Assembly (NCBI GenBank): GCA_025363295.1
Contig: JANYEC010000026.1
Coordinates: 5,849-69,848, forward strand
Length of the DNA: 64,000 nucleotides
Origin: Akkermansiaceae bacterium
GTDB taxonomy: Bacteria > Verrucomicrobiota > Verrucomicrobiia > Verrucomicrobiales > Akkermansiaceae
Direction: 5' to 3'
This document shows, piece after piece, positions 1 through 64,000 of the stretch. Each line of letters begins with the position of its first letter. Positions within the stretch are counted from its first letter, which is position 1. The notes under the pieces are model-generated. The model searched no databases and was not told the origin of the DNA. It saw nothing but the letters and a program-made list of their open reading frames with translations. Position numbers and translations under genes: made by a program.

Positions 1-2
1 AT

Positions 3-224
3 GCAGAGTTCGCACAGCCAGTTGGACGCGCAGATTTACCGCTATCCGTAGGAGACTGGCTGATCACTCTGATAGTGCTCGCGATTCCCATCTTGAATAT
101 CGTCCTTTACCTTTACTGGGCGTTCTTCAGCAACGGCAACAAAGGGCGGGTCAACTTCTGTCGAGCCTCATTAATTCTGATGCTCGTCGGGCTCTTCCTC
201 GTGGCAGTGCTCAGTCTCCACTGA
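3..224 (+). CDS. 3' part of small membrane protein (integron cassette ORF), 5'-truncated by window edge
   Basis: Frame 3 reads AEFAQPVGRADLPLSVGDWLITLIVLAIPILNIVLYLYWAFFSNGNKGRVNFCRASLILMLVGLFLVAVLSLH*. The hydrophobic SVGDW..IP..N..WAF..N..R.NF pattern is typical of a small membrane protein family. The stop lies just upstream of the attC site. Confidence 0.65.
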   Translation, partial: AEFAQPVGRADLPLSVGDWLITLIVLAIPILNIVLYLYWAFFSNGNKGRVNFCRASLILMLVGLFLVAVLSLH

Positions 225-252
225 CGGGCGGTCCACCCCAAAGATAAGAACC

Positions 253-379
253 AGCGAACAAGGCGCATCGTGCAACCACTACCAGCCGTTCAGTTTCAAT
301 GATTTCACCTGACTATAACCCTAAGTCCGTGATCGCCACGCGCCCACGCTGGTAGTGGTGCATGCGCTCATCGTTCGGT
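253..379 (+). other. attC-like integron cassette recombination site
   Basis: R'' box AGCGAAC (253-259) and R' box GTTCGGT (373-379) flank the imperfect inverted repeat GAACAAGGCGCATCGTGCAACCACTACCAGC ... GCTGGTAGTGGTGCATGCGCTCATCGTTC, which has unpaired bases. It lies between the stop of one ORF and the start of the next. Confidence 0.8.
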
Positions 380-388
380 AGAAATAAT

Positions 389-1300
389 ATGCTTTCCATT
401 GAAGAAATGCGTCGTGCATTGGAAGTCCGCTTAGGGCGTTCTCCAAGCGTGCGTCAAGTCATCGGGCGAGAGCATTATTACCTACAAGACCCCCTTGTCA
501 GCCACGTCCAACGCGGAGATCACAAGTTCCGGTTCGATTATCGTAACGGATTGCTGGTCGATCTGGAGCAGGAAGCAATATACTTCTCTCTCATGCATTG
601 TCCCGCTGTGACCAAGCATTTCAAAGGAAATTTCGATTTCAATCGCTTTCTAGCCATTCTCGAACACACGCGATTTTGGAGAGATCGGCACGTTCTTGGA
701 TGGTCATCAGTCGCAGATCAGAAGGACGTTTGGATCATCGAAGAAGACCACAGCATATTCAAAGAGGCTTTATTGCGCTGTGATGCCGAGTGGGGATTGC
801 CGAAGGATTTGTTTTTTGGTCTTGATCGACGACGGCACACCAATCCCAGCGGGAAGCGTGGCAACTACTTTTCGACTTTGATTGGATATATCGACAGAAT
901 CAACTCTGCGGATGAATTGTTGAATGAAGTCATGCCCTTGCTTGGATGGTGTCTCCCTTCGGAACAGCATCCCGGTCGTGTCGCGTCATTGGCAGCTTCT
1001 TTGCGCGGTGCGGGCATTGCCGAACGATGTGAGTTCTCGTCCATTACAGGAGCTCCATCTGATTTCTATCAGGCCGAGTGCAGCGGCAGAATCGAAGGCG
1101 CACACATCAAGCCTCACGCACAAGGTGGTGGTGCTGGGTGTGACAACGGACTCTGGCTTTGCAATTCCCATCATCGCATGTCTGAGGGAAGGATTTCTGG
1201 AACTCGTAAGGTAACGCGATGGAAAGGAAGAGTCGAATCGGGTCGAGGTGACGGGATTGCGCCCGTCATCCCTCCCACACCACCGGACATGCGGGTTTGA
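389..1300 (+). CDS. HNH endonuclease domain protein (cassette ORF); last ~21 codons come from the inserted intron
   Basis: C-terminal EGAHIKPHAQGGGAGCDNGLWLCNSHH matches the HNH_2-type H...N...H motif. ATG 389 follows the attC R' box (the track start at 362 lies inside attC). Confidence 0.75.
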   Translation: MLSIEEMRRALEVRLGRSPSVRQVIGREHYYLQDPLVSHVQRGDHKFRFDYRNGLLVDLEQEAIYFSLMHCPAVTKHFKGNFDFNRFLAILEHTRFWRDRHVLGWSSVADQKDVWIIEEDHSIFKEALLRCDAEWGLPKDLFFGLDRRRHTNPSGKRGNYFSTLIGYIDRINSADELLNEVMPLLGWCLPSEQHPGRVASLAASLRGAGIAERCEFSSITGAPSDFYQAECSGRIEGAHIKPHAQGGGAGCDNGLWLCNSHHRMSEGRISGTRKVTRWKGRVESGRGDGIAPVIPPTPPDMRV

Positions 1301-1369
1301 CTGCGTTCCTCCGTCCATGCGGGCAGGCTTCGCGGTTTTTTTCCGAGCCGCTACAGCGGCCATGGCATT
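1299..1369 (-). repeat. ~71-bp inserted element, copy 1 (in intron domain V loop)
   Basis: Splits domain V. Shares A.TGCC-N3-GCCGC-N4-GCGGC...GCGAAGC-N3-CCCGCA...GGAGGA with copy 2. Confidence 0.65.
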
Positions 1370-1386
1370 GCATCCGGCGGTTTCTA

Positions 1387-1788
1387 TCAGACGACGGAAG
1401 CAGGCCGTGACCTTTCTCCGTAGTGCAGTTTGATCCAGATTTCCCTCATCTCTGGAACCCCTTGTTCCTTCAGCCATCGGTTGTTGAGGCATTGATGCAC
1501 GATCTTGTTAGAGCTCATGCGCCAGTATCTTTTTCGGCTCCGGGTTGCCATGTGAACCTTCTTGGGATTCGCCCCCAACTTTAGTAGGTTTCGCCTTCGC
1601 GTGCGCGGCCTTTTCCACTTTTTATCCTCCCTGCGGAACGATCTGCGGGATCGCTTCGCATTGGATTGAGGCCGCCATCGCGGCTGGGGCAGTCCAATAG
1701 TATCACCTGACTCGCCTTCTCATCCATTCATCCAGTTCCAAAACTTCGCGGTAGGTGTGGCTGATCCCGAAGTAGTTTGAGCTGCCAC
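1387..1788 (-). pseudogene. ltrA: group II intron reverse transcriptase/maturase C-terminal fragment, disrupted
   Basis: NYFGISHTYREVLELDEWMRRRVR*YYW, then a 70-bp insert, then KKWKRPRTRRRNLLKLGANPKKVHMATRSRKRYWRMSSNKIVHQCLNNRWLKEQGVPEMREIW. This is the class C IEP X-domain pattern, with an internal stop and a frameshift. Confidence 0.85.
1624..1693 (-). repeat. 70-bp inserted element, copy 2 (in RT coding fragment)
   Basis: Sits exactly between the codons for YYW and KKW and shifts the frame. Same motif order as copy 1. Confidence 0.7.
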
Positions 1789-1789
1789 G

Positions 1790-1922
1790 AGTGTCTCGTA
1801 AAACTCACAATGACGAATGGGGAGGTGGCGAAGCATCGTTGGGGAGCACACGCGAGGGCGCGTGTGCTCCCCAAGATTTTGAACCTTCGCGGCATCTACC
1901 CACTACTACTATACGAGACACT
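1790..1922. mobile_element. MITE-like element (133 bp)
   Basis: Perfect 11-bp terminal inverted repeats AGTGTCTCGTA (1790-1800) / TACGAGACACT (1912-1922). Internal perfect 16-bp stem TTGGGGAGCACACGCG-AGGG-CGCGTGTGCTCCCCAA (1839-1874). Abuts the truncation point of the intron. Confidence 0.6.
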
Positions 1923-2144
1923 AGTTGGCTTCCGCGTATTTCAAGCGGGGCTGATAGCCTTGGGTCCCCCAGACGGCGACGATGTCTTCGATGACGTCTT
2001 CCAACCAGACGCGCTCGCCCGCCGGGGATGACGGGTTTCACCAAGGGCCGGAATCCGTCACTGGCCGCCTTGTTGATCGCCTTTTTCGTGCGGCGGTGTG
2101 AATAATCCGCAGGTGGTTGGTCGGACATGACAATGGCATTGAGT

Positions 2145-2711
2145 TCATTTCCTCCTCGTCATCCCCGGAGGCAGGCCATCGGATTTGGGATCGGGTTGAG
2201 TGGTGGTGGCACCCTCGCCGGGACCGGGGGAGAACCATTTGAGTTGGGCGCTCTCGAGTGCAGTCCATTTTCCGCCCGTTTGTTCTACGGTGATGCCGGA
2301 GGGAAACAGGCCGTGGCCGAAGAGTTGCCATTTATCCCAAGCATTTGTTTTGCGGTTCCAAGTGCGGCTGGCATCGCATGACAGGGAGACAAAACAGCGT
2401 TTCGAAATGCCGTTGAGCTTGTCCGCGTCGTTGACGGGCTGGCTTGTGATGGATTTGATCACAAGCCCTTTCCACTCGACTTGCTGATTTCCGGAGACGG
2501 AGCAGATAGCGGTCTGGCTGCCGTCAGGGTGGAAGGTGACGTGTTTGTTCAGCAGTCCCGTGGCGGCAGCGAGGGCATCGGATTGGTCCTTCTCAGAAAC
2601 CGGTGCAAGACTTAAGAAGGCGGATTTCACCCCTTGGGCAAACATTTTCGCAGGATCGATCTGGGCGTAAGCGGTGGCGGCCAAGATATACAGCAATGGC
2701 AAGAATCTCAT
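2145..2711 (-). CDS. secreted hypothetical protein
   Basis: 188-aa ORF with signal peptide MRFLPLLYILAATAYA; no family recognised. Confidence 0.7.
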   Translation of the reverse strand: MRFLPLLYILAATAYAQIDPAKMFAQGVKSAFLSLAPVSEKDQSDALAAATGLLNKHVTFHPDGSQTAICSVSGNQQVEWKGLVIKSITSQPVNDADKLNGISKRCFVSLSCDASRTWNRKTNAWDKWQLFGHGLFPSGITVEQTGGKWTALESAQLKWFSPGPGEGATTTQPDPKSDGLPPGMTRRK

Positions 2712-2921
2712 GGCGGGAGGAAACCTTCATTGGTTAGGAAAAGCAATCCGCATCTGGAAAGGTGTGCCTTTGAGCATCGCCAAATGAAAAACGCCCTCGG
2801 GATATAAATGAGGAGCCACGACGCTCCTTACTTCGTGAGCCGATGGGTGGAGAAACGGAAGCGCCAGAGCCACCCGGCTTTCGCAAATCATCGACTGGCG
2901 AAATGAATTTCGCGGTCTGGC

Positions 2922-3740
2922 TTATTTCTGGCAGACTGGGCACCAGTAGGTGGCGCGCTGGCCTAACACGGCGTGGCGGATCGGCGCGCCGCAAACGCGA
3001 CAGGGCTCATTTTTTCTATCATAAACATAGAGCCGTTGTTTGAAATAGCCCGGCTCGCCATCAGAGTTTAGGAAATCCCGCAAGGTGGTGCCGCCTTCTT
3101 GGATTGCATCGGTTAGAACCGCGCGGATTGCTGCGACGAGCTTTGTAATCCGTGGTTTCGAAAGCTTGTTCGCTGGCGTCTGGGGGCGAATGCCCGCGCG
3201 AAACAGAGATTCCGACGCGTAGATGTTTCCCACGCCCACTACAACTTTCGAATCCATGATTACCTGCTTAATCGCGGCGGAACGTTTCTGGCAGAAACCG
3301 TGCAGATAGGATTCGGTGAATTCGTTTTCCAAAGGCTCAGGGCCTAGAGAACTTAACAAAACATGCGACATCGGATCATTTTCTGTCAGACGCAGCACCA
3401 ACCCGAAGCGCCGGGGATCATGAAAACGCAGTTGCTTGCCATTTTCTAACCTAATACCCACATGGTCATGTTTTTTCCAAACATCCGCCGGGTCGATCAC
3501 CCGCAGACTGCCCGACATACCCAGATGAATCAGCAGCGTCGTGCCATCATCGATGTCTAGCAACAGGTATTTCGAACGTCGCCGCACCGCAAGGATGCAT
3601 CGCCCTTCGAGAATGATAATGCAGGGAGAAACCGGTTGGCGCAAATCGTATCGGCGCACGATGACTTCTGTGACACGCGCACCCACCACGTGCGGCTCAA
3701 TTCCCCGGCGGGTGGTTTCGACTTCGGGGAGTTCGGGCAT
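2922..3740 (-). CDS. mutM: formamidopyrimidine-DNA glycosylase
   Basis: N-terminal PELPEVE, HLGMSG, GVGNIYASE (H2TH) and C-terminal zinc finger CRVC...CPVCQ. Confidence 0.97.
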   Translation of the reverse strand: MPELPEVETTRRGIEPHVVGARVTEVIVRRYDLRQPVSPCIIILEGRCILAVRRRSKYLLLDIDDGTTLLIHLGMSGSLRVIDPADVWKKHDHVGIRLENGKQLRFHDPRRFGLVLRLTENDPMSHVLLSSLGPEPLENEFTESYLHGFCQKRSAAIKQVIMDSKVVVGVGNIYASESLFRAGIRPQTPANKLSKPRITKLVAAIRAVLTDAIQEGGTTLRDFLNSDGEPGYFKQRLYVYDRKNEPCRVCGAPIRHAVLGQRATYWCPVCQK

Positions 3741-3743
3741 AAT

Positions 3744-4394
3744 TCAAGGAAGAACGTAAAGCATCACCGCCAGCACATGACAGACACTCCCACCTAACAC
3801 AAACAAATGCCAGATGGCATGATTGAACGGCAGTCGGTTCCAGGCATAGAAAACAATTCCGAATGAATAGGTAAAACCACCGGCGACCAGAAGCCATACG
3901 CCAGGAGATGGCATTTCGCGGATCAGCGGCTTCATCGCAAATAATATCAGCCAGCCCATCGCCAGATAGAGCGCAGTGGAAATCCAGTGGGATTTTTTCT
4001 CCTTCCGCAGGGTTTTCACTAACACCCCTACAATCGCCAGTGACCAAACGATGCCAAAAAGCCACCATCCCGATGCGCCGTGCAGAGTGACGAGGGTGAC
4101 CGGCGTGTAGGACCCGGCGATGAGCAGATAGATGCACGCATGATCTAATACTTGAAAGTGCGCCTTCCACCGCGGCGAGGTGAAGCAGTGATAGAGCGTG
4201 GATGATAGATACAACACAATCAGGGAAAGCCCGAAAACCACTGCAGCCACAATTTTTAATGGTTCCCTCCCAGCAAGGACGATCATGATGACCAATGCGA
4301 CGATGCTCAAAAGTGTCCCCGCGGCGTGGGTCAGCATGCTCGCCACCTCTTCGCGATGGGAGTCACACAAATGAGAACGATCAGAAGTTTGCAA
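3744..4394 (-). CDS. hemolysin III / PAQR family membrane protein (start uncertain; track ORF extends to 4577)
   Basis: EEVASMLTH, SSTLYH, LDHACIYLLIAGSYTP and HAIWHLFV motifs; multiple TM segments. Confidence 0.92.
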   Translation of the reverse strand: MQTSDRSHLCDSHREEVASMLTHAAGTLLSIVALVIMIVLAGREPLKIVAAVVFGLSLIVLYLSSTLYHCFTSPRWKAHFQVLDHACIYLLIAGSYTPVTLVTLHGASGWWLFGIVWSLAIVGVLVKTLRKEKKSHWISTALYLAMGWLILFAMKPLIREMPSPGVWLLVAGGFTYSFGIVFYAWNRLPFNHAIWHLFVLGGSVCHVLAVMLYVLP

Positions 4395-4554
4395 AATAAA
4401 TCTGTGCCCCCTCTCAGTGCCGCAGGACGCGCCGCTTGTCCAGCCGATGCATGAAGTCGGTTCAGCCCTTCGAGGTGTCGTTTTCCCGAATATGACTGCA
4501 AAACACCCGATGCTTGCGCTCCGGCCACTGGAGTCGTAAATACCGTGCGTCCCA

Positions 4555-6243
4555 ATGCCAAACCCCTCCGTCTTCATCAGCTATGCGAGAGCGGACGAGG
4601 CGACGGCTTATCGCATTTGCGAAGAACTCGAACACCGTGCCATTTCCTGCTGGATCGCTCCCCGCAACGTGCCACCGGGGATGGATTATGGGCAGGCAAT
4701 CATGGACGGCATCAAAAATTGCCCGGTGATGCTCGTGATGCTTTCTGAGGATTCCGGGCAATCTCGATACGTCGGCCGCGAAGTGGAACGCGCCGTCACC
4801 CACGATGCCAAATTGCTGCCGGTTCGACTCGCAAACATCCAAATTCCCGAACGCTTGGAATTTTTTCTAGGCTCCTGCCAATGGTTCGATCTTTTCCATC
4901 CACAAGATGAGCGCCGCTTGGCGGATTTGTGTGACTCCGTAAGCCGCTTGCTGGACCCAGGAAGCCGACCACCTGTTAGCTATGAGGGAAAGCCAAAAAC
5001 AATCGCTCCATCCCCCTCCACCCCAGCGAAAGGATCGCGGAAAATCATCGCCTCGCTTGCACTTCTCGCCGTCTTGCTTTCAGCAGGATTGGCGTGGAAA
5101 TTTCTCCCTCGTGGCCCATCTCAACCGGGATCACTCACTGATCCTATCCATGCCAAAGTCGCTCTGATAGGTCCTGAAAATGGCGCGAACTGCCTGGGCA
5201 GCACCCAGCTTGAATGGTCCGAAACTGGCCTCCAAGAATCTCTGCTCGATGGCTTCGAGGTGGAGATCACTCAGCCCGGAAAGCTGCCTGTGGTGAACCG
5301 CACCGGCATCCGTTATTCCTTCCGGCCTCAACAGATTTCCGGCGAATTGGACTGGCGTGTCCGGCCAATTTACAACGATGGCAAGTTCGGGAAATGGAGC
5401 GAGCAGCGGAAAATCATCCAAGATCAGGACGCCCTCAGCCGCATCCTCCGCACCCATGAGCTGCACCTAGGCCATGCCGAGAGCGGCAACAATTTCATCA
5501 ATGGCGAAAGCGCCACCTTGAGCGGCTTCGATGTTGATCTAGCAAAGGAGCTCATCACCCGCATCCTCCGCCGTCGTGATCCCTCGGCCACTCTCAAGCT
5601 GGTCCCGCACGCCACCCGCTGGACCCGCCCCGGACCCGATGGGAAACCTATCTATTTCCTGGGCCTGCTCCAGCGCGACGAGTCGGTGGACATCCTCGCA
5701 TCCGGCATCTCTATCACCTCCCAGCGCGAGCGGGACGGACTGGCCTTCACCACGCCCGTCCTCATCTATCCACAGACCCTGATCACCCCGAAAAATGCGC
5801 CGGGATTTAACGATGGAAAGCCTGTGTTCCAAAAGCTCGGTGCCGTCGATGGTACCACGAACATGGTGCTCGCCCACCAAATCGAGAAGAATGCCCAGGA
5901 CGTCACCGTGTTGCCTTTCACCGGCTCTGGAGCCCATGAGAAAATGCTCGAAGCCCTCTTCGAATCCCGCCAGATCGACGCTTGTCTCGTCGATAAACCC
6001 CTCGCCATCAAAAAGATTAAAAGCTTCCAAGGTAACGACGCCGACGTGGAATACAATGCCATTGATATCCGCGAGTTAGACGGTAAGTCCATCGCGCCCG
6101 AGCGCATCGGCTTCGCCCTCCGTCCGGGCGACAAGGCACTACGCGAAGCACTCAACCGTGAGATTGCGGACACGACCGAGCTCCGCCGCGATCTCGTGAA
6201 AAAGTATTTCCCCATGCTCGATCCGCTAACGGAAGTCCCCTAA
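4555..6243 (+). CDS. TIR domain - TM - FN3/Ig-like - family 3 solute-binding domain protein
   Basis: N-terminal VFISYARAD...WIAPRNVPPG.DY...SRYVGREVERA (TIR_2), TM IIASLALLAVLLSAGLAW, beta-rich LEW...WRVRP...GKWS segment, then GFDVDLAKEL...SITSQRE...GFALRPGD (SBP_bac_3-like). Confidence 0.85.
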   Translation: MPNPSVFISYARADEATAYRICEELEHRAISCWIAPRNVPPGMDYGQAIMDGIKNCPVMLVMLSEDSGQSRYVGREVERAVTHDAKLLPVRLANIQIPERLEFFLGSCQWFDLFHPQDERRLADLCDSVSRLLDPGSRPPVSYEGKPKTIAPSPSTPAKGSRKIIASLALLAVLLSAGLAWKFLPRGPSQPGSLTDPIHAKVALIGPENGANCLGSTQLEWSETGLQESLLDGFEVEITQPGKLPVVNRTGIRYSFRPQQISGELDWRVRPIYNDGKFGKWSEQRKIIQDQDALSRILRTHELHLGHAESGNNFINGESATLSGFDVDLAKELITRILRRRDPSATLKLVPHATRWTRPGPDGKPIYFLGLLQRDESVDILASGISITSQRERDGLAFTTPVLIYPQTLITPKNAPGFNDGKPVFQKLGAVDGTTNMVLAHQIEKNAQDVTVLPFTGSGAHEKMLEALFESRQIDACLVDKPLAIKKIKSFQGNDADVEYNAIDIRELDGKSIAPERIGFALRPGDKALREALNREIADTTELRRDLVKKYFPMLDPLTEVP

Positions 6244-6302
6244 CATAATTGGGATGGACGCTTGGTGATTTCCCCAGGCTCTCGCCGAAAGGGCAGCTTC
6301 AA

Positions 6303-6704
6303 TTACTCTTCCAAAAGCACTTCCGAAGTGATTAGTAAGATGACTCGATCTTCCACAAAAGCTCGGCCTTCGATGACTACCTTGTTCATCCGAGGGACCA
6401 ATTCAACGATTTTGACTTCGAGAAGGACATCATCTCCGGGGCGCGCCGCTGCCTTAAATCGAACGTTCAGTGATCGCGCCACGGACCCCTGACCTGGCAG
6501 CTTGGTGGCGAGCAACGCGGAGAAAAACCCCACCAGCAAGACCCCGTGTGCAATGATCCCGCCAAACCGCGGCTCGGCATAAGCCGGGTCGGTGTGCAAC
6601 GGATTATGGTCTCCGGTGACGTCCGCAAAAGCGGCGATGAGTTCAGGAGTGATGCGAACGGTCTGGCTGGCCGTCTGGCCGATAACGAGTTCTGAGTATT
6701 TCAT
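6303..6704 (-). CDS. MaoC family (R)-specific enoyl-CoA hydratase
   Basis: FADVTGDHNPLHTD and IAHG motifs. Confidence 0.9.
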   Translation of the reverse strand: MKYSELVIGQTASQTVRITPELIAAFADVTGDHNPLHTDPAYAEPRFGGIIAHGVLLVGFFSALLATKLPGQGSVARSLNVRFKAAARPGDDVLLEVKIVELVPRMNKVVIEGRAFVEDRVILLITSEVLLEE

Positions 6705-6924
6705 AATAGAGGAAATTTACGCAAAATCAGTCGGCTTTTGAGGGCCTGACTCTGCGCGAGTTTTGGGTAGTAAAAGCAAAGGATAAAGTAAGATGTGCAA
6801 TGGAATCACAGAGGCCGCACAAATTTGAAACATAAAACTACTCCCGAACAAGATTTCCAACGAGACATCACTAGCATTCCTGATTTATAGTCAAGCCACT
6901 CCTACGAACAACCTCGAAACCACC

Positions 6925-7416
6925 ATGTCCATCAAAGTCGGCGATCAAGCCCCAGATTTCACCCTCGTCAGCCAAACTGCCGAAGGCCCGCAGCTCGTTA
7001 CACTGAGCACCCTCATTGGAAAATCTAACATCGTTCTGCTTTTCGTGCCGATGGCCTTCACCGGCGGTTGCACGACGGAGTTTTGCGAGATTTCCGCTGG
7101 GATTTCCGAATACACCGCGCTTGACGCCACGGTGCTCGGCATTTCCGGAGACAATCCTTTTGCGCAAGAGGCGTGGGCGAAACAAGAGGGTATCACTCTC
7201 AGCTTGCTCAGTGACTATGATCACGCGGTTACCGAAGCCTACGGCGTGGCTTACAAACAATTTCTACCAGAAAAAAATCTAATCATGGGCGGCGTCTCGA
7301 AGCGCTCGGCCTTCGTGATCGATAAGGCAGGCATCATCCAATATGCTGAGGTGCAAGAGCATCCGAAGGACATGCCAAACTTTGAGGCGATCAAGGCGAC
7401 TCTTCGCGGTCTGTGA
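6925..7416 (+). CDS. peroxiredoxin / redoxin (AhpC-TSA family)
   Basis: VGDQAPDFTL, FVPMAFTGGCTTEFC (peroxidatic Cys), RSAFVIDK. Confidence 0.92.
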   Translation: MSIKVGDQAPDFTLVSQTAEGPQLVTLSTLIGKSNIVLLFVPMAFTGGCTTEFCEISAGISEYTALDATVLGISGDNPFAQEAWAKQEGITLSLLSDYDHAVTEAYGVAYKQFLPEKNLIMGGVSKRSAFVIDKAGIIQYAEVQEHPKDMPNFEAIKATLRGL

Positions 7417-7526
7417 TGTGTTGAAAATCGTGATTCTGAAAAATCAGCCGCCGGGGTATTTGCTCTAGCGGCCTTTTTCTAGCAAAAAACCAACACCTTG
7501 CGCCACCCCTCGCAAAGTCATTTTCG

Positions 7527-8501
7527 TTGAAACGCTTTTTCCAATCTGAGGCGGGTGCTGCCGTGGTGTGGGTTCTTTCTTCTCTACTGTTAGCAGCCAT
7601 TCTCGCACCATGGGTTTATCAAGGAGGTAAAGCTCTGGCTGCGGCAGCAGCATCGCAAGACCTTCCTGGGCTTCTGGAGTGGCTGGGCGCCGCTTGTGGG
7701 AAATCCAAGTTTGCTAGATTTTACAGCCGCTCCCTGTCATTTTCCGCATTGGTATTCTTGCCTTTCCTCTACCGCCGCATTCGGCAACTGCGTGTTGGAG
7801 ATGACCATAGAAAATCCACGAATGCGCTAACACCGTGGAAATCCGCTCCGCTTCAAATTCTAACAGGAATTCTGATTTCGGCTGGCCTGCTCTTGATCTT
7901 GGTCATGGTGCTTCGGGAGCTCCGCGTTTACACGCTCGACCCCGATCCTCCGAGACTCCCCAAATTCCTCGCGGCAGTTCTCATTCCCACGGTGGCGGCA
8001 TCGCTCATGGAGGAATGGGTGTTTCGCGGACTTCTCTTAGGTCTGTGGTTGAAATCCTCACGCCCGCTGATGGCGTGTGTGGGGACCTCGCTCCTTTTCG
8101 CGTTTCTGCATTTTCTGGAGCCACCAGTCGGGTTCGCCATTCTTGATCCAAGTGCCCCAACGGCGGGCTTTCAACTGTTAGGCCGCATCCTTTTTCACTT
8201 CGCGGATCCCCAGTTTTTCGTGACAGATTTCGCCACGCTGTTTGTCGTGGGAATGATCCTCGCCTGGGCGCGGTTGCGTACGGGGGCGCTGTGGTTTTCG
8301 ATCGGACTTCATGCCGGTTGGGTCATGGTGTTCAAGATTTGCAATCTACTTTATGTCGATACCCCGGATCACCCTTTGCACCCGTGGGGAGTGGGAAAAA
8401 ACATCCGCTCTGGTTTGTTACCGATGATTACACTAGGGCTTACTGCCGTGCTTTGCCACTTCGCTCTGAGGCGCTTTGGGACGCAGCGAAAAAGCGTCTA
8501 A
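7527..8501 (+). CDS. CPBP (Abi/CAAX) family intramembrane metalloprotease
   Basis: EEWVFRG, FAFLH and IGLHAGW motifs; multi-TM. TTG start. Confidence 0.88.
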   Translation: MKRFFQSEAGAAVVWVLSSLLLAAILAPWVYQGGKALAAAAASQDLPGLLEWLGAACGKSKFARFYSRSLSFSALVFLPFLYRRIRQLRVGDDHRKSTNALTPWKSAPLQILTGILISAGLLLILVMVLRELRVYTLDPDPPRLPKFLAAVLIPTVAASLMEEWVFRGLLLGLWLKSSRPLMACVGTSLLFAFLHFLEPPVGFAILDPSAPTAGFQLLGRILFHFADPQFFVTDFATLFVVGMILAWARLRTGALWFSIGLHAGWVMVFKICNLLYVDTPDHPLHPWGVGKNIRSGLLPMITLGLTAVLCHFALRRFGTQRKSV

Positions 8502-9262
8502 CCGCGCATGACGGTGACGACGAAGACCTTTTGGAATCCACCGCGACGGAGGATTTTCGCGCACTCATCCACGGTCGAACCCGTGGTGAAGACATCGTCA
8601 ACGAGCACGGCGCCGGACGACTTTTGATCGATCCAACGGCGGCCTCGCTGAGTGAGAACAAAAGCTCCCCGCAGGTTTTCCAAACGTTGCGCACGGGTTA
8701 GACGGGTTTGCGTTTCAGTGGCTCGGGCCCGCTGCAAGCCGTGGAGCACGGGCAATCCTGAGAAGTTAGAGATGACTCTGGAAATTTCCGCCGCTTGATT
8801 GAAATGCCGATGCTGTTGGCGCTTCGGGTGCAGTGGCACAGGAATCAAAGGCCACTCACCCTCTAACGCTGGAGCGAGGCGTGGATCGGCAAATGACTCG
8901 TATGCGAGCCGGCCAAGTTCCTTCGCGAGGTGGATTTCACGGCCATATTTTAAGCGATGGACCATGTCGAGAGTCCGCTCATCCCGCACCGTGGAAGAGC
9001 GGGCGAATTCGAAGGAAAACTTCAAATTGCTGCAATTTGGACAGGTGAAAATCCCATCGATCTGCCCTTCAAACGCCTCGCCACAGGTGCCGCAAAATGG
9101 CGGGGCAAGTCTCGGCAGATCCCCGTCGCATGAATCGCACAAGGCCCTGCCACCTGATAGACCAACCTTACAAACCGCACAGACAGGCGGATAGAGCAAA
9201 TCCAGTGCCCGTTCGGCGAGTTTCCGCCAGGCGCGGGTTTCAGGAGGTCGCGGCGGTGGCAT
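8498..9262 (-). CDS. comF: ComF family protein (double zinc ribbon + PRTase-like domain)
   Basis: CAVC..CDSC, CGTC..CPNC, PVPLHPKR...FNQA, VLVDDVFTTGST. Confidence 0.9.
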   Translation of the reverse strand: MPPPRPPETRAWRKLAERALDLLYPPVCAVCKVGLSGGRALCDSCDGDLPRLAPPFCGTCGEAFEGQIDGIFTCPNCSNLKFSFEFARSSTVRDERTLDMVHRLKYGREIHLAKELGRLAYESFADPRLAPALEGEWPLIPVPLHPKRQQHRHFNQAAEISRVISNFSGLPVLHGLQRARATETQTRLTRAQRLENLRGAFVLTQRGRRWIDQKSSGAVLVDDVFTTGSTVDECAKILRRGGFQKVFVVTVMRG

Positions 9263-10253
9263 CAGTCTCGGTCTCTGTTTCAGTTAGGTAATCAATCATG
9301 ATCCCGGCGATGAGAATCCCAGTGAGCGGGACAAGTCCCTGGCGCATCGATGCACCTGCTAGAACCCACATCATCGAACTCGGTGGATTCACGGCCACGG
9401 TCACGACCCCCATGATTCCATTCACAAAAATCCAGCCCGCGTTAAGTCCGATCGGCAACCAAAGTGAAGCGGTCCGCCAGCGGGCGAATGCGAGCACGCA
9501 ACCGAGCGCAAGCAAGGGCACAAAACTATCGACTAACATCCGCAGATCCGAGAATTGGCCTATCACCTTTTTTAACAATTCAAATCCTATACCAGCAGCA
9601 TCGGGATCGGCGACGTTCAAGCCGGGCGGGGGTATCAGGAAAAACACCAGCGCGCAAAGGATCGCAGACAACCCGAGCGCTGCCGAAGGACGCATTGCAC
9701 GAAGGAAAATCCCCATGGCCACGCCACGAAACAAAAACTCCTGCACCCCCGCTAACCCAAATGCGACCAAGGCCGTTAGAAGAATCCATTGAACACCTCC
9801 CGTCGCAGGCTGCCGCCACTCGAAAATCCCACCCGCCATGAGAATGCCGCCGAGCAATAAAAACACCACAGTCACCACCAAAAATCCACGTAGGCAATGA
9901 CGAATGGCACTCGGGTTTTTCGACAAGCGCTGCCCGTTTTCCAGCGGCCTTTTGCCATCCTGTCTGGCGGCTGAGCCATTCAAACCCCTTCCTCCATGGA
10001 GCCATCCAACAAAAGGCAGAAACAAAACCAGGCCCCCAAAAATCAAACTCAAAACAAAATAAGTGGGAAAGTTAGCCACCCGGCAAAGGTCCGCCAACCA
10101 CTCGACCACCCCGTTCGTTTGCTTCACAGATGAAACTTCTGCCAAAGCCTTTCCGGCATTGTATAACAAGGGAGAAATCCATGCTCCCAGCATCACCGAG
10201 GCCACGGCGTAGAGCCACACCTTCAGGACATCGCTGAGAGCTTCGTTACGCAT
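9240..10253 (-). CDS. CPBP family membrane protein, catalytic motifs degenerate
   Basis: QEFLFRG (for EE..FRG), CALVFF (His missing), IGLNAGW (His to Asn). Clear paralog of 7527-8501. Confidence 0.8.
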   Translation of the reverse strand: MRNEALSDVLKVWLYAVASVMLGAWISPLLYNAGKALAEVSSVKQTNGVVEWLADLCRVANFPTYFVLSLIFGGLVLFLPFVGWLHGGRGLNGSAARQDGKRPLENGQRLSKNPSAIRHCLRGFLVVTVVFLLLGGILMAGGIFEWRQPATGGVQWILLTALVAFGLAGVQEFLFRGVAMGIFLRAMRPSAALGLSAILCALVFFLIPPPGLNVADPDAAGIGFELLKKVIGQFSDLRMLVDSFVPLLALGCVLAFARWRTASLWLPIGLNAGWIFVNGIMGVVTVAVNPPSSMMWVLAGASMRQGLVPLTGILIAGIMIDYLTETETETDATAATS

Positions 10254-10322
10254 CTGGAAAGCCTAGCCACTCGCCCGCGATTGGCCATACCAAATCGCTG
10301 GCAGGCCTGCCGTTCAGGGCAT

Positions 10323-11435
10323 TTACGGAATGTGGCACCTCGTCACCCTCGGCGTAATGCAGGTGAAAATCTCCCAAACGATGGTGCCTGCTTTTTCAGC
10401 GATTTCATCCACGAGAATGTTAGGGCCGAATATTTCAACTTCATCTCCTTCTATCACATCGTCGGCACCGGTCACATCGACCATGAGTTGATCCATGGTG
10501 ACTCGGCCGAGAATCGGGAAACGCCGACCCCGCAGCCAAACCTCCGCACCTTTACCAGAGACATGACGCGGGTATCCATCACCATAACCGATGCCAACGG
10601 TTGCGACACGAGTCGGTTTCGTGGTCACAAATTGCCGGCCGTAAGAAACCCCGTGCCCGGTAGGCAATGTCCGGACCAAGGTCACACGGGATTTCAGCGT
10701 CATCACGGTGATCAGTTTTTCCTGAAACCCTGGCAGCGGTGAGACTCCGTAAAGCAGCAGCCCCGGACGTGATAGATTGCACGCGTCCTTATCATAGCCG
10801 AGCAGTCCCGCGCTGTTGGATAAATGAATCCACTTGAATCGCTGTGGGCCACCGAGTTCATCGATGATTGATCGAAAGCGTCTGAATTGGCTCTCCGTAA
10901 ACTCTTTGTCCTCGTCCGCAGAGGGTAGATGCGAGCCGATCCCCTCAATCTCAAGATTCTTTAGCAGATCAAGTCGCCGCATCGATTCTACCAGATGATC
11001 CGCCACAAATCCGCCACGGCCCATGCCTGTGTCCACGGCGATGTGGACCTTGAGCCGCTTCTGATAGCGGGCGGCGAGCCGATTGAATTGTTCCGCCTCC
11101 TCCACCGTGGAAATGCAAGGCGTCCAGTCACGGGCGACAATCTCTTCGCGCTCTTCCGACCAGGTCGCGCCTAGCAGATAGATCCGCGTTTCTACTCCAG
11201 CATTTCGGATGCGGCGAGCCTCGCCCACATTCGCGACGCCAAAAAAAACGATGTTTTCGTTAGCGAGGGATCGGGCGATCTCCTCAAGTCCGTGACCGTA
11301 TGCGCCAGCCTTCACCACCGCCATCAGCGCTCCACCACCGAAGGCTTCGCGGGCGACCGCGAGATTCTTCTTCATCGCCCCAAGGTCGATTTCCGCCCAA
11401 GCACGCGGCGGTGAAACAGGATATGAATCGTTCAC
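10323..11435 (-). CDS. alr: alanine racemase (likely GTG start 11435; track ORF to 11711)
   Basis: AWAEIDL, AVVKAGAYGHG (PLP lysine), DTGMGRGG, RPGLLLYG, GYGDGYPR, GRVTMDQ. Confidence 0.96.
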   Translation of the reverse strand: MNDSYPVSPPRAWAEIDLGAMKKNLAVAREAFGGGALMAVVKAGAYGHGLEEIARSLANENIVFFGVANVGEARRIRNAGVETRIYLLGATWSEEREEIVARDWTPCISTVEEAEQFNRLAARYQKRLKVHIAVDTGMGRGGFVADHLVESMRRLDLLKNLEIEGIGSHLPSADEDKEFTESQFRRFRSIIDELGGPQRFKWIHLSNSAGLLGYDKDACNLSRPGLLLYGVSPLPGFQEKLITVMTLKSRVTLVRTLPTGHGVSYGRQFVTTKPTRVATVGIGYGDGYPRHVSGKGAEVWLRGRRFPILGRVTMDQLMVDVTGADDVIEGDEVEIFGPNILVDEIAEKAGTIVWEIFTCITPRVTRCHIP

Positions 11436-11592
11436 GTCGATGAAGTTAGGACGCTGTGCGAAACTGGCAAGCACTGGGTTGAAAGGGCTTGGCAGCTCAA
11501 AGGGCACGAGAGGTGGTATGCGTGGTGAACTGACGCCGCTAGAAGGCCGTAAAGCGAGTAGCGTAGATGCTCTCGGAGGCCATGAAGTCAGT

Positions 11593-11988
11593 TTAGCGTT
11601 TGATGACCTGCGGCGCGATTTCACGGAGAATCGGCAGATCGGCGTCAGCCCATGGGAGTTTGTAGAAATTTTCGGGAGCACACCAAAGAAGAGCTTCATG
11701 CTCATTTGCATGAAGCTCTCCTTCGGAAATTTTGCAGCGAAACGGAAGCAGTCGGATCGTTCTATCAGGATATGCGTAGATCACCGGAGTGAGTGAAGTC
11801 ACGATTTCCACATCGACTGAAAGCTCCTCTCGCATTTCGCGAATGAGGGCGGCGATTGGAGTTTCACCTGGATCGACTTTCCCACCTGGAAACTCCCACA
11901 GGCCACCCAAATGTTTCCCTTGGGGGCGCAAACAGGCGAGGTATCGCCCTTCCAAATCCTCAATCACTCCGCAAACAACATCTATCAT
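11593..11988 (-). CDS. mutT: MutT/NUDIX pyrophosphohydrolase
   Basis: Nudix box WEFPGGKVDPGETPIAALIREMREELSV; C-terminal WADADLPI. Confidence 0.88.
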   Translation of the reverse strand: MIDVVCGVIEDLEGRYLACLRPQGKHLGGLWEFPGGKVDPGETPIAALIREMREELSVDVEIVTSLTPVIYAYPDRTIRLLPFRCKISEGELHANEHEALLWCAPENFYKLPWADADLPILREIAPQVIKR

Positions 11989-12295
11989 TACCGGGAATTT
12001 AGCGCGAAGTGACGCGTTTGGTCGAGTATCCAGTATCGATTTTTGGGTCAATCAGGGGAAACCAGTGCTCTCAAATGCCGTTTTGTCGGAATAAGAGCTT
12101 TCAGGTACACTGAGGCAAATTTTTTCCTAAATTAGGAAGATTTTACCCAATTGCGGCGCTTTTTTAATAAGTTTTATATCCCAAGCTCCTATTAAAACTC
12201 GATAATTTCTAAAATTTAATCCCAGACTACAATTGTAACTCACTCATTTTAAGTAATTTAAAAATTTATTATGTTTTTCCTAATTTCTCCTTGAT

Positions 12296-12320
12296 GTGGG
12301 AGTGTATTTCAGTGTATCTC
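12296..12320 (+). promoter_or_regulatory. candidate MraZ operator (10-bp-phased direct repeats)
   Basis: GTGGG followed by AGTGTATTTC AGTGTATCTC immediately upstream of mraZ, in an AT-rich intergenic region. MraZ is known to bind short direct repeats at 10-bp spacing. Confidence 0.35.
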
Positions 12321-12336
12321 TTAACCGCTGACGCGA

Positions 12337-12804
12337 TTGTCCGCTTTTCCAATGATCACCGACGACCAACGCTACAAGGGTTTTACGCCCTACAAGATGG
12401 ACCCGAAGTTTCGGGTATCCATCCCGACGGCTTGGCGTCCTGAGGCAAACGTGCCTTTGTTCCTTCAATTCTCCATGGTGCATGACATGCCGGTGGTGAA
12501 GGTGTTGAGCACGGAGGCCTACACTGAAAAAGTCGCGTTGATCAAAGGCAGCGACAAAACGCCTGCTGAAAAAGGCAAGCTTCTGGGGAAACTCGCCATG
12601 CTTTGCCGCGAGGTGACTTTGAACGACCAAGGCAAGCTGCTGGTTCCTAAAGACCTCAGCGAAAAAGCGGGCATCACCGCTGAATCTGATGTGGTTCTGG
12701 CTGGCCGTGGCATTTTCTTCGAAGTCTGGAGCAAGTCAAACCACGACAAGGTTCTCGTCATCGAGACCCGCGAAGAGGAAGACGACGATCTCGGAATTTT
12801 CTAA
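12337..12804 (+). CDS. mraZ: dcw cluster transcriptional repressor MraZ
   Basis: Two SpoVT/AbrB-like halves (MDPKFRVSIP; LNDQGKLLVP...GRGIFFEVW); first gene before rsmH. Confidence 0.9.
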   Translation: MSAFPMITDDQRYKGFTPYKMDPKFRVSIPTAWRPEANVPLFLQFSMVHDMPVVKVLSTEAYTEKVALIKGSDKTPAEKGKLLGKLAMLCREVTLNDQGKLLVPKDLSEKAGITAESDVVLAGRGIFFEVWSKSNHDKVLVIETREEEDDDLGIF

Positions 12805-12844
12805 CTTTCCCAAACACTCACCCACCACACACCCAACAGCAGCA

Positions 12845-14410
12845 ATGTTGTTCACCCCACCAACTCTGGCACTTGAAGCGGTCCGCAATACGGCGGCTTC
12901 GGTCGCTCTCGCTCAAGCGTCAGGGTTGGGACTCTTTCTATATGGATGCGCCGAATTCCTCGGGACAGGAGCAAGCGCATCACAACAAACGGATTCCCGC
13001 ACCGCTCCTGGCTGGTTGTCGGTGCGGGGTCCGGTTACTTTCATGGCTGGGCGCACGAAGTCTCTCGGGACAGAGCTTTTCGCGCTTTTTGAAACGATGG
13101 TCCGCACTGCTTCTGGCTGGTTGCCAGTGCGGCCATCGCAAATTTTCTATCAAAGACAGAACCAAGGGCTCGGGACAGCGCAAGGTTTTGTCGATCAAAC
13201 AGATGTCCGCACCGCTCCTGGCTGGTTGTCGGCGCGGCGTCTGGTGACTTTCATGGCTGGGCGTAAGAGGTCTCTCGGGACAGAGCTTCTCTCGCTTTTT
13301 GAAACGATGTGCCGCACCGCTCCTGGCTGGTTGTCAGTGCGGCCATCGCAAATTTTCTATCAAAAGCAAAACCATGGGCTCGGGACAGCACGAGGTTTTG
13401 TCGAACTAACGGATGCCTGCGCTACTTCTGGCTGGTTGTCAGCGCAGGCTTCCGTCGATTTTTCAGAGGCTCCGGTGAATTCCGGAAACTATCATCACCC
13501 GGTTTTTCCGATCGAGACTGCCCATTGGATTGGTGCTGCTCCAGATAAGTTCATTATCGACGGCACGCTGGGTGGCGGAGGACATAGCGAGATTTTTCTC
13601 AAAGCTGGGGCTCGAGTGTTAGGGGTTGATCGCGATCCAGAGGCCTTGGCTCACGCAAAGGCAAGGCTTGCCATCTTCGGAAACCGCTTTTCCACATGGG
13701 AGGGCAACTTCTCACAGATTCAGGAAATCCCCGAGATCCAAAGGGGGGAACGGGCTGATGGCCTGCTGATGGATCTCGGGGTTTCTTCGCGTCAGTTAGA
13801 TTCAGCAGTTCGTGGATTTTCCTTTATGCGAGAAGGTCCACTGGACATGCGGATGGGGCCATCCAGTCCGCGCACTGCCGCAGACGTGGTGAATCACTGG
13901 GCGGAAGCGGACCTTGTGAAAATTCTGTTTGAATTCGGTGAAGAATCGAAAGCACGCCGGATCGCGGGAGCAGTTGTTAGACAGCGTGCCGAGAAGCCAT
14001 TCGCCACCACCCTGGACCTTGCAACTTGCGTCGAGCGCGCGATTGGTCGCAAAGGCCGCACGCACCCGGCCACCAAAACATTTCAAGCAATTCGGATGGC
14101 AGTGAATGAAGAGTTAGAATCACTTGCCACCGCACTCGCCGCCGCACCGTCGGTTCTCAAGCCCGGAGGTCGTTTGCTGATTATCACTTTTCACAGTTTG
14201 GAGGATCGGATGGTGAAGCGGTTTTTAAAACACCGATCCACCGAATTTCTTGATGATCCGGGGTGGCCCGAGCCCCGCCCGAATCCGGATTACCAATTCC
14301 GGCTGCTGGCGAGAAAAGCCATCATCCCCACCGCTGAGGAAACATCCCTGAACCCGCGAGCCCGCAGTGCAAAACTGCGGGTTGCCCAGCTTTTAGACCC
14401 CAAGCTATGA
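12845..14410 (+). CDS. rsmH: 16S rRNA m4C1402 methyltransferase RsmH/MraW; start either ATG 12845 (repeat-containing extension) or GTG 13475
   Basis: HHPVFPIE, IDGTLGGGGHS, DLGVSSRQLD, GPLDMRM, HPATKTFQAIRMAVNEEL, ITFHSLEDRMVK, NPRARSAKLR. Confidence 0.95.
   Translation: MLFTPPTLALEAVRNTAASVALAQASGLGLFLYGCAEFLGTGASASQQTDSRTAPGWLSVRGPVTFMAGRTKSLGTELFALFETMVRTASGWLPVRPSQIFYQRQNQGLGTAQGFVDQTDVRTAPGWLSARRLVTFMAGRKRSLGTELLSLFETMCRTAPGWLSVRPSQIFYQKQNHGLGTARGFVELTDACATSGWLSAQASVDFSEAPVNSGNYHHPVFPIETAHWIGAAPDKFIIDGTLGGGGHSEIFLKAGARVLGVDRDPEALAHAKARLAIFGNRFSTWEGNFSQIQEIPEIQRGERADGLLMDLGVSSRQLDSAVRGFSFMREGPLDMRMGPSSPRTAADVVNHWAEADLVKILFEFGEESKARRIAGAVVRQRAEKPFATTLDLATCVERAIGRKGRTHPATKTFQAIRMAVNEELESLATALAAAPSVLKPGGRLLIITFHSLEDRMVKRFLKHRSTEFLDDPGWPEPRPNPDYQFRLLARKAIIPTAEETSLNPRARSAKLRVAQLLDPKL
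12959..13483 (+). repeat. five tandem 105-bp units (A/B alternating), each with a CTCGGGACAG box and a hairpin; putative cis-regulatory RNA array
   Basis: CTCGGGACAG at 12959, 13064, 13169, 13274 and 13379. Hairpins at 12997, 13102, 13207, 13312 and 13416 with loop CTYCTGGCTGGTTGY and covarying stems. Confidence 0.92.
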
Positions 14411-14748
14411 ATCGCCGCCGTAACGAAACTCGCCCTTCCTTTGCGATCTTTTTCGCGGTGATTCTTTCTGCTGCTATCGTTGCCGGAGGTGGTGTTCTCC
14501 ACGCGTTCTATAAAAACCGACAAGTCACCATTACCCGTGAGATTGATGCGACGGATCGTCGGATCGAGCAATATCATCTCGATATTCGCACCACGGAAAT
14601 GCGGATGGACCAGTTGCTCAACCGCTTCGTCATCCGTAAACAGATAGAGGAAAACGGATCCACGTTACGTCCGATTCCGATGGGTGTCGTGGAACAAATC
14701 GACCCCGCGAATTTTGCCCGTCACAGTGTCGCCTCCACCGAGCCTTAG
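14407..14748 (+). CDS. FtsL-like cell division protein
   Basis: Short basic N-terminus, single TM and coiled-coil; canonical position between rsmH and ftsI. Confidence 0.65.
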   Translation: MNRRRNETRPSFAIFFAVILSAAIVAGGGVLHAFYKNRQVTITREIDATDRRIEQYHLDIRTTEMRMDQLLNRFVIRKQIEENGSTLRPIPMGVVEQIDPANFARHSVASTEP

Positions 14749-14751
14749 TCT

Positions 14752-16671
14752 GTGAAATTCACTTTTCAATCCCGCTGCATTTTCCTGTGCTCGATCCTTG
14801 TGGTCGGGCTCAGTGTGCTTTCGGCTAGATTGGTGCAAATTCAGTTAGTGGATCGCCATCGCTATGCGGAAAGCTCGCGGAAGGCGTTTCACCGGGTTGA
14901 GAAATTACCCGCGCTGCGCGGAATGATCGTGGATCGTCGCGAGGAGCCTCTGGCGAAAAGCATCCCTGTTTCGACGGTCTTCATTGATAAGAACCACCTC
15001 ATGGATGCTAAACTCGCCGCTTACGGACTCGCCTACGAGCAGGCAAGCAGCGAACCAGGGTGGGATAAGCTCAATCTAACGAAACAACGTCGCAGAATCA
15101 ACGCGCTCCGTGGTGAATTGTTAGCGAGCGAAAAGGCGGACGTCATCGTTCAAAAACATCTGGCGTACTCTGTTGGCATCTTATCTCGTCCGCTCGGCAT
15201 GCGACGCGAGGAGCTACGTGATAAAATCGAAAACAGCAAAGGCAAGTGGGTGCCAATTGCCAAAGATCTTCCAGAAGACGTTGCGGATCGCCTGCGCGAC
15301 GAAATTGATAGTCACTGGATTCAAGGGTTTGAATTCGAAAACTCGATCAAACGTTGGTACACCGCACCTAACCTCGCGACGCACTTGATCGGCTTCACTG
15401 GCGAGGTAGAGGAAACCGATGACGACGGGAAATCCCACACCAAGGTTCTCGGGCGTTTCGGGATCGAGTCCTCCATGGAAGATTTTCTAGCAGGTTCTGA
15501 CGGCTCCCGAGAACATTTCCGGGATGCGCGTGGCCTTCTGGTTCCGGGGACTTCAGCCAGCTTGCGTCCTCCGCGTTCGGGATTAAACGTGCAACTCACC
15601 ATCGACATGGGGATTCAGTCCATCGTTGAAGAGGAGTTGGACGCAGGACTTGCCGAATTTGAATCGATGCGCGGTGCCGCCATTCTGATGGACCCGCATA
15701 CGGGTGAGATTCTTGGCATGGCCAGTCGGCCGCAGTTTGATCTGAACCATAAAGAGAACATTGCTGAAAACGGTTATAACTATGCCATTCAAGCGATTTA
15801 CGAGCCTGGTTCGACCATAAAAATTGTCGCCACATCCGGTGCGCTCAATGAAGGATTGGTGACACCATTTACCTCTATCAATTGCCAGAACGGATTCTAT
15901 CAGGATGGGAATGTCGTGCTCAAGGACGATCACCCTGCCGGTCAGCTCACATTCGAGGGGGTACTTCAACATTCCAATAACATCGGCACCTATAAAATCG
16001 GCAGGCAGTTAGGAAGCGGGCGATTCTACGACTATCTCCACAAATATGGGTTTGGCCGGAAAACGGGGATTCTGCTGAGTGGCGAAAGCTCTGGAATTGC
16101 TAGGAACACCGGGAACCCCGTCGATTTCTCTCGCGCCTGTTTTGGCTATGCCACGAATGTTACTCCGCTGCAGTTGACCTGTGCGTATTCCGCGATTGCC
16201 AGTGACGGCCAGCTCAGGAAGCCCCACATCATTAAATCGCTCGTCGCTAACGATGGGACAGTCGTGGAAAGTTATGCGCCAGAAGTCGTGAACCGAGTGA
16301 TTTCCGCCAAGGCCGCAGGCCAGATGCGGACTGCTTTGGAGAAGGTTATTGAGAAGGGTGGGACTGCAACTCTCGCTGCTGTGCCTGGTTTCAAGGGTGC
16401 TGGCAAAACCGGAACCGTTCAAAAGCATAACCCCAAAGGCGGGTACTTCGAAGGAAGTTATATTGTTTCTTTCGTCGGCATGATGCCTTCGCAAAATCCA
16501 GCGTTCGTTTGTTTGGTAGTGGTAGATGATCCTCATACTCACAAGGTCACCCGATACGGTGGAACGATCGCTGCACCTATCTATCGAAAAATTGCGACTC
16601 GGGTCGCAGCTTACATGAACTTACAACCGACCGAAGCCATAACACCTGCGCTTGCAACTGCTGACCGATGA
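14752..16671 (+). CDS. ftsI: class B penicillin-binding protein (FtsI/PBP3-like)
   Basis: N-terminal TM, RGMIVDR, SxxK (EPGSTIK), SxN (HSNN), KTG (GKTGT). Confidence 0.93.
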   Translation: MKFTFQSRCIFLCSILVVGLSVLSARLVQIQLVDRHRYAESSRKAFHRVEKLPALRGMIVDRREEPLAKSIPVSTVFIDKNHLMDAKLAAYGLAYEQASSEPGWDKLNLTKQRRRINALRGELLASEKADVIVQKHLAYSVGILSRPLGMRREELRDKIENSKGKWVPIAKDLPEDVADRLRDEIDSHWIQGFEFENSIKRWYTAPNLATHLIGFTGEVEETDDDGKSHTKVLGRFGIESSMEDFLAGSDGSREHFRDARGLLVPGTSASLRPPRSGLNVQLTIDMGIQSIVEEELDAGLAEFESMRGAAILMDPHTGEILGMASRPQFDLNHKENIAENGYNYAIQAIYEPGSTIKIVATSGALNEGLVTPFTSINCQNGFYQDGNVVLKDDHPAGQLTFEGVLQHSNNIGTYKIGRQLGSGRFYDYLHKYGFGRKTGILLSGESSGIARNTGNPVDFSRACFGYATNVTPLQLTCAYSAIASDGQLRKPHIIKSLVANDGTVVESYAPEVVNRVISAKAAGQMRTALEKVIEKGGTATLAAVPGFKGAGKTGTVQKHNPKGGYFEGSYIVSFVGMMPSQNPAFVCLVVVDDPHTHKVTRYGGTIAAPIYRKIATRVAAYMNLQPTEAITPALATADR

Positions 16672-18167
16672 TCCTTCGCGACCTAGTTTCCTGTCTTTCA
16701 CGCGTTACGGTCGCCGGATCGTTGGATGCCGATATCCACGCACTCACCGCCTCTTCCCGTGAAGTAACACCCGGCGTGGTTTTCGCCGCGATCCGTGGAA
16801 CTTCGGTTGATGGCCATCGTTTTATAAACGACGCGCTCGCCGCCAGGGCGACCGCGATACTAGCAGAATCCGCGCAACCGGCGGATTATACTGCGCCAGC
16901 AACATGGCTCCATGTGCCGGACAGCCGCTCGGCGCTTTCCACGCTGGCTTCGACGCTCGCAGGTCATCCCTGGCAGGATCTCAAGGTTGCCGGGGTAACG
17001 GGAACGAATGGTAAAACGACCACGGTTTTTCTGCTCCATCATATCATGAAAACCACGTGGCACCGCGCTGGTTTGTTAGGAACGATTCTGGTGGACGATG
17101 GCGAAATGGTGGAAACGGCAAAACACACCACACCCGGTTCCATTGAGCTTTCAGGCTTGCTTAGCCGTATGCGCGACAATGGTTGCCGAGGTGTTGCAAT
17201 GGAGGTGTCTTCCCATGGAATCGACCAGAAGCGCGTCTCGGCGATTGGCTTCGATGCGTGCGTCTTTACTAACTTAACGCAAGATCACCTCGATTACCAC
17301 GGCACGTTAGATAATTATTTTAAAGTGAAGGCGGATTGGTTCTATGCCCTCGCTGCAGATCCTCATGGTAAAAAGCCGGTGGCAGTCATTAACATTGATG
17401 ATGCTTACGGCGCCGAATTGGCAGGATCGCTTGTCAACAAGCTGCCCATCATTCGTTTTGGCTTCGGCGTGCATTGCGATTTTCGGGCTAACAATTTCCG
17501 CCAAAACGCGCGCGGTATGGAATTTGAGCTGACGGCAAAGGGCAAAAGCTATCTTGTCCGCGCTCCGTTGATCGGGCGTTTCAATGTTTACAATCTGCTA
17601 GCTGCCATCTCCGCTGCGAGTGCATGCGGCATCCGCCCACGCGATGCGGTGGCCGCCCTGGTCGATGCTCCGCAAGTACCAGGACGGATGGAGAATATCG
17701 GCAATGCCGGTGGTGCTACCGTTTTTGTGGACTATGCCCATACACCGGATGCTCTTGAAAATGCCTGCCGCACTCTGCGTGAACTTAGCCCGCGCCGTTT
17801 GATTACGGTCTTCGGTTGCGGCGGGGATCGCGATAAAACTAAACGCCCGCTGATGGCTGCGGCTGCCGCCCGTCATAGTGATGCATGTGTGATCACTTCC
17901 GACAATCCACGCTCGGAAGATCCACTGGCAATCATCCGCGAGATCGAGGCTGGAATCGGCAACAAGCAATACCGCTGCATTCCCGACCGAGCTGAGGCAA
18001 TCGCTCTAGCAGTCCAAGGCTCGCTCTCAGGCGATATCATTCTAATCGCCGGCAAAGGCCACGAAGCGACCCAGCAGTTTGCCGAAGAAACCATCGACTT
18101 CGATGATCGTAAACACGCGAGTAAGGCACTGCGAGATCGCGCCCAAGCCATATCAGACATACGATGA
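16668..18167 (+). CDS. murE: UDP-MurNAc-tripeptide synthetase (meso-DAP type)
   Basis: GVTGTNGKTTT, MEVSSHG, NLTQDHLDYH, VDYAHTPD, DNPR motif. Confidence 0.97.
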   Translation: MILRDLVSCLSRVTVAGSLDADIHALTASSREVTPGVVFAAIRGTSVDGHRFINDALAARATAILAESAQPADYTAPATWLHVPDSRSALSTLASTLAGHPWQDLKVAGVTGTNGKTTTVFLLHHIMKTTWHRAGLLGTILVDDGEMVETAKHTTPGSIELSGLLSRMRDNGCRGVAMEVSSHGIDQKRVSAIGFDACVFTNLTQDHLDYHGTLDNYFKVKADWFYALAADPHGKKPVAVINIDDAYGAELAGSLVNKLPIIRFGFGVHCDFRANNFRQNARGMEFELTAKGKSYLVRAPLIGRFNVYNLLAAISAASACGIRPRDAVAALVDAPQVPGRMENIGNAGGATVFVDYAHTPDALENACRTLRELSPRRLITVFGCGGDRDKTKRPLMAAAAARHSDACVITSDNPRSEDPLAIIREIEAGIGNKQYRCIPDRAEAIALAVQGSLSGDIILIAGKGHEATQQFAEETIDFDDRKHASKALRDRAQAISDIR

Positions 18168-19528
18168 AACCACTTTCCGCCCAGCAAATTGCGGCTATCC
18201 TCGGCGTTCCTCTCGTAGCAGGAAATCCCGATGTGCTTGTGTGCGGCGGTGTTTCTACGGATACACGAACTCTCCCTCAGAACTGCGCATTTTTCGCCCT
18301 GCGAGGTGAGAATTTCGATGGGGATGCGTTCGCGTCTCAAGCACTCGCGGGTGGTGCGGCGGTGGTCATCGTTCATCGGTGGTCGGGTGACGTGCCTGCC
18401 AGTGCAGCGGTCATCGAGGTGACTGACACTTTGTTAGCTTTGCAACGGCTTGCCCATTGGTGGCGGAAGCAACTGGATATTCCTGTAGTTGGAATTACTG
18501 GATCTAACGGGAAAACCAGCACAAAGGATTTCACGGCTGCGGTGCTTGGCCAGCGGTTCAAGGTCTCCGCCACACGCGGGAATTTGAACAATCATATCGG
18601 AGTTCCGCTAACGATTCTTGCAACAACGGAAGAGCATACGGCCGCCGTTTGGGAGATGGGAATGAACCATTCGGGCGAAATCGCGCCATTGTGTGAAATC
18701 GCAAAACCGAGATATGGAGTGATTACCAATGTCGGAACCGCGCACATTGAGTTCCTTGGTACGCGCGAGGCGATCGCGAAAGAGAAAGGGATGTTAGTCC
18801 GGGCACTTCCGGCTGATGGGATTTTGTTTCTTCCTGCGATCTGTGATTTTTACGAATATTTCCGCCAACGGACGCGCGCGACGATGATCGCTGTGGGTAA
18901 TGGTCGAGGCCTTGTTCGCGCCGAGGATCTTCGCTTCGAAGCGGAGGGCACGCGATTCACGCTCGTCATCGAGGGCGCGGAGAAAGTGGAGGTTTCATTG
19001 GCGGTGCCCGGACGACACATGGTGACAAATGCTCTGTTAGCGGCGGGCGTGGGTTGGAAACTCGGAGTTTCACCTGCGCAAATCGCGGATGGACTTTCCG
19101 GTGCAACGCTAACAGGGGGAAGACTCAAGCGGTATGATTACGAGGGAACCACCGTCATTGATGATACTTACAACGCGAACCCCGAGTCGGTGGCTGCGGC
19201 CATCGAAACCCTAGCAGATACTCCTGTGAACCATGGCGCGCGCCGGATCATCGTTCTCGGCCGCATGGGTGAGCTTGGAACTCACGCGCCAGCCGCGCAT
19301 CTTCGTACTGGGGAGCTGGCTGCCGAACGTGATCTAACCGTTATTGCGGTGGGTGAGGGTGCTGAAGGCATCGCAGAAGGAGCAAACAACGCTCCTTATT
19401 TTCCGAACCTCGATCAAGCTGCGAAATGGCTGACGCGCGAGGTGAAACCTGGTGACGTGGTGCTTTTCAAGGGCAGTCGCTCCGCCACTGTTGAACTCGT
19501 CATGCACGCCGCATTCCCTCGAAACTAA
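18164..19528 (+). CDS. murF: UDP-MurNAc-pentapeptide synthetase
   Basis: GITGSNGKTSTK, NNHIGVPLT, EMGMNHSGEI, DDTYNANPES. Confidence 0.97.
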   Translation: MKPLSAQQIAAILGVPLVAGNPDVLVCGGVSTDTRTLPQNCAFFALRGENFDGDAFASQALAGGAAVVIVHRWSGDVPASAAVIEVTDTLLALQRLAHWWRKQLDIPVVGITGSNGKTSTKDFTAAVLGQRFKVSATRGNLNNHIGVPLTILATTEEHTAAVWEMGMNHSGEIAPLCEIAKPRYGVITNVGTAHIEFLGTREAIAKEKGMLVRALPADGILFLPAICDFYEYFRQRTRATMIAVGNGRGLVRAEDLRFEAEGTRFTLVIEGAEKVEVSLAVPGRHMVTNALLAAGVGWKLGVSPAQIADGLSGATLTGGRLKRYDYEGTTVIDDTYNANPESVAAAIETLADTPVNHGARRIIVLGRMGELGTHAPAAHLRTGELAAERDLTVIAVGEGAEGIAEGANNAPYFPNLDQAAKWLTREVKPGDVVLFKGSRSATVELVMHAAFPRN

Positions 19529-20742
19529 TGCTCCCCGCAATCTATGATTTTTGGTATACTGCCTTTCAAGCAGAACAGCTTGCAGGGCATTCCGGCTGGG
19601 CGCATACTTGGTCGTTTTTAAACCTTTTTCAATATGTCACTTTTCGTGCGGCAAGTGCGGGATTGTTAGCTTTTATTGTTTCGGTGATGGTCGGACCCCG
19701 CGTGATCCGCAAGCTCATCTCGCTTAAGGTGGGTCAGCCGATTCGCACAGCGGAAGAGGTTCATAAGCTGGCAGAATTGCATGGAGGGAAAATCGGAACG
19801 CCGACGATGGGTGGAGCCTTAATCATTGGTGCTGTGATCGTGTCCACATTGATTTGCGCTCGCCCGCTCAATCCCTTCATCGCTGTTTGTGCCTGCACCA
19901 TGGCTGCATGTGGATTGTTAGGATTCTGTGATGACTATAAAAAGGTAAAGGAGAAAAAATCCGATGGCATTAGCAGTCGAAAAAAGATGGGATGGCAGAT
20001 CTTTATTGCCTTGGTGGCCGCGAGTTTTATATATTTTAAAACTGAGATTTCTGGGTTTGGTGCATCTGCGAAGCAAGTTGCGGACGGTCTTGCGGGATAT
20101 CGACTCGGAGACAAATCCATTGATATCGGAGCGATCTGTTTTCCGCTTTTCAAATTTCCTCTCGTGAATCTTCATTTGTTGATCATTCCATTTTTCGCAC
20201 TTGTGATTGTGGGATGCTCGAATGCGGTGAATTTAACGGATGGATTAGATGGTCTAGCAACTGGCACCACAATCAGCGTGGCATTGTCCTACGCTTTTCT
20301 CGCTTATCTTGCCGGGCATTTTTACATGGCCACGGAGTATCTTGTCATTCCTCACAACCGCTACATCGGAGAGCTAGCAGTTTTTCTAATGGCATTGGTG
20401 GGCGCGGGATTCGGATTCCTCTGGTTCAACTGCCATCCTGCGAAAGTATTCATGGGAGATACGGGCTCTCTAGCAATCGGCGGTGCGCTCGGCACTGCGG
20501 CCATTTGCACGAAGCAGGAACTGCTGCTCATCATCATCGGCGGGGTGTTTGTGATGGAGGCGATGTCTGTTATATTGCAGGTCGGTAGCTTCAAATTGCG
20601 GAAAAAGCGGATTTTTAAAATGTCGCCGATCCATCATCATTTCGAGCTTCTTGGTTGGCATGAAAACCAAGTAATCATCCGTTTCTGGATCATTTCAATC
20701 ATGCTCGCCCTTTTTGGTCTAGCGCTTCTTAAGATTGCCTAA
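19528..20742 (+). CDS. mraY: phospho-MurNAc-pentapeptide transferase
   Basis: KIGTPTMGG, DDYKK, NAVNLTDGLDGL, VFMGDTGSL, MSPIHHHFE. Confidence 0.98.
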   Translation: MLPAIYDFWYTAFQAEQLAGHSGWAHTWSFLNLFQYVTFRAASAGLLAFIVSVMVGPRVIRKLISLKVGQPIRTAEEVHKLAELHGGKIGTPTMGGALIIGAVIVSTLICARPLNPFIAVCACTMAACGLLGFCDDYKKVKEKKSDGISSRKKMGWQIFIALVAASFIYFKTEISGFGASAKQVADGLAGYRLGDKSIDIGAICFPLFKFPLVNLHLLIIPFFALVIVGCSNAVNLTDGLDGLATGTTISVALSYAFLAYLAGHFYMATEYLVIPHNRYIGELAVFLMALVGAGFGFLWFNCHPAKVFMGDTGSLAIGGALGTAAICTKQELLLIIIGGVFVMEAMSVILQVGSFKLRKKRIFKMSPIHHHFELLGWHENQVIIRFWIISIMLALFGLALLKIA

Positions 20743-22057
20743 CTCGATGACTCTTACAGGAAAACATATCGCCATTCTTGGAGCGGGCCGCAGCGGTCGC
20801 GCAGCGGCGATGCTGGCCCTGCGAGAGGGGGCGAGGGTTTCCATCTGGGATACCGCCGGGACCGATGCCTTTTTGGGAATGCCCGAGGGTGTGGTGATTC
20901 ATCCGGATGCGACGGCAGAGCAGGGAGCCAAGATTTTGTCGGACATTCTCGTTGTTAGTCCTGGGATTGATACTTACGGCCCTTACGTCGCGGCATTCGC
21001 TGAGAAGACCGGCGAAGTCATCGGCGAAGTTGAGCTGGCAGCGCGATTCTATCAGGGAAAGATCGTGGGTATTACCGGAACGAACGGTAAGACGACGACG
21101 ACGGAATTGGTCGAGCGTATCTTGTCGCACGCCTTGTTAGGTGGCACTGCATGTGGTAACTATGGTGTCCCTTTTGCTGAGGTAGTTTTGCAGAATAATC
21201 CACCCGCGGTTGTCTCGTTAGAGCTGAGTTCATTTCAATTGGAAACCATCCGCACCTTACATCCGGTGGTGACGGTCTGGTTGAATTTCGCACCGGATCA
21301 TATGGACCGCTATCCTACGGTGGAAGCCTATCGGGCGGCCAAGCTCAAAATCTTCGAAAATCAAACTGCGGAAGATACTGCGGTAGTTCGCACCGGTGAG
21401 CAACTTCCCGCGCTTACAGCGCAGGTGGTCACGTTTTCAACCACCGATGACACCGCTAACTGGTTTTCCGAAGGGAAGGTGATTATTCACAACGGTGAAA
21501 TCTGGCTCGACCTGGATCAGGACACTAGTTTGCGGGGACTTCACAATGCCGAGAACACAATGGCGGCGATGGCGGCCTGCGAGGCGCTTGGAGTTTCCTC
21601 CACTGCCATGCGCGAGGCATTGCACGGATATGCGCCGCCACCGCATCGGTGTGAGCTGATACGGACATTGGATGGAGTCGAATATCTGAATGATTCCAAA
21701 GCCACTAACCTCCACGCGTTAGAAAGTGCGCTGCGCTCGCAAACCCGCCCAGTGGTTTTGATAGCAGGAGGGAAGGAAAAAGGTCTCGATTACTCGTCGG
21801 TAGTTCCCCTATTACGTGAGAAGGCACTTGCGGCGGTTACCTTTGGCCAGATCGCCCGACCATTGGCAGATCTTTTTTCATCTGCCGTGTCGTGTGAATC
21901 CGTGTCTTCACTCAGTGATGCCGTCGCTGTCGCCCGCAGTCTCGCGCCGCGCGGATCCACGATTCTTTTATCTCCGGGAACCTCGTCGTTCGATCAGTTC
22001 ACCGGTTACGAGCAGCGCGGAAATACGTTCCGTGATCTCGTTCACCAACTTCGCTAA
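20735..22057 (+). CDS. murD: UDP-MurNAc-L-Ala-D-Glu ligase
   Basis: LGAGRSG, GITGTNGKTTT, LELSSFQLE, NDSKATN, LLSPGTSSFDQF. Confidence 0.97.
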   Translation: MPNSMTLTGKHIAILGAGRSGRAAAMLALREGARVSIWDTAGTDAFLGMPEGVVIHPDATAEQGAKILSDILVVSPGIDTYGPYVAAFAEKTGEVIGEVELAARFYQGKIVGITGTNGKTTTTELVERILSHALLGGTACGNYGVPFAEVVLQNNPPAVVSLELSSFQLETIRTLHPVVTVWLNFAPDHMDRYPTVEAYRAAKLKIFENQTAEDTAVVRTGEQLPALTAQVVTFSTTDDTANWFSEGKVIIHNGEIWLDLDQDTSLRGLHNAENTMAAMAACEALGVSSTAMREALHGYAPPPHRCELIRTLDGVEYLNDSKATNLHALESALRSQTRPVVLIAGGKEKGLDYSSVVPLLREKALAAVTFGQIARPLADLFSSAVSCESVSSLSDAVAVARSLAPRGSTILLSPGTSSFDQFTGYEQRGNTFRDLVHQLR

Positions 22058-22062
22058 CCATT

Positions 22063-22923
22063 ATGAAATCTAACACCCTGCCAGTCAAACGCCGCCCCGC
22101 TCCAAAAGGGATCTTCAAACGCCTGAGTGCTGTCACCCGGAAACAACGTGTCGCTGCCACGGCGACCGCTGATATGGAAGTTGAGGACAGTGGCTCGAAA
22201 ATATCACGTGCCCTGACGATCATCTTTTTATTCCACATCGTTGCGATCGGCTTGATTTTCGTTCATAAGCAATTCCTTGATGGTCGCCCGAGTGAACTCA
22301 CTGGAGTGAAAGCACCTGAAAAAGCCAAATCGCTTACTGTGGTGGCTCCATCAGTCGCCCGTGCCGATCTCCCGCGTTTGGCTTCGGGTGAAAAACCATA
22401 TATTGTTAGGGCTGGAGATAATTATTCACGTATCGCCGAGGCGGAGGGTGTGGACGAGGGGGATCTCCGTTTGGTCAACAAGCATGTTGATATCGGGCCG
22501 GGATTGATTCTCAGAGTGCCACCTAAACGGATTGTGGCCGTGGAGTCTCCTGAAGTTACCGCGATCCGGAATAACACTCCTGTCGTCCGTGACCAGGGAC
22601 TGGTAGAGGTAGATGTGAAAGACGCTCCGCGCGCACAACTGGTTCGTCCTAACATCCATCCGATTGTGCTCGTCCCAAAAGGTTCCACTCCATCCCATGC
22701 TGAGGCTCCGAAAGTTTCACTTGCGACCCATTCCCCAACATCTATCAGCAACAACTCTGTGCCTGTTAGCGCTTCTGGAAAAACCTACCTAGTTCAGCAA
22801 GGTGATAGCGTTTGGAGGATCGCCAATCGTTTCAAAGTGGGTCAGGACCAGTTGATGCGTGCTAACGGAATTAGCGATGCCCGCAAGATCAAACCTGGCA
22901 TGAGTTTGTCGATTCCAAAGTAA
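22063..22923 (+). CDS. membrane-anchored LysM peptidoglycan-binding protein (two LysM domains)
   Basis: TM IIFLFHIVAIGLIFV; YIVRAGDNYSRIA...GLILRVP and YLVQQGDSVWRIANRFKV...PGMSLSIP. Confidence 0.88.
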   Translation: MKSNTLPVKRRPAPKGIFKRLSAVTRKQRVAATATADMEVEDSGSKISRALTIIFLFHIVAIGLIFVHKQFLDGRPSELTGVKAPEKAKSLTVVAPSVARADLPRLASGEKPYIVRAGDNYSRIAEAEGVDEGDLRLVNKHVDIGPGLILRVPPKRIVAVESPEVTAIRNNTPVVRDQGLVEVDVKDAPRAQLVRPNIHPIVLVPKGSTPSHAEAPKVSLATHSPTSISNNSVPVSASGKTYLVQQGDSVWRIANRFKVGQDQLMRANGISDARKIKPGMSLSIPK

Positions 22924-22936
22924 ACTCTCATTAGCT

Positions 22937-24085
22937 ATGACGCGTCATTGCTCCACCATTCTCTGTGCTGCCGTTGCCTTTTTGGTCGCTGTCGGGCTAA
23001 CTATGATCGCGAGCACTAGTGCTTGGGTGAAAGGCGTCGAGGATCCCTATCATTTCATCACCCGGCAGGCTGCAATGGTGGTGGTGGGTTTGATAGGGGC
23101 GGTGATCGTCGCGCGGTTTCCTTTGGAAAAACTACGAAAATTGGCACCATTATTGTTTCTGGGGACCTGTGGGTTGTTAGTTCTTTGTTATATCCCGGGC
23201 ATTGGCGTTGCCAGTTTGGGGTCGCGCAGGTGGATCCAAGCGCCTGGGATTGGTCAGTTCCAGCCCTCGGAGCTTTCCAGAATGATCATTGTAATCTGCC
23301 TAGCTGCGTGGTTCGCCCGGTGGCAGACGGAGGTCCTCACTTTTTGGCGAGGTTTCGTCATACCGGGTATCATTGCCGGCATTCCTATTTTGTTGATCGC
23401 GGGTGAGACGGATGTCGGCTCCGCGCTTTCTATATCAGTTTCGGTCGGTGCGATGCTATTCTGTGTGGGAACCCGGTTGCTGTATATGGGGCCTACGGTG
23501 CTCTCGGTCGCTGGGGCGGCGGGATACTATCTACGCCACAATGAGAACCGTTGGGCCCGGATTCAGGCTTGGCTGGATTTGGATAATCCGGTCAACCAGT
23601 TAGATCGAGGGATGCAACAATGGCGTGCGCTACTCGCGCTAGGCAATGGCGGGCCATGGGGCGTTGGCTTGGGCAATGGGGTTGAAAAATTTGGGACGCT
23701 CACTTTTGCTCATATCGACTTTATTTTTCCGGTGATTGGTGAAGAGCTCGGGCTGCCATTCACGTTGGGGGTGGTTCTATGCTACGTGTTGATCGCTGTT
23801 TGCGGCTGTGGCATCGCTCTTCAAGCGAACAATGTTTTCAACCGCTGCGTTGCTCTTGGGCTGACTTGCGTGATAGTAGTGCCAGCGGTCCAGAATATCG
23901 CCGTGACGACGGCGCTTCTTCCTAACGACGGACTTCCTCTCCCATTTGTGAGTTTCGGCGGTACCAGCATGGTGTTTAGTCTTGTAGCCGTTGGGATGTT
24001 AGTCGGCATCCACCGCCGTTCACATGCGGTGGTTTCCCAAGAGTTTCCGCTTGCGCGCCAGACACGGCTCGCGGTTCGGCTGTAG
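22937..24085 (+). CDS. ftsW: SEDS family peptidoglycan glycosyltransferase FtsW
   Basis: RRWI...QFQPSE, HIDFIFPVIGEELG, GLPLPFVSFGGTS. Confidence 0.93.
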   Translation: MTRHCSTILCAAVAFLVAVGLTMIASTSAWVKGVEDPYHFITRQAAMVVVGLIGAVIVARFPLEKLRKLAPLLFLGTCGLLVLCYIPGIGVASLGSRRWIQAPGIGQFQPSELSRMIIVICLAAWFARWQTEVLTFWRGFVIPGIIAGIPILLIAGETDVGSALSISVSVGAMLFCVGTRLLYMGPTVLSVAGAAGYYLRHNENRWARIQAWLDLDNPVNQLDRGMQQWRALLALGNGGPWGVGLGNGVEKFGTLTFAHIDFIFPVIGEELGLPFTLGVVLCYVLIAVCGCGIALQANNVFNRCVALGLTCVIVVPAVQNIAVTTALLPNDGLPLPFVSFGGTSMVFSLVAVGMLVGIHRRSHAVVSQEFPLARQTRLAVRL

Positions 24086-24159
24086 GCAAACTACATGAGA
24101 AATTGATGTGGTGGAGTCGATCGGAATGAATTTAGGTATTGCCCCGAACTTCTATTAGA

Positions 24160-27100
24160 CTAACCAATAACTCGTTTCAGTGCCTCTCCGGTGCATGGAG
24201 AGGGGAGCAGGAAATCTCCAGCCGATTCAAACGCTCGGACAGCATCTCGAAGCGCTTCTCGAACTGAGATGGCTAGCATCAGTGGTGGCTCTCCAACCGC
24301 TTTGCTGCCGTGAATGGTGTCGGGCTGCGTGGCGTCGTTCAGAAGTGAAACTCGGAAGTCCTGCGGCGCATCGCTGAAGGCCGGGATGGCGTAGGTGCTG
24401 GCGCTGTGGGTGAGTAGTCTGCCCGCGGGATTCCATTTTAATTCCTCCGACGTGAGCCAGCCCATGCCCTGCACGAAACCCCCTTCGATCTGCCCGCGGT
24501 CGATCGCTGGGTTAAGGGAATCTCCGACATCATGAAGTATATCGACTCTTCTCACGTGATTCATGCCCGTGAATCCATCAATCTCAACTTCGCTCACTGC
24601 AGCACCGAACGCGAAGTAATGGAAAGGTCTACCCTTACCAACCGACCAATCCCATTCGAGATCGGGCGTGGCGTAGAAACCCGCAGCGGAAAGTTGGATC
24701 CGACGGGTATAAGCGGTATTTGTGAGTGATTTAAAAGGAACCGACTGTCCGGAACCGCCATGCACCTGTGAGTCGGCAAAGCGGACCTCAGACTCAGGGC
24801 AGTGGAGCAATTCAGCTGCTAGGGGAATCAGTCGCTCGCGGAGTTGTCGGCAGGCATCAGCCACGGCCATGCCATTCAGATCCGAACCGGAACTGGCAGC
24901 GGTCGCGGAAGTGTTAGGCACTTTGTCGGTGCGGGTATGCATCAGCCGAATGCCTGCCGCGGGTAGCCCGAGCTCGCGCATGGTAATGCCGAGAATCTTT
25001 GTGTGAAGTCCTTGCCCCATTTCGGTTCCACCGTGGTTCACTTGGACTGAGCCATCGGCATAGATGAGCACGAGCGCACCCGCTTGGTTGTAATGTTTAA
25101 GTGTGAAACTAATGCCGAATTTTACTGGGGTGATGGCGAGCCCGCGCTTGCGGTTCGGGTGACTCATGTTCCAGGAATCAATCGCTCCGCGGCGGGTGGC
25201 GAATTCCGAGGATTCTAGTAATTCCTCCCAGATCCTGGCGAGCCGATTGCCCGCGATTTCCTCGCCATAATGCGTTGTGTTTGTATCGCCGCTACCCTGA
25301 TAGAAATTGAGATGGCGGACCTCTTCAGGCGGCAAGTCGAGTTGGATCGCGATCCGAGCCAAAATTTCCTCGATCACCAGCATTCCTTGTGGCCCGCCAA
25401 ATCCACGAAATGCAGTGTGGGACGTGACGTTAGTTTTCGTCACTTGGCCACGGAAGCGAACATGTGGGATGTGATAGGCGTTATCGAGATGGAAAAGCGC
25501 GCGATCCGTGACAGGAAGTGATAGATCTAACGACCACCCACCATCGGAATAAAGCTGAATGTCTGCTGCGTGGAGTCTGCCATTCGGGTGATAGCCGACC
25601 TTGTATTTTGCAAGGAACGGATGGCGTTTGCCGGTGGACTCGATGTCGTGATCCCGGTCTAACTGAACACCGACAGTGCGCCCAGTTTTGAGCGCGGCGA
25701 GCGCACAAATCGCGGCCCACGCATTTCCCTGGGTTTCCTTTCCTCCAAAGCCGCCGCCCATGCGTGGAGCCTCGACGACCACGCGGTGTTTGTGGAGTCC
25801 GAGGATTTCCGCGACGATGGTCTGCACTTCCGACGGGTGCTGGGTGGAGCTGGAAACATGCACGCCGCCTTCACCATCGGGCTCGGCCCAAGCGGCTTGG
25901 GTTTCAAGATAGAAATGATCCTGCCCGCCGATGTGGAATTCTCCTTCGATGAAATGGGTGCATTCGGTTAGTCCCGTTTCGATCTCGCCTCGTGTTAAAA
26001 AGTGAGACTCTGTGTGGAAGGAGTTTTGTGCGATGGCTTGATCGATGCTCAAGATCGGGGCGAGAGAAGCGTATTCGATTTCAATCAATCCAGCTGCGAT
26101 GCGGCAAGCTTCGAGGGAGTCGCCGACGACAGCGGCAATAAGCTGACCGTGGAATAGGATTTCTTCGTTAGCAAAAAGCGGTTCGTCATGGCAAGCGGGT
26201 CCGGTGTTGTTGATTCCGGGAATGTCAGATGCGGTTAGAATCGTGTGGACGCCGATGACAGGGAGAGCCTTTGAAATATCGATGCTTCGCAAAGTCGCTC
26301 GAGCATGAGTCGATCGAACTGGCCAAACGGTGAGTGCACTGCGCCGGAGGGCGGTGTCATGGACGTAAAGCGCGCGCCCGGTGACGTGGCCAATTGCGCT
26401 TTCATGTGGCATTTCATTTGCCGAATGGTTAGGGAAATGGGAGTCGCCGAAGTCTGGGATGACGTGCGGCGTGTCCCTGGCGATGAATTTTCTGAACAAA
26501 TCTCGAATCAGAGAACGACGATATTCCGCCGTTCCCCGGAGATCTGTTAGTGGGTCAAATTCAGACTCTAGCAGCGATAGAATTTCATCGGTGGTTGCCA
26601 GCGACCTACCAATCAGCGCAGCCTCGGTCTTGATGGCACGCGCAGGAGTGGCTGCGACTCCGCCATAAGCCAAGCGGGCCTCAGTGATCATTCCCGCAGG
26701 ATCGGTGACGATTCGGAATGCAGCAGAAACTGTCGAGATATCCATTTCCCGGCGTTTCGAGACTTTGAAAAATTCACAGCGACCGGGCAGATCAATGGGT
26801 AGCATTATGGCTGTCATAATCTCGTCATCACGCAGAACTGTCTGGCGATAGCCTGTGAAAAAATCAGATAGTGACACGGTCCGCTCACCCGTAAGCGAGG
26901 TAAGTACGACCGAAGCATCAAGCGCGAGAAGCACCGGTGGGGTATCGCCGATGGGTGATGCGGTGACGAGGTTCCCGCCCATGGTGGCGCGATGACGGAT
27001 CTGGCGTGAGGCGAAGTGCCGCAGCATTTGATCGAGCGCAGGGTAAGTGCCCGCGAGTCTGTCCTCAACTTCGGTTAGCGGAGCTGCCGCGCCAATATGC

Positions 27101-27837
27101 CAATGGCTGGCGGTTTTTGAAATGAAGTGAAGAGACTCGACTTGATCCAATGAGATGAGCGACGCGTAACGGGTGTGGCGTTTATTCATCAGCACCGCGA
27201 GTTCTGTGGCACCGGCAATAAATTCTGCGTCGGGATGTTTGGATTTGATAGAAAGTGCTTCCTCGACAGAGGAGGGCCGATACCAAATACTGTTAGAATT
27301 GCTAGAAATAGCGGGGGCGGATGGAACATCGGATGCGAGCGGCAGGCAAACGGAAGGCGCTTCTAACGATTGGAGCATGGCTTCACGGATCGGGCGATAG
27401 CCAGTGCAGCGACAAAGATTTCCGCAGAGTTGGTCGGCGATTGATTTACGATTCGGCGTTGTTTTTGCGTGATAGGCCTCAGCCATGGAACAGACGAAAC
27501 CTGGTGTGCAGTAGCCGCATTGCGAGCCATTACAATCGATCATGGCCTTCTGGACCGGATGCAGGGTCTCGTTTTGATAGAGCCCTTCCGCAGTGATGAT
27601 TTCTTTGCCGACCAGAGACGCTACCAGCGCCAAGCAACCGTTGATCGCGCGGGGAGATTGGTTTTTTTCTATCAACAAAAGCGTGCAGGCCCCGCAGTCG
27701 CCTTCATTACAGCCGATTTTGGAGCCAGTGAGTCCGCTAGAGCGCAGGAAGTCTAGGATGCTTTCGTGAATCGGAACGCATGAAACGTCCACGGCGGTGC
27801 CGTTGATGACGATGATGTTAGGGAAGTCTGTGGACAT
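24160..27837 (-). CDS. xdhAB: xanthine dehydrogenase, single-chain fusion of 2Fe-2S/FAD (XdhA) and molybdopterin (XdhB) parts
   Basis: GCNEGDCGACT, QCGYCTPGF, NLCRCTGY, FIAGATE, GGGFGGKE, AFRGFGGPQG, GQIEGGF, KAVGEPP in one uninterrupted frame. Confidence 0.95.
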   Translation of the reverse strand: MSTDFPNIIVINGTAVDVSCVPIHESILDFLRSSGLTGSKIGCNEGDCGACTLLLIEKNQSPRAINGCLALVASLVGKEIITAEGLYQNETLHPVQKAMIDCNGSQCGYCTPGFVCSMAEAYHAKTTPNRKSIADQLCGNLCRCTGYRPIREAMLQSLEAPSVCLPLASDVPSAPAISSNSNSIWYRPSSVEEALSIKSKHPDAEFIAGATELAVLMNKRHTRYASLISLDQVESLHFISKTASHWHIGAAAPLTEVEDRLAGTYPALDQMLRHFASRQIRHRATMGGNLVTASPIGDTPPVLLALDASVVLTSLTGERTVSLSDFFTGYRQTVLRDDEIMTAIMLPIDLPGRCEFFKVSKRREMDISTVSAAFRIVTDPAGMITEARLAYGGVAATPARAIKTEAALIGRSLATTDEILSLLESEFDPLTDLRGTAEYRRSLIRDLFRKFIARDTPHVIPDFGDSHFPNHSANEMPHESAIGHVTGRALYVHDTALRRSALTVWPVRSTHARATLRSIDISKALPVIGVHTILTASDIPGINNTGPACHDEPLFANEEILFHGQLIAAVVGDSLEACRIAAGLIEIEYASLAPILSIDQAIAQNSFHTESHFLTRGEIETGLTECTHFIEGEFHIGGQDHFYLETQAAWAEPDGEGGVHVSSSTQHPSEVQTIVAEILGLHKHRVVVEAPRMGGGFGGKETQGNAWAAICALAALKTGRTVGVQLDRDHDIESTGKRHPFLAKYKVGYHPNGRLHAADIQLYSDGGWSLDLSLPVTDRALFHLDNAYHIPHVRFRGQVTKTNVTSHTAFRGFGGPQGMLVIEEILARIAIQLDLPPEEVRHLNFYQGSGDTNTTHYGEEIAGNRLARIWEELLESSEFATRRGAIDSWNMSHPNRKRGLAITPVKFGISFTLKHYNQAGALVLIYADGSVQVNHGGTEMGQGLHTKILGITMRELGLPAAGIRLMHTRTDKVPNTSATAASSGSDLNGMAVADACRQLRERLIPLAAELLHCPESEVRFADSQVHGGSGQSVPFKSLTNTAYTRRIQLSAAGFYATPDLEWDWSVGKGRPFHYFAFGAAVSEVEIDGFTGMNHVRRVDILHDVGDSLNPAIDRGQIEGGFVQGMGWLTSEELKWNPAGRLLTHSASTYAIPAFSDAPQDFRVSLLNDATQPDTIHGSKAVGEPPLMLAISVREALRDAVRAFESAGDFLLPSPCTGEALKRVIG

Positions 27838-28552
27838 CTTTGTAGTAAAGGTAGCTGGCAGGTTCATCCCCCACAGCGACGAACCACTGCGGGCAATAGG
27901 GGGCCATCCAGATGACATCGCCGGCTGTCACGGGGTAGTGAGACTCCTCTAAGCGATAGATGCCTTGGCCAGAAAGCATGAGTAGTCCGTGTTCCATGAT
28001 ATGCGTTTCCACAAATGGCAGGGTGGCACCTGGTTGATAGGTGAAAATGTTGATCGCGAGATCGTAGCGGGGATCGATGGGGAGTAATGTTTGAAGTATC
28101 GCGCGGGGATTGCCAAGAAAAGGCTCACCCGTAATGTTAGAGGCTAGCCCGCTGACGAGGGGCGGGAATTCCAGACCTGGGACTGCTTCGAAGATTTTAC
28201 GAAATATGGTGATGCGTGTGGCTTCATTTCCATGAATCCTGAACGCTGTGTTTGGTGGCACGAAGATGAAGCCGGTGGTGGCAAGGGGGATCATTTCGCC
28301 AGCTAACTCGATATTGCATTGTCCCGCCTCTACATACAACGCGTGTTCGTGTTTGTCCGCAGGGAAGGGGGCGCTTCCTGAGGCGGTGAACGTGATCAGT
28401 ATTTGTGATAGATTAGCACCCATCGCCGGTGAAATCATAACGAAGCCCGTGGCGTTTTCCCAGCCGGGGAAAGCCGAGGGGACATGCCCGTCGGGTGCGA
28501 TGAGGGCGTGGCGTTTGGAAACGACGGTGCGGGTGTGGCCGAAGAGAGACAT
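27818..28552 (-). CDS. allE: (S)-ureidoglycine aminohydrolase (bicupin)
   Basis: FVETHIMEHG, GDVIWMAPYCPQWF, YLYYKDVHR. Confidence 0.92.
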   Translation of the reverse strand: MSLFGHTRTVVSKRHALIAPDGHVPSAFPGWENATGFVMISPAMGANLSQILITFTASGSAPFPADKHEHALYVEAGQCNIELAGEMIPLATTGFIFVPPNTAFRIHGNEATRITIFRKIFEAVPGLEFPPLVSGLASNITGEPFLGNPRAILQTLLPIDPRYDLAINIFTYQPGATLPFVETHIMEHGLLMLSGQGIYRLEESHYPVTAGDVIWMAPYCPQWFVAVGDEPASYLYYKDVHRLP

Positions 28553-28626
28553 GGTTTTTTGAAAGATAGTAGGTTGGTTAGAGAAAAATTGAAATTGATC
28601 GTTTTAATATCTAACGAATGTTAGCG

Positions 28627-29901
28627 TTACTGAGGCCTGAGGAATTTGCCGTGGGTTTCTGGAGTGACTTTCTGCCCGCGCAGCCAGGTGCCCACGATGG
28701 TATAAGCAGAGGTCATTCCGAGGTAAGGTGAAATCGGGTGGCGGGTGAGAAGTTGATCCGTGGTGATGGTGAAGGGTTTATTTTCGAGGATGATAAAATC
28801 CGCATCATAGCCGGGGCTGAGTGAACCTTTTTGTGGGAGATTGAAACGGCGCGCGACATTTGAAGAAAACTGGGGAATGTAGCCCTGATCTTGGCTAAGC
28901 AATAGCGGAAGTGCGTGTTGGATTCCGGCGATGCCTCCCCAGATCGCGAAGATATCGGTCCCTTGTTTGAGTGCGGGTGGAGCAGGTGAGTGGTCCGAGC
29001 CGAGGGTGTCAATTTCTCCCGTGAGAAGTTTTTGCCACAAAGCGTCGACTTTTTCGAGGGAGCGAATTGGCGGTGCACATTTAGCAGCAGGGCCGATGGC
29101 GATGGCCCTCTCATCATCTAGCAGTAAATAGTGCGGGCAGGTTTCGACAGTCACGCGGACTCCCCTTTTTTTGGCTGCCGTAACGAGATCGATTCCCTCA
29201 GGACAAGTGACGTGGACGATGTGAAGATCGCATCCGGTTTCACCCGCCAAATCGAGGGCGATACGTATGGCGGAAAGTTCGCCTTCAATGGGGCGTGAAT
29301 CGAGCCACGCGCGCATGTCGGTGGAGGCAGGCGGATGGGCTAACTGATGATTTCGAATGACTAACGGATCTTCTGCATGTACGGCAACGGGAAGTCCGAT
29401 GCGGGCGGCGATTTCCATTCCTTTGCGGAGCGTGGACGGATTCGCGTCTTGAAATTCAGCGAGACCGGATGGGCACATGAAGGCTTTGAAACCGATAGCT
29501 CCGGCATCTGCCATGGCTTCCAGATGATCGAGTGAATCAGGTGTTAGACCTCCCCAGAGCGCGAAATCGAGACAAGATTTCTGTTCAGCAATGCGGCGCT
29601 TTTTTTCGAAGGCGGCGCGAGTGATGACGGGCGGGCTAGAGTTCAGCGGCATGTCGAAAAATGTAGTGCCACCACCCGCAGCGAGGGCGCGAGAGCCGGT
29701 GGAAAGTCCTTCCCAATCCCCCCGGCCAGGTTCGTTAAAATGGACATGGGCATCGATCCAGCCGGGCAGGATTGTAGCTTCGCCGACGTCGATTTCCGCA
29801 TGAGCGGAACCTAGAATGTTAGGTTCTACGTCGGTGATGATGCCATCGCGAATCGCAAGCGAACCACGGCTGGTGTGAACAATGAGGTCGTGGTCGCTCA
29901 T
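28627..29901 (-). CDS. allB: allantoinase
   Basis: PGWIDAHVHFNEPG, GGTTFFDMPLNS, HAED, HIVH, ETCPHYL, KCAPPIR, SDHSP, WGGIAG. Confidence 0.93.
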   Translation of the reverse strand: MSDHDLIVHTSRGSLAIRDGIITDVEPNILGSAHAEIDVGEATILPGWIDAHVHFNEPGRGDWEGLSTGSRALAAGGGTTFFDMPLNSSPPVITRAAFEKKRRIAEQKSCLDFALWGGLTPDSLDHLEAMADAGAIGFKAFMCPSGLAEFQDANPSTLRKGMEIAARIGLPVAVHAEDPLVIRNHQLAHPPASTDMRAWLDSRPIEGELSAIRIALDLAGETGCDLHIVHVTCPEGIDLVTAAKKRGVRVTVETCPHYLLLDDERAIAIGPAAKCAPPIRSLEKVDALWQKLLTGEIDTLGSDHSPAPPALKQGTDIFAIWGGIAGIQHALPLLLSQDQGYIPQFSSNVARRFNLPQKGSLSPGYDADFIILENKPFTITTDQLLTRHPISPYLGMTSAYTIVGTWLRGQKVTPETHGKFLRPQ

Positions 29902-29941
29902 GGAGCAGTGGATTTGATGAGATATCCCATCGGCTAAAAAT

Positions 29942-29956
29942 AGCAGATGGCGGGCC
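29942..29956 (-). promoter_or_regulatory. 15-bp motif GGCCCGCCATCTGCT in putative allB promoter spacer
   Basis: Identical copy at 31618-31632. Context TCGCAA-17bp-TATTTT with TG at the extended -10 position. Confidence 0.5.
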
Positions 29957-30028
29957 GGGTTGCGAGGTTGGGGGTAATTATAATCACCAGAATTACGATG
30001 TTTTGTCTGCGCAGCAATTGGGAAGCAA

Positions 30029-31264
30029 TCACTTCGACATATCCGCAGGAATAAGAGATTTCAGAAAATGAGTTAGAATTTGAATGCCGGTGTTGATGTC
30101 TTCGGGCGTGGCGTATTCGTCCGGGTGGTGGCTAAGGCCATCACGGCAACGGATGAAGAGCATCGCGATGGGGCAAATTTTTGATAGAATCACTCCATCA
30201 TGTCCCGCGCCGCTGGCGAGGGTGCGCTGCGACCCAGTGATAGATGTTAGTGATGCAAGCAGCGAGGCAGTTAGAGCGGGATCGCAGCGGGTGGAGGGGT
30301 TGTCTTGGATGGGCTGCCAATCGAGTGCCAGTGAGCGTTTTTCAGCGATGTGGAGGCAGGTTTGGTGAAGATCGTCGAGATCTTGTTCGCGGGCGACGTC
30401 TTCGGGGTGGCGGAGGTCGATGGTGAATGTGGCGCTCTGGGGAACCGAGTTAGACGCACCGGGATGAATTTGGATTTTTCCCACGGTGATGACGAGGGGC
30501 GGCTTGGACTTTGCGAGGGTTTCACCTGCGAGAATGCACTCGGCGGCACCTGCTAACGCATCGCGGCGGAGAGGCATGGGCGTAGTCCCCGCATGATCGG
30601 CGCGTCCGGTAAGCGTGACTGTTAGGCGAGACTGCCCGGCGATGGCGGAAACGACGCAGGCGGCCTCGCCAGCGGCTTCGAGCACGCGGCCTTGTTCGAT
30701 GTGGACTTCAAGATAGCCCCGGCATTCACCTTTGGTATAGCGGATGGAGGTGGATTCCTCATACCATCCTTGATCTTCGATGGCTGCTGCGACGGTATTG
30801 CCACCCGCGTCCCGAGTGGCAAGCGTGGCGGAATCGAGTGCTCCGATGACCCCTCGGCTTCCGAGGTAGGTTGTTTGAAAACGGGTGCCTTCCTCGTCGG
30901 AGAATGCGAGAATATGAACAGGGAAGGGAAGGGTCGTATTTTCCTGTTGGAGAGTTTCCAGAGCAGCAAGTGCGGTGATGATGCCGAGTGGCCCATCAAA
31001 TTTTCCGGCATCAATGACGGTGTCGATGTGGGATCCTAGCAGCAGAGGAGGAGCAGTCGGATTTGATCCTGCTAGAATTCCTCGGACGGTGCCATCGGCA
31101 GTGTGGGAAATCTCCATGCCAAGCGATGCCATCCACTCGAGAATCTGTTCGGCTGCCTGACGGTTCGCGGGCGAGAGGAAGCTACGAACGAGATAGGAAG
31201 GGGAGTCCGAAACAAGTCCGAGTTGGTCGAGGCGGGCAACGGCATTTTGGAGAGGTGAAGGCAT
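30029..31264 (-). CDS. allC: allantoate amidohydrolase (M20 family)
   Basis: GSHIDTV..GKFDGPLG, FSDEEGTRF, EVHIEQG, HAGTTPM, SGAGHDG, GLSHHPDE. Confidence 0.92.
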   Translation of the reverse strand: MPSPLQNAVARLDQLGLVSDSPSYLVRSFLSPANRQAAEQILEWMASLGMEISHTADGTVRGILAGSNPTAPPLLLGSHIDTVIDAGKFDGPLGIITALAALETLQQENTTLPFPVHILAFSDEEGTRFQTTYLGSRGVIGALDSATLATRDAGGNTVAAAIEDQGWYEESTSIRYTKGECRGYLEVHIEQGRVLEAAGEAACVVSAIAGQSRLTVTLTGRADHAGTTPMPLRRDALAGAAECILAGETLAKSKPPLVITVGKIQIHPGASNSVPQSATFTIDLRHPEDVAREQDLDDLHQTCLHIAEKRSLALDWQPIQDNPSTRCDPALTASLLASLTSITGSQRTLASGAGHDGVILSKICPIAMLFIRCRDGLSHHPDEYATPEDINTGIQILTHFLKSLIPADMSK

Positions 31265-31281
31265 TATGATAGATTTCGGAT

Positions 31282-31605
31282 TTAGCTGCCCCGATAGGTC
31301 GAGTAAGAGTAGGGCGAGCAAGCGATTGGCACATGGTAGTTTCGCCCGTCCTCCACGAGGAAGCGAATCGGAATATCATTGAGAAAAGTCGAGGCGATAC
31401 CGCGCGTCCGGAAGTAATCGCCCATGGAAAATACGATTTCATACTCGCCGGGGCTAGCAGCGAGCAGGAGTGGCGAATCGCAGCGGCCGTCGGCATTCGT
31501 GCGCGTATCGATGAGCATTTGGCCAGCGTGAAAGAGACGGATGCGGACATTTTCCGCCGGTTCTCCAGATGCGGTGTCGAGAATGTGTGTGGTGAGTTTT
31601 CCCAT
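31282..31605 (-). CDS. uraH: 5-hydroxyisourate hydrolase (transthyretin-like)
   Basis: LTTHILDT, TNADGRC, YHVP, C-terminal YSTYRGS. Confidence 0.95.
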   Translation of the reverse strand: MGKLTTHILDTASGEPAENVRIRLFHAGQMLIDTRTNADGRCDSPLLLAASPGEYEIVFSMGDYFRTRGIASTFLNDIPIRFLVEDGRNYHVPIACSPYSYSTYRGS

Positions 31606-31617
31606 CCCTGTGAGATG

Positions 31618-31632
31618 AGCAGATGGCGGGCC
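31618..31632 (-). promoter_or_regulatory. 15-bp motif GGCCCGCCATCTGCT in putative uraH promoter spacer
   Basis: Second identical copy. Context TTGCAC-17bp-TCATCT-7bp-ATG. Confidence 0.5.
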
Positions 31633-31750
31633 CCGGTGCAAGGATCGTGCGATAATCCGGTGATTTTGAAAAATACGGAAAAACATTCTCATTCCTCCCC
31701 ATTTGAGCGATAAGTGTGCCTCTCCAAGCTCCATCCCTGAAACATTCGAA

Positions 31751-32029
31751 ATGCCGCCTCCACAAAAGGGTTACAAGACCATCAATCACCGTGACGTGCA
31801 ATATCGCTGGATCATGCAAAATCGTCGCGGCGTCAATGAGCTGGTGATTGAAGCGAGCGCACCGGTGAATGGGCAGAACGTCATTGCCGAGCTGCCACGG
31901 ATCGTCAGTTACGACATGGTCACAGCGGCGATTGATTTCGCAAATGCCAATGGCTGGAAAATGAATGAGTCGGCTCCTCCATTCCGTTGCAAGTGGGAGA
32001 GAAAAGCATTTCAACTACCGGAGTTGTAA
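31751..32029 (+). CDS. hypothetical protein
   Basis: ORF with plausible composition filling the gap between uraH and the DMT gene; start could be 31703. Confidence 0.55.
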   Translation: MPPPQKGYKTINHRDVQYRWIMQNRRGVNELVIEASAPVNGQNVIAELPRIVSYDMVTAAIDFANANGWKMNESAPPFRCKWERKAFQLPEL

Positions 32030-32093
32030 TTGGTTCGTGGGCGCGCGTGGAAATCGGCTTGCCCGCCCCGAAATGACGCGTTAACTCATTAGA

Positions 32094-32432
32094 ATGGTGG
32101 GTATCAAAACGGTTGTCTTGCTCGCGCTTTCAAATGTCTTCATGACCTTTGCTTGGTATGCGCACTTAAAGGACCTGAAGGATAAAACTTGGTTTGTCGC
32201 CGCCCTGATCTCATGGGGCATCGCGTTTTTCGAGTATATGTTACAGGTCCCGGCGAACCGGATCGGCTCCACGGCGTTCACGTTGCCGCAGCTCAAGATC
32301 ATGCAGGAGGTAATTACTCTAACTGTCTTTCTGCCGTTCGCGGTGTTTTTCATGAAGGAGAAAATCAGCTGGAACTACGCGGGTGCCGCCGTCTGCCTTG
32401 CGGGTGCGGTGTTTTTCATTTTCAGAAAATAG
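32094..32432 (+). CDS. DMT family small membrane protein (DUF486-like)
   Basis: SNVFMTFAWYAHLK, SWGIAFFEYMLQVPANRIG, QLKIMQEVITL. Confidence 0.9.
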   Translation: MVGIKTVVLLALSNVFMTFAWYAHLKDLKDKTWFVAALISWGIAFFEYMLQVPANRIGSTAFTLPQLKIMQEVITLTVFLPFAVFFMKEKISWNYAGAAVCLAGAVFFIFRK

Positions 32433-32456
32433 GCGTGCCGTGGTAAAAATCCGCAC

Positions 32457-33026
32457 ATGGTAATTGCTTTCCACAAGCCGTATGGTGTTCTCTGCCAGTT
32501 CACGCAGGATCAGCCGGGGCAGCGGACTTTCGCGGAATTCGGATTTCCGGCGGGAGTCTATCCGGTCGGGCGATTAGATATGGATTCTGAAGGTTTGATC
32601 CTATTGAGCGACGAAGCAGGTTTTAATAATCGGCTGCTAGATCCAAAAACGGCGCACCCGAGAACTTACCTCGTGCAAGTAGAGGGGCTTCCGACGCAAT
32701 TAGCAATTGAGCGGCTTGCAAAAGGCGGCCTAACAATCCAAGGCCACCGCACGCTTCCCTGCGGTGCGCGGCTTCTCGATGCCGCGCCCGACGTGGCACC
32801 GCGTGATCCGCCGGTGCGCTTTCGAAAAGCGATTCCAACATCGTGGTTAGAGCTTCAACTAACGGAAGGGAAAAACCGCCAAGTAAGGCGGATGACGGCA
32901 GCGGTGGGGTTCCCGACGTTGCGCTTAATTCGGCGAGCCATCGGAAATTTTGCCTGCCCCGATCTTCCAAAAGGTGAATGGCGGGAATTGAAGGCCACAG
33001 AAATTCACTTGATCTGGGAAAAGTAA
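32457..33026 (+). CDS. rluE: RsuA/RluE family pseudouridine synthase
   Basis: FHKPYGVLCQF, GRLDMDSEGL (catalytic Asp), EGKNRQVRRMTAAVGFPTLRLIR; no S4 domain. Confidence 0.85.
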   Translation: MVIAFHKPYGVLCQFTQDQPGQRTFAEFGFPAGVYPVGRLDMDSEGLILLSDEAGFNNRLLDPKTAHPRTYLVQVEGLPTQLAIERLAKGGLTIQGHRTLPCGARLLDAAPDVAPRDPPVRFRKAIPTSWLELQLTEGKNRQVRRMTAAVGFPTLRLIRRAIGNFACPDLPKGEWRELKATEIHLIWEK

Positions 33027-33030
33027 AATC

Positions 33031-33213
33031 ACCGCGATCGTGGTTTCCTTCCCACTGCCCCGATCACTGGGGGGCGACCGGGGCAGCTACACACATACTA
33101 TGCTGGGGGGAGCCCCACGGTCCGAGGCCTCAGAGCAACGGAAGGGGGCACGAAAAAGTGATGTGCTAACTAAAACGCGGATTCGAAGAATTTGCAACCC
33201 ACATGATCGCGGT
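33031..33213. other. 183-bp structured intergenic element with paired ends (MITE or ncRNA candidate)
   Basis: Ends ACCGCGATCGTGG / CCACATGATCGCGGT are complementary; internal hairpin CTGCCCCGATC...GACCGGGGCAG; lies between convergent genes. Confidence 0.4.
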
Positions 33214-33232
33214 ATGTCCGCGCTGCGGGTGC

Positions 33233-33652
33233 CTACCATCCATCGTGATCGGCCGGTTCGTGTTGTTCGATGGCCGAGAGTGAGCATTTCATGTACAGTT
33301 CTCCTATCGGCGGAACCATATCGGTCCCTGATGGGTTACCAAAAAGGTAAATGCCCTGGCCCGGGCAAATCGGAGTGGCGCCGAGAAAGCGCCCCAACCC
33401 GATCACTTGGGTTTTCAGGTTGGGCACAATCGTCCCTGGAGCGTATCCGTTAAGATTAGCGTAGCCTCGGACAGACTTCTGGACGTTTTGGAGATTCATA
33501 ATGCATACCGCTCTATCAGTACCACGCTTCCAACCCGTCGCTCCGAAAAATAAAACGGTGGTGAGCAGGAGTAAGACCAAAATGACCACGGTTAACTCAA
33601 GCAGAGTCATCCCGGAAAGCACCCTCTGGCCTGATGGACGGCGGACCTTCAT
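33233..33652 (-). CDS. prepilin-type N-terminal cleavage/methylation domain protein
   Basis: G|MTLLELTVVILVLLLL class III signal; C-terminal CPGQG...C pair. Confidence 0.85.
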   Translation of the reverse strand: MKVRRPSGQRVLSGMTLLELTVVILVLLLLTTVLFFGATGWKRGTDRAVCIMNLQNVQKSVRGYANLNGYAPGTIVPNLKTQVIGLGRFLGATPICPGQGIYLFGNPSGTDMVPPIGELYMKCSLSAIEQHEPADHDGW

Positions 33653-33837
33653 CGGACTCGTAAATTGTTGGTGGAAAACCCTAGACACAAATTTAGCTTG
33701 GCTAAACATCACGGAACTCTAGATGTTCAGTATGCGCAATGTGTATTTTTAAAATTTGATCTCAGAAGCGGCGATTTCGGTGATTTAATCGAAATTTTAA
33801 TGCTTTTGATTGGCTGAGCGGCACCACGACTGAAAGT

Positions 33838-35748
33838 TTAACGTTTCTTTAGACTCTCAATCTCTTTTTCAAATTCGTCAAACAAATGGAGCAAATCGTC
33901 CGCAGCGGCGGGATTCGCGGATTTCCGAAGGCGTTCCAGCGCGGTTTTATTGAGGAATTCACGACCTCGTGAGGCAAACAAATCGACTTCTATCAGGACT
34001 CGCGGGCCTTGAGGGGTTTGGAGGATCGGATAGAGTGGGAAGGAAGTTTTTCCCCCTTGATCGATTTTTAACCCGACCGCTGTCCAAATTTTTCCCTGAT
34101 AGATTCCACGGAAGTCCGAGGTGTTAGTACTGCGGCGTGTGCTGATGATTTCATGCCCAAGATTCCTTAGCACTATCGCTCCTCCATCCGGGTCGTTGAG
34201 CCGGGCGGTGAGTTGGAGCGCGCATTTAACGTCACCCGCTCGCGTGGCGATCAACCATGCTTCCACGACTTTTTGTGCGTCTTCTTTGGTGGGGGGTGAT
34301 TGCTCGACAATATCCTTCAAAGCGAAACTTTCGGTTAGCAGTCGTTCCTGCCACTTGTTGGACCAGCGTTTGGTGTCTGCCGTGATTTGCTCCTTGAATT
34401 TCACCCGGCTAGCAGGAGTGGGCTCTGGCGTCCAAAGCCAGCCGTCTTTGGATTTCTCAAAGTAGAGCGTTCGGAAATCAGATTTTTCAGGATCTTGTGG
34501 CGAGAAAAAATTGACCAAGCCGATGGCGGAAGTTTCGTCTTCTTCGAACGCGAGAGGCATCGCATAACGCACGGTGGAGGGAGTATGAAAAGCCCACCAA
34601 GTTTGAGCTGCTAACGCAATCGCTTTCAATGCGCCTTCTTGCTCAGCATCTAATTGAGTGAGCTGAAGAAGTGAGGGAAGATTTTTTGCTTTGAGGCTGG
34701 CGAGAAACGACTGATAGATCGCTCCGGCATCCATCTGCGGGGTGGCAGGGTGCATGACTCGTAATCTAGCAGAAAACTCATTCAGGAGATCGGCATCGAG
34801 GTCTTCATCGGATTCTTCTGCGGTGTCTTGCAAAAATGTGTCGGGTGGGTCGATCTGCCAAAGTCCGTTATCACTTTTCGAAAGCTCGAAATGAACGATT
34901 TCCATGCGGGGCAAAGAAGAGCGGGTGTCGTTAGACGCTGGATCCAAGCATGCGATCGAAAAAAGGCCTCTGTTTTTATCTTCTTCGTGATTCACGACGA
35001 CCCTCAATACATCTGGCGAGGTCATCAAATTCCATGGTTGCTTCGCGGGTGAGCCTGCCGGAATTGCGGCATCGGCGGCTTTCAGGCGGGCGGCCCAATC
35101 GTCAGGTAGGTCGGTGGAAAGCCCGCCTAGCAGTCCGAGCGTGGTAGGAAGATCACGGAGCTCACACGCTTTGATGAATCGCTTTTCCACTTCTGTTGCG
35201 GTCAGGCTCTTCATTTCTGCGAGAGGCAGGCGAGTCTGGATTCTTTGTCGCATGCGATCTAACGCTGCCTCGCGGATTTTTTCCAAATCGATCACTTGCT
35301 CACGAAGCATCCAGTTTTCGAGAGTTTCGAGGCGTTTCCGGAGTGCGATAGCGTAGCCTGCTCCGGCGTTCTCGAACGAAGCTGGCACCGGCGCGGGCGA
35401 CCATTGCTCGCCGGTCTTTACCAGGGCGATGGAGAAAACCTGAAAGCGGCTAGGATCAAATCCACCGACTTTACGAATGATGACGCCAGCGAAGTTTTCG
35501 TCGAGCTTGATCGCTCCCAGTTCCAGTGGATCGCTCCCGAGTTCACGTCCCATGCGTTGAAGGCGCGTGGCAATTTCAAGTTTTTTATCATCCGCAGTCT
35601 GGGCTGATAGAGCGGTATCGGCACCTGGTGTTAGATCGAGTTTGCCAAGGCGCACTTTTTCCAGGAACTCAATAGCCACCTTTCCGGGATCACTAGCAGC
35701 ACCCCGGGCGATCAGGGTGGTGGCCAGCAGGATGCAAATGAGTTTCAC
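33838..35748 (-). CDS. secreted hypothetical protein with four internally similar segments
   Basis: 636-aa ORF with a signal peptide; recurring amphipathic helix motif (see findings). Confidence 0.75.
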   Translation of the reverse strand: MKLICILLATTLIARGAASDPGKVAIEFLEKVRLGKLDLTPGADTALSAQTADDKKLEIATRLQRMGRELGSDPLELGAIKLDENFAGVIIRKVGGFDPSRFQVFSIALVKTGEQWSPAPVPASFENAGAGYAIALRKRLETLENWMLREQVIDLEKIREAALDRMRQRIQTRLPLAEMKSLTATEVEKRFIKACELRDLPTTLGLLGGLSTDLPDDWAARLKAADAAIPAGSPAKQPWNLMTSPDVLRVVVNHEEDKNRGLFSIACLDPASNDTRSSLPRMEIVHFELSKSDNGLWQIDPPDTFLQDTAEESDEDLDADLLNEFSARLRVMHPATPQMDAGAIYQSFLASLKAKNLPSLLQLTQLDAEQEGALKAIALAAQTWWAFHTPSTVRYAMPLAFEEDETSAIGLVNFFSPQDPEKSDFRTLYFEKSKDGWLWTPEPTPASRVKFKEQITADTKRWSNKWQERLLTESFALKDIVEQSPPTKEDAQKVVEAWLIATRAGDVKCALQLTARLNDPDGGAIVLRNLGHEIISTRRSTNTSDFRGIYQGKIWTAVGLKIDQGGKTSFPLYPILQTPQGPRVLIEVDLFASRGREFLNKTALERLRKSANPAAADDLLHLFDEFEKEIESLKKR

Positions 35749-35793
35749 TGGAGAAATTCATAGCTCATTCGGAGAAAGGCGAAAGCGAAGATT

Positions 35794-36930
35794 TCAATCT
35801 TCTACTGCGAGATACTCGGGCAGGCTGCCGGATACGCCTGCCAACCGGGGATTTGCTTCCCACATTGCGCGGTTGCCCACGAGCCTGCCAGACATGCGGT
35901 TGAGCATATCACCGGCATTTCGCCAAGCGTCGTTCGACTGCGTGAGACGGTCTCCCTTGGCATCGCGGGTGAATACCCATGAATGTGCTACACGGCTATC
36001 CACCATGCCTTTTTTGTCGCCCCAAGTTCGCGATTCGGCAGGGCGCAAGTCGCCCAACCAAACCCCCTTGGCATTCGTGCGGGCGATCCACCATCCGCCG
36101 GTCGTGCGGATCAGCGTCTCGATTTCCCTCGTGCTCTCGACTTCAGTGAGTGCGGTGTTTCCTTTCGGATAGATCGTCCAGCGAACGGGTGTTTGCTGAC
36201 TTTCAAACACCGTGCGATAGCCAACCCATAACTCGTCGCCGCGATCCACCACCGCCCGCCACACGAAAATGTTGAACATGGTTGAAGCTTCCATCCGGCG
36301 CTGATAGGTCGTCTGGCGGTGCTTCAAATCCGCGTCAAATCCCGCCGATACCAAAAATTTTGCGGCCACTGCAAGCAGGAGGTATCCTGATGCCAGTCCT
36401 ATTCCCCAATGACAAAGCCGCACGCGTCTCGACGGCGGCGCGGGCGTTTTACCACGCGTTTTTTTCATCACTTCCTGCGGCATCACTGCCAAACACAGCG
36501 CCACCACGATCAGAGGCCCGCTGAAAAGGAAATCGAGTGGAAACAACGTGTTGAAACTCACCTTCGCTGATAAAAACGGCCACAGCACCCCGGCTCCCTC
36601 GACCGTGAGACTATCTAGCAGTAAATGACCGCAGAGTAGCGCGAAGACAAAACCACCTGCTTCCCACTTGTTAATTTTATCCACCTTCCAGCGTTTCGCC
36701 AGCCAGTGCGCCAGCCCATACGCCGCTAATCCCATCACCCACAGCGAATGGCTCGGCCCGTCACGCAGCGCGATCTGATGAGCGGTATCCAGATATGAGG
36801 AAAACATCCGATCCAAATCCGGCAAAATGCCAAACAGCGCCCCCCACGCCATGGCTCGTTTTCCCAGACGTTTTCCCAACATCCACTCTCCCATCGCGGC
36901 TCCTAGCGCGGCATGCGTGATCCAATCCAC
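35794..36930 (-). CDS. membrane-bound metal-dependent hydrolase (YdjM/DUF457-like)
   Basis: MDWITHAALGA, LPDLD, GPSHSL, GHLLLDSLT. Confidence 0.85.
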   Translation of the reverse strand: MDWITHAALGAAMGEWMLGKRLGKRAMAWGALFGILPDLDRMFSSYLDTAHQIALRDGPSHSLWVMGLAAYGLAHWLAKRWKVDKINKWEAGGFVFALLCGHLLLDSLTVEGAGVLWPFLSAKVSFNTLFPLDFLFSGPLIVVALCLAVMPQEVMKKTRGKTPAPPSRRVRLCHWGIGLASGYLLLAVAAKFLVSAGFDADLKHRQTTYQRRMEASTMFNIFVWRAVVDRGDELWVGYRTVFESQQTPVRWTIYPKGNTALTEVESTREIETLIRTTGGWWIARTNAKGVWLGDLRPAESRTWGDKKGMVDSRVAHSWVFTRDAKGDRLTQSNDAWRNAGDMLNRMSGRLVGNRAMWEANPRLAGVSGSLPEYLAVED

Positions 36931-37034
36931 GGCGCGACGATGGAGGGAAATTTCAAATCTGAAATCTCAAATTTGAAATTCATCCGGCACTTCCCTTGAC
37001 GCCACCCCCGGATCAACAAGACACTCCGCCCGCG

Positions 37035-38735
37035 ATGAACGATACGACACGTCCCTTTTCCAGCCCACTTGTTGATGGCCCTGACCGCGCGCCCAGCCGC
37101 GCCATGCTCTACGCCGTCGGTTTCAAAAAAGACGATTTCACCAAGCCCCAGATCGGCATCGCATCGACTTGGAGCCAAGTCACTCCGTGCAATATCCACA
37201 TCGACAAGCTCGCCATTGAGTCTGCTAAAGGTGCCGATGCGGCAGGGGGTAAAGCCATCATTTTCAACACCATCACGATTTCCGACGGCATCTCGATGGG
37301 CACCGAGGGGATGAAATATTCGTTAGTATCCCGTGAGGTCATCGCGGATTCCATCGAAACCGTGGTCGGTTGCGAAGGCATGGACGGCTTCGTCGCTATC
37401 GGCGGTTGTGATAAGAACATGCCAGGCTGTTTGATGGCAATGGCCCGCATGAACCGCGCCTCCGTTTTTGTTTACGGCGGCACGATTCTTCCCGGTTGCG
37501 CTTCCATCAAAGGCGAAAAAAAGGACCTCGATATCGTTTCCGTTTTTGAAGCTGTTGGAAAACATGCAAATGGAGAATTTACCGATGAGGAGCTCGAAAC
37601 TATCGAATCTAACGCGATCCCTGGTGCCGGCTCCTGCGGTGGCATGTACACCGCGAACACCATGGCCAGTGCCATCGAGGCGCTCGGCATGTCACTGCCT
37701 AACAGCTCCGCCCAGAACGCAATTTCCGATGATAAAATGCGCGATTGTTTCGACGCCGGAGCCGCTGTCCTTAATCTCCTCAAACTCGGCATCAAGCCCC
37801 GAGATATTCTCACCAAGGAGGCCTTCGAAAACGCCATCACGGTGCTCATCGCCCTCGGAGGCTCGACAAATGCTGCGCTGCATATCCCCGCCATCGCTTA
37901 CTCGGCTGGGATCGATATCACCATCGACGATTTCGAACGCATCGGTAAAAACGTCCCTGTTCTAGCCGATCTCAAGCCCTCAGGTAAGTACTCCATGTCC
38001 GATCTCGTCGCAATCGGCGGCACGATGCCTATGATGAAAATGCTACTCGATGGCGGCCTGCTCCACGGAGATTGCATGACGGTCACCGGCCGAACGATGC
38101 GCGAGAACATCGAAAAATTTTGCACTCCCTATCCGGAAGGTCAGGAAATCATCCGTCCTCTATCCGATCCTATCAAAAAGGACAGCCACCTCCGTGTCCT
38201 ATACGGAAATCTAGCGGAAGGCGGCTCCGTCGCCAAAATTTCCGGCAAGGAAGGTGAGCTCTTCACCGGCAAGGCCCGCGTCTATAACTCGGAAGACGAC
38301 GGCATGAAAGCCATCCTCTCCAAACAGATCCACAAGGGCGACGTGATTGTCATCCGCATGGAGGGCCCGAAAGGCGGGCCAGGAATGCGGGAAATGTTAG
38401 GACCGACCAGCGCGGTGATGGGCATGGGCCTCGGCAAGGAAGTGGCGCTCATCACTGACGGCCGTTTTTCAGGTGGCAGCCACGGATTCGTGGTCGGGCA
38501 CATCACTCCAGAAGCCTTTCTCGGTGGAACAATCGGCATCCTCAAAGATGGCGATGAAATTACCATCGACGCCGTGAACAACCGCATCGACGTAAACATC
38601 TCCGCCGAAGAAATCGCTACTCGGAAAGCAGCTTGGGTCCAGCCTACCCCGCGCTATACCCACGGCGTTCTCGCGAAATATGCCAAGCTCGTTTCCACTG
38701 CCAGCGAAGGTGCTGTGACGGATAAATATCTATAA
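37035..38735 (+). CDS. ilvD: dihydroxy-acid dehydratase
   Basis: TPCNIH, SDGISMGTEGM, GGCDKNMPG, CGGMYTANTM, LITDGRFSGG. Confidence 0.97.
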   Translation: MNDTTRPFSSPLVDGPDRAPSRAMLYAVGFKKDDFTKPQIGIASTWSQVTPCNIHIDKLAIESAKGADAAGGKAIIFNTITISDGISMGTEGMKYSLVSREVIADSIETVVGCEGMDGFVAIGGCDKNMPGCLMAMARMNRASVFVYGGTILPGCASIKGEKKDLDIVSVFEAVGKHANGEFTDEELETIESNAIPGAGSCGGMYTANTMASAIEALGMSLPNSSAQNAISDDKMRDCFDAGAAVLNLLKLGIKPRDILTKEAFENAITVLIALGGSTNAALHIPAIAYSAGIDITIDDFERIGKNVPVLADLKPSGKYSMSDLVAIGGTMPMMKMLLDGGLLHGDCMTVTGRTMRENIEKFCTPYPEGQEIIRPLSDPIKKDSHLRVLYGNLAEGGSVAKISGKEGELFTGKARVYNSEDDGMKAILSKQIHKGDVIVIRMEGPKGGPGMREMLGPTSAVMGMGLGKEVALITDGRFSGGSHGFVVGHITPEAFLGGTIGILKDGDEITIDAVNNRIDVNISAEEIATRKAAWVQPTPRYTHGVLAKYAKLVSTASEGAVTDKYL

Positions 38736-38747
38736 GGATCAAGCGCA

Positions 38748-39404
38748 GTGCCTGCAACGTGGCCTGAGCATTTTCTCTATAGATTCCACCTCAATCCTCT
38801 AACATTAAATCTCATCACTGCTTCCGAATTCAACTCGACGCTGGAATCTTACCGCTCATTCGAGTTGAAAGTCGGTAAGCTGATGCAAGGAGTTTGCGGG
38901 CCCTTCTGTGGAGTTTGTAAAACACCCTGCTGCCGCGTGGACATTTGCCGTGAGGCTTTCGACAGTCCTTTTTTGTTAGCGGTCCACGGCGGGAAAGAAG
39001 CATTCGATAAAAAATCCGGCTATCTCTCATGCACTGGCTGCAAGCTCACGGCGGGTCGCCCTCCCCTCTGTCACGCATTCGTCTGTGATCTCATCGTTAG
39101 AAACCAGCCTAGCGATGAGCACCGCTACGCTCTCGACTGCCTAGGCGATCTGGTAGGATTTATTCAGACCAAAGTCTGGCAGAAGCGCCAGCTCATCGAA
39201 GCGATGACTGAAGCCGATCTTTTGAACGCGAGCAAAGCTACTTTCGATGCCCGCTTGGAATCCGCCGAGGCTGCATTTGCCGTTCTAGATTCGTTTTTCA
39301 CCAATCGCTGCACTCTCGGCTTTCAGGAACTGAGTATTCTCAACTGCATTAGAAAACACAGTTTTGAGTCGTTTGAGGTCACTACCGCTATGCCAAGCAC
39401 TTGA
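38748..39404 (+). CDS. Cys-rich hypothetical protein (CxxxCxxCxxxCC)
   Basis: CGPFCGVCKTPCCRVDIC and CTGCKL...RPPLCHAFVC; directly downstream of ilvD. Confidence 0.6.
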   Translation: MPATWPEHFLYRFHLNPLTLNLITASEFNSTLESYRSFELKVGKLMQGVCGPFCGVCKTPCCRVDICREAFDSPFLLAVHGGKEAFDKKSGYLSCTGCKLTAGRPPLCHAFVCDLIVRNQPSDEHRYALDCLGDLVGFIQTKVWQKRQLIEAMTEADLLNASKATFDARLESAEAAFAVLDSFFTNRCTLGFQELSILNCIRKHSFESFEVTTAMPST

Positions 39405-39454
39405 TGGTCGTTGTGAATGTTCTATCATCTGACGAAAAAATACCTTTGGCGGAC

Positions 39455-40000
39455 TTAATTCTTTTCGAGCATGCGTTGGTGAACTTCAATGGTGAGCGCT
39501 TGGGTGCGCAGGCTAAGAGCCTTGATCATTTCCGTTAGCTCAGTATTTTGGCGCATGAGTTCGAGGAGCTGGGCGGCTTGCACCGCAGCTTCCTTTTGCC
39601 GCAGTTCGCTGGCCTGTGCAATTTCTTCGCGGTGCTGGGCATCCGCGTCGGCGTGGGCTTTGTCGCGGTCGGCCTGGCGGGTTTGGGCGAGTAGAATCAA
39701 AGGTGCTGCGTAAGCGGCCTGCAAGCTGAAGGCGAGGTTGAGCAGGATGAATGGATAGATGTCGAAATGGAAGACTCCCGCCGCGTTGAGCGCGATCCAA
39801 GCGGTGACGAGCGCTGTCTGGCCGATGAGAAATGTGGGCGTCCCAAAGAAGCGGGCGAACCCCTCAGCCTTTAGCGCAAACCAATCGTTTCCGAAAACGT
39901 TTGCGAGATGCAGGTGCGGCGCGAGGAAACGGAAATGATGTTTGATGGCCGGCAGGCTGGTGTCAGAATCTGGGGGCGATGCAGGGGATAGATTTTTCAT
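39455..40000 (-). CDS. DUF1003 domain membrane protein
   Basis: FDIYPFILLNLAFSLQAAYAAPLILLAQTRQADRD. Confidence 0.9.
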   Translation of the reverse strand: MKNLSPASPPDSDTSLPAIKHHFRFLAPHLHLANVFGNDWFALKAEGFARFFGTPTFLIGQTALVTAWIALNAAGVFHFDIYPFILLNLAFSLQAAYAAPLILLAQTRQADRDKAHADADAQHREEIAQASELRQKEAAVQAAQLLELMRQNTELTEMIKALSLRTQALTIEVHQRMLEKN

Positions 40001-40165
40001 TTGCGAGCGTGCAGTAGCATACGCATGAACCGTGGATTTTGAACACCTCGAATGTGAGATTTAGACCCATTGGCATCTTCACGAAATCTTAATGATTTGT
40101 ATCTGGAGGCACATCAAATCTTAACGATGCGCAGATAGGCTTTGTTTGAATCAAATCCACACCCT

Positions 40166-41446
40166 ATGAAAAACTCCATAAAAGCCTCGATTGGGATTCG
40201 CATTTCTATCAACTGTGTCGTCGCTCTTACATTTGCTTCCGCGCACTCACAGGGTGCCCCACCGCCTCCTAACCGTGGCGCGATGGCACCGGCCCAACGT
40301 CCGCGGCCGCTTCCCCGCTTCGTTTCCGTGCCGGCGGGAATCACCCAACTGGGCGATCCTTTGCCGGGTCTAACGGCTGATCAGCTCGTTCTGTTTGGCG
40401 AGGGCCTGGATGAGTTTGAAAATGCTGAGACAGTTGCTGGTGGGCTCGGTCCAATTTTTAACAACGTCTCTTGCGTCGCGTGTCACAGTGCAGGGGGGAC
40501 CGGTGGTGCAAGTGCGATTTTGGTGACGCGCTTCGGTCATACGGCGAATGGAAAATTCTTCCCGCTCGATTCGTTAGGCGGGTCCTTGTTGCAAGACAAT
40601 GCGATTGATCCCGCCGTGCAGGAAATCATTCCTGTTGAGGCAAATCTCACGGTGAACCGGCAATCCACGCCGCTCTTCGGTCTCGGTCTGATCGAGGCAA
40701 TCCCGGATGAGGCGATCCGTCGTAACGCCCAACACCCGCCGATCGATGGGATTACCGGACGGGTCGCGATCATTTCTGACATTGCAACCGGTCAACAACG
40801 CGTGGGGCGTTTCGGCTGGAAGAACCAGCAAGCAACTCTTCTATCATTCGCCGGGGATGCCTATCTGAATGAGATGGGCGTCACGAGTCGCTTGTTCCCC
40901 GCCGAAAACGCACCCAATGGAAATCTAACATTGCTGGCTGCCTATGATAAAGTCGAAGACCCCGAAGACCCCGAAGACACCGTCGATCCCGAGACCGGCG
41001 AGTCTGATATCGATCATGCCGCCGATTTCATGCGGCTTCTTGCCCCTCCGCAGCTTTTGCCGCCAACCCGCTCCGCGAATACTGGGAGCCAGTTGTTCCA
41101 ACAGATGAACTGCGCCATCTGTCATGTTCCCAGCATGATGACAGGGCCGAGCTCGATTGCTTCTTTAAATAAAAAGCCGGTTTTTCTTTATTCCGATTTG
41201 CTTCTCCATCAGATGGGAAATTTAGCCGATGGCATCGCGCAAGCGGCGGCGGGACCGCAAGAAATGAGAACCTCTCCACTCTGGGGTCTGCGTGCGAGCG
41301 CTCCCTATCTGCACGATGGTCGGGCACCTAACATCGATATGGCAATCCGACTTCATGATGGTGAGGCGCAGGGCTCCCGTGATCGCTACTTGCGTGCGAA
41401 TCCGACCCAACGCCAACAAGTCATAGACTTCCTGAAAACGCTCTGA
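40166..41446 (+). CDS. di-heme oxidoreductase (DHOR) family protein
   Basis: Signal peptide; GLGPIFNNVSCVACH, STPLFGLGLIEAIPD, GRFGWKNQ, CAICH, LYSDLLLHQMG, RTSPLWGL, YLHDGRA. Confidence 0.88.
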   Translation: MKNSIKASIGIRISINCVVALTFASAHSQGAPPPPNRGAMAPAQRPRPLPRFVSVPAGITQLGDPLPGLTADQLVLFGEGLDEFENAETVAGGLGPIFNNVSCVACHSAGGTGGASAILVTRFGHTANGKFFPLDSLGGSLLQDNAIDPAVQEIIPVEANLTVNRQSTPLFGLGLIEAIPDEAIRRNAQHPPIDGITGRVAIISDIATGQQRVGRFGWKNQQATLLSFAGDAYLNEMGVTSRLFPAENAPNGNLTLLAAYDKVEDPEDPEDTVDPETGESDIDHAADFMRLLAPPQLLPPTRSANTGSQLFQQMNCAICHVPSMMTGPSSIASLNKKPVFLYSDLLLHQMGNLADGIAQAAAGPQEMRTSPLWGLRASAPYLHDGRAPNIDMAIRLHDGEAQGSRDRYLRANPTQRQQVIDFLKTL

Positions 41447-41522
41447 GAGGCACGATGGTGTGCCGCCCGGCGTCTCTCGATGACGGCGATGGCTTTCCCT
41501 TTCATGAATGTTAGAGACACCG

Positions 41523-41563
41523 AAAAAAATGGCGGCCCTCAGCAACGGAAGTTGCTGAGGGCC
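41523..41563 (-). terminator. intrinsic terminator of ssrA
   Basis: Perfect 13-bp stem GGCCCTCAGCAAC-GGAA-GTTGCTGAGGGCC (41534-41563), followed on the minus strand by a T-run. Confidence 0.85.
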
Positions 41564-41569
41564 AAAAAG

Positions 41570-41925
41570 TGGAGGCGAGGGGAGTCGAACCCCTGTCCGA
41601 AACGCCGTCAACACTGGCATCTACACGTTTAGCATGCGGTCTAGAGTTTCGGACAGGCTGGGCCCTCATGCAGCGTTGCTCATCCTAGAAACCTGTTTGA
41701 TCTCGGAAAAACGCCCGGTTACCCGACGCTAATCCCAGCCTGCTAGGTGTTCGCCATCCCCCTCAGCAGGTGTCGGGGTTCTGACGTGGTCGTCAATTAA
41801 GCGGCCAGTGCGAGCTCGTTAGAGTCTGCATTTATTTTTTTTGAACGGCTTTTTAAAGAGGCCAACCGATCAACCTCTACGTGCAACCAGCGTCTCAAGC
41901 ATCCCGTCGAAACCAGAACGCCCCC
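41570..41925 (-). ncRNA. ssrA: tmRNA; tag peptide (A)ADSNELALAA at 41829-41797
   Basis: 5' GGGGGCGTTCTGGTTTCGACGGG, 3' T-arm GGGGTTCGACTCCCC and acceptor CCTCCA; tag ORF ending ALAA-stop. Confidence 0.97.
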
Positions 41926-41986
41926 TGTCGCTAGACAGGGGGGAAGATGCACTGGATCGCCCGCGTTTCAAGCACCAAGGTGAGAA

Positions 41987-42592
41987 TTATTCATTTGGAG
42001 GGCCGTGCATGGAGGGGGCGAGCGGGGTGATCAAGCCGCTGGTAAGGCCGTAAATCCAGCTATGAATGGCAATTTTCTGGCCGCGTGCCCAAGCATCTTG
42101 GAGGATGCTGGTGTTGACGACGTGAGTGGCCTGGGCCAGCACATTGAGTTCGCAAAGACGGTTCACCGCCGCCTCGGGCGCAAGGGCGGCGAGTTCCTCA
42201 CGGTGCTCCCGGTTGAGCGAACGAATGCCAGCCAACCAGTTGTCAATCATGCCGTGGCGGAAATTTTCATAGGCCGCCTTCACGCCGCCGCAGCCATAGT
42301 GGCCGCAAATGATGATGTGGCGGACTTTTAATACATCCACGGCGTATTGCATCACCGCAAGCACATTGAAGTCGGTCTCTGCCACCACGTTGGCGACGTT
42401 GCGGTGAACGAATACTTCACCGGGGGCGAGCCCGGTGATTTGGTTGGCGGGTACGCGACTATCCGAACAGCCGATCCATAGGTATTCTGGGTGTTGTTGG
42501 TTAGCGAGTTTATGGAAAAATTCGGGATCGCTTTCGAGAATGGATGCGGCCCAGTCTTGGTTGTTTTTCAGGAGATGCTTGAGAGTGTCCAT
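41987..42592 (-). CDS. can: beta-class carbonic anhydrase
   Basis: WIGCSDSRVP, FVHRNVAN, CGHYGCGGV. Confidence 0.96.
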   Translation of the reverse strand: MDTLKHLLKNNQDWAASILESDPEFFHKLANQQHPEYLWIGCSDSRVPANQITGLAPGEVFVHRNVANVVAETDFNVLAVMQYAVDVLKVRHIIICGHYGCGGVKAAYENFRHGMIDNWLAGIRSLNREHREELAALAPEAAVNRLCELNVLAQATHVVNTSILQDAWARGQKIAIHSWIYGLTSGLITPLAPSMHGPPNE

Positions 42593-42757
42593 AATGTTCG
42601 TGGAAATTATTTAAACCTTATCCGTGCGCTTCGTCCATCGCGTGTTTGCCTAAAAGCATGATCTGCAGTTGGTGAGAAAGCCTTGATAGCCTCTCAGTTT
42701 TGCAGACTTGATTGTCCATCCCAGTTGCGTCATGAACCCTTTCCTAATTTAAAAATC

Positions 42758-43588
42758 ATGAAGACTATTATCTTGTCCCTTGCCGCCACGATCTCGGCTC
42801 TTTGTCTAACCAGTTGTTTACAGAACGAGACGACCCTCCATTTAAACAAGGACGGCAGCGGCACTCTTGTCGAGGAAACCACCCTTGGCGCTCAGATGAT
42901 AGCCATGATGGATCAGATGGCAGCGATAGGCGGTCCTAGCGGTGGAAAGAACGACCCGCTCGCCGGGATGTTCTCCGAGGCGAAGGCCAAAGCCCGCGCC
43001 ACCAAACTGGGTGAGGGTGTCACTCTTGAAAAAAATGAAGCGCTTCATCAAGCCGGTAACAAGGGCGGTCGTGCCACCTATCACTTTGCTGATATTAATA
43101 AGCTCAAGATATCACCGACAGATAGCATGAAGGATTTGTCTCCCATGGGCGAGATGGCTCCGGCGAAGCAAAAGGTCAGCAAACCCATCGACTTTAAATA
43201 TGCGGATGGCACCCTCAGCATCGTGATGCCTCGGCCCAAGCCCAAGAAGGATCAACCCGCAGCCAATGATCCAGATACGCATCTTCACAAGAGGGACGCC
43301 CCCAGTGAACAGGAGATCGGCATGATGAAACAGATGATGAGCGATATGAAAATCGGATTTAAGATCGTCATCGAGTCCGGCATCGCTGAGACCAACGCCA
43401 CCCACCGCGACGGCAATACGATCACTTTGATAGATGTGGAAATGGACAAGCTTTTCGAAAATCCCGAGGTCATCAAAAAGCTCGGCACCGTCGATAAAAA
43501 GGACCCCGCCGCCGCCCTCGATTTGATGAAAGGCATTCCCGGCGTGAAGTTCGAAGGCTTGGAAGTAGTCACGGTGAAGCTCAATTGA
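42758..43588 (+). CDS. putative lipoprotein
   Basis: MKTIILSLAATISALCLTS-C lipobox; L.KDGSGT motif. Confidence 0.75.
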   Translation: MKTIILSLAATISALCLTSCLQNETTLHLNKDGSGTLVEETTLGAQMIAMMDQMAAIGGPSGGKNDPLAGMFSEAKAKARATKLGEGVTLEKNEALHQAGNKGGRATYHFADINKLKISPTDSMKDLSPMGEMAPAKQKVSKPIDFKYADGTLSIVMPRPKPKKDQPAANDPDTHLHKRDAPSEQEIGMMKQMMSDMKIGFKIVIESGIAETNATHRDGNTITLIDVEMDKLFENPEVIKKLGTVDKKDPAAALDLMKGIPGVKFEGLEVVTVKLN

Positions 43589-43675
43589 GCACGCAATCCG
43601 CGATAGAATGCGGAAATAGATGCGATTGATGATTACTTTAAGACAACTTTTACCTCAGGGTGGTGTACCATTACG

Positions 43676-45730
43676 GTGATAAAGTTTATCCTTCGGTATT
43701 TCCCGCTGTTTCACGCGATCTGTCTGCTCGCAAATGCAAAGCAGCTGCCTGAGCAGGTCGTGGCCCAAGCCGCCGCACGGATCGACTATTTACTCAACGA
43801 GGACCTCCTTCGGGCAAATTTAAAACCGAACACTCGCGTCGATGACTCGACTTTTCTCCGTCGCGCATATCTAGGCATCGTCGGGCGAATTCCTTCCGAG
43901 GCGGAGGTCGCCGGATTTCTTGATGACACGACTGCGAAAAAACGCGAAGCTCTCATTGAGAAACTCGTCGAGTCGCCCGGCTTCGATTCCCATCTTTTCA
44001 ACTGGGCTGCGGATCTTCTCCGCGTCCAAACGCGTCAGGAACAATTCGGCCTCGGCTGGCATGTTTGGCTGCGTAAATCGCTCGCGGAGGACAAGCCATG
44101 GGATTCCCTCGTGAACGAAATGCTCGCGTCCACCGGCCATTGCACCACCAACCCCGCCGTGGGTTACATCCTGCGGGATCGGAACATGCAGCTCGATAAT
44201 TTCAGCAACACCATGCAGGTTTTCCTCGGTCGCCAAATCGGTTGTGCACAGTGCCACGATCATCCGTTCGAGGATTGGAGCCAACATGAATACTATCAGA
44301 TGGCGGCGTTCGGTGGTGGCATCGAGTATCGCAGCCCAGAGGCTAAGGAGACCGTGAAAAAGGCAGTGACTGAAATCGCCACGACTCACAAGGAGGGAGT
44401 ATCAGATAGCCCACCTGTCATCCCACAAGACAAAAAAGCGGGGAGAGCCGATCCACAAGTCGTCCAACAGAAACGCGAAAAGGAAAAACTTGCTAGAAAA
44501 CTAGGCAACCAGTTCCGCCCACTCTTCAAGGAGCTGGATAAAAATGCGATCCTTGATGAGCCTAACTTAAAGCTCCGTCTTCCCGCCGATTATAAATACA
44601 AAGATGCAAAACCCAGTGAGGTCGTTGCCCCGGAAACGCTCTTCGGGCCGAAAGTTGTGAATATCGCTCCGTCTGATAGGCGTGAATCGTTTGCGGCTTG
44701 GGTGGTTTCACGCGAAAACCCGTTTTTTACCAAGACCATCGTGAATCGCCTCTGGTTGCGCACCTTCGGGCAAGCGCTCTTGGGTTCCTCGGTCGATGAC
44801 TTGAAGGATGACTCCACATCATTTCACCCAGAGGTGGTGAAATTTCTCGAAACCACGATGAAAGGAGCTAACTACGATCTCCGTCAGTTTCTCCGCATTC
44901 TCTATCGGACACAGTTGTTCCAGCGCGAGTGTCTCACTGAAGAACCTGCCATGGGCGAGCCACTGGCCTTCCGCGGCCCCCTGCTCACCCGCATGAGCGC
45001 GGAGCAGTTATATGATTCTTTCCTCGTCCTGAACCAAGGGGAAATCAAGGACACAGCTTCCTCTACTCTAGCAGAATCGTGGGAAGCCTATGGCAAACAG
45101 GTTAGCGGCTTGCTCAATGCGCCTTCTCACGATCTCGTCATCCTCGCCGAATCTGCGAAACAAGGGGAACAACTCCAGCGGGATGCTCAAAGCGATCTCC
45201 GAGCCGCTCAAAAATCTCTAGCAGACGCCACCACTCCGGAAGCCCGGCAGAAAGCCCAAGCCGATCTGCAAGACGCCCGGACCCGTTTTCAGGACGCCCG
45301 AGCTCAGGCAGACCCACTCAGGAACAAACAGCCGGAGAAAAATCGGGCCCGTGATAAAGGGATGGGACTTCTCCGCGCTTCAGAGCAGCCCGCTCCTTTC
45401 AATCCCGGCTCTCTCGTCCGCGAGTTCGGTGGATCTGATAGGCAGACGCCATCCTCCGGTAATACCCAAGCCACCATTCCCCAAGCCCTCGCACTGCTCA
45501 ATAATCCGAAAACCGATATCCTCGATGGCAAGAGGAGCCATCTTGCCAAGGCCCTTTTTAAACTCGATTCCCCGGAAGCCCGCATCGATCACTTATTTCT
45601 AACGCTCTTCGCCCAGCATCCCACCGCTCAGGAAAAGCAACGCTATCTATCCGCTGCAGCGAATGAAATTACCCTGCGTGATCTCACCAGCGCCATGCTC
45701 ATTTCTAACCGCTTCATCTTTATCCCATAA
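43676..45730 (+). CDS. DUF1549/DUF1553 domain protein
   Basis: DDSTFLRRAYLGIVGRIP, CAQCHDH, NPFFTKTIVNRLW, PQALALLN. Confidence 0.92.
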   Translation: MIKFILRYFPLFHAICLLANAKQLPEQVVAQAAARIDYLLNEDLLRANLKPNTRVDDSTFLRRAYLGIVGRIPSEAEVAGFLDDTTAKKREALIEKLVESPGFDSHLFNWAADLLRVQTRQEQFGLGWHVWLRKSLAEDKPWDSLVNEMLASTGHCTTNPAVGYILRDRNMQLDNFSNTMQVFLGRQIGCAQCHDHPFEDWSQHEYYQMAAFGGGIEYRSPEAKETVKKAVTEIATTHKEGVSDSPPVIPQDKKAGRADPQVVQQKREKEKLARKLGNQFRPLFKELDKNAILDEPNLKLRLPADYKYKDAKPSEVVAPETLFGPKVVNIAPSDRRESFAAWVVSRENPFFTKTIVNRLWLRTFGQALLGSSVDDLKDDSTSFHPEVVKFLETTMKGANYDLRQFLRILYRTQLFQRECLTEEPAMGEPLAFRGPLLTRMSAEQLYDSFLVLNQGEIKDTASSTLAESWEAYGKQVSGLLNAPSHDLVILAESAKQGEQLQRDAQSDLRAAQKSLADATTPEARQKAQADLQDARTRFQDARAQADPLRNKQPEKNRARDKGMGLLRASEQPAPFNPGSLVREFGGSDRQTPSSGNTQATIPQALALLNNPKTDILDGKRSHLAKALFKLDSPEARIDHLFLTLFAQHPTAQEKQRYLSAAANEITLRDLTSAMLISNRFIFIP

Positions 45731-45737
45731 GCCTGCC

Positions 45738-47054
45738 ATGAATCCGAATCAACTCAATGAGCTTAACCGTCGCGACTTCCTTAGCCGCACCGCCCGCACC
45801 TGTTTCGGACTCACGATCGGTAGCTCGATGGCCCGCCTTTTCGATAGCCCTGCCTATGCAGCAGACCCCACCGTAGCCCAAGCGGGTGGCGGTAAAGCCA
45901 AGCATGTCATCTATCTCTACATGTCCGGTGGCATGACCCACATTGACACCTTCGATCCCAAGCCCCAGGCCCCCTCAGATGTCCGTGGCACAGTCAAAGC
46001 GATCGCTACCAAAGCCGATGGCATCCAGCTCGGCCACTGCCTGCCCTTGCTTGCAAATTCTGCTGATAAAATCGCGCTCATCCGGTCGCTCAGTAGCACC
46101 CAAGGAGCCCATGAGCAGGGGAAATACCTCATGCACACCGGTTACGCCCCGCGTGGCACCATCACCCATCCATCATCCGGCGCTTGGGTTTCCAAACTCG
46201 CCGGGCCACTCAGTAAGGACATGCCTCCCTTTGTGCTCGTCGGTGGGGGAAACCGCCACCCTGGAGCAGGATTCTTTGAACCCGCATTTGCCCCACTTCC
46301 GATCGGCGATCCCGCACTTGGTCTTCAGGATGTGAAGCGCCGCGCTGGAGTTACGGAAGATTCTTTCACCCGTCAGCTCGAACTCCGCCGCGAGCTAGAC
46401 CACGATTTCGATCGCAAATTTCACAGCGGCCAGAAAGCCGTTCGCGCTTACGACGAGGTCTATTCTTCCGCTGTTAGCCTCATGAAATCCGAAGACCTCG
46501 CCGCCTTCGATCTCTCCAAGGAACCCGCCGTCAGCCGCGCCGCATACGGCAGTGATCGTTTTGGTCAAGGCGTGCTGTTAGCCCGCCGTCTTGTCGAGCA
46601 TGGCGTGCGTTTCATCGAGGTCGAGCTAGGTGGCTTTGATTGGCACGCGGACAATTTCGAGCAGATGGAGGAAAAAATCCCCATCCTTGATCAAGCACTC
46701 TCCGCACTCATCACCGATCTATCAGCCCGCGGCCTTTTGGAATCCACCTTAGTCGTCGTCGCCACGGAGTTCGGCCGTTCCCCGAAAATCACCCCGAACG
46801 CCGGCCGCAACCATTACCCCAAAGCCTTCTCCTGCCTCCTCGCCGGTGGCGGCGTCCGTGGCGGCCAAGCCTATGGAGTCACCGATGAAACCGGATCTAA
46901 CGTGATAGAAAACAAAGTCGGCGCAGCGGATTTCAATGCCACCATCGCATTCTCGCTTGGCCTGCCATACGACCAGGTTCTCCTATCACCCAGCAAACGC
47001 CCCTTCAAAATGAGCGGCCAAGACGGCAAGCCCATCACCGCGATTTTCGGCTGA
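45738..47054 (+). CDS. DUF1501 domain protein (Tat-like signal)
   Basis: NRRDFL, YMSGGMTHIDTFDPKP, GQGVLLARRLVEHGVRFIEV, EFGRSP, RNHYP. Confidence 0.92.
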   Translation: MNPNQLNELNRRDFLSRTARTCFGLTIGSSMARLFDSPAYAADPTVAQAGGGKAKHVIYLYMSGGMTHIDTFDPKPQAPSDVRGTVKAIATKADGIQLGHCLPLLANSADKIALIRSLSSTQGAHEQGKYLMHTGYAPRGTITHPSSGAWVSKLAGPLSKDMPPFVLVGGGNRHPGAGFFEPAFAPLPIGDPALGLQDVKRRAGVTEDSFTRQLELRRELDHDFDRKFHSGQKAVRAYDEVYSSAVSLMKSEDLAAFDLSKEPAVSRAAYGSDRFGQGVLLARRLVEHGVRFIEVELGGFDWHADNFEQMEEKIPILDQALSALITDLSARGLLESTLVVVATEFGRSPKITPNAGRNHYPKAFSCLLAGGGVRGGQAYGVTDETGSNVIENKVGAADFNATIAFSLGLPYDQVLLSPSKRPFKMSGQDGKPITAIFG

Positions 47055-47202
47055 GCATCACATGTTAGGGTGACCCAAACGTCATCCAGCACAACGTCGC
47101 AGGAGCGTCTTGCTCCGAGTTTTCTAATTCAAAGTTTCCGCTAGGCCACACGCCATTCAAGTAGCCACATCATATAAATTTCCAGTCAAATACTAACATG
47201 AA

Positions 47203-48291
47203 TCATAACGCTGCCTTCTCCTTTTGTAGCAGGGCGCGCTTGCGTTCGACTCCCCAACGATAACCACTCAGCACGCCGTCGGTTCGCACGACGCGATGGC
47301 AAGGAATGGCCACCGCCAGTTTGTTAGCAGCGCAGGCAGAGGCCACAGCCCTCACCGCTTTCGGTGCACCGATTTGCTGCGCGATCTGCATGTAACTCGA
47401 TGTCGTGCCCGGCGGTATCTCGCGCAGGGCCTGCCACACCCGGTGTTGAAAGACCGTGCCCCGTACCGCCAGCGGCAAGTCGAGACCGAGTTGCGGCGCT
47501 TCGACAAACCCGATTACTTTCGCGACCAGAGCTTCAAATTCCGCGTCATCGCCCACGAACTGCGCTTTCGGAAAAAGATCCTGCAATTCCCGCCCTAGTT
47601 TCTCTGGATCGTCGCCCAGAGCGATCGAGCACCCCCCTTTTTCGGAGGCCGCGAGCCGAATCGAACCCAAGGCACATTCGCCCACGGCAAAGCGAATCGT
47701 TTCCCCGGTCCCACCCTTGCGGAAACTCGCCGGTTTCATCCCCAGCATTTGCGCCGACTTTGCATAAAAACGACCACTCGACTGGTAACCCGCCTCATAA
47801 ATTGCCACAGTCACGCTTCTAAGAGCGGGCAGTTGGGCACGCATCCGTTTTGCCCGATGCGCCAGCGTGTGGGCTTTCGGCGTCAACCCGGTCATTTTTA
47901 CAAATCCCCGGTGAAAATGAAATCTGCTTATCGCGGCGGCCTTAGCGAGGGCATCCAGGCTGGGAACCACCTCCTCTTGTTCAATTGCCCGACAAGCGGC
48001 GGCCACCTTTGTCGCATATTCTTGGACTAACGCCTGACTATTCGGCTGACAGCGTTTGCAGGGGCGAAAACCCGCCGCCTCCGCCGCCTCACTAGAGTCG
48101 TGAAACGCGACATTCTTTCGCAATGCAAGCCGAGCCGCACACGCCGGGCGGCAATAAACTCCGGTAGTCTTCACCGAGTAATAAAAAAAACCATCGGCCT
48201 GCGGATCGCGTTGGCTCACTGCTAGCCAGCGCCCGTCGTCACTGGGGTAGGGAGTGGCTTCTGGCTAGGTAGGTTGGGAAGTCGTATGCAT
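47203..48291 (-). CDS. ada: Ada regulator / O6-methylguanine-DNA methyltransferase; in-frame TAG at codon 9 (48265-48267), track ORF restarts at GTG 48219
   Basis: TTGVYCRPAC...GFRPCKRC zinc site, AraC-type HTH, IPCHRVV active site. Confidence 0.9.
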
Positions 48292-48343
48292 AGTGGATTT
48301 GCCCTGCAAGATAACAGGCGCACAGAAAATAAAACTCCGTTTC

Positions 48344-48356
48344 TTGCTTTTGCATT
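48344..48356 (-). promoter_or_regulatory. Ada box (AAT-N6-GCAA)
   Basis: Minus strand AAT-GCAAAA-GCAA(GA), about 50 bp upstream of the ada ATG; matches the E. coli A/B box consensus. Confidence 0.6.
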
Positions 48357-48584
48357 CGCCAATGCAGGACGCGATCCGAATCTAACGAAAAATGTGGCAG
48401 ATGCCGCCCGTTTCCGTCCGTGCGGGCTATCCTTGTCGCCGTCAAGATGTCCTCTTTTTCGCAGTGTTGGGAGGGATTATTAGTCGATCACCGTGAATTG
48501 GCGGCGCTCACTTCCGATGATTTTAATTTTCTCCTGAGCCTCCGCTTGCCGTCGCCCTTCAGAGCGCTAGGCTCTTGCTGCCCG

Positions 48585-51500
48585 ATGTCTGATTCCTTCG
48601 TTCACCTTCACCTTCACACTGAATTTTCCCTGCTCGATGGCATGATCCGCACCAAGGATTTAGCCAAACGCGCCGCTGATCTGGGCATGCCCGCCGTGGC
48701 GATGACCGACCACGGCAATCTTTACGGCGCAATCGAATTCTATCAAAGCTGCTTGAAAAATAAGGTGAAGCCGATTTTTGGTTGCGAAATCTATCTCTCG
48801 CCGTTTGCGCTGGAGGATAAAAAGGAAGTGGCGGGGCGGAAAAGAGCGACCCACATGACGCTTCTCGCCGAGACGAACGAGGGCTGGAAAAACCTAAGCA
48901 AGTTGGTCACGAAGGGCCATTTGGAGGGACTTTATTACGGCCACCCCCGCGTGGACCGGGATGCGCTTCGACTTTATTCCAAAGGCATCATTTGTCTAAC
49001 GGGTTGTATCTCCGGCCCGGTCAATGAGTGGCTGCTGGCAGGTGACGAGGACAAGGCTCGCCAGACGATAGCTGAATTGGTCGATATTTATGGTGCATCT
49101 AACGTTTATGTGGAAATCCACAACCACGGGCTGGAGCAACAGCGGCGTGTGAATCCGGGTTTGCTGAAACTCGCCAAGGAATTCGGACTGAAGCCGGTAG
49201 CCTCTAACGATGTGCATTTTCTCAATCGCGAGGATCATGAAGCGCACGACGTGATGATCTGCATTGGCACCGGGCATCTGGTGGTCGATGAAAACCGGAT
49301 GCACTACACGCCGGAGGTTTATTTTAAGACCGCTAAAGAAATGCGGGCGTTGTTTGAAGACGTGCCGGGTGCCTGCGATGCTACGTTAGAAATTGCCGAG
49401 CGCTGCAACGTCTCAATCACGCTGGACGCCACATCATCGGATAAGTATCCGCAATTCGGCACGCCAGACGGCAGTCCACGCGAGGAATACATGATGAAAA
49501 TTTGCCGTGAGGGCCTGGTGAAACGCTACGGAGTTGATAAGGCGGAGTCGCCGGAAATCTCGGATCGCTTGAAATACGAGGTGGACATTATCAACCAACT
49601 CGGGTTCGCATCGTACTTCCTCATCACGGCAGATTTCATTCAATGGGCGCGTGATCAAAACATTCCTGTTGGGCCGGGCCGGGGCTCTGCGGCGGGCTCA
49701 CTGGCGTCTTATGCGATGGGCATCACGGACATCTGCCCCATGCGTTTCGGTCTGTTATTTGAGCGGTTTCTCAACCCGGAACGCGTCAGCCCACCCGACG
49801 TCGATATCGACTTCTGCCAGAGTCGCCGCGTGGAGGTGATTGAATATGTTAGAAAAAAATATGGTGAGCGCAGTGTTTCTCATATCATCACTTACGGCAC
49901 GATGGGTGCGAAGAGTGTGCTGCGCGATGTTTCGCGGGTGATGGGAATTTCCTATGGTGAGGCGGACCGGATCGCAAAAATGATCGAAGCGAAACCGGGC
50001 GTCACTCTGAAAAGCGAGTGGGACAGCAAGCCGGAGCTCAAAGAACTGATAGAAAGCTGCTCGTCCTATCGGGATCTCTGGAACTATGCGCTCAAGCTGG
50101 AAGGCATCAATCGCAACGTCGGCGTACACGCGGCGGGCGTGGTGATTGGAGATCGCCCGTTAGATGAACACGTCCCGCTCACCCGCGGCAACGAGGGCGA
50201 AGTCGTCACTCAGTACGACATGGGTGCGATCACCGAAGTGGGTCTGCTGAAGATGGATTTCCTCGGACTGAAGAACTTAACGGTCATTCAGGATGCGGTG
50301 GAACACATTCGTAAACATACGCCGGATTTCACGATCGAAAAAGTTCCGCTAGACGATGTGGAAACTTTCAAGATCCTGAACCGTGGTGAGACCATGGGAG
50401 TGTTCCAGTTAGAATCCGGCGGCATGGTAGAAACTTGTCGTAAGTATGACATCAACAGCATCGATGATATCATCGACTTGATCGCCGTCTATCGGCCGGG
50501 TGCGATGCAGTTCATCGATCAGATGCTCGACGTAAAAAAGGGCAAGAAGCCGTTTTACGAGCATCCTCTGCTGGAAGAAGTCTGTGGCAAAACTTATGGG
50601 GTGATGATCTATCAGGAGCAAGTGCAGAATGCCGCAAAATTGCTTGCCGGATACACGCTCGGCGGCGCCGACCTTTTGCGTCGCGCGATGGGCAAGAAGG
50701 ACCCGAAAAAAATGGCCGAGGAGCGTTCCAAGTTTGTCGAAGGCGCACTGCGCACGAATGGCATCGGTGAAAAGCTGGCGAACCAGATTTTCGAAAAGAT
50801 CGAGATGTTTGCCGGTTACGGATTTAACAAATCCCACTCGGCGTGTTACGGCCACATTTCGTATTGGACGGCCTATCTGAAAGCGAACCACGGGGTAGAA
50901 TTCCTCGCGGGCTTGCTTTCTAACGAGATTCATAACACCGACAAGATTGGCGTGTTCGTTTCTGAATGCCACCGGATGAATATTGAAATCCTGCCGCCGG
51001 ATCTGAATGCCTCCCTATTGCGCTTTTCTCCAGAAATCACACCTAACGGAAGTAAAGGCGTGCGCTATGGCCTCGCCGCAATCAAAAACTGTGGCGAGGG
51101 AGCAATGGCGGCCACGATCGCCGAGCGTGAGAAAAACGGCAAATTCACCTCGCTCGATGATTTTTCCTCACGTCTCGATTCAAAGGTCGTAAACAAGCGG
51201 ATTCTCGAAAACTTGGTGAAAGCCGGTGCGCTTGATTGGACTGGTGAGACACGCGCGGGCATGTTTGCTAGATTAGAACAGGTCGTAGCATCCGCCTCCT
51301 CCGCGCAGAAGGATCGGGCGTCCGGACAAGTTTCGATGTTTGATTCTATCGAGTTCGCGCCACCTGCGCCGATTGAAAAAAAGCGCCGCAGTGAGGCTGC
51401 CATCACGGAATGGACGAAGGATGAGCGGCTGGCTCACGAAAAAGAGTTGCTAGGGTTTTATGTCACAGGTCACCCGTTAGATAAGTTTCGTAAGGTGATC

Positions 51501-52058
51501 GATTCGGACCGTTACCGCCGCCTTGGTTTGGTGGATGATCTGGATTTGGGCAATTCCCGAGACCGTTATCCGTTTGCAGGAATGGTGCGTAGTCTCGAAT
51601 CAAAAATGACGAAAACCGGTAAGCCCTTTGGCGTGCTCGTGATGGAAGATTTTACAGGTAGCAGTGAAATCATGCTGTGGGGTGAAACGTTCGTCCCAGC
51701 ACGTGATGCGGGGTTGTTAGAGGTTGGGAAAATCATTAAGCTCAAGTGCGCTGTGCAAGTGGACGACCGCACCGGCGGTCGCCGCCTAACGGGTTATGAA
51801 GTTGGCGAACTCAAACAAAAACGGGCTGCCGCGAATCAAAAAGGCCCGCTCGAGCTGATGCTTTGGACGACCCGCCACTGCGAGCGGGATCTGAACGAAA
51901 TTCTCCACACGATCCGCGGCTATCCGGGTGATACTCCCGTTTTACTGCATTTCCAGAACAGCGCGGGTCGTCGCGTCACTGTCGCCGCCTGCGAGTCCCT
52001 CAATGTGAAGCGTAGCGATGAGCTGGAAGATGAACTGGACCGCTGGTTGGAAGAATAA
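48585..52058 (+). CDS. dnaE: DNA polymerase III alpha subunit
   Basis: PHP domain HLHLHTEFSLLDG, RGSAAGS, PDVDIDF, KMDFLGLKNL, YGFNKSHS, OB fold; no intein-sized insertion. Confidence 0.98.
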   Translation: MSDSFVHLHLHTEFSLLDGMIRTKDLAKRAADLGMPAVAMTDHGNLYGAIEFYQSCLKNKVKPIFGCEIYLSPFALEDKKEVAGRKRATHMTLLAETNEGWKNLSKLVTKGHLEGLYYGHPRVDRDALRLYSKGIICLTGCISGPVNEWLLAGDEDKARQTIAELVDIYGASNVYVEIHNHGLEQQRRVNPGLLKLAKEFGLKPVASNDVHFLNREDHEAHDVMICIGTGHLVVDENRMHYTPEVYFKTAKEMRALFEDVPGACDATLEIAERCNVSITLDATSSDKYPQFGTPDGSPREEYMMKICREGLVKRYGVDKAESPEISDRLKYEVDIINQLGFASYFLITADFIQWARDQNIPVGPGRGSAAGSLASYAMGITDICPMRFGLLFERFLNPERVSPPDVDIDFCQSRRVEVIEYVRKKYGERSVSHIITYGTMGAKSVLRDVSRVMGISYGEADRIAKMIEAKPGVTLKSEWDSKPELKELIESCSSYRDLWNYALKLEGINRNVGVHAAGVVIGDRPLDEHVPLTRGNEGEVVTQYDMGAITEVGLLKMDFLGLKNLTVIQDAVEHIRKHTPDFTIEKVPLDDVETFKILNRGETMGVFQLESGGMVETCRKYDINSIDDIIDLIAVYRPGAMQFIDQMLDVKKGKKPFYEHPLLEEVCGKTYGVMIYQEQVQNAAKLLAGYTLGGADLLRRAMGKKDPKKMAEERSKFVEGALRTNGIGEKLANQIFEKIEMFAGYGFNKSHSACYGHISYWTAYLKANHGVEFLAGLLSNEIHNTDKIGVFVSECHRMNIEILPPDLNASLLRFSPEITPNGSKGVRYGLAAIKNCGEGAMAATIAEREKNGKFTSLDDFSSRLDSKVVNKRILENLVKAGALDWTGETRAGMFARLEQVVASASSAQKDRASGQVSMFDSIEFAPPAPIEKKRRSEAAITEWTKDERLAHEKELLGFYVTGHPLDKFRKVIDSDRYRRLGLVDDLDLGNSRDRYPFAGMVRSLESKMTKTGKPFGVLVMEDFTGSSEIMLWGETFVPARDAGLLEVGKIIKLKCAVQVDDRTGGRRLTGYEVGELKQKRAAANQKGPLELMLWTTRHCERDLNEILHTIRGYPGDTPVLLHFQNSAGRRVTVAACESLNVKRSDELEDELDRWLEE

Positions 52059-52100
52059 TGAAATTTTTGCACACTGCGGTTTTGATGCTAAGATCCCGTT

Positions 52101-52646
52101 ATGCTTCATCGAATCATCATCCCCGCTATGGTTATGGCTGCGACTGCCTACGCCGCCGACCTTACTTCAATTCCCTTTGCAGACGCGGCCGGAAAGGAAA
52201 CATCGCTCAAAGCTTATTCGGGGAAGGTAGTGCTCGTGGTGAACGTCGCGTCAAAGTGCGGTCTCACGCCGCAATATGAGGCGCTCGAAGGACTCTATAA
52301 AAAGCACAAGGATCAAGACTTCGTGGTGCTGGGTTTTCCTTGTAATGACTTCGGCAATCAGGAGCCGGGCTCGATCGAGGAGATTCAGAAATTTTGTAAA
52401 GCGAGTTATGATGTGACATTCCCGATCATGGGGAAACTCAGCGTGAAAGGGGCGGACCAGCACCCACTCTATCAGGCTCTAACAGGAAAAGACGGAGCAT
52501 TTCCTGGCGATGTGCGCTGGAATTTTGGTAAATTTCTTATCGGGAAAGATGGTAAGCCCATCGCTCGTTTTGAGCCCACCACAAAGCCTGACAGTGAGGA
52601 AGTCACGAAGGCGGTGGAAAAAGCGATTGCGCAGCCGAAGCCTTGA
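52101..52646 (+). CDS. glutathione peroxidase family protein (Cys type)
   Basis: VNVASKCGLTPQY, GFPCNDFGNQEPG, WNFGKFLI. Confidence 0.94.
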   Translation: MLHRIIIPAMVMAATAYAADLTSIPFADAAGKETSLKAYSGKVVLVVNVASKCGLTPQYEALEGLYKKHKDQDFVVLGFPCNDFGNQEPGSIEEIQKFCKASYDVTFPIMGKLSVKGADQHPLYQALTGKDGAFPGDVRWNFGKFLIGKDGKPIARFEPTTKPDSEEVTKAVEKAIAQPKP

Positions 52647-52751
52647 TAGAGCTTCGCCAAACTGGGAGTGAGGAATTTATTTTGTGCTACGTACGATAAA
52701 GTGACTCGAAGAATAAATTCAGCGCTCCATTGGGGCAAGCGGTGGTGAGGA

Positions 52752-53309
52752 TCAGCTCTTCAGTTTTTTACTGATTGTCGCAAGAGTGTGAGCAGGCAGA
52801 ACTGGCTTTGCGAACTCGGCAAAATCTAACGGCGATTCAGGCAGATCTACCCAACTACGACATCCGCCGTAGCTTTTCTGATAGGGGAATTCCCATGGCT
52901 CGGCTAGCTCCTTTACTTGCACCAGAGCGACGTGAATGCTGCTAGAGGCTATGCCTTTGCCTTCCCAATCGAAGCGATCGCGGACGGTTTGTTCCGAATA
53001 AATATGATAGGGAGCGAGTGCTTCTACTTTTTCCCATTCTGTCACAGTGATCGCCCACAGCGCTTTTGCATAGTGGGTGATCTGAATGAGCTCGCCGGGC
53101 TGCCATTCGGGCATTACTTTTACTTGGCCTTCACGGACTTGGTCAGCTTGGGCGTGGAAGCGGGTAGGAAAGAGAAAAAACGATTCGTGGGCGAAGGAAA
53201 ATCCCTGGCGTCCTTCGTGGATGCCACCCTTGCGCAGAATGATCGATTGCCGCCCGTTGGCCAGCGCCTCGCAAACGACCTGCCACTCTTTGAAGCCAAT
53301 GGTTGCCAT
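52752..53309 (-). CDS. DUF1802 family protein
   Basis: FKEWQVVCEALANGRQSIILRKGGIHE, LFPTRFH, YGGCRSWV. Confidence 0.9.
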   Translation of the reverse strand: MATIGFKEWQVVCEALANGRQSIILRKGGIHEGRQGFSFAHESFFLFPTRFHAQADQVREGQVKVMPEWQPGELIQITHYAKALWAITVTEWEKVEALAPYHIYSEQTVRDRFDWEGKGIASSSIHVALVQVKELAEPWEFPYQKSYGGCRSWVDLPESPLDFAEFAKPVLPAHTLATISKKLKS

Positions 53310-53337
53310 CCGGGGAATTGAGATCTGAGATTTCAAA

Positions 53338-53568
53338 TTATCCCAAGTCATCTGCCGTGACGGACGTTTGTTCGCGCGAGCCGAGGATGCGGGCTTGGAG
53401 AACCACTCGCTCGGGAGCTGGGTCGAAACGATAGCTGTGGCAGTTTGGGCAGAGTGCAGCTGCGCTTCCAACGATCGAATCGCAACCTTCACAGACCTTG
53501 TAGCCTGACGGATTACTAGCGATTTTCGCGGCGGCGGCAGCGCGGTTAGGTGGAGGTGAGTCTGGCAT
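53338..53568 (-). CDS. small zinc-ribbon hypothetical protein
   Basis: YKVCEGCDSIV...LCPNCHSYRFD (CxxC...CxxC). Confidence 0.65.
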   Translation of the reverse strand: MPDSPPPNRAAAAAKIASNPSGYKVCEGCDSIVGSAAALCPNCHSYRFDPAPERVVLQARILGSREQTSVTADDLG

Positions 53569-53645
53569 GGCGAAATGAAACAAGCGGCACCGGTAAACCG
53601 GCCCGCTTGTTTCGTTGAGTTTCAGGAAACTGGCTGACAGGTCAA

Positions 53646-53909
53646 TTAGGCGATGGCAGCAATCGCCTTCGCAGTTTTGCTCTTTAAGTTAGCAGCCTTA
53701 TTCGGGTGAATCAAGTTGCGCTTTGCGGCTTTATCCGCGACGGAGGAAAATGCGGAGCTTGCAGCAGTCGCAGCGGCCTTATCGCCAGCAGCGATGGCAG
53801 TAAGCACCTTTTTGCGGAGCGTCTTGATACGGCTCTTTTCAGCGCGGTTGCGTTCGGTGCGAACGACAGTTTGACGGGCGCGCTTGATGGAAGATTTGTG
53901 ATTGGCCAT
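53646..53909 (-). CDS. rpsT: 30S ribosomal protein S20
   Basis: [13 protein letters not shown]...RN...KS.IKTL.KK...IHPNKAA..KS. Confidence 0.97.
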
Positions 53910-53952
53910 AGTAGTAGTTTAAAAAAATCAGTCGCCTGAAGGCGGGCGGGGG

Positions 53953-53980
53953 AAAATAGGAATTTTGGTGTAGGTGTCAA
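53953..53980 (-). promoter_or_regulatory. sigma70-type promoter of rpsT
   Basis: TTGACA-16bp-TATTTT on the minus strand, about 45 bp upstream of rpsT. Confidence 0.6.
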
Positions 53981-53997
53981 GCTCGTGTTTCAAGGAC

Positions 53998-54636
53998 TCA
54001 CGAGTCATGGGAAAAACTGTCGAATTTCCCGTTGGCGGCGGTCGATTGTCCGGACGATTTGCTCTGGATCGAGCCACGAATCACGAAGACGTCCGCGCCC
54101 GTTCCAATGCGCTTGTAGAGGTCGGCTACGTCTTTGCTGCCCATGCGAATGCAGCCGAAGGAGGCTGGGGAGCCAAGGCGGCGTTCTTCTGGGGTGCCGT
54201 GAATGTAAATGGTGCGGCGGAAAGCATTCTGATTGCGGGACTCTGTGCCGGTCAGCCAGAGGATGCGGGTGACGACTGGGTCGCGGCCAGGAGCATTTGG
54301 CGGGATGACTTCCCCAGTGGGACGGCGGTTCTTGAAGACGCTGCCGATTGGAGCGTCGCCACCAATTTTTTTGGCCACTTGCATTCTTCCAAGTGGGGTG
54401 CAGTTGCTATCAGGCCGGTCGCCCACGCCAAATTTAGAAGTCGATATTTTGTAAGCTTTGACCGGCGTGCCGTCACGGACAAGCAACATTTTCTGATCGC
54501 TCACGCTGACGATCATTTTATTCCGGTAGTCTTTTCCGAAGGTCAGGGAATCTGACCCGCAGCTGCTCAGTCCAAGGGCAGCGAGATGCCCGAGCGATGT
54601 GATGAGAAGTAAGCGCGGGAATAAGTTTCCTTTCAT
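53998..54636 (-). CDS. L,D-transpeptidase (YkuD) lipoprotein
   Basis: LSS-C lipobox, TPLGRM, IYIHGT...ASFGCIRM. Confidence 0.88.
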   Translation of the reverse strand: MKGNLFPRLLLITSLGHLAALGLSSCGSDSLTFGKDYRNKMIVSVSDQKMLLVRDGTPVKAYKISTSKFGVGDRPDSNCTPLGRMQVAKKIGGDAPIGSVFKNRRPTGEVIPPNAPGRDPVVTRILWLTGTESRNQNAFRRTIYIHGTPEERRLGSPASFGCIRMGSKDVADLYKRIGTGADVFVIRGSIQSKSSGQSTAANGKFDSFSHDS

Positions 54637-54647
54637 GGGTGGATGGA

Positions 54648-56156
54648 TCAGGGTGCTTTGCGATTCACGATCTTGACACTTGAATCCGATGTTCCAGAAG
54701 GAAGCAAGCGAATCAAAGAAGATAAGGATGTATAAAAGAATCCGACTGGGAATGGAAGCAAAAGAATTGCGGAAGACCAACGAGCTCCGGCGGCGGCCTC
54801 GACGACGATGAAGAGGAAGAAGAAACCGAAAAGCAATTCCACAAATGGCGTCAGGGATTTCATGGCTTTATAACTGCTCTTTTTCCAGTCGCTGCGGTTG
54901 GCTTGGCCGATGCCGTATTTCGGCGTGCGGATGAAGGCGGTTTGGTGATTCAAGAGCGCTTCAATCACTGCTTTGGCATTACTGATCGACATCCCGATAC
55001 CAAGCGCAAGAAGCAGTGGTAGGTAGGGGATTTCCTTCCACCATGAGCCTGGACGGAGGGCCTTTTGGGCGACCATATAGAAAACGATCACGGAAACCGA
55101 AGAGAAGAAAAAGATCGGAACGTTGACGATGTAGTAGGAAAACTTCCCGAAGTCCGGCTGCCACTGTTGATTCGGATAGATCAGGAAGCAAAGGACGATT
55201 AGAAGCAGGTAGGCAAAGTTAGAGGTAAGGTGAGCGGTGGCCTCCATCTTGATGAAAAGCGGCACATCACTACGCCAAATGGCGGGGAGAACTTTCTTAC
55301 AAACTTGGATCGACCCCTTCGTCCATCGGTGTTGTTGGCTCTTGAAGCCGTCCATGTCAACGGGGAGCTCGGCGGGAGTTTCCACATCGTTAAGGAAAAT
55401 AAAGCGCCAGCCCTTGAGCTGGGCGCGGTAGCTGAGGTCCATGTCCTCGGTAAGTGTGTCGTGCTCCCAACCACCGGCGTCGGCGATACAGGATTTCCGC
55501 CAGATTCCGCCGGTGCCGTTGAAGGTAAAGAAGCGACCGGAGCGGTTGCGGGCGGTTTGCTCGAGTTCGAGGTGGCCGTCGAGGAACATGGCTTGGATGC
55601 GGGTCAGCACGTTGTAGGTGCGGTTGAGATGGCCCCAACGCGTCTGGATCATGCCGATATTGTCATCGGAAAAGTAGTGGATCGTTTTCTCAAGAAGATC
55701 GGGATTTGGGACGAAATCCGCGTCGAGAATCAGCAGATAGTCGCCTTTTGCGAAGCGAGTGCCGTTTTCCAAAGCGCCTGCTTTGTAGCCGGTGCGATCC
55801 GTGCGGTGGATGTGCTCGGCATCGAAACCGCAGGCTTTTAAGCGCTCGATCCCTGCGCGGCAGATATCCACCGTTTCATCGGTGGAGTCGTCCAATAGCT
55901 GGATCTGCATTTTGTCCTGGGGGTAGTCTATCGCGGACACGGCGTCCAGCAGGCGGTCCACCACGTGCATTTCGTTGAACACCGGTAGCTGAATGGTCAC
56001 CAGCGGCAGATCTTTGAAAAGTTCCTTTGGTTTGGGATGCTCGCGGACATGTTTGAGGTAAAGAAACACGATCGTTAAACGATGCGAGCCATACCCGGCC
56101 AAACCGATGAGCACTAAAATGTAGGATGCATACCAAATAGGGGAAGACCAGTCCAT
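54648..56156 (-). CDS. processive glycosyltransferase family 2 (CesA-like)
   Basis: QLPVFNE, DDSTD, YKAGAL, DADF, TLTEDMDLS, QQHRWTKG (QxxRW); flanking TMs. Confidence 0.92.
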   Translation of the reverse strand: MDWSSPIWYASYILVLIGLAGYGSHRLTIVFLYLKHVREHPKPKELFKDLPLVTIQLPVFNEMHVVDRLLDAVSAIDYPQDKMQIQLLDDSTDETVDICRAGIERLKACGFDAEHIHRTDRTGYKAGALENGTRFAKGDYLLILDADFVPNPDLLEKTIHYFSDDNIGMIQTRWGHLNRTYNVLTRIQAMFLDGHLELEQTARNRSGRFFTFNGTGGIWRKSCIADAGGWEHDTLTEDMDLSYRAQLKGWRFIFLNDVETPAELPVDMDGFKSQQHRWTKGSIQVCKKVLPAIWRSDVPLFIKMEATAHLTSNFAYLLLIVLCFLIYPNQQWQPDFGKFSYYIVNVPIFFFSSVSVIVFYMVAQKALRPGSWWKEIPYLPLLLALGIGMSISNAKAVIEALLNHQTAFIRTPKYGIGQANRSDWKKSSYKAMKSLTPFVELLFGFFFLFIVVEAAAGARWSSAILLLPFPVGFFYTSLSSLIRLLPSGTSDSSVKIVNRKAP

Positions 56157-56350
56157 AAGAAATGAGGGAGTCGGATTAAGCGGATGTTCAGAGCACTCAG
56201 AAGTAAGAACAATGCACCCGCTGGACTAGCAAACGATTCAGTATCAAGCGCCAGACGCCGGAGGCTGGCAGGAATCGGACCCCACGTCAAGCCTCAAGTC
56301 CGGCAAGGGAATTTTCAAAATCGCGTTTCGACCTTCGATTGGGTCGCCAA

Positions 56351-57022
56351 TCAACCTCGACGCCGCTCAAGAAGGATCAGCATCATGAACGAGAGGAACA
56401 GGTTCAATTCTTCGCGAGGGGCCAGATTTCCTAGTTTGTTGATTTGAAAACGGCCCTCCCAAAACGCAGGTTGCTTGGTGATGCGCATCGCTGGGCTGCC
56501 ATCCGACCGACTGGCGAGATAGCTCGGGTGGAACAAATAGCCCGTGAATATGCCCACGATTGGAATTTCCCCAAAAAACGAGTCCAGAACCTTAGTCCAA
56601 GGGTTTTCCTCATGAATCGAAAAATCAGGTGTGTCGTCGCCCGGATTGAAGGTTTCGTAATGTGCTTTCCAGATGGAGCGCCACCCTCTCCGGCCGACGC
56701 TGCCAATCTCTCCACCGTGCGCATCGGTGGAAAAATAACGCGCAGACCAGTCGATTACCTTGTTCGCTTTAATGTCGGCGAGCCGAGTGGCTTGGGATTC
56801 ATTAGTCCAAATTTCCACATGCTCGCGGAATTTGAACATCTTTTGTTTGGTGTAAAGCACCGTGCGCCCCGTGGCGTCGGTAACCGTCGCTTGCTTTGCC
56901 AACGCGAAAATTTTGAAGGAGAGCGTCAGCGGATACTGGATGCCTTGAAGCTGCCGGGAAATGTCATCTATCGCCTGAAGGCCGGGAATCGCAGGCGGGG
57001 CGTAAGGATTCGGGGTGTCCAC
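56351..57022 (-). CDS. hypothetical protein, LURP-one/scramblase-like
   Basis: N-terminal NPYAPP; YTKQKMFKFREHVEIW...IKANKVIDWSARY pattern. Confidence 0.65.
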   Translation of the reverse strand: MDTPNPYAPPAIPGLQAIDDISRQLQGIQYPLTLSFKIFALAKQATVTDATGRTVLYTKQKMFKFREHVEIWTNESQATRLADIKANKVIDWSARYFSTDAHGGEIGSVGRRGWRSIWKAHYETFNPGDDTPDFSIHEENPWTKVLDSFFGEIPIVGIFTGYLFHPSYLASRSDGSPAMRITKQPAFWEGRFQINKLGNLAPREELNLFLSFMMLILLERRRG

Positions 57023-57065
57023 CGACGGATGCTATGCAGGCTAACGGAGGATGGCAAGCGTCCGC

Positions 57066-57500
57066 TCATTTCAACGAGTCTAACCGTCCCGCCGCATAAG
57101 CTTGAAAAACCTTGGCAATCTCATCGCGCACGCGCCGGAACACTTCTAACTGCTCTTCTTCGGTGCCGGTGGCGTGTGCGGGATCATCGAAACCCCAGTG
57201 GTGGCGATTCATCTGACCGGGGAAAATCGGGCAAACCTGATCGGCATTTCCGCAGACGGTAATGACGGTTTCAATCTCGTCCGTGAGGAATTCATCGAGG
57301 TGTTTCGAATGATGGCTGCTGATGTCGATACCGATTTCCTCCATCGTCTGGATGGCGAATGGATGGACATAACCGGCGGGTTTTGAGCCAGCGCTTGCGA
57401 CGCGGAAATTCTCGTTGAGCGCGGCGCGGAGGATGCCCTCGGCGAGATGGGAGCGGCAACTGTTACCGGTGCAAAGTATGAGGATGGCGGGAGGTTTCAT
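57066..57500 (-). CDS. arsC: arsenate reductase, LMW-PTP/thioredoxin-coupled type
   Basis: [35 protein letters not shown]. Confidence 0.93.
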
Positions 57501-57509
57501 GGAATCATG

Positions 57510-58157
57510 TTAGTTTGATTTTCCTCGAACCGCCATGCAGAGCGGCACAGCAATGCATGCGCCGAGAAGGGTGGCGACTGGATAGAGCCAGATGTGTTGG
57601 AAATTTCCGCTCACGATGGCGGGCGCGAGAGAGCGGGCGGGATTCATGGAAGCACCGCAAATCGGACCCGCAAACATGGCCTCCAGAGCAACGACGGCAC
57701 CAATGGCGATGCCTGCGGTGATGCCTTTTTCCTGTGCTCCGCTAGAGACACTGAGAATGACAAACATCAGAATGGCGGTGAGTACGATTTCCAATATGAA
57801 ACTCTGTGAGACACTCCCGCTTGGGAGCGTGGCTCCTAGCGTACCATCTAGCGGAAAAAGCAGTTTTAGCAGTCCGCTCGCGGCAAATGCTCCGCCGAGT
57901 TGGGCTGAGACGTAACTGAGGACGTCGCCTGATGGAAACCTCCCGGCGACACTAAAGCCGAGTGTGACAGCAGGATTCAGATGGGCTCCACTCACATCGC
58001 CAAACGTGTAAATCATCGCAAGAACGATAAGTCCGAAGACGATGGCGATGCCCGCATGGCCGATGACGCCGCCGCTCGCGTGATCGACGACGATGGCTCC
58101 GGTCCCTGCAAAGACGAGGGCGAAAGTGCCGAGAAATTCTGCGATGAGGCGTTTCAT
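57510..58157 (-). CDS. aquaporin/MIP family channel (putative arsenite channel)
   Basis: AEFLGTF, SGAHLNPAVT, SMNPARS; lies between arsR and arsC. Confidence 0.92.
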   Translation of the reverse strand: MKRLIAEFLGTFALVFAGTGAIVVDHASGGVIGHAGIAIVFGLIVLAMIYTFGDVSGAHLNPAVTLGFSVAGRFPSGDVLSYVSAQLGGAFAASGLLKLLFPLDGTLGATLPSGSVSQSFILEIVLTAILMFVILSVSSGAQEKGITAGIAIGAVVALEAMFAGPICGASMNPARSLAPAIVSGNFQHIWLYPVATLLGACIAVPLCMAVRGKSN

Positions 58158-58534
58158 GTTTTCGTCAGCTTTCTAACAAATAAATTTTCAGGCCGTGGAC
58201 AGCAGCTATCTTCGCGTTTGGCGAGACGTTGAACGGAACTCGCGAGATCGGCCTCAAAAATCGCGTCATCGGCAGTAATGAAGAATTTGGCGAGGGACTG
58301 AATGAGTTTTCGGTAGTCGCGGTGGATTTGAAAATAAGTCCACTTTCCGCAGGTCTCACTTTCTAATAAGCCTGCCTTGCGGATGATCTGCACATGGCTG
58401 GAAACAGACGATTGGGGCATGTCCAAAATATCCGCCAGTTCGCAGACACATAATGCGTTATTCATCACCAACCTAACGATTCGCCAGCGAGTGGTATCCG
58501 CCAGAACGCGAGAAAAAGTAACGATGTTTTTCAT
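58154..58534 (-). CDS. arsR: ArsR family As(III)-responsive repressor
   Basis: LADTTRWRIV, ALCVCEL, VSSHVQIIRKAGL, C-terminal SCC. Confidence 0.9.
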   Translation of the reverse strand: MKNIVTFSRVLADTTRWRIVRLVMNNALCVCELADILDMPQSSVSSHVQIIRKAGLLESETCGKWTYFQIHRDYRKLIQSLAKFFITADDAIFEADLASSVQRLAKREDSCCPRPENLFVRKLTKT

Positions 58535-58626
58535 GACGAATTCCATCGTGACGATAAAACTCGTTATGACGACTCAAATTTTTTACCGGGAGTTTCGAAT
58601 AGGACGGCTGCACAAATTATTAGGGA

Positions 58627-59013
58627 TTAGAAGGGGATATCGTCGTCGAAGTCTTCCTCATTGCGCAGATCGTCCAAAGCAGGTTCGGCGCTTGTCGGTG
58701 CTTCGCTGCGGCGGGAGCTGCTAGAGCCCTGGTGAGAGGCTCCGGGGCTATCGGAAGACTGAATTTTCCAGCAGGAAAGGCTCACATAATACTTGCCGTT
58801 ATATTCGTTTCCCCGGATGTCAAAAGTGACCTGAACTTCTTGCCCTTCTTTGTAAGAGTCGAGCAGCGAGCATTTGTCCTTCACGATCTCGAATTTGAGA
58901 TCCTGCGGGTATTTATCGTTCGCGGTGGTGACCACAAACTCCCGCTTGGTGAAACCGCTGGGAAAGCTTTGGGCAGCCGAGATCACTTTGATTTTTCCAA
59001 TTACTTCATACAT
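58627..59013 (-). CDS. DUF3127 domain protein (OB-fold, SSB-like acidic tail)
   Basis: SGFTKREFVV...YPQDLKFE...FDIRGNEYNGKYY.SL.CWKI; ends DFDDDIPF. Confidence 0.88.
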   Translation of the reverse strand: MYEVIGKIKVISAAQSFPSGFTKREFVVTTANDKYPQDLKFEIVKDKCSLLDSYKEGQEVQVTFDIRGNEYNGKYYVSLSCWKIQSSDSPGASHQGSSSSRRSEAPTSAEPALDDLRNEEDFDDDIPF

Positions 59014-59085
59014 GCACATCAATGTTTCCTTCCCGGCAGCGATGTCAAACCTCAGATGGAAAATTGAACGGGCGCGAGTGAGTTT

Positions 59086-59469
59086 TCAACGTCTGGCGGC
59101 CGAACTTGCACGAAACGGAATGGACCGGCGGGAATGGCCACAAGGTCTTAAGGTCGCACCTTCGCTCGCTTGGAACGGCTTCTTGGAGTGGGCTGCATTC
59201 GTTTTCACACTGGGAATTGTAAACTGGAAATCCGTATGCGACTCCCCAGTCGAATAACATTCAGGAAGTTCAATAGCATGCCGGATTTCCCCGGCCATGA
59301 TCACGATCCAGACCGCTGAGGCGAGTAGAACACCGCCCGCAATAATCCATCCCGTGGTGACCGCCGTACCTAAAAAGCATACGACACCCAATAAGATGAC
59401 GCCGATCCAAATGAAGCACGAGGCCAGCAAGAGGATGACAAATTTGGATGGTTGAAACGAAGAAATCAA
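59086..59469 (-). CDS. putative small membrane protein
   Basis: Two hydrophobic segments in an ORF filling the gap; no family recognised. Confidence 0.35.
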   Translation of the reverse strand: MISSFQPSKFVILLLASCFIWIGVILLGVVCFLGTAVTTGWIIAGGVLLASAVWIVIMAGEIRHAIELPECYSTGESHTDFQFTIPSVKTNAAHSKKPFQASEGATLRPCGHSRRSIPFRASSAARR

Positions 59470-59579
59470 GATTCGTTAAATATCAATCAACCATCATTTT
59501 CACAAGCGCTAAATTCGTACGCGATCACGTAATCTGATCCACCATCATTTTAGACGACCGGGCACATTGAGGGCGGAAA

Positions 59580-61559
59580 TTAAACCGTCACTTTTGCTGG
59601 AAGCACCTGCGGATGGGATTTTTTCGGTAGGCAGAGGATGGCCTCGGAGACGAAAAAGAACAGAACGGCGATGAGGAAAGCACGCCAGACGTCGCGGGAG
59701 AGCGAAGGGTCGTTGGCTTGGCCTGCTTGGTCGAGGAGCGTGTAGCCGGTGCCGGAGAGAGCGCTGTCGAGTGAGTCGCGTGACAGGATTTCCGGAGCGT
59801 CTTCCAGGGTGGGGCGGTTCACGGCGAGGAGTCGCTCGCCGAGGCGGAAGATGCCGGATTGATAGGCTGTGTTTGCAGCGTCGGGAGAACCGTAATCGTC
59901 TAGGCGGGTTCGTGTTTCACCGGCGAGGAGCTGGGTGGCATCGCTGCCGACGGTGGTGAGGTAAGAGGCATCGAAACGGTCGGCACCGGCGGCGATGATC
60001 CGTTGGATGGTGGGAAGCAGAACATCGGCGTCGCCCAAGTTAGACCACGCATAATCCGGGGTGGTGCCCATAAACCATGCGGTACCGTGATCGACGATGC
60101 GGCGGGTGATGAAAGGTTCCTCATCCTCCCAACGGGCGAGCGGTGTGGCGTCTCCCAGGGGGGTCTGCCGGCGAATCGCGCGCAGACGTTCGGCGGAGAT
60201 TGGGGTGCCATCAATGCCATCACGGAGCGGGCCATCGCTGTGATTCCAATCCTTGAGGATGAAAAATTTTCCGGCGGGCGCTTCCGTGGGATCGGACCAT
60301 TTGAGATCGGCGAAGGAGTTATCAGATGGGATGCCGGGTGGCAGAAAAAGGATGTGGCCACCAGATGTTAGGAAGCGGCTCATCGCTTCGTAAGCAGGAC
60401 CGGTGGGAATCGGCGCAGCCCAGATGATAGAGGCGATGTCTCCGGTTACGAGCGTGCTAACTTGTCCCGGATCGATCCGGCAGACGCTTTGGTTTCCGAA
60501 ACCAGGAGGAGCGGCGGCAAGGGTGAGATAGTCGGCGGCCTCACCGGCGGGGGCGACGACGACCGACTTGATAGGCAGGGCAGGGCCATAAGCGAAAAAG
60601 GCCGCGTTGTCGCTTGGGTTTCCATCGGCAGGGATCGTGAGCCAGCCGTAACCCGTGACACTATCAGGTGCGATGGTAATGCGTTTCTGAAAGCGGAGGG
60701 ACTGTGCGGGGATCGAAAGGCTTTCAGTGGTGCGGGTGCCATTGAGGTGGGTCGTGAGAGGGACGATGGCGGTGCCGCGGGATTCCTCGGCACGCAGGAT
60801 TTCCAGATCGAGCACGACTTCGTCCCCGGTCCGGCGAGCACTCAAGAGGCGGATATTGATGTTAGGAGCAGAAGAGCCAGTGAGTGAAAGCACGCGGATG
60901 GCGGGTTTTTGCGGGAGCGTTGCGAGGCTGGCCCGGGCGGTGGCCCAGCGCTCATCGTCGGGGTGCCAGTTAGACGATTGGAGATCTGACGCGAGCCAGA
61001 TTTCCGAGCGACCGGAAGTTTCCATTAGAAACTCGGCCGCGCGGTTCAGGAGAGTGGGAAAATCTGCGGCGGTATCCGTGGCGGCAGTGGCGGAAAGTTC
61101 GGTAAGAGTCTCGGGTGAGGGGACTTCCTGCGGTTTTTTGCTGGCGCTATCGATCAGCACCAAGCGCGGGGAGCCGAGGTTGGTCATCGCATCGCGGACT
61201 TTTTCAATGACGATCTGGCGGCGAGAATTGAGCCCGTCGCCAGGTTTGGATTCCATCGAAGCGGAGCGGTCTAGCAGCAGGACGACGGTATCGATTGAGC
61301 CACCTCCCCAACCGATGAGACCGGAAACAATCGGGCGGGCAGCAGCGAAAACAAGCGCGGCGATGCCGAGAGCGCGGCAGGCGAGAATAAGGATGTGGCG
61401 GAGCTTTTTCTTACCACGTGACTCACGCGTGGCCTTGAGCAGGAACTGCATCGCCGCCCACTGGATGGTCTTGTGGCGACGGCGGTTTAATAAATGGATG
61501 ATTACCGGGACGCTTGCGGCGGCCAGGAACCAGAGGAGGAGTGGATTTAAGAAGAGCAT
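59580..61559 (-). CDS. BatA-domain / vWA-like membrane protein
   Basis: MLFLNPLLLWFLAAASVPVIIHLLNRRR...WAAMQFL, LLLDRSASM, C-terminal TM. Confidence 0.9.
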   Translation of the reverse strand: MLFLNPLLLWFLAAASVPVIIHLLNRRRHKTIQWAAMQFLLKATRESRGKKKLRHILILACRALGIAALVFAAARPIVSGLIGWGGGSIDTVVLLLDRSASMESKPGDGLNSRRQIVIEKVRDAMTNLGSPRLVLIDSASKKPQEVPSPETLTELSATAATDTAADFPTLLNRAAEFLMETSGRSEIWLASDLQSSNWHPDDERWATARASLATLPQKPAIRVLSLTGSSAPNINIRLLSARRTGDEVVLDLEILRAEESRGTAIVPLTTHLNGTRTTESLSIPAQSLRFQKRITIAPDSVTGYGWLTIPADGNPSDNAAFFAYGPALPIKSVVVAPAGEAADYLTLAAAPPGFGNQSVCRIDPGQVSTLVTGDIASIIWAAPIPTGPAYEAMSRFLTSGGHILFLPPGIPSDNSFADLKWSDPTEAPAGKFFILKDWNHSDGPLRDGIDGTPISAERLRAIRRQTPLGDATPLARWEDEEPFITRRIVDHGTAWFMGTTPDYAWSNLGDADVLLPTIQRIIAAGADRFDASYLTTVGSDATQLLAGETRTRLDDYGSPDAANTAYQSGIFRLGERLLAVNRPTLEDAPEILSRDSLDSALSGTGYTLLDQAGQANDPSLSRDVWRAFLIAVLFFFVSEAILCLPKKSHPQVLPAKVTV

Positions 61560-61601
61560 CGAAACGCGGAGGCGCGGAGGTCGGAGAGAAGGACGCGGAG
61601 G

Positions 61602-62495
61602 TTAATGCTTCGATTTCGGAAGGCGTGCGGTGAGGAACTCGCGCAGCAGCGGCTCCAGCGGGGTGTCGGTGGGGATGAGCTGATAGTCCGCAGAGGCGTC
61701 GTGGCATTTGGCGCGGACGGAGGTGAGGAAATCGCGGAGGGCGGTTTTGTATTCGTCCGCAATCAAGTTCGGCTCGGCAACGATGGAAGTGCCGTCTTCC
61801 AGATCCACGAAGCGGTGCGGGCGATCAAACTCGAAGCCGATTTCTAGCGGGTCCATCAGGTGAAAAACGGAGATGTCGTGTTTGCGATAGCGCAGGTGCT
61901 GGAGAGCATCACCGAGTGCAGCGGTGTCAGTGAAGAGATCGGATAGAATGACGACGAAGGCACGCTGGCTGATTTTTTCGGCGATTGTGTGGAGGGCTGT
62001 TAGCAGGCCGGTTTCGCCGGATGGCTGGATTTTTCCGAGGGTGGAAAAGAAGCGCTCTAGGTGCGCGGCGCGGCGGCTGGGCGGGACTTCAAGGTGGAGC
62101 TTGTCGGTGCAAATCGAGAGCCCGGCGGCATCGCCTTGATTGACTAACAGATAGGCGAGCGATGCGGCGATGCGGCGGGCCACTTGGATTTTCGCCTCGC
62201 CCTTCCCTGTGAAATTCATGGAGCCAGATGCATCCACCACAAAATAGGCGCGCAAGTTCGTGTCCGCTTCGAATTCCTTGATGTAAAATCGATCCGAGCG
62301 AGCGAACGCCTTCCAGTCTAAACGCCGCGTGTCATCTCCCGGCACGTATTTCCGATATTCCGCAAACTCCACCGACGACCCACGGTGAGGCGAGCGGTGT
62401 TTCCCCGCTACGTTGCCCATCATCGGCACACGCGATTCGATCGGCAGCAAGCCGAGGCGCGAGAGCAAATTCTGATCAATGAAAGTGTGGCTCAT
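61602..62495 (-). CDS. DUF58 domain protein
   Basis: GKHRSPHRGSSVEFAEYRKYVPGDD.RRLDWK, VVDASGSM, ILSDLF. Confidence 0.95.
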   Translation of the reverse strand: MSHTFIDQNLLSRLGLLPIESRVPMMGNVAGKHRSPHRGSSVEFAEYRKYVPGDDTRRLDWKAFARSDRFYIKEFEADTNLRAYFVVDASGSMNFTGKGEAKIQVARRIAASLAYLLVNQGDAAGLSICTDKLHLEVPPSRRAAHLERFFSTLGKIQPSGETGLLTALHTIAEKISQRAFVVILSDLFTDTAALGDALQHLRYRKHDISVFHLMDPLEIGFEFDRPHRFVDLEDGTSIVAEPNLIADEYKTALRDFLTSVRAKCHDASADYQLIPTDTPLEPLLREFLTARLPKSKH

Positions 62496-62505
62496 AGCAA
62501 ACAGG

Positions 62506-62697
62506 CTATCCAGCTAAGTGGGTAACGAAGTAGGCCCAATATCCTAAGGAAAGATTTACCGTGATGACTCCTCCGATCACCCATGACTTCTTTTTTGTCA
62601 CAGCGCCGGAAATCAGAAACGACAAACCAGCGGGCAAGCCGAAGGCTGCCCCATAAAATAGGGTTTGCGCAATTGTCTCTTGGGTCGGGGTATTCAA
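62506..62697 (-). CDS. small 2-TM hypothetical protein inside the moxR operon
   Basis: 63-aa ORF exactly filling the gap between the moxR stop and the DUF58 start. Confidence 0.5.
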   Translation of the reverse strand: MNTPTQETIAQTLFYGAAFGLPAGLSFLISGAVTKKKSWVIGGVITVNLSLGYWAYFVTHLAG

Positions 62698-62698
62698 A

Positions 62699-63721
62699 TC
62701 AACCCTCCCTCATTTCCTCGATCAGCCGGGCCACAATTTTCTTCGAAGTCATTCCCTGCGACTCGGCAGAAAAATTCGTGATGACCCGGTGGGTGAGCAC
62801 GGAGGAAGCGACGGCTTCGAGGTCTTCTAACGAGGCCATATAAGATCCACGCAGGGCAGCGCGGGATTTTGCGCCTAAGATCAAATACTGCACAGCACGT
62901 GGTCCTGCGCCCCAGCCGACGGTGTCTTTGATCCACTGCGGAGATTCAGGTTCGTGCGGGCGGGTTTTGCGGACAATTTTCACCGCGTAATCATAGAGGT
63001 GTTCAGGAACCGGAACTCGGCGGACGAGTTGCTGATAGGCGATGACTTTATCCCCATCGAGCAAATGACTCAGCACGTTGCGCGCGGTGCCAGTGGTCGC
63101 GCGGGCGATTTCCTTCTCCTCGGCGGCAGACGGGTAGTCCACCTCAATGAGAAACATGAAACGGTCGAGTTGGGCTTCCGGCAGCGGATAGGTGCCTTCC
63201 TGCTCGATTGGGTTTTGCGTCGCGAGCACAAAAAAGGGTGGTTGTAGCGTGTAGGTATTACCCAGCACAGTGACTTTATTTTCCTGCATCGCCTCCAGCA
63301 TCGCGGACTGCGTTTTCGCCGGTGCGCGGTTGATTTCGTCAGCCAGCACGATGTTTGCGAAGACCGGACCTTTGATAAATTCAAACTCGCGCCGCCCCCC
63401 CACGCCAGATTCCTGGATGATGTCGGTGCCTGTAATATCCGCCGGCATCAGGTCGGGCGTGAACTGGATGCGGTTGAACGAGAGATCGAATGTCTGCGCC
63501 ACGGATGAAACCAGCAACGTTTTGGCAAGGCCCGGCACGCCCATCAAAAGAGCATGGCCACGGGCGAAAAGGCAGATTGCCAGTTGTTCAATCACCTTAT
63601 CCTGGCCGACGATGGCCTTGGCGAGTTCCGCGCGGAACGCTTGGAAGGTTTTACCGAGCTCGTCGATCGCGGCGACGTCATCGGGAGGAAGCTGATTGGC
63701 GAAGTCTGGGGTGGATTCCAT
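62699..63721 (-). CDS. moxR: MoxR family AAA+ ATPase
   Basis: GVPGLAKT, RIQFTPDLMPADITG, DEINRAPAKTQSAMLEAM, ATQNPIEQEGTYPLPEAQLDRF. Confidence 0.96.
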   Translation of the reverse strand: MESTPDFANQLPPDDVAAIDELGKTFQAFRAELAKAIVGQDKVIEQLAICLFARGHALLMGVPGLAKTLLVSSVAQTFDLSFNRIQFTPDLMPADITGTDIIQESGVGGRREFEFIKGPVFANIVLADEINRAPAKTQSAMLEAMQENKVTVLGNTYTLQPPFFVLATQNPIEQEGTYPLPEAQLDRFMFLIEVDYPSAAEEKEIARATTGTARNVLSHLLDGDKVIAYQQLVRRVPVPEHLYDYAVKIVRKTRPHEPESPQWIKDTVGWGAGPRAVQYLILGAKSRAALRGSYMASLEDLEAVASSVLTHRVITNFSAESQGMTSKKIVARLIEEMREG

Positions 63722-63888
63722 GGGTGATTAGTGAGTCGAAAAGAAACTAAGAGGCGTCACTGGTTTGTCCAGAAGGGAAGTCGGGTAAGGCTGAGTCGAT
63801 CCAGCATCTTGAAAAATAGAGGAATCCCGGCACTTTAGCGACCGTCGGCTGAATTTCAAAAAACCCGCGGAAAATTTCCATTTACGGC

Positions 63889-63950
63889 TTGCCAGCCCCC
63901 GGCGGTCTGCTAAACCACCCGCCCCGCGGAGTCTCCAGATCAGTCTGGAG
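63889..63950 (+). promoter_or_regulatory. putative promoter and leader hairpin for a gene starting at ATG 63993 (runs off the window)
   Basis: TTGCCA-16bp-TAAACC, then hairpin CTCCAGA-TCAG-TCTGGAG; only ATGGCACG of the next ORF is visible. Confidence 0.3.
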
Positions 63951-64000
63951 GCCATTCGGATTAATATCGTTCACGCGAAATTCACGCACATCATGGCACG

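Follow-up and report, generated by a model that had tools for sequence, protein, structure and literature searches.

An integron cassette array and its last attC

The window, that is the whole stretch of 64,000 nucleotides analyzed here, begins 5848 bp into contig C24 of the assembly. Directly upstream of the intron described below there are nine attC sites, which lie in the stretch upstream of the window and in its first 380 bp (L008 1321-6227). All nine are on the plus strand and 96–129 nt long, with co-oriented ORFs between them. They start with NNNNAAC/AAG (R'') and end with CGTTNNNN, with CGTT as R'. When folded one by one as DNA, their bottom strands form long bulged hairpins closed by the R''/R' boxes, with the single-base bulges on the R''-L'' arm. 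A hand-drawn consensus structure pairs 66% of the cells, against 34–40% when it is slid; RNAalifold on the MAFFT alignment of the nine sites gave no long-range structure. BLAST of the nine sites against the genome found similar ones on contigs C24, C16 and C74 only, and a genome-wide attC scan by regular expression plus folding energy was discarded as far too permissive. These nine repeats are the attC sites of an integron cassette array. A gene for an integron integrase (TIGR02249, 330.7 bits with a cut-off of 265) lies on a 5.7-kb contig of the genome, C26, which ends 740 bp upstream of the gene and is not joined to the array contig in the assembly.

The array ends in the window with the following features.

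253–379, plus strand: attC9, the attC of the preceding cassette, with R'' AGCGAAC/AAG and R' CGTTCGGT; bottom strand −29.4 kcal/mol, z −4.16
362–1300, plus strand: ORF of the last cassette, 312 aa; C-terminal Pfam HNH_2 match, E=0.001, weak and below the curated cut-off
1226–1236, plus strand: left half of an interrupted R'' box, GGAAGA-GTCGA/ (the intron 3' exon /TCGAC on the bottom strand), read from the context of the nine intact R'' boxes and the 3' exons of relatives
1237–1276, minus strand: intron domain VI (DVI) and 3' end (...ACCCGAT), 98.3% identical to intron 1823–1882; unpaired A 7 nt from the end in the fold
1280–1293, minus strand: 3' strand of domain V (DV) by alignment, pairing with 1370–1380 in the fold
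1297–1369, minus strand: 73-nt mini-element in the DV terminal loop; the same position is filled in L024, L026 (twice), L028 and L035
1370–1380, minus strand: 5' strand of DV, CCGCCGGATGC, 6 nt past the stop codon (1387–1389) of the intron-encoded protein (IEP)
1390–1623, minus strand: C-terminal part of the IEP (RT/maturase) in an open frame (1390–1629), 88–91% aa identity to 470-aa RVT_1+GIIM proteins
1624–1693, minus strand: 70-nt mini-element in the X-domain coding region, breaking the frame; related copies lie elsewhere in the introns of L024, L028 and L035
1694–1787, minus strand: remnant of the X (maturase) domain, about aa 357–393 of the IEP; 90.6% nt identity over 1693–1777, 78% aa identity
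1788–1924, no strand assigned: MITE-like palindromic repeat of 137 nt with terminal inverted repeats C(T/G)AGTGTCTCGTA and a central 16-bp hairpin (1839–1874), abutting the truncated intron edge

Comparison with intact 1882-nt introns from metagenomes identifies 1237–1787 on the minus strand as a group II intron reduced to its 3' third. This part aligns with the last ~400 nt of those introns, comprising the X domain, the C terminus of the IEP, DV and DVI, at 90–98% nucleotide identity. With the intact intron L010:1933-3814 (1882 nt, from a metagenome contig) as reference, BLASTN and MAFFT gave three collinear blocks: window 1777–1693 corresponds to intron 1483–1567 (90.6%), window 1617–1370 to intron 1573–1820 (89.9%, E 9e-94) and window 1296–1237 to intron 1823–1882 (98.3%, E 3e-24), which is far beyond chance. 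The 80-aa C-terminal frame is 89% identical to aa 391–470 of protein P0007, and the frame 1706–1804 has a weak Pfam GIIM match (E=0.003). DV is recognizable in fold and alignment, split by 73 extra nucleotides (1297–1369) where its terminal loop should be. The initial annotation had read a DVI ending ACCCGAT that abuts TCGAC on the minus strand, with remnants of DV and of the RT X domain upstream of it. The 1237/1236 junction, the 98.3% match of DVI, the two DV strands (1380–1370 and 1293–1280) and the GIIM match all bear this out.

What survives of the IEP is its last ~115 codons. Domains I–IV and everything 5' of about codon 357 (some 360 codons) are missing; the lost domains I–II are the site of the outward-facing promoter Pout in IIC-attC introns. 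The window copy is a dead, non-functional fossil. Rfam scans of the window, both at the gathering threshold and at E≤10, matched no group II model, and the same models match all five of the intact relatives scanned. The likely reason is that DV is interrupted and domains I–IV are absent; this miss is consistent with the state of the copy and is not evidence against an intron.

The junction itself places the intron within an R'' box. On the minus strand the intron ends with ...CACCTCGACCCGAT at 1237 and is followed by TCGACTCTTCC, so that GTCGA (1232–1236) directly abuts the intron 3' end, in agreement with the NNNNAAC/AAG of R''. The interrupted site, GGAAGAGTCGA/, matches the AAGA(A/G)-NNNN-A/ACAAG context of its neighbours, such as AAGAA-AGCGA/ACAAG and AAGAG-GCACA/ACAAG. 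On the bottom strand the insertion point, read from this context, is (CTTGT)/TCGAC and lies one base inside the GTT of R''. The bottom-strand pattern (TTGT)/TCGAC had been proposed from the window: its TCGAC half fits the nine R'' boxes, but its TTGT half (the 5' exon) is absent from the window together with the rest of the attC, and the insertion site of this copy is read from one junction only. The proposed antisense orientation stands, as the intron is on the minus strand and all cassette ORFs and the nine attCs are on the plus strand.

The last cassette has been altered in two ways. Its ORF has no stop codon before R'' and therefore runs on into the intron, whose antisense sequence supplies its final 21 codons (1237–1300), a foreign tail; the N-terminal ~220 aa of the protein have no family. 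Moreover, of the cassette's own attC the R'' half alone is left, and the integrase can thus no longer use this site to excise the cassette. The remnant in this way marks the decayed distal end of the array and accounts for the foreign tail of the last cassette protein.

Intact relatives and their target preference

We examined six intact metagenome copies of the intron (L010, L011, L012, L014, L016 and L017). In all of them the 5' exon ends in CTTGT, immediately followed by the intron start GTGTGCCCAGCATGGG, and in the five whose 3' exon is on the contig, the intron end ...CCCGAT lies directly before T. When the exons were joined and folded, an attC-type hairpin with a NAACG partner box was found in five of the six 5' exons, as had been expected of a 5' exon ending in TTGT within an attC; the attC of L017 closely resembles those of the present genome. 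The copy in L014 follows a shorter hairpin with no obvious R' partner box, and the intron family may also use stem-loops other than attC. Where genes were called, the gene adjoining the 3' exon is on the strand opposite to the intron. Among 16 further relatives from named metagenome-assembled genomes (MAGs) with a recognizable 5' end, TTGT stands before the intron in 12, itself following C, T, A or G, and TTTTG or TGGT in the other four.

The intact relatives have 392 nt upstream of the ORF. Their domain I contains ACAAG at 169–173, which is complementary to CUUGU and thus a plausible EBS1. They are matched by Rfam group-II-D1D4-3 at 108–116 bits, also by D1D4-1 and by Intron_gpII, the last with 40.9 bits at the place homologous to the DV-DVI of the remnant. 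A small ribozyme with a IIC-type domain I and a GUGYG 5' end is found in these relatives, parts which are deleted in the window copy. As in class IIC introns, the 3' end has DV and a DVI ending in AY, and that of the remnant ends in GAT.

This way of working is clearly the same as that of the published group IIC-attC introns, which insert into the bottom strand of attC at R'', with TTGT/T as IBS1/IBS3, opposite to cassette transcription and often in the last cassette (PMC3001079, PMC7923331). Like S.ma.I2 and Kl.pn.I3 (Leon et al. 2010, PMC3001079), the present intron family combines a class C-like IEP lacking an endonuclease domain with a small RNA (1882 nt when intact), a bottom-strand R'' target TTGT/T, an orientation antisense to the cassettes, often a place in the last cassette, a 3' end reading ...CCCGAT and, behind the 5' end, the CCCAGCATGGG motif. 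They differ in that the IEP is only 51–53% identical to theirs, that the 5' end is GTGTG or GTGCG here rather than GTACG, that the intron lies in another clade of our tree, and that the window copy is a non-functional fragment. Their hosts differ as well, being Gamma- and other Proteobacteria and clinical plasmids for IIC-attC, and Verrucomicrobiota, other PVC phyla and Desulfobacterota here. Another likeness, compared by description, is UHB.F1, a 5'-truncated IIC-attC intron in a cassette array from a soda-lake metagenome, whose best nr match was a verrucomicrobial RT at 80% (PMC7923331, 2021). It also keeps DV and DVI, has its X domain in several frames and lies antisense in the array, but no MITE or 70-nt insertions were reported for it.

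Class C affiliation and position in the tree

The IEP of the intact relatives has 470 aa and consists of RVT_1 and GIIM only, with no endonuclease domain. Its best PDB matches are the IIC RTs 6AR1, 7UIM, 5HHJ and 5HHL; among solved relatives the GsI-IIC RT comes first (376 bits), followed by the Eubacterium rectale IIC maturase (315 bits) and by two IIC RT domains, with the Roseburia intestinalis IIC RT also among the best. Matches to the LtrA chain and to the 6ME0 maturase/RT chain, which we take to be of class IIA and class IIB respectively, reach 140 and 134 bits. The IEP is class C-like. In a rooted maximum-likelihood tree of 44 IEPs it falls inside the endonuclease-less class C group, the placement called for by the initial annotation, and belongs to a 25-row clade with good support, drawn from Verrucomicrobiota, Kiritimatiellota, Planctomycetota, Binatota and Desulfobacterota. 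The root was set with three long-branched outgroup IEPs of 500–625 aa, and Ge.s.I1, S.ma.I2 and B.h.I1 were not included.

The five clinical integron introns make up a separate clade (100/99), which joins the terminator-type proteobacterial IIC introns (UFBoot/SH-aLRT 98/98), with the 25-row clade outside (95/94). The best plasmid matches, with 51–53% IEP identity, are integron-borne introns located by blaIMP-4, between fosE and aadA1, or beside an integron integrase; their junctions are TTGT/GTACGCCCAGCATGGG... (5' end GTACG) and ...CCCGAT/T. Terminator-type plasmid IIC introns (L113, L115-L117) follow T-runs or unrelated sequences.

The tree raises the question whether the present intron belongs to a separate class C lineage of PVC phyla and Desulfobacterota, sharing the TTGT/T target with clinical IIC-attC introns through convergence or as an older ancestral trait. 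Besides the branching order given above, this would accord with the cost of forcing the two attC-using groups together (16.4 lnL, AU p=0.0225, with the groups defined after seeing the tree) and with the different 5' ends, GTGTG or GTGCG against GTACG. On the other side stand this post hoc definition, the thin sampling of IIC and IIC-attC references (Ge.s.I1, S.ma.I2 and B.h.I1 being left out), the long-branched outgroups, and a published tree that put UHB.F1, with its 80% verrucomicrobial best match, together with IIC-attC (PMC7923331). In our judgment a separate lineage is a real possibility that falls somewhat short of an even chance. If it is true, it bears on how often group II introns evolved attC recognition and also on the proposed role of introns in building cassettes. 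A broader picture is more doubtful: TTGT/T targeting of attC might be at home in a second deep class C lineage, widespread in PVC phyla and Desulfobacterota and outside the clinical IIC-attC clade, within which a variant carrying the ~70-nt DV-loop element kept spreading to new attCs. For such spreading, either DV would have to tolerate the insert or the variant would have been mobilized in trans.

Decay of the window copy, its history and its hosts

Both ~70-nt inserts are members of one family of ~65–73-nt elements in which a GCCGC-N4-GCGGC hairpin precedes GCGAAGC...CCGCA. Six degenerate copies of the intron, found in four assemblies, have the DV-loop position filled; the 41 copies whose DV is intact all have it empty. 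Mini-elements also occur at four other intron positions, once in reversed orientation; those of the relatives lie at L024 6762-6833, 7738-7804 and 7975-8045, at L026 6489-6552, and in L028 and L035. A tree from the short DNA available places the three placeable insert-bearing copies in one clade (SH-aLRT 94), though they lie in different attCs. The only other trace in the present genome is a partial copy at C58:13075-13115. We considered the inserts as IS200/IS605-type elements, as empty cassettes inserted by IntI and as solo DV-DVI ends of another intron, and rejected these origins as there is no shared target motif, G/TT junction or DV consensus. In another genome of the genus, G093, repeat units come after tRNA-Ser genes and close with a copy of the tRNA 3' end (L037 (G093:C2) 1425-1850; L029 (G093:C143)); these units contain sequence related to the mini-element and have a weak RtT-like Rfam match (E 0.2–0.4).

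At the truncated edge of the window copy, clear intron homology stops at 1777 and the unrelated MITE starts at 1788, so that the end at 1789 given by the initial annotation was nearly exact. The MITE, with terminal inverted repeats CTAGTGTCTCGTA, is present at no fewer than 12 further places in the genome (G000), as a short form of ~137 nt and a long one of ~225 nt, among them C89:6693-6825, C96:62190-62417, C43:13164-13392, C107:9031-9257 and C13:2874-3102. A candidate 5' junction, TCATTGT/GAG at about 1808, was rejected since the MITE encloses it. Past the MITE the sequence resembles neither intron nor attC; a 188-aa ORF and fpg come next, on the minus strand. Gene order in 16 genomes of the genus gave no guide, fpg being its one conserved element and the fpg neighbourhood of the closest relative being different and unrelated.

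What the remnant is, where and in which direction it lies in R'', the attC array, the preferred target of the intact relatives and the class C-like IEP are all observed, and it is very probable that an attC-targeting group IIC intron retrohomed into the attC of the last cassette and then decayed to an inert fossil. We infer retrohoming and the order of decay as follows. The RNP would have recognized the folded bottom strand of the attC, with EBS1 (ACAAG, domain I) pairing with IBS1 (CUUGU) and EBS3 with the following T. The intron RNA would then have entered the bottom-strand R'' box by reverse splicing, between GT and T, and the endonuclease-less RT would have copied it, leaving the intron antisense to the cassettes. 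Later, the two ~70-nt mini-elements would have inserted in the DV loop and the X domain, and a deletion ending at the 137-nt MITE would have removed domains I–IV, ~360 RT codons, the remainder of the attC and anything past it. The points that count against this reading are the absent 5' exon, the Rfam miss, the unjoined array and integrase contigs, the lack of an intact copy in the assembly, the hairpin of L014 and the non-sister position in the tree.

Two other histories deserve weighing. The 5' truncation might have arisen at integration itself, with reverse transcription starting from the intron 3' end and stopping early; a 5'-truncated IIC-attC copy is known elsewhere (UHB.F1, PMC7923331), and fragments of the intron family are frequent in the genus. 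A cDNA made in this way would still adjoin its 5' exon, the rest of the attC, but none follows here, and the truncated edge abuts a MITE that has at least 12 copies elsewhere. Since the truncated edge and the 5' exon do not adjoin, we prefer a deletion ending at the MITE, and abortive reverse transcription appears improbable. The intron could also be an ordinary terminator-seeking class C intron whose place in R'' is a coincidence, attCs being mere hairpins. IIC introns do generally insert after stem-loops, as does the L014 copy after its short hairpin without a clear R' box, and terminator-targeting introns (the GsI-IIC RT host intron; L113, L115-L117) share with the present family the architecture and class of the IEP (376 bits to the GsI-IIC RT) and recognition of the target by a stem-loop and a short IBS1. 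However, the position in R'' is exact to the nucleotide (GT/T), CTTGT recurs in all six intact relatives with a matching complementary ACAAG in domain I, and the terminator-type plasmid introns follow T-runs or unrelated sequences instead of TTGT in an attC R'' box. We thus regard a coincidence as very improbable, and insertion by attC targeting remains our reading of the locus.

The closest copies of the intron come from Akkermansiaceae and Luteolibacter MAGs, and close relatives are spread across PVC phyla and Desulfobacterota. Together with a 76%-identical match to Fpg whose source name begins with 'Lut', this leads us to read the host as a Luteolibacter-like verrucomicrobium. The IEP has matches (E≤1e-20) in 25 of 60 genomes of the genus; full-length frames with 61–64% identity are found in four of them, and the other IEP-family matches among those listed are fragments. 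A search for an intact copy, as advised at the outset, succeeded in metagenomes but found none in this 94%-complete assembly. In the literature searched, group II introns, attC and Verrucomicrobia come together only in PMC7923331, and there merely as a BLAST best match. The host range is under-described rather than rare. The initial view that a verrucomicrobial example is notable holds in so far as this host range is under-described, but it is weakened because close relatives are often met with in MAGs of Verrucomicrobiota and other PVC phyla and because the 2021 paper already had a verrucomicrobial best match (PMC7923331). Taken as a whole, what had been noticed in the sequence is confirmed and its interpretation is supported: the element is of a known kind, the copy in the window is dead, and the host group is one that has been little described. 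The finding extends well-characterized integron-invading introns from clinical and proteobacterial integrons to the chromosomal integrons of Verrucomicrobiota.

Some further copies may be mentioned. A second short fragment of a related IEP, with one internal TAG, lies at C84:1504-1665 of the same genome (G000) and is 59% identical to aa 354–407. In a MAG designated 'uncultured delta proteobacterium' (MFD01476.bin.1.163), at least 10 full-length copies of a 67%-identical intron are present, nearly all after (C/T/G)TTGT (L041, L046-L052, L068), which looks like an active burst. Finally, in the Luteolibacter MAG GCA_030696085 (L024 6019-8108), a copy of the 3' part and a copy of the 5' part of the intron flank an antisense, cassette-like gene of 165 aa, an arrangement suggesting that two successive attCs each took up an intron and that erosion came afterwards.

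Follow-up and report, generated by a model that had tools for sequence, protein, structure and literature searches.

Two short inserts in a group II intron fragment are members of an apparently undescribed family of small mobile elements in Akkermansiaceae

The minus strand of the 64-kb window (the whole stretch of DNA analysed here, 64,000 nucleotides) contains the 3' portion of a group II intron that is interrupted twice by about 70 nucleotides, once in domain V and once in the gene of the reverse transcriptase (RT). This locus raises the question of what the two inserts are, when they entered the intron and by which route such short sequences could move. A sequence-only reading had placed both inserts and regarded them as related copies of one element; its coordinates and strand are exact (Table 1). 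On the minus strand, insert A reads ...ACCGCCGGATGC ^ AATGCC...GCAGTC (1369 to 1299) ^ AAACCCGCATGTCCGGTGGT, and insert B reads TAC TAT TGG ^ ACTGCC...GGAGGAT (1693 to 1624) ^ AAA AAG TGG, where the caret marks the junctions. Boundaries moved by one base, to 1298-1368 for A and 1623-1692 for B, are equally valid. Insert B shifts the RT reading frame by +1.

Table 1. Positions of the intron fragment, the two elements and their structural parts in the window, and of two further copies on other contigs (C58 and C32) of the same genome
Feature	Position	Strand	Remarks
Group IIC-like intron fragment, 5'-truncated	1237-1806	minus	RT thumb/X-domain remnant, domain V and domain VI
Domain V loop remnant and 3' strand, AAACCCGCATGTCCGGTGGT	1279-1298	minus	
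Element A, 71 nt, AATGC subtype	1299-1369	minus	In the domain V apical loop
A closing helix P1		minus	ATGC (1365-1368) pairs with GCAT (1317-1320)
A mini-hairpin, GCGAAGC	1327-1333	minus	
A hairpin 1, GGCCGC-TGTA-GCGGCT	1346-1361	minus	
Domain V 5' strand, ACCGCCGGATGC	1370-1381	minus	CGC catalytic triad; pairs with 1279-1298
RT C-terminal reading frame, KKWKRPRTRRRNLLKLG...HYGERSRPASVV, stop	1387-1623	minus	
Element B, 70 nt, ACTGC subtype	1624-1693	minus	Between the RT codons for YYW (1694-1702) and KKW (1615-1623)
B closing helix P1	1643-1692	minus	CTGC (1689-1692) pairs with GCAG (1643-1646)
B mini-hairpin, GCGAAGC	1653-1659	minus	Closing pair covaries, GC 47 to CG 5
B hairpin 1, GCCGC-GATG-GCGGC	1671-1684	minus	Stem pairs covary over 53 copies
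Upstream RT piece, ...NYFGISHTYREVLELDEWMRRRVR, stop	1703-1804	minus	YYW then at 1694-1702
5'-truncated A-type copy	C58:13040-13113		In another intron 3' piece, same genome
Degenerate copy	C32:2524-2591		In an hsdM remnant, same genome

The intron copy in the window is a dead, 5'-truncated fragment, since no RT-like sequence is present in the window upstream of about position 1805. After removal of the 70 nt of insert B, the joined RT peptide matches the Pfam family GIIM (PF08388) across the junction (E=2.5e-7), and the RT ends about 60 amino acids past the X domain. Domain V of the window copy combines a CGC triad with a G.U wobble, which has been described for some group II introns (PMC4424553). 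Bacterial group IIC introns are recognised by a CGC or AGC triad, a G.U wobble and a bulge of 2 nt in domain V, by a maturase X domain and by the lack of an endonuclease domain, and the intron fits this description. The predicted fold of domain V keeps its 9-bp lower stem both with and without the insert; in the empty allele, this stem is topped by a 2-nt bulge, an upper stem of 4 bp and a tetraloop. No Rfam call was obtained for the intron in the window because its domain V is interrupted; fuller relatives of the intron show matches to the Rfam group-II-D1D4 models, and related intron copies are found in 68 of 209 genomes of the genus.

Alignment with uninterrupted alleles from related introns of other genomes revealed empty versions of both sites with precise junctions. 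The empty domain V sequence GGATGC-GGAC-CCGCATGTCC occurs in five loci, four of them (L095, L100, L102 and L110) with full 5' and 3' flanks and one (L107) with the 3' flank and a 28-nt match on the 5' side; the flanks of these empty alleles are 86-98% identical to the window. The RT site is empty in L098 and L097, which read CTATTGG^AA(A/G)CAATGG, and the window's own genome has, on a different contig, an intron remnant with the uninterrupted sequence LYY-stop-KQWKQPRTRRRNLL.

The relatedness of the two inserts, likewise proposed from the sequence alone, was confirmed with models built from other genomes. A first pattern search found the core of the element in 15 of 101 related genomes, against four matches for a reversed-pattern control. 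A model derived from eight B-type copies produced matches in 38 of 401 genomes of the family and two weak matches in 300 genomes sampled from the rest of the phylum. The covariance model R2, which was built from 53 non-redundant copies from other genomes with the window excluded, detected B (68.9 bits, E=6.5e-18) and A (51.1 bits, E=9e-13) in the 64-kb window and no third match. In a scan of the genus with this model, 122 of the 209 genomes contained between one and 21 copies. The window's own genome has four copies in all, A, B and the two on contigs C58 and C32. Overall, hundreds of copies in about 30 different insertion contexts were collected, and the public records that contain them are titled as Akkermansiaceae, Luteolibacter or Verrucomicrobiae MAGs. 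Outside Akkermansiaceae (Luteolibacter-like Verrucomicrobiota), to which the family is specific, it is almost absent from the phylum. No match to the element was found in plasmids and phages, and neither element matched any Rfam family at E<=10, including the small ribozymes (hammerhead, HDV-like, hatchet and twister). No identical copies were seen, and hence there is no sign of recent activity. A and B are best explained as old copies of two subtypes of one non-coding, non-autonomous mobile element family with a length of 58-75 nt.

Read along the element strand, family members begin with A and N-T-G-C, followed by hairpin 1 (a stem of 4-7 bp). After a linker come a mini-hairpin of 7 nt and ..CC-G-C-A-N', and the element closes with the terminal hairpin P3, which varies in form, and a final A. 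The NTGC and GCAN' segments form the 4-bp closing helix P1, which encloses hairpin 1 and the mini-hairpin, and P3 follows directly. The 3' strand of P1 continues into P3 without a break, and this brings the two ends of the element side by side at the feet of adjacent helices. The variable pair of P1 covaries over the 53 copies (CG 36, AU 11, GC 2, UG 1, other 3). Covariation is also seen in the hairpin-1 pairs and in the pair that closes the mini-hairpin. Paired cells amount to 94.1% compared with 80.5% after shuffling, and the covariation score is 0.287 versus 0.082 in shuffled alignments (reached in 0 of 500 shuffles), with slid controls at or below 0.076. The fold is present on one strand only.

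The hairpin tips suggest the chemical nature of the folded form. Most family members have a hairpin-1 tip of the GCGNNAGC type; among 92 copies, 55 show GCGATAGC at this tip and more than 80 fit GCGNNAGC or GCGNAGC. The second hairpin has GCGNAGC or CCGAAGG. The motifs GCGNNAGC, GCGNAGC and CCGAAGG are mini-hairpin DNA motifs, which are extraordinarily stable as DNA and much less so as RNA, and which are known from single-stranded DNA origins (the phage G4 origin), ssiA of RSF1010 and phage N4 promoters (PMC13037366). The commonest loops in the family are GATA, TGTA and GGTA (GNTA) rather than the RNA-type GNRA, and in the stems G.T (8) shows no excess over A.C (7). The tip motifs, the loop type and the lack of a G.T excess together hint that single-stranded DNA is the functional form.

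Insertion is seamless and occurs at 5'-S^AA-3' (S = G or C). In 29 non-redundant sites, position -1 is G or C and position +1 is A without exception, and position +2 is A in 20. As had been noted from the window alone, the elements lack terminal inverted repeats and target duplications: the 5' end (A-NTGC) and the 3' ends (GATA, GACA or GTCA) are not complementary, and the comparison of filled and empty alleles leaves only a 1-nt 'A' ambiguity. The 'GGAGGA' that the same reading had listed as common to both inserts is not homologous, however, as it falls within the last hairpin on the 3' strand in B and on the 5' strand in A. A guide-like pairing between linker and 5' flank (CCAAT-ATTGG) exists in the window copy and is absent at other copies of the same site, and an integron attC/cassette model was rejected because of the misfit of its G^TT polarity.

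The copies lie mainly inside other selfish or defence DNA, namely group II introns, hsdM, hsdR and an IS91-like transposase gene. In the introns, they occupy at least six positions in the RT gene, the domain V loop and domains I-IV, the last placement being confirmed by Rfam group-II-D1D4 matches around the copies. In hsdM there are at least four insertion positions, one of them directly before the NPPF motif. Additional sites belong to a small-ORF family in metagenomes, and copy-rich genomes contain intergenic repeat clusters, with some intergenic subfamilies reaching 14-21 copies. By our own classification, about 13 sites are sense and three antisense relative to the host gene, and the three antisense sites (RT motif 1, RT motif 7 and hsdR) are well populated. 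In a GC-rich genome, S^AA is found most often at codon boundaries of the form NNS^AAN, and this explains the sense bias as well as the phase-0 placement.

Deletion of the element restores the host frames exactly. The length of 42% of the copies is divisible by three. In hsdM, an MTase gene and the small ORF, the insert measures 66 or 69 nt, keeps the frame and has no stop. Orthologous hsdM copies show a compensatory change from GCGC/GCGC to GAGC/GCTC. Several ways of reading through or around an insert were considered and discarded. Recoding was suggested by the upstream frame, which ends GGA GGA TAA at the 3' junction of B (a +1 shift), but other copies need +2 or have internal stops; the start codons that follow GGAGGA are out of frame for internal re-initiation, and matching take-off and landing codons for a bypass like that of T4 gene 60 are lacking.

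The history of the two insertions can be reconstructed from other intron copies. The B site is also occupied in L026, L052, L054, L144, L036, L060 and L137, and the A site in three intron lineages. At least four other assemblies have intron copies with the combined A and B arrangement (B in L052, L053, L054 and L144, A in many more) and with different 3' flanks. Within this lineage, the elements are 82-97% identical and their flanks 76-95% upstream and 89-93% downstream; the elements thus diverge in step with the flanks, which indicates that they were inherited and not acquired in this genome. The earlier suggestion that the element struck the same intron twice therefore does not hold for this genome. 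L097 has A together with an uninterrupted YYW^KQW, so the ancestral intron probably gained A before B. In comparisons across intron lineages, identity is 80-89% for the A elements and only 62-73% for their flanks. This speaks for similar elements having entered the same domain V loop more than once, with a putative homing-like site preference.

Intron 3' pieces that carry A are present at at least 10 loci, nine of them in one genome, with unrelated flanks and with 5' break points at reference positions 33, 85, 107, 159, 202, 298, 374, 383, 409 and 417. Whether abortive retromobility or later deletion gave rise to the pieces, the lineage multiplied after it gained A, and the copies kept A. The insertion in domain V was accordingly tolerated and not spliced out of the copied RNA. 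The sequence-only reading had expected either insertion to inactivate the intron; this is contradicted for A by the dispersed A-carrying pieces; B does break the RT frame. Most element-carrying RT genes are decayed, and in a few one side is intact (419 aa downstream of the insert in L023, 389 aa upstream in L036). The 3' flanks of the A-carrying pieces have a common (A/G)TTNGNC-like motif. Part of the spread of these fragments could also be due to cassette shuffling or later deletions and not to retromobility.

We are highly confident that A and B belong to a mobile insertion family and were inherited with the intron. Our best explanation as a whole adds movement as folded single-stranded DNA by a trans-acting enzyme, and this combination we consider rather probable. 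This enzyme, most plausibly one of the host's many Y1 HUH (IS200/RAYT-like) proteins, would cut the element at the juxtaposed feet of its helices and insert it into a single-stranded DNA target. The single-stranded DNA/HUH mechanism taken by itself is tentative. The host genomes contain 7-20 genes each with a Y1_Tnp domain; none of those in five genomes adjoins an element copy, and multi-copy 1.15-kb Y1_Tnp units have ends unrelated to the element. Neither a full-length relative with the same ends and a TnpA gene nor orphan half-elements other than noise or truncated copies were found in the examined loci and the window's own genome. Points that speak against an HUH mechanism are the target bases straddling the cut, the two hairpins, which are unlike each other, and the lack of a linked transposase. 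The enrichment in group II introns could instead suggest a route linked to RNA or to the RT. We attach a low probability to a more far-reaching reading, in which a folded strand with its ends held by stacked helices would integrate seamlessly at S^AA by a new chemistry outside the rules of HUH, DDE and recombinase enzymes, and in which the elements would act as hyperparasites, homing again and again to identical loops and codons in group II introns. One such site would be the apical loop of domain V, tolerated by a ribozyme that stays retromobile.

An RNA-mediated origin would make the element a hyperparasite whose RNA enters intron RNA or transcripts, through template switching by the intron RT or a ribozyme/RNP reaction, and is then reverse-transcribed into DNA. 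More than half of the independent sites are inside group II introns (ORF, domain V and domains I-IV), the same intron sites have been struck repeatedly in diverged lineages, and the junctions overlap by one nucleotide, as is typical of template switching by group II RTs. The orientation bias would fit as well, but it is already accounted for by the codon-boundary preference of S^AA, and the three well-populated antisense sites speak against this route. Together with the many copies in hsdM, intergenic repeats and the small-ORF family, and with loops of the DNA type (GNTA, not GNRA) and no excess of G.U, this makes the RNA route unlikely in our judgement. Still less probable, to the point where we give it very little credence, is a tiny intron or twintron that is removed from RNA by self- or trans-splicing and leaves RT, domain V and hsdM functional. 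The exact restoration of host frames, the RT stretches intact on one side of the insert (L023 and L036), the location at conserved motifs such as NPPF and YYWKQWK, and the compensatory change in hsdM would all be expected of it. Antisense insertions, however, exist; all multiplied intron fragments retain A, so the copied RNA had not lost it; most element-carrying RT ORFs are decayed; and the in-frame, stop-free inserts in hsdM and the MTase gene show the pattern expected if they are translated. Moreover, the element has neither GUGYG/AY ends nor a match to a ribozyme family.

The idea that the inserts are a lineage-specific structural expansion of the intron draws on the conserved positions of A and B in several intron copies. 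It conflicts with the empty alleles in closely similar flanks and with the copies in unrelated genes and intergenic DNA. Chance similarity is countered by a model built without the window, which gives E-values of 1e-13 to 1e-18, and mis-assembly is excluded because the same arrangement is repeated in at least 10 independent assemblies. We regard this group of explanations as hardly credible.

The inherited mobile family resembles several known classes of small repeats and differs from each. It shares with the PATEs of IS200/IS605 elements and with REP/REPIN sequences, which depend on TnpA and RAYT, respectively, the tiny size, the lack of coding capacity, terminal inverted repeats and target duplications, the strand-specific hairpins, and seamless insertion and loss. 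Like PATEs, it has subterminal hairpins on one strand. IS200/IS605 elements read a conserved target of 4-5 nt on the 5' side of the left end only, whereas the family described here has a single constrained position on the left (-1, G/C) and two on the right (A at +1 and +2). REP/REPIN sequences have a GTAG or CGTC tag and a single imperfect palindrome, are extragenic and often arranged as inverted pairs, and flank the RAYT gene; the family described here has no tag and three hairpins, is mostly intragenic and single (some subfamilies being intergenic), and flanks no transposase gene. Inverted terminal repeats and target-site duplications, which characterize MITEs, are both lacking.

Rickettsia palindromic elements are also short structured repeats inside ORFs, similar to the in-frame, stop-free inserts of 66/69 nt. 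They are longer, however (about 100-150 nt versus 58-75 nt), and unrelated in sequence and host phylum; in addition, many copies of the present family break frames, and most are in introns or defence genes, not in housekeeping genes. Twintrons and the group III mini-introns of Euglena are comparable as small elements nested in a group II intron, including its ribozyme core, and type A even mimics a domain V hairpin (ATGC...GCAT-GG-ACGGAGG). In contrast to them, our elements have no GUGYG/AY ends and no DVI-like branch site, include antisense copies and stay in the copied RNA. Both conserved tips are exactly mini-hairpin DNA motifs, but known sites with these motifs are fixed functional sites of replicons, and here they belong to dispersed insertions. 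No description of the family was found in the literature on tiny bacterial introns, on mini-insertions in hsdM or introns, or on IIC/attC domain V insertions. With about 30 contexts, empty sites, precise ends and no Rfam match, the proposal of a tiny mobile, REP-like element is upheld, and the family is apparently undescribed; we place it among the small non-autonomous repeat elements and outside MITEs, REPs, PATEs and Rickettsia palindromic elements.

If confirmed, the family would be unusual among small mobile elements in its anatomy, with two DNA mini-hairpin caps and juxtaposed ends, and in its target rule, and it would be a further case of selfish DNA inside selfish DNA. A branched insert of 71 nt in the apical loop of the most conserved part of a group II ribozyme, in a lineage that still spread, is a natural experiment on domain V; its tolerance bears on the requirement for the domain V loop and on the engineering of cargo into introns. 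The in-frame hsdM copies of 66/69 nt would extend a phenomenon like that of Rickettsia palindromic elements to another phylum. In practical terms, the elements explain why many RT and hsdM genes are called as frameshifted or "split" in Akkermansiaceae MAGs. A further effect is deletion through recombination between two copies, as at L058, L061 and L069.

One subfamily of the short hairpin-rich elements of type A ('AATGC'), at loci L228, L231, L006 and L019 (genomes G802 and G046), has a left flank, GGACCGCCCGG, that is conserved and base-pairs with the CCGGAGG of the element. Flank and element together resemble an intron domain V (DV) hairpin whose apex has been enlarged, a hint that type A was derived from a DV. 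Expansions of the DV loop may be common among these IIC-like introns. Another intron lineage (L026, G008:C1) carries a ~36-nt insertion in the DV apex, GGCCTGCCCGCCGGAGCTTTAGCGTAGGAGGGAGCC, which is different from, and unrelated to, the element.

A second intron 3' fragment is present on another contig of the same genome (C58). Its DV is empty and reads CCCTGTAC-AGAGCC-GTACGCAGGG, and a 5'-truncated A-type element is located at the C-terminal site of the reverse transcriptase gene, directly before KAIWIVLH. Immediately upstream of the truncated group II intron in the window lies a strong perfect hairpin (GGGGAGCACACGCG..CGCGTGTGCTCCCC), which may represent another small repeat or a terminator marking the intron truncation point.

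Positions of the described features
Feature	Location	Strand	Remarks
tmRNA gene	window 41567-41925	minus	Rfam RF00023, 154 bits
Perfect hairpin	window 1813-1897
Intron 3' fragment	C58:12886-13260
hsdM remnant	C32:2300-2889
hsdM with insertions	L086 5051-6520 (G050:C55)
Small-ORF repeat	L157 9590-9656
Small-ORF repeat	L157 13026-13092

Insertions were also found in coding sequences. A GC-rich repeat unit of ~420 nt (L157, L176 and ~20 further metagenome loci) codes for the small ORF MEPIEVPPHAIWRDDF...PIELDLGD...EEEWVV, and all copies seen carry a 66-nt element in frame. The type I restriction-modification gene hsdM persists on contig C32 of the own genome as a remnant (DPACGSGGMF...) that has lost a large internal segment and holds a degenerate element of the 69-nt type between LVD and NMVAFPGQLF. 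In several Akkermansiaceae MAGs (loci L086, L024 and L028), the hsdM genes remain open over ~490 codons despite several different short in-frame insertions, which are Arg/Ser-rich and include a repeat coding for LCDLCAFAV; these insertion-bearing genes have lost AdoMet-binding motif I.

Genomes G318 and G379 contain a 1.15-kb unit (L258-L262), whose sole gene codes for a 356-aa protein with a Y1_Tnp (HUH transposase) domain and is preceded by the palindrome CTACAATTTGTCTGGGAAATTGTAG. Each genome holds 17-20 copies of this unit, frequently at contig ends.

Follow-up and report, generated by a model that had tools for sequence, protein, structure and literature searches.

What does a bacterial TIR domain do when the same polypeptide carries, beyond a membrane helix, a domain resembling the amino-acid-binding proteins? 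The question is raised by a gene in a 64,000-nucleotide stretch of an Akkermansiaceae genome (contig JANYEC010000026.1, positions 5,849 to 69,848), referred to here as the window. The initial annotation had read the product as a one-component receptor laid out as TIR domain, Pro-rich linker, transmembrane (TM) helix, Ig/FN3-like segment and family 3 solute-binding domain (SBP). Pfam, hydropathy and an AlphaFold2 model agree on that order, and the gene and its domains are as follows.

4555..6243, + strand: TIR-FN3-SBP gene, intact open reading frame of 562 aa, in the order TIR, linker, TM, FN3-like, SBP3
4555..4959, + strand: cytoplasmic TIR domain, residues 1-135 (Pfam TIR_2; model pLDDT ~90; dN/dS 0.06-0.08)
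4960..5040, + strand: Pro-rich disordered cytoplasmic linker, residues 136-162 (pLDDT <50; dN/dS 0.4-0.7)
5041..5103, + strand: single TM helix, residues 163-183 (hydropathy; helix 163-182 in the model)
5164..5424, + strand: periplasmic seven-strand FN3-like stalk domain, residues 204-290 (model strands, pLDDT ~90)
5425..6240, + strand: periplasmic family-3 (polar amino acid type) solute-binding domain, both lobes, residues 291-562 (Pfam, PDB profile, Foldseek; dN/dS 0.09)

The model of the 562-residue protein was built on an alignment of 38 family sequences and has a mean pLDDT of 85, whereas a single-sequence run reached only 35. There are about 40 full-length homologs. Judged by dN/dS, which is 0.06-0.17 in the three folded domains versus 0.4-0.7 in the linker, the TIR, FN3-like and SBP domains are all under strong purifying selection. 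The SBP is the most conserved of them, with a constraint that exceeds that of the TIR domain at larger distances, and therefore no arms-race diversification is apparent. A scan for promoters and terminators gave signals at or below chance level.

Residues 163-183 form the sole hydrophobic segment of the protein and the only one with a mean hydropathy above 1.6. Lys and Arg residues flanking this helix average 3.95 on the N-terminal side versus 1.81 on the C-terminal side across the family; the excess lies on the N-terminal side in 28 of 37 members and on the other side in none. Because the positive-inside rule holds across the family, the sequences show a predicted N-in/C-out, type II single-pass inner-membrane protein, with the TIR domain in the cytoplasm and the FN3-like domain and SBP in the periplasm. 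The topology first proposed is thus upheld, as the prediction does not place TIR and SBP on the same side. The linker is Pro-rich as described, with Pro at seven of 29 residues.

Between the helix and the SBP, residues 204-290 are modeled as a confident seven-strand β-domain in which P207, W221, G263 and W281 are invariant and W267-R-V-R270 and S282 nearly so. A profile of this domain gave 18 matches, all of them weak (E 0.007-0.6): 17 were cytokine-receptor FN3 domains (class I), and the weakest was a de novo designed protein. Pfam searches with 22 middle-domain sequences found nothing relevant. The description of this segment as Ig/FN3-like is therefore confirmed only in part: the β-domain is modeled with confidence, but profile matches are weak and Pfam offers none.

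The C-terminal region is a family 3 SBP, as had been proposed. It matches Pfam SBP_bac_3 with 36.9 bits (gathering cut-off 26.4), and in the PDB the family profile aligned with amino-acid-binding proteins over their full length (for AncCDT-1, E 1.2e-25 at profile positions 278-536); a profile of the closer family (A1) gave no PDB match at E ≤ 1e-12. When the full-length model was submitted to Foldseek, the top 50 structures were all polar-amino-acid SBPs, with TM-scores to the target of up to 0.79, a list composed of SBPs only that says nothing on the TIR or FN3 parts. The residues of the ligand site were located by profile-guided alignment of 38 family members with E. coli ArgT and HisJ.

5710..5727, + strand: S386...R391, aligned with LAO/HisJ S72 and R77, predicted α-carboxylate clamp
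5854..5862, + strand: T434-T435-N436, aligned with LAO S120-T121-Q122, each in 37 of 38 members
5992..5994, + strand: D480, aligned with LAO/HisJ D161, predicted α-ammonium binding, in 38 of 38 members

R391 is present in all 38 members, and position 386 is Ser in 35 and Thr in three. Overall, the residues predicted to hold the α-amino acid are kept in 35-38 of the 38, down to 25% identity. Meanwhile, LAO/HisJ D11, Y14 and F52 are replaced in the family, and the predicted side-chain pocket is family-specific, unlike that of LAO/HisJ. The same FN3+SBP3 unit, in which these residues are likewise kept, also occurs in fusion with the Pkinase domains of uncharacterized Hanks-type Ser/Thr kinases (P0146, P0177) and with tandem OpuAC+SBP versions (P0139, P0141). 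That the predicted ectodomain is shared with Ser/Thr kinases supports a sensor role, and the reading as a one-component receptor gains support both from these fusions and from the conserved α-amino-acid-binding residues.

Bacterial receptors with SBP or Venus-flytrap domains are known (PMC5829827, PMC6069109), and a review of SBP signaling makes no mention of TIR (PMC8050422). The present protein resembles the BvgS/EvgS kinases and the GlnH-GlnX-PknG system in having an extracytoplasmic family-3 SBP-type domain that would sense rather than transport, but its output is a TIR domain and not a kinase. In place of helical linkers and PAS domains, moreover, it has one TM helix with an FN3 stalk.

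The TIR domain is assigned by a match to Pfam TIR_2 (PF13676) over residues 6-124 (81.6 bits versus a cut-off of 28, E 8.3e-23), and among solved structures that of the Cat1 TIR is nearest to it in sequence. The conserved Glu noted at the outset in SRYVGREVERA is Glu76, and both this residue and Glu78 are retained across the family.

4780..4782, + strand: Glu76 codon, candidate catalytic Glu in the motif Y-V-G-R-E-V, kept in 37 of 38 family members
4786-4788, + strand: Glu78 codon, kept in 35 of 38 family members

In an alignment with the Cat1 and TIR-STING structures, Glu76 falls on the Glu of their W-C-x-x-E-L-type motif, and none of the 86 nearest TIR relatives departs from Glu at the equivalent position (E75 in A4 numbering). 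Four residues earlier, the aromatic is only semi-conserved, with Tyr in 19, His in 10 and Gln in six members. We take Glu76 to be catalytic by analogy with SARM1 E642 and the bacterial TIR NADases, and the domain is probably NAD-cleaving. A TM segment is found in 76 of the 86 relatives, with the helix 25-60 residues after the TIR domain. The protein shares the subfamily signature VFISY...CW[IM]APR[DN]...S..V.REVERA with a large, uncharacterized clade of bacterial N-terminal TIR-TM-variable-ectodomain proteins, whose ectodomains include TPR, TolB-like, DUF6273, LCCL, NHL and WD40 types. It differs from the clade at large in its FN3+SBP3 ectodomain, which has recognizable small-molecule-binding residues and is carried by a family confined to Verrucomicrobiota. 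No paper on transmembrane TIR receptors of bacteria came up in our literature search.

The comparison with Toll-like receptors made in the initial annotation is an analogy of layout and no more. Like the animal Toll-like, IL-1 and IL-17 receptors, the protein is predicted to cross the membrane once and to place its sensor outside the cell and its TIR within, and its modeled membrane-proximal β-sandwich has a weak resemblance to cytokine-receptor FN3. However, the polarity is inverted, as the bacterial protein is type II with an N-terminal TIR whereas the animal receptors are type I with a C-terminal TIR. In addition, the FN3-like and SBP ectodomain is unrelated to the LRR or Ig domains of Toll-like and IL-1 receptors, and the TIR of the bacterial protein probably works as an enzyme and not as an adaptor. 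The likeness to the animal receptors is convergent.

The gene is monocistronic, with a divergent gene upstream and a convergent one downstream.

3744..4352, − strand: hemolysin-III family (HlyIII) membrane protein, divergent; a neighbor only, not part of the system
6303..6704, − strand: MaoC-like dehydratase, transcribed towards the TIR gene; a neighbor only

Its neighbors in the window are MutM, HlyIII, the MaoC dehydratase, a peroxiredoxin and a CPBP protease, in line with the earlier observation that neither an ABC permease nor ThsA is adjacent. The HlyIII-TIR junction is common to relatives at 86-93% identity. In an 86% identical relative (L001/L002), the TIR gene lies tail-to-tail with a gene for a 471-residue SLATT protein, which in L001 takes the position of MaoC. 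There, both genes form part of an insertion that separates HlyIII from NTP_transferase, and relatives with neither gene have this site empty; the L001 insertion also carries a PIN-like gene. The window genome has a single ortholog of this SLATT protein, P0269 on contig G000:C66, positions 26635-28050, which is 87% identical to the L001 gene product and matches NCBIfam SLATT_1 (46.5 bits versus a cut-off of 41).

Across phyla, the TIR clade is strongly linked to this SLATT membrane-effector family. Of 73 other membrane-TIR loci, drawn from many phyla, about 20 have a P0269-like gene within 6 kb, and at eight of these it is adjacent and co-oriented. In the 50 genomes that served as the baseline, 11-13 such genes lie inside the loci versus ~0.1 expected by chance. 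In the window genome and in two others (G164 and G171), the SLATT gene is not linked to the TIR gene, and within the FN3-SBP clade the two adjoin in one lineage only (L001/L002). In the genus, P0269 accompanies the TIR-SBP gene in 2/2 genomes versus 6/59 without it (two of these six being >90% complete), a comparison confounded by phylogeny, and the co-presence in close relatives may reflect shared ancestry. One of the four Chthoniobacterales genomes with a TIR-SBP gene is without any P0269 homolog. Close P0269 orthologs on other contigs adjoin a protein of ~910 residues of the PD-(D/E)XK type, not a TIR.

Gene neighborhoods of TIR and SLATT were noted by the Aravind group (PMC9503650), and the combination is validated as Thoeris type VII with cADPR as the signal (10.64898/2025.12.03.692087). 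The likeness to type VII (ThsB TIR plus ThsH SLATT; Yirmiya et al.) is that a conserved-Glu TIR clade is paired with a SLATT multi-TM effector. There are differences: this TIR is anchored in the membrane and joined to a sensor of FN3+SBP type in the periplasm, the SLATT protein bears a further conserved domain of ~185 residues at its N terminus as well as two SLATT-like 2-TM units, and in the window genome the two genes occupy different contigs. The initial judgement that the locus does not look like canonical Thoeris thus holds for the window, where no effector is adjacent, but goes too far overall, given the link of the TIR clade to SLATT, the adjacency seen only in L001/L002 and the presence of P0269 on C66.

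The N-terminal domain of P0269, presumed to sense the messenger, has no family match in Pfam, NCBIfam or PADLOC, and its profile gave no significant match in the PDB. Two of its motifs, SAAAGAD and GLGGTAE, we take by conjecture to be SLOG/LOG/DprA-like. Against E. coli DprA and PpnN, hhalign gave probabilities below 1%. As for ThsA in this genome, the lone SIR2_2 match turned out to be part of a SIR2-HerA pair on contig C83. A search of the genome for Macro domains gave no match, while the controls worked; a SAVED search gave no match either, and its control matched nothing anywhere.

On balance, we lean towards a ligand-gated receptor-type TIR signal generator in a Thoeris type VII-like pathway that is split in the genome. 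An amino acid or amino-acid-containing ligand would bind the SBP and close the flytrap, which in turn would alter the packing of ectodomain, stalk and TM helix between neighboring receptors and so control TIR-TIR association. Such association is required for the activity of known bacterial TIR enzymes. The active TIR would cleave NAD+, and the conservation of the gene pair suggests a cyclic-ADPR-type messenger as its most likely product. The messenger would act on P0269 as in Thoeris type VII, after which cells would lose membrane integrity or stop growing; direct NAD+ depletion would be the fallback output. SBPs are usually monomeric, which counts against a flytrap-gated TIR. Also counted against the signal generator are the semi-conserved aromatic before Glu76, the unlinked SLATT genes, the adjacency confined to one lineage of the FN3-SBP clade, the presence of P0269 without TIR-SBP in six genomes of the genus, the Chthoniobacterales genome that has TIR-SBP without P0269, and the lack of a family match for the N-terminal domain of P0269.

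We offer a more specific form of the signal generator only tentatively, as one that is rather doubtful. In it, signaling would run from outside to inside: a periplasmic amino acid, or an envelope or lysis product bearing one, would switch on the TIR, and the cyclic-ADPR-type messenger would open P0269 as a SLATT channel encoded elsewhere in the genome. Such a Thoeris-type pathway would be set off by an extracellular cue and not by phage components within the cell, and its sensor module would be interchangeable with Ser/Thr kinases.

The messenger could be dispensed with altogether if the protein were a stand-alone, ligand-gated enzyme that depletes NAD+ for suicide or dormancy, with no partner and with the SLATT protein unrelated. 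The TIR-SBP gene does travel alone through many contexts, at least eight different ones, and is in that sense self-contained; the SLATT gene is unlinked here and occurs in genomes that lack the TIR gene. NADase activity is known for many TIR proteins encoded by single genes, SpbK and AbTIR among them (PMC12847820; PDB 8g83). The strong cross-phylum association with P0269-like genes and the adjacency in L001/L002 both count against this reading, and we consider such an enzyme possible but doubtful.

Alternatively, the TIR could be an anti-phage protein that senses infection from the cytoplasm like ThsB, with the FN3 and SBP domains serving merely as an envelope anchor. In favor of this, the distribution of the gene is patchy, with occurrences in 2/61 genus genomes and 1/151 family species, and the L001 insertion at a conserved HlyIII-NTP_transferase junction, with its PIN-like and SLATT genes, fits as well. 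In the validated type VII systems, moreover, cADPR production is strictly phage-dependent (10.64898/2025.12.03.692087). A mere anchor, however, is hard to reconcile with the conservation of the predicted ligand residues, with an SBP more constrained than the TIR at larger distances, or with the presence of the same ectodomain on Ser/Thr kinases, themselves genuine receivers of signals. The family comprises ~20 clusters at 50% identity, and no neighbor of the gene is common across clades among the loci compared. The Chthoniobacterales share synteny of LptF/G, YkuD-like, FAD-oxidoreductase and MMPL genes, plausibly through shared ancestry. The flanks are mostly housekeeping genes and not defense islands, and PADLOC matched no model beyond weak TIR matches. 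A purely cytoplasmic trigger is thus unlikely.

Signaling by assembly alone is possible for TIR domains (PMC7075850), and the variable aromatic before Glu76 would suit a non-enzymatic scaffold that, like the animal TLR adaptors, recruits a cytoplasmic partner on ligand binding. Against this stand the near-invariance of Glu76 in the family, its invariance in the 86 relatives and the fact that the whole genome encodes one TIR protein, so that no TIR partner is available. Bacterial TIRs assayed to date are, moreover, reportedly enzymes for the most part. A scaffold is accordingly improbable. Tethered SBPs exist, and two homologs go in JGI under the name "ABC-type amino acid transport substrate-binding protein", but a membrane-tethered SBP feeding an ABC importer, with the TIR incidental, is highly improbable because no ABC permease or ATPase adjoins the gene in the window or 13 related loci, scores against the NCBIfam transporter-SBP models fall far under their cut-offs, and purifying selection acts strongly on the TIR domain with its 135 residues.

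TIR signaling is common to animal, plant and bacterial immunity, and to our knowledge every characterized bacterial TIR senses intracellular events. The survey behind the Thoeris types, the most systematic one, deliberately left out TIR genes that stand alone, and as a result thousands of TIR proteins with a membrane anchor and extracytoplasmic domains have gone unstudied. The TIR-SBP family appears to be the most tractable entry to them, as it has a sensor of the SBP type, which lends itself to routine ligand screens by thermal shift or ITC, obvious residues in R391 and D480 for binding and in E76 for catalysis, and an identified candidate downstream effector in P0269. If the signal generator that we favor is correct, it would establish transmembrane activation of a bacterial TIR enzyme and provide the first natural ligand for such a receptor. 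A ligand-gated NADase or messenger module would also be of practical interest for synthetic biology.

The gene at 4555..6243 on the forward strand comprises one open reading frame, 562 codons long. Its product (the TIR-SBP protein) was modeled with the 38-sequence family alignment at a mean pLDDT of 85, and the predicted structure contains:

Residues 1-133: TIR fold
Residues 140-162: disordered Pro-rich linker, with 7 Pro in 29 residues
Residues 163-182: helix
Residues 204-290 (window 5164-5424): seven-strand β-domain (FN3-like stalk)
Residues 293-555: two-lobe α/β-domain

This agrees with the N-terminal TIR domain, Pro-rich linker, single transmembrane (TM) helix and family 3 solute-binding protein (SBP) domain of the initial annotation. 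Pfam places TIR_2 at residues 6-124 (E 8.3e-23), residues 163-183 are the sole membrane-spanning candidate by hydropathy, and SBP_bac_3 scores 36.9 bits against a gathering cut-off of 26.4. The top 50 Foldseek matches in the PDB are exclusively polar-amino-acid-binding proteins (target-normalized TM-score ≤0.79), and at sequence level the family profile aligns to SBPs over their entire length (AncCDT-1, E 1.2e-25), with a separate match to the TIR domain of Cat1. The NCBIfam transporter-SBP models LAO, HisJ and EhuB match far under their cut-offs, and PADLOC yields weak TIR-level matches only. The proposed Ig/FN3-like segment stands in part: the model has a seven-strand β-domain there, but Pfam finds no match to residues 204-290 and the profile matches in the PDB are weak (E 0.007-0.6; 17 of 18 are FN3 domains of class I cytokine receptors), so we refer to it as FN3-like rather than FN3. 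These weak alignments place the G-x-W-S-E motif of the stalk on the WSxWS, and its W-R-V-R strand on the strand-F arginines, of class I cytokine receptors (leptin receptor, gp130).

The protein has no signal peptide, and its TIR domain is N-terminal. Among 37 members, the 15 residues flanking the TM helix carry a mean of 3.95 Lys+Arg on the N-side versus 1.81 on the C-side, with the N-side richer in 28 of the 37 and the C-side in none. By this positive-inside bias the TIR domain is predicted to be cytoplasmic and the FN3-like and SBP domains periplasmic, on opposite sides of the membrane as first proposed. The likeness to a Toll-like receptor drawn at that stage is an analogy only: given its inverted orientation and unrelated ectodomain, the protein is not one.

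The E. coli ArgT (LAO) and HisJ sequences (K-12 record) were aligned onto the SBP alignment of the 38 members. The residues that clamp the amino-acid backbone in LAO/HisJ are retained nearly throughout: R77 (R391 here) and D161 (D480) in 38/38, S72 (S386) as Ser in 35 and Thr in the remaining three, and S120 (T434), T121 (T435), Q122 (N436) and S70 (G384) in 37/38 each. The side-chain-selecting residues are changed, with A308 and G311 at LAO D11 and Y14, and the F52 position lies inside a family-specific insertion of ~20 residues after W356. Structural studies have established how these LAO residues contribute to ligand binding, and the titles of PDB entries for the LAO mutants D11A, Y14A, S70A, S72A, R77A, Q122A and D161A in the Foldseek list agree with those roles. 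The pattern suggests a ligand with a free α-amino-acid moiety.

An exhaustive search places this FN3+SBP3 module, its invariant residues included, in three further settings: following a TM helix in Hanks-type Ser/Thr kinases (P0146, P0177), in a protein whose N-terminus differs (P0136), and as TIR-TM-OpuAC-FN3-SBP3, with two flytrap-type domains in tandem (P0139, P0141). Judged by these exchanges, the FN3+SBP ectodomain appears to be a portable sensor. Kinases, chemoreceptors and cyclases are known to use SBP-type domains as sensors (review PMC8050422; GlnH-PknG, PMC6069109; BvgS, PMC5829827), and the SBP-signaling review (PMC8050422) makes no mention of TIR. A TIR in the kinase's place among paralogous receptors is the strongest comparative argument for a regulated output.

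In the same search, 25,387 representatives matched at E < 1e-3 and 11,451 at E < 1e-10, nearly all via the TIR domain. Among the 86 nearest relatives, 76 carry a hydrophobic segment 25-60 residues beyond the TIR domain, where the positive-inside bias recurs, and their C-terminal tails of 60 to about 490 residues carry TPR (18), DUF6273 (6), LCCL (4), NHL and other domains. The TIR domain is part of a very large membrane-anchored clade. A literature search found no study of bacterial membrane-anchored TIR proteins with such tails, and a systematic Thoeris survey removed stand-alone TIR genes from its analysis. On a JGI metagenome contig, the gene for an 865-aa TIR-WD40 protein (L006 2576-5173, reverse strand) precedes the TIR-FN3-SBP homolog by two genes on the upstream side.

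Glu76, in the motif Y-V-G-R-E-V, is present in 37/38 family members, and its equivalent (E75 in that alignment's numbering) is invariant across the 86 nearest relatives. Cat1 and a TIR-STING protein have their conserved Glu at the aligned position, and the motif corresponds to W-V-H-K-E-I around SARM1 E642. Enzymatic competence of the TIR domain is plausible on account of this conservation and alignment.

On balance, we favor a ligand-gated transmembrane TIR enzyme whose product most likely acts on P0269, a SLATT protein of the same genome, with direct NAD+ depletion as the alternative output. An amino-acid-type ligand would bind and close the periplasmic flytrap; closure would alter the packing of neighboring receptors through the FN3 stalk and TM helix; this packing would govern the TIR-TIR contacts needed by bacterial TIR enzymes, and NAD+ would then be cleaved. 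The analysis shows the architecture, topology and fold, the conservation of the ligand-site and catalytic residues, purifying selection, the exchange of output domain with kinases and the gene pairing at clade level; we infer each of the steps above, from ligand binding and its sign through membrane transmission and catalysis to messenger and effector. In effect, the protein would combine a Thoeris ThsB with a Venus-flytrap receptor.

In a relative with 86% identity (contigs L001/L002), an insertion separating HlyIII from NTP_transferase carries three genes: a PIN-like ORF, the TIR-SBP gene and a gene for a 471-aa protein, arranged tail-to-tail with the TIR-SBP gene. The own-genome ortholog, P0269, is 87% identical to the L001 gene and adjoins the same NTP_transferase-MFS genes on contig C66, with 785 bp to the contig end; the TIR-SBP and P0269 genes are likewise split in G164. 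The features concerned are:

Own genome (G000), contig C66:26635-28050 (locus L096 1495-2913, L107 12636-14054), outside the window: P0269 gene, 472 aa
L001 7426-7788 (+) and L002 2215-2604 (+): 120-129-aa ORF separating HlyIII from the TIR gene and weakly matching a PIN domain; absent from the window
L110 7485-10232, L112 3444-6167 and L105 4226-6970: PD-(D/E)XK (PDDEXK_1) protein, ~910 aa, directly downstream of P0269 orthologs and co-oriented; a second recurrent neighbor of the SLATT gene (three relatives)
Own genome, contig C83 (locus L094) 5200-10891, outside the window: defense island with a truncated type I restriction HsdR-like ORF, a SIR2-HerA pair (425 and 643 aa) that PADLOC matches strongly, and a DNA cytosine methyltransferase running off the contig

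P0269 consists of a conserved N-terminal domain of 185 residues, with invariant GHR, SAAxGAD and GxGGTxE motifs and no match in any family or profile comparison run, followed by two SLATT-like 2-TM units (about four hydrophobic helices). It matches NCBIfam SLATT_1 (46.5 bits, cut-off 41), and the second, weaker unit is SLATT_3/DUF4231-like. Stand-alone ~200-aa proteins homologous to the N-terminal domain only are common in the genus (G207, G158, G102, G189, G176, G134, G177, G170, G152, G166, G156 and G182).

HMMs of both P0269 parts were searched against 87 loci. L001/L002 apart, a P0269-like gene lies ≤6 kb from the TIR gene in ~20 of 73 membrane-TIR loci outside the family, from Acidobacteriota, Chloroflexota, Verrucomicrobiota, Proteobacteria and others. 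In eight (L017, L019, L042, L044, L066, L073, L078 and L087; TIR gene at about position 6001), the N-domain/SLATT gene comes right before or after the TIR gene, co-oriented, with gaps of 4-109 bp or an overlap; in L020 it is convergent, as in L001. In L017 the N-domain forms part of a 793-aa protein that lacks TM helices. Only 38 copies of the N-domain family exist across 50 of those genomes (223 Mb), and 11-13 lie inside the sampled loci versus about 0.1 expected by chance. TIR-SLATT neighborhoods were noted by the Aravind group (PMC9503650), and a TIR+SLATT pair is the validated Thoeris type VII, with canonical cADPR as signal (preprint 10.64898/2025.12.03.692087). The earlier exclusion from canonical Thoeris is therefore only partly upheld: by adjacency the gene is not a member, having no effector beside it at the window locus, but its clade is linked to SLATT and the two genes are adjacent in L001/L002.

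At clade level the link is strong; for the window's TIR-SBP gene in particular it is weaker, because the two genes are unlinked in the own genome and in G171, the SLATT protein occurs in six genus genomes that lack the TIR-SBP gene, no P0269 homolog exists in one Chthoniobacterales genome that carries the TIR-SBP gene, and close P0269 orthologs elsewhere neighbor a PD-(D/E)XK protein instead of a TIR. Such separations would suit stand-alone NAD+ depletion, which we consider unlikely beside the clade-level pairing.

Less likely again is a Thoeris-like TIR triggered inside the cell, its ectodomain serving only as an anchor; the ectodomain here is under purifying selection. Against relatives with unsaturated dS (0.6-1.1), dN/dS is 0.06-0.08 for the TIR domain, 0.08-0.17 for the FN3-like domain, 0.09 for the SBP domain and 0.4-0.7 for the linker. 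At larger distances identity is highest in the SBP domain (72-76%, versus 67-70% for TIR), which is not the pattern expected of an arms-race receptor for variable phage proteins. A scaffold TIR is improbable beside the near-invariant Glu76.

A word-index search recovered 19 full-length homologs (33-93% identity) and the exhaustive search ~20 more distant representatives (25-39%). One homolog (L015 5986-7577, Spartobacteria MAG palsa_1395) is interrupted and reads as separate ORFs of 275 and 147 aa, which marks it as a pseudogene or reflects faulty assembly. The gene is the sole TIR gene of its 3.48-Mb, 114-contig assembly and occurs at full length in 1/151 sampled species of the GTDB family and 2/61 genus genomes (the own genome and G164); elsewhere it is found in a Verrucomicrobiales MAG (85% identity) and six Chthoniobacterales/Spartobacteria MAGs (34-36%). 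The names given to P0269 homologs suggest that this genus may be Luteolibacter. The neighbors of the TIR-SBP gene change with nearly every lineage: MutM-HlyIII and MaoC in the window; UvrC and PEPCK, PurH, glutathione peroxidase and lipocalin, or LeuA in others; LptF/G in Chthoniobacterales. In same-genus genomes without it, HlyIII directly adjoins the NTP_transferase-MFS pair. The gene is therefore accessory and mobile as a single unit, and it is monocistronic in the window. The longest hemolysin-III ORF (3744-4577, reverse strand, 277 aa) overlaps its start codon, and the lengths of homologs (197-216 aa) and the Pfam match indicate a true start near 4352; the ~200-bp intergenic region has no sigma-70-like promoter match. 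A tethered transport SBP can be set aside as very improbable, since no ABC permease adjoins the gene in any locus examined, as the initial annotation had noted for the window.

In practical terms, the TIR-SBP protein is the version of an unstudied membrane-TIR class with the best-understood input domain, which opens the question to ordinary experiments.

Follow-up and report, generated by a model that had tools for sequence, protein, structure and literature searches.

A tandem array of co-varying hairpins within the extended rsmH reading frame of Luteolibacter and related genera

The head of the dcw operon in an Akkermansiaceae genome raises the question of what a five-copy repeat is doing between mraZ and the catalytic domain of rsmH. 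The pairing of these two genes is a long-standing puzzle, little is understood of how the dcw operon is controlled post-transcriptionally, downstream of its promoter, and we know of no regulator of rsmH expression. The repeat was noticed in a 64,000-nucleotide stretch of contig JANYEC010000026.1 (the window hereafter) and had been taken, in a sequence-only reading, for a structured RNA in the mraZ-rsmH leader. The structured RNA array proved to be real and is embedded in an apparently translated region; our literature search found no description of the element, and it appears to be undescribed.

Architecture of the array in the window

Five exact 105-nt units, alternating between types A and B, occupy positions 12959-13483. 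The sequence CTCGGGACAG is found exactly at 12959, 13064, 13169, 13274 and 13379 and has no other copy in the window. Tandem Repeats Finder reported a period of 105 together with a higher-order period of 210 nt (85% identity, score 709). The period, the alternation and the 210-nt repeat described earlier were all confirmed. A repeat search returned five 52-nt copies in register and a 210-nt pair at 89%, with all of the units being direct repeats in the same orientation. When the 3.48-Mb genome was searched for the 11-mer CTGGCTGGTTG, five plus-strand copies were found at the array locus and only two opposite-strand matches elsewhere, which is about the chance expectation.

Each unit comprises two hairpins, making ten in the whole array. 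The long hairpin pairs over about 12-14 bp, interrupted by one bulge, and its 17-nt loop, GCUCCUGGCUGGUUGUC, has a nearly invariant core, UGGCUGGUUG. The box hairpin has a stem of about 12 bp, also with one bulge, and its loop is the 10-nt "box" CUCGGGACAG; C-G and U-A pairs close the hexaloop CGGGAC. The sequence-only reading had seen a single hairpin per unit; that hairpin is present, but longer than described, and the box, rightly called conserved, is itself the loop of a second hairpin that had been overlooked. The long stems quoted for units 1 (CGCACCG/CGGTGCG), 2 (CGCACTG/CAGTGCG) and 5 (CCTGCGCT/AGCGCAGG) are correct, but the one A.C-type mismatch in each long stem of units 3 and 4 had gone unmentioned. 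The stems are GC-rich and stable, with a minimum free energy (MFE) of -285 kcal/mol over 676 nt. The features of the locus are as follows (window coordinates, all on the + strand):

12337..12804, +, mraZ, first gene of the dcw cluster (Pfam MraZ PF02381, E 5.4e-08; ORF listing)
12805..12844, +, C/A-rich spacer (CACTCACCCACCACACACCCAAC...) ahead of the start codon (sequence; 22-locus alignment)
12845..12847, +, conserved ATG opening the extended rsmH frame, MLF(T/N)PPT... (31/31 complete loci)
12845..12945, +, leader section of the ORF (MFE fold; RNAalifold, 22 loci)
12946..12980, +, box hairpin 1, loop CUCGGGACAG at 12959-12968 (pairing tests, MFE fold)
12991..13032, +, long hairpin 1, loop GCUCCUGGCUGGUUGUC at 13004-13020 (covariation)
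13051..13085, +, box hairpin 2, A-to-B junction type, stem GCGCACGAAG(U)CU / AGCUUUUCGCGC (pairing test)
13096..13137, +, long hairpin 2 (covariation)
13156..13190, +, box hairpin 3, B-to-A junction type (pairing test)
13201..13242, +, long hairpin 3, one A.C mismatch (covariation)
13261..13295, +, box hairpin 4 (pairing test)
13306..13347, +, long hairpin 4, one C.A mismatch (covariation)
13366..13400, +, box hairpin 5 (pairing test)
13411..13452, +, long hairpin 5, 15-nt arms 93% complementary (inverted repeat; covariation)
13475..13477, +, in-frame GTG after AGAGG, possible secondary start at the canonical RsmH N-terminus (sequence)
13490..14410, +, RsmH (MraW) methyltransferase domain and stop codon (Pfam PF01795, E 9.8e-101)

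The spacer ahead of the start codon is conserved at the nucleotide level across species in the 22-locus alignment and contains no Shine-Dalgarno-like sequence. The leader section of the ORF forms a long-range helix of its own (CCAACUCUGGCACUUGA... with ...UCAAGCGUCAGGGUUGG) and an inner UUCG-type hairpin. In the 521-aa product, PF01795 matches residues 216-515 with profile positions 3-307 of 309, and the rsmH stop codon shares bases with the ATG at 14407 that opens the next ORF. The gene order is mraZ, rsmH, an ftsL-like ORF, ftsI, murE, murF, mraY, murD, a LysM gene and ftsW, and stop and start codons overlap.

The reading frame and its encoded peptide

We compared 31 related loci from at least three genera. 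The carriers belong to Luteolibacter and related genera (Akkermansiaceae, Verrucomicrobiales), with the array in 3 of the 20 Akkermansiaceae genera sampled. Motif and covariance model searches gave a single array cluster per genome, with 2-8 copies in the genomes of these three genera; between species the copy number is put at 1-8 units, and unit lengths across carriers range from 105 to 117 nt. Genus g16 has the array at the same mraZ-rsmH position with the frame open, and two further genera carry divergent AUGGCUGGGCGG-stem-(..GGGAC..)-stem modules.

The idea of an untranslated leader finds no support, because in 31 of 31 loci the array lies within a frame that runs open from a conserved ATG (window 12845) into RsmH. 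Taken over all these loci, the 6146 codons of this frame contain not one stop; the other two plus frames hold 93 and 110, and the minus-strand frames 85-185. The spacings between long loops (102, 105, 108, 111, 114, 117, 123, 210 and 213) are every one a multiple of 3. The in-frame ATG sits 12-50 nt past the mraZ stop in all 31 complete loci, and some genera free of the array have a comparable N-terminus, M(L/I)FN.P.L. Many species have no alternative start codon near the RsmH domain; the GTG at 13475..13477 is not conserved in other species, and a start codon is lacking at this site in L013, L011 and the species of the 114-nt type. Among public protein clusters, 193 carry the extension, with the RsmH domain in at least 119 of the 120 listed. 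Since the frame is fused to RsmH, ribosomes would have to read through the structured RNA. A leader-peptide transcription attenuator was discarded as a candidate, as its ORF would end before the regulated gene and here it is fused in frame to RsmH, and as its terminator and antiterminator structures have no convincing equivalent at the conserved hairpins.

Such a frame invites the view that the repeat is a genuine protein domain, in which repeats of 35-39 residues (LGT...APGWLSAR) form a functional N-terminal module of RsmH, for instance an Arg-rich rRNA-binding tail, and the hairpins are incidental. Several observations agree with it, namely the frame open at 31/31 loci with unit lengths in multiples of 3, the RsmH proteins of 417-589 aa given by gene callers, the conservation of GWL and LGT in translation, and a dN/dS below 1. 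Nevertheless, the pattern of substitution speaks strongly against it. The array changes at nearly equal rates at the three codon positions (0.18/0.19/0.20 and 0.16/0.16/0.235), its unpaired linkers included, whereas the rates in the RsmH core are periodic by codon (0.11/0.08/0.45 and 0.16/0.13/0.50). Its dN/dS is 0.36-0.96 (dS 0.12-0.47) against 0.05-0.15 in the core (dS 0.5-2.9), which amounts to a dS 2-11 times lower and a dN 1.3-3.8 times higher. The wobble bases of the loop codons are essentially fixed (GGC in 121 of 122, TTG in 121 of 122, GCT in 108 of 122), and amino-acid changes on the paired arms are correlated so as to preserve base pairs. Moreover, the box is not always read in one frame: 106 units encode LGT at this point and 15 encode (G)SGQ, and compensating spacings of 106 and 104 nt bring the frame back. 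AlphaFold2 gave residues 1-215 a pLDDT of 21-34 with no secondary structure, while most of the RsmH part scored 80-96, and no Pfam family reached its cut-off over these residues, INT_rpt alone appearing below threshold. A folded protein repeat was rejected on these two grounds, and we consider a functional repeat module, with the rRNA-binding tail as its example, very improbable. As far as substitution patterns and structure prediction can tell, the array peptide is almost unselected and predicted to be disordered, and the frame itself is strictly kept; as dN/dS is somewhat under 1, the peptide may still be weakly selected. The array thus offers a clean natural case in which RNA-level selection appears to override protein-level selection inside a bacterial ORF, with the frame kept, the peptide drifting and one motif read in two frames, and it is an easily testable system. 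It also carries a warning for annotation, in that the public "RsmH" proteins of 417-589 aa would carry an RNA element and not a protein domain.

Selection on the hairpins and comparison with known systems

The claim of selection on nucleic-acid structure, made at first from five units, was borne out in the 31 loci from at least three genera by co-varying stems and by loops that are invariant at wobble positions as well. With the stem partners slid as a control, 63 distinct long hairpins had 89.6% of cells paired against 34-54%, and 132 double changes against 14-30, a level that none of 500 shuffles reached; 125 distinct units gave 92.2% paired against 31-47%, with 273 double changes. Pairing was likewise 90.7% against 30-48% slid for the A-to-B type of box hairpin (25 units) and 85.5% against 37-43% for the B-to-A type (37 units), and GC, CG, AU and UA alternatives occur at several pairs of the box stem. 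The units are paralogues, probably subject to gene conversion, so that independent compensatory events are fewer than these cell counts suggest. Across the 31 loci the stems vary freely and both loops are nearly invariant; invariant positions give no covariation signal, so that the test bears on the stems and not on the fine structure of the loops. In the long stems G-U pairs outnumber A-C pairs by 82 to 33, favouring the + (mRNA) strand. On this comparative evidence the array consists of successive RNA hairpins in the rsmH mRNA, with frozen loops and drifting stems. Kissing between the box loop and the long loop was rejected, the best duplex between them (-7.0 kcal/mol) being no better than those of shuffled loops (mean -7.5).

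The covariation and the strand asymmetry are also compatible with single-stranded hairpins of top-strand DNA, in which G-T tolerance is likewise expected. One may think of a DNA-level element that came by chance to lie in the rsmH ORF, be it REP/BIME-like palindromes, substrates of HUH (Y1/RAYT-type) proteins or iterated sites for a protein such as MraZ. The alternation of A and B in a tandem cluster recalls BIMEs, the RsmH of Akkermansia has a RAYT/Y1_Tnp-like domain exactly at the array's position, and the window's own genome contains about 10 Y1_Tnp matches. REP/BIME clusters resemble the array as tandem imperfect palindromes with alternating unit types inside operons, and transcribed REPs stabilise mRNA. 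However, they count tens to hundreds of copies, are extragenic and alternate in (inverted) orientation, whereas the array is a single locus per genome without dispersed copies, has all its hairpins in direct orientation inside the extended rsmH frame, and conserves loops rather than stems. A dispersed REP-like family was accordingly rejected on the motif and covariance model searches. Variable stems around invariant loops are what marks RNA hairpins recognised by their loops, double-stranded DNA operators conserve half-sites as the array does not, and the array motifs are unlike the repeats ahead of mraZ (GTGGGA-GTGTA-N5-GTGTA) that are putative MraZ operators. We hold a DNA-level element to be improbable.

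The repeat had also been proposed as a verrucomicrobial counterpart of the actinobacterial mraW RNA motif (Rfam RF01746), a family listed for Actinomycetales (Weinberg et al. 2010, PMC2864571). Both are conserved hairpin-type RNAs that flank rsmH/mraW on its 5' side where the dcw cluster begins, upstream of the catalytic domain. The mraW motif, however, is a single element in a UTR of another phylum, whereas the array consists of 1-8 tandem two-hairpin units in a maintained ORF of Verrucomicrobiales, between mraZ and the PF01795 domain. A cmscan of 12200-14000 against all families of Rfam 15 at E<=10 returned three chance-level matches to unrelated families and none to mraW, and RF01746 stayed unmatched even with permissive filters. 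Homology with that motif is hardly credible.

Among other systems, sponges of the CsrB/RsmZ type share with the array many repeated hairpins bearing the same short loop motif. The box hexaloop CGGGAC contains GGA at its positions 3-5, which recalls CsrA/RsmE sites; the long loop has none. Those sponges are free sRNAs, whereas the array belongs to the coding part of an mRNA and has a second, unrelated loop motif, UGGCUGGUUG. A CsrA sponge was rejected despite the hexaloop, as searches for CsrA (PF02599) in 12 genomes, the window's own and 11 others that carry the array or are related, gave no match; the positive controls matched. Antitoxin arrays of the ToxI type (type III toxin-antitoxin) are likewise head-to-tail structured RNA units immediately upstream of a protein gene, but their units are about 34-36 nt long against 105-117 nt, and the array is apparently translated and sits at a conserved chromosomal locus; its downstream domain is the RsmH methyltransferase and not an endoribonuclease toxin, which ruled this candidate out. 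Elements within the ORFs of RNA viruses (cis-acting replication elements, the HIV RRE) share with the array suppressed synonymous variation and co-varying stems in a translated region, and the RRE is a multi-site platform for an RNA-binding protein. The array differs in belonging to a bacterial chromosomal housekeeping gene, in being made of tandemly amplified simple hairpins, and in encoding a peptide that is apparently dispensable.

A possible docking platform and its rival

What such an array might do is suggested by its frozen loops. We infer a binding platform for a trans-acting factor. The array would have arisen and been amplified in multiples of 3 nt within the rsmH ORF, upstream of the methyltransferase domain, and the ancestral start codon may already have lain upstream of it. 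With the start codon upstream, the ribosome would have to unwind every hairpin in order to make RsmH, and the gene order and the stop/start overlaps suggest the same ribosome passage for the translationally coupled ftsL-like gene, ftsI, murE and the genes that follow. With moderate to low confidence, one factor that recognises sequence, in all likelihood a protein, would dock again and again at the invariant loops; once bound, it would either halt ribosomes or be displaced by their passage. This would set RsmH and dcw output, or else the array would act as a sponge that takes up the factor in a translation-sensitive way, and the copy number (1-8 between species) would tune the strength. For the whole explanation, array and docking mechanism together, we estimate a probability of about 0.55, and the array alone, as structured RNA inside a maintained ORF, is in our judgement very probable.

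The fuller picture of a translation-gated riboregulatory platform, with a multivalent RNA in the rsmH ORF whose UGGCU- and CGGGAC-presenting loops bind the putative factor, is offered as a tentative possibility on the doubtful side. If true, it would make the output of the 16S methyltransferase and of the coupled divisome and peptidoglycan genes depend on translational capacity or on the state of 30S biogenesis, with the tandem copy number as an evolutionary tuning knob. Our searches found no partner for the array. Mimicry of, or complementarity to, rRNA was dropped as a candidate, short resemblances to conserved 16S segments being at chance level for 8-mers; the 16S gene is absent from the assembly.

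The array could also act by itself, without any trans factor, in one of two ways. Its hairpins might serve as RNase III or RNase E sites, or as blocks to 3'-exonucleases, uncoupling mraZ from the downstream mRNA; or they might be weak pause or terminator hairpins, suppressed only by a closely following ribosome, that couple dcw transcription to translation. The GC-rich, stable stems fit such a role, and an ORF so strictly kept is what one would expect if ribosomes have to pass. Downstream of the long hairpins there are conserved U-rich tracts (consensus ...TTTTTC; T in at least 90% at alignment column 60), GGUUUUG stands at the ends of the B-to-A box stems, and a pattern scan of 11900-13700 found 10 terminator-like sites against 2.7 expected, two of them inside the array. 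Both of the latter, however, are small sub-hairpins, and the scan gave no convincing terminator coinciding with the conserved hairpins, whose 10- and 17-nt loops and gap of 3-4 nt to the U-tract are poorly suited to intrinsic termination. Such a self-contained element would furthermore leave unexplained why two loop sequences stay frozen across at least three genera amid drifting stems, and we think it rather unlikely. A large, strongly co-varying RNA structure has been kept across several genera exactly at the mraZ-rsmH point of the dcw operon.

Homology between the array and the N-terminal extension of RsmH in Akkermansia was not adopted. That extension has a 'RPGWL' motif, but behaves there as protein, the wobble base of its Gly codon being variable.

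The repeat array at the head of the dcw operon

Between mraZ and the RsmH domain, exact copies of CTCGGGACAG were found at 12959, 13064, 13169, 13274 and 13379, i.e., in 105-nt steps, and Tandem Repeats Finder returned the period of 105 nt together with a higher-order period of 210 nt (85% identity, score 709), both results upholding the periodicity described in the sequence-only reading.

12337-12804, + strand, mraZ (Pfam MraZ)
start ~13490, + strand, RsmH methyltransferase domain (PF01795, E 1e-100)

A repeat search of the window gave five hairpin segments of 52 nt each, in register, and the stems quoted in the earlier reading proved right on inspection of the sequence, units 3 and 4 having one A.C mismatch apiece. 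The array has five copies of the loop 11-mer CTGGCTGGTTG; the only other matches in the 3.48-Mb genome, two on the opposite strand, are about the number expected by chance. The array heads a tightly packed dcw operon (ftsL-like ORF, ftsI, murE, murF, mraY, murD, a LysM gene and ftsW), in which stops and starts overlap.

Within this cluster, the gene for the LysM-domain protein occupies 22063-22923, between murD and ftsW. Just 5' of mraZ (12293-12325), close GTG(G/T) direct repeats in AT-rich surroundings (GTGGGA-GTGTA-TTTCA-GTGTA) look like an MraZ operator at the dcw promoter, and their sequence is unrelated to the array motifs.

Two hairpins with covarying stems

The long hairpin (R1), aligned without gaps over 63 distinct units from 17 species, comprises a 12-pair stem with one bulge and a loop, GCUCCUGGCUGGUUGUC, whose core is invariant. 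RNAalifold recovered this stem, with double compensatory changes at 10 of 15 pairs. In these 63 units 89.6% of the alignment cells were paired, vs 34-54% when the 3' partners were slid by 1-3 columns, and the covariation score was 0.49, vs ~0.1 after sliding; none of 500 shuffles attained the observed values. When 125 distinct units were aligned to the covariance model, 92.2% of cells were paired (31-47% slid). Double-change cells numbered 132 (14-30 slid) in the smaller set and 273 in the larger, counts that are inflated relative to independent events, since the units are paralogues under concerted evolution; an artefact is made less likely by the slid controls and by the range of pair types, of which a single pair has up to four or five.

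The box, too, is nearly invariant; rather than being a linear motif, it caps a second hairpin as its loop, and the stems of that hairpin vary by species and between the two junction types, A-to-B and B-to-A (e.g., GCGGAUGAAG(U)CU/AGCUUCAUUCGC, GACGA(A)U/AUCGUC, AAGGCCGCG/CGCGGUUUU, AAAACGCUG/CAGCGUUUU and AGAAUUCUGCG/CGCAGGAUUUU). Here 90.7% and 85.5% of the cells were paired in the two types, vs 30-48% slid. In the minimum-free-energy fold, C-G and U-A pairs close the box around a CGGGAC hexaloop, and the A-to-B box hairpin is prolonged via UUUCA/UGAAA, which leaves UGGCU unpaired at that place, as it also is at the tip of the long hairpin. Another covarying helix lies within the first ~100 nt of the reading frame. 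The proposal of selection on nucleic-acid structure was thus borne out by stems that covary against slid and shuffled controls and by loops that are almost frozen.

Because G-U exceeds A-C among the non-Watson-Crick combinations (82 to 33), we assigned the structure to the + strand, i.e., that of the rsmH mRNA; a function as single-stranded DNA hairpins of the top strand is a possible alternative. In B-type units (13128-13140 and 13338-13350), a mini-hairpin, UGCG-GCCAU-CGCA, can form instead from the 3' arm of R1 and is followed by AAUUUUCU; a pattern scan scored it as terminator-like, and it could be an alternative structure.

The reading frame through the array

The interval had been described as a leader; that it should be untranslated is at odds with the rsmH frame, which runs uninterrupted through the entire spacer in 17 of 17 complete loci and later in 31 of 31. 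Over 6146 codons this frame contains no stop, vs 93 and 110 in the other + frames and 85-185 in the minus-strand frames, and the spacings between long loops (102, 105, 108, 111, 114, 117, 123, 210 and 213) are all divisible by three. A conserved ATG lies 12-50 nt 3' of the mraZ stop (12845 in the window, encoding MLFTPPT), behind a conserved C/A-rich tract that holds no Shine-Dalgarno sequence. The GTG at 13475 is not conserved among other species, and those with 114-nt units lack any start codon in the vicinity of the RsmH domain (...SESLSPEGYHLPVL). A similar N-terminus, M(L/I)FN.P.L, also occurs right after mraZ in some array-free genera of the family, and the upstream start codon may therefore be ancestral, the array being situated between that codon and the methyltransferase domain. 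Public annotation already has 193 clusters of 417-589-aa 'RsmH' proteins, and PF01795 is present in at least 119 of the 120 extended clusters listed.

Substitution rates by codon position (species grouped by unit length) and Nei-Gojobori estimates
Rate, 105-nt group: array 0.18 / 0.19 / 0.20; RsmH core 0.11 / 0.08 / 0.45
Rate, 114-nt group: array 0.16 / 0.16 / 0.235; RsmH core 0.16 / 0.13 / 0.50
dN/dS: array 0.36-0.96; RsmH core 0.05-0.15
dS: array 0.12-0.47; RsmH core 0.5-2.9

The peptide encoded by the array is a passenger. Flat codon rates and low dS speak against conservation at the amino-acid level with synonymous changes breaking the stems; the unpaired linkers, too, are flat over codon positions (0.24/0.26/0.26 and 0.22/0.22/0.28). 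Split by structural class, the loops are near-frozen (0.00-0.12), and their wobble positions are fixed, as had been claimed, with GGC in 121/122, TTG in 121/122 and GCT in 108/122, though four to six synonymous codons exist. The box is translated in two ways, as LGT in 106 units and (G)SGQ in 15, and compensating 106/104-nt spacings bring the frame back within one unit. AlphaFold2 (38-sequence alignment) gave residues 1-215 a pLDDT of 21-34, without secondary structure, and most of the methyltransferase domain 80-96; the N-terminal extension matched no Pfam family.

In Akkermansia (genus g15; loci L071 and L080-L096), the interval is an in-frame N-terminal RsmH extension of ~215 aa that evolves as protein (29-75% identity; 17/19 genomes; frames of 490-533 aa). 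It carries a RAYT/IS200-like HUH motif (NHVHV), LLAWSICRNHVHVIAEL; its match to Pfam Y1_Tnp (E 0.0035) is below the cut-off, and by blastp (7e-11) it matches the Y1-domain region of an 889-aa protein from the window's own genome. The fusion of a RAYT-like domain with a 16S methyltransferase is unexpected. Extension of RsmH at its N-terminus thus occurs in several genera of the family, its content differing by genus. The window's genome has ~10 Y1_Tnp matches overall, and at C68, C40 and C30 (loci L075, L077 and L079) these IS200-like HUH domains lie deep within very long open frames of 889, 1072 and 1220 aa.

Possible function and occurrence among relatives

The mraW motif (RF01746) is known from Actinomycetales (PMC2864571), and the suggestion that the array is its counterpart had to be dropped, membership being rejected when the covariance model gave no match even at E<=10. 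Like CsrB/RsmZ, the array shows repeated loop motifs, and its hexaloop CGGGAC includes GGA; unlike them, it is coding. CsrA was absent from 12/12 genomes tested, in which positive controls matched. The A/B alternation recalls BIMEs, but the array departs from them in dispersed copies, orientation and extragenic location. The closest functional analogy is with the ORF-embedded RNA elements of RNA viruses, where synonymous change is likewise suppressed; one of these, the RRE, is a protein platform. A description of the element was not found in the literature searched, and rRNA genes are absent from the window's genome assembly.

Comparison of the sequences establishes a tandem run of RNA modules, each made of two hairpins whose loops are frozen and whose stems covary freely, within a strictly maintained frame fused to RsmH. 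Loops frozen across genera beside drifting stems are the usual sign of recognition by a trans-acting macromolecule, and we therefore prefer, as the best explanation, that the array would be a multivalent docking platform for a putative RNA-binding factor, the occupancy of which would interact with ribosome transit. Its main rival, a self-contained element of stability, processing or transcription-translation coupling, agrees with the conserved U-rich tracts 3' of the hairpins and with the enrichment of terminator-like patterns in the array region, yet leaves the frozen loops unexplained. Since the start codon is upstream of the array, RsmH synthesis would need ribosomes to unwind every hairpin; on a docking platform, a bound factor would be a roadblock to the ribosome or would be stripped off by it, and evolution would tune the system through the number of units (1-8).

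DNA similarity reveals the mraZ-rsmH spacer in 22/24 genomes of the same genus (Luteolibacter; Akkermansiaceae, Verrucomicrobiales). The R1 covariance model matched 4/401 sampled genomes of the phylum and 16/81 of the family, the positives belonging to 3 of its 20 sampled genera, with one array cluster of 2-8 copies per genome throughout; in genus g16 the cluster likewise lies between mraZ and rsmH. In genera g204 and g208, the interval holds two or three copies of a divergent module, AUGGCUGGGCGG-stem-(..GGGAC..)-stem. Akin to the box module, these read UUCAUGGCUGGGCGG-stem-CAUGGGACG-stem (L064, g208; three copies) and UUAUGGCUGGGCGGGUGGAGGAGC-AAGGGACG-GCUCCUCUCCCGCC (L065, g204; two copies). 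They, too, keep the RsmH frame, and they occur without the long hairpin; of the parts of the unit, the box module may be the older one.

In Luteolibacter, MraZ has diverged at a much higher rate than the adjoining RsmH core (tblastn, L008-L027), identity to the window's proteins being 32-73% vs 65-88%. In G008, a near-complete genome of two contigs, tblastn splits the rsmH core of locus L023 into two segments and the frame stops after 127 codons, the cause being a frameshift or else an error of assembly; the genome retains a 6-unit array.
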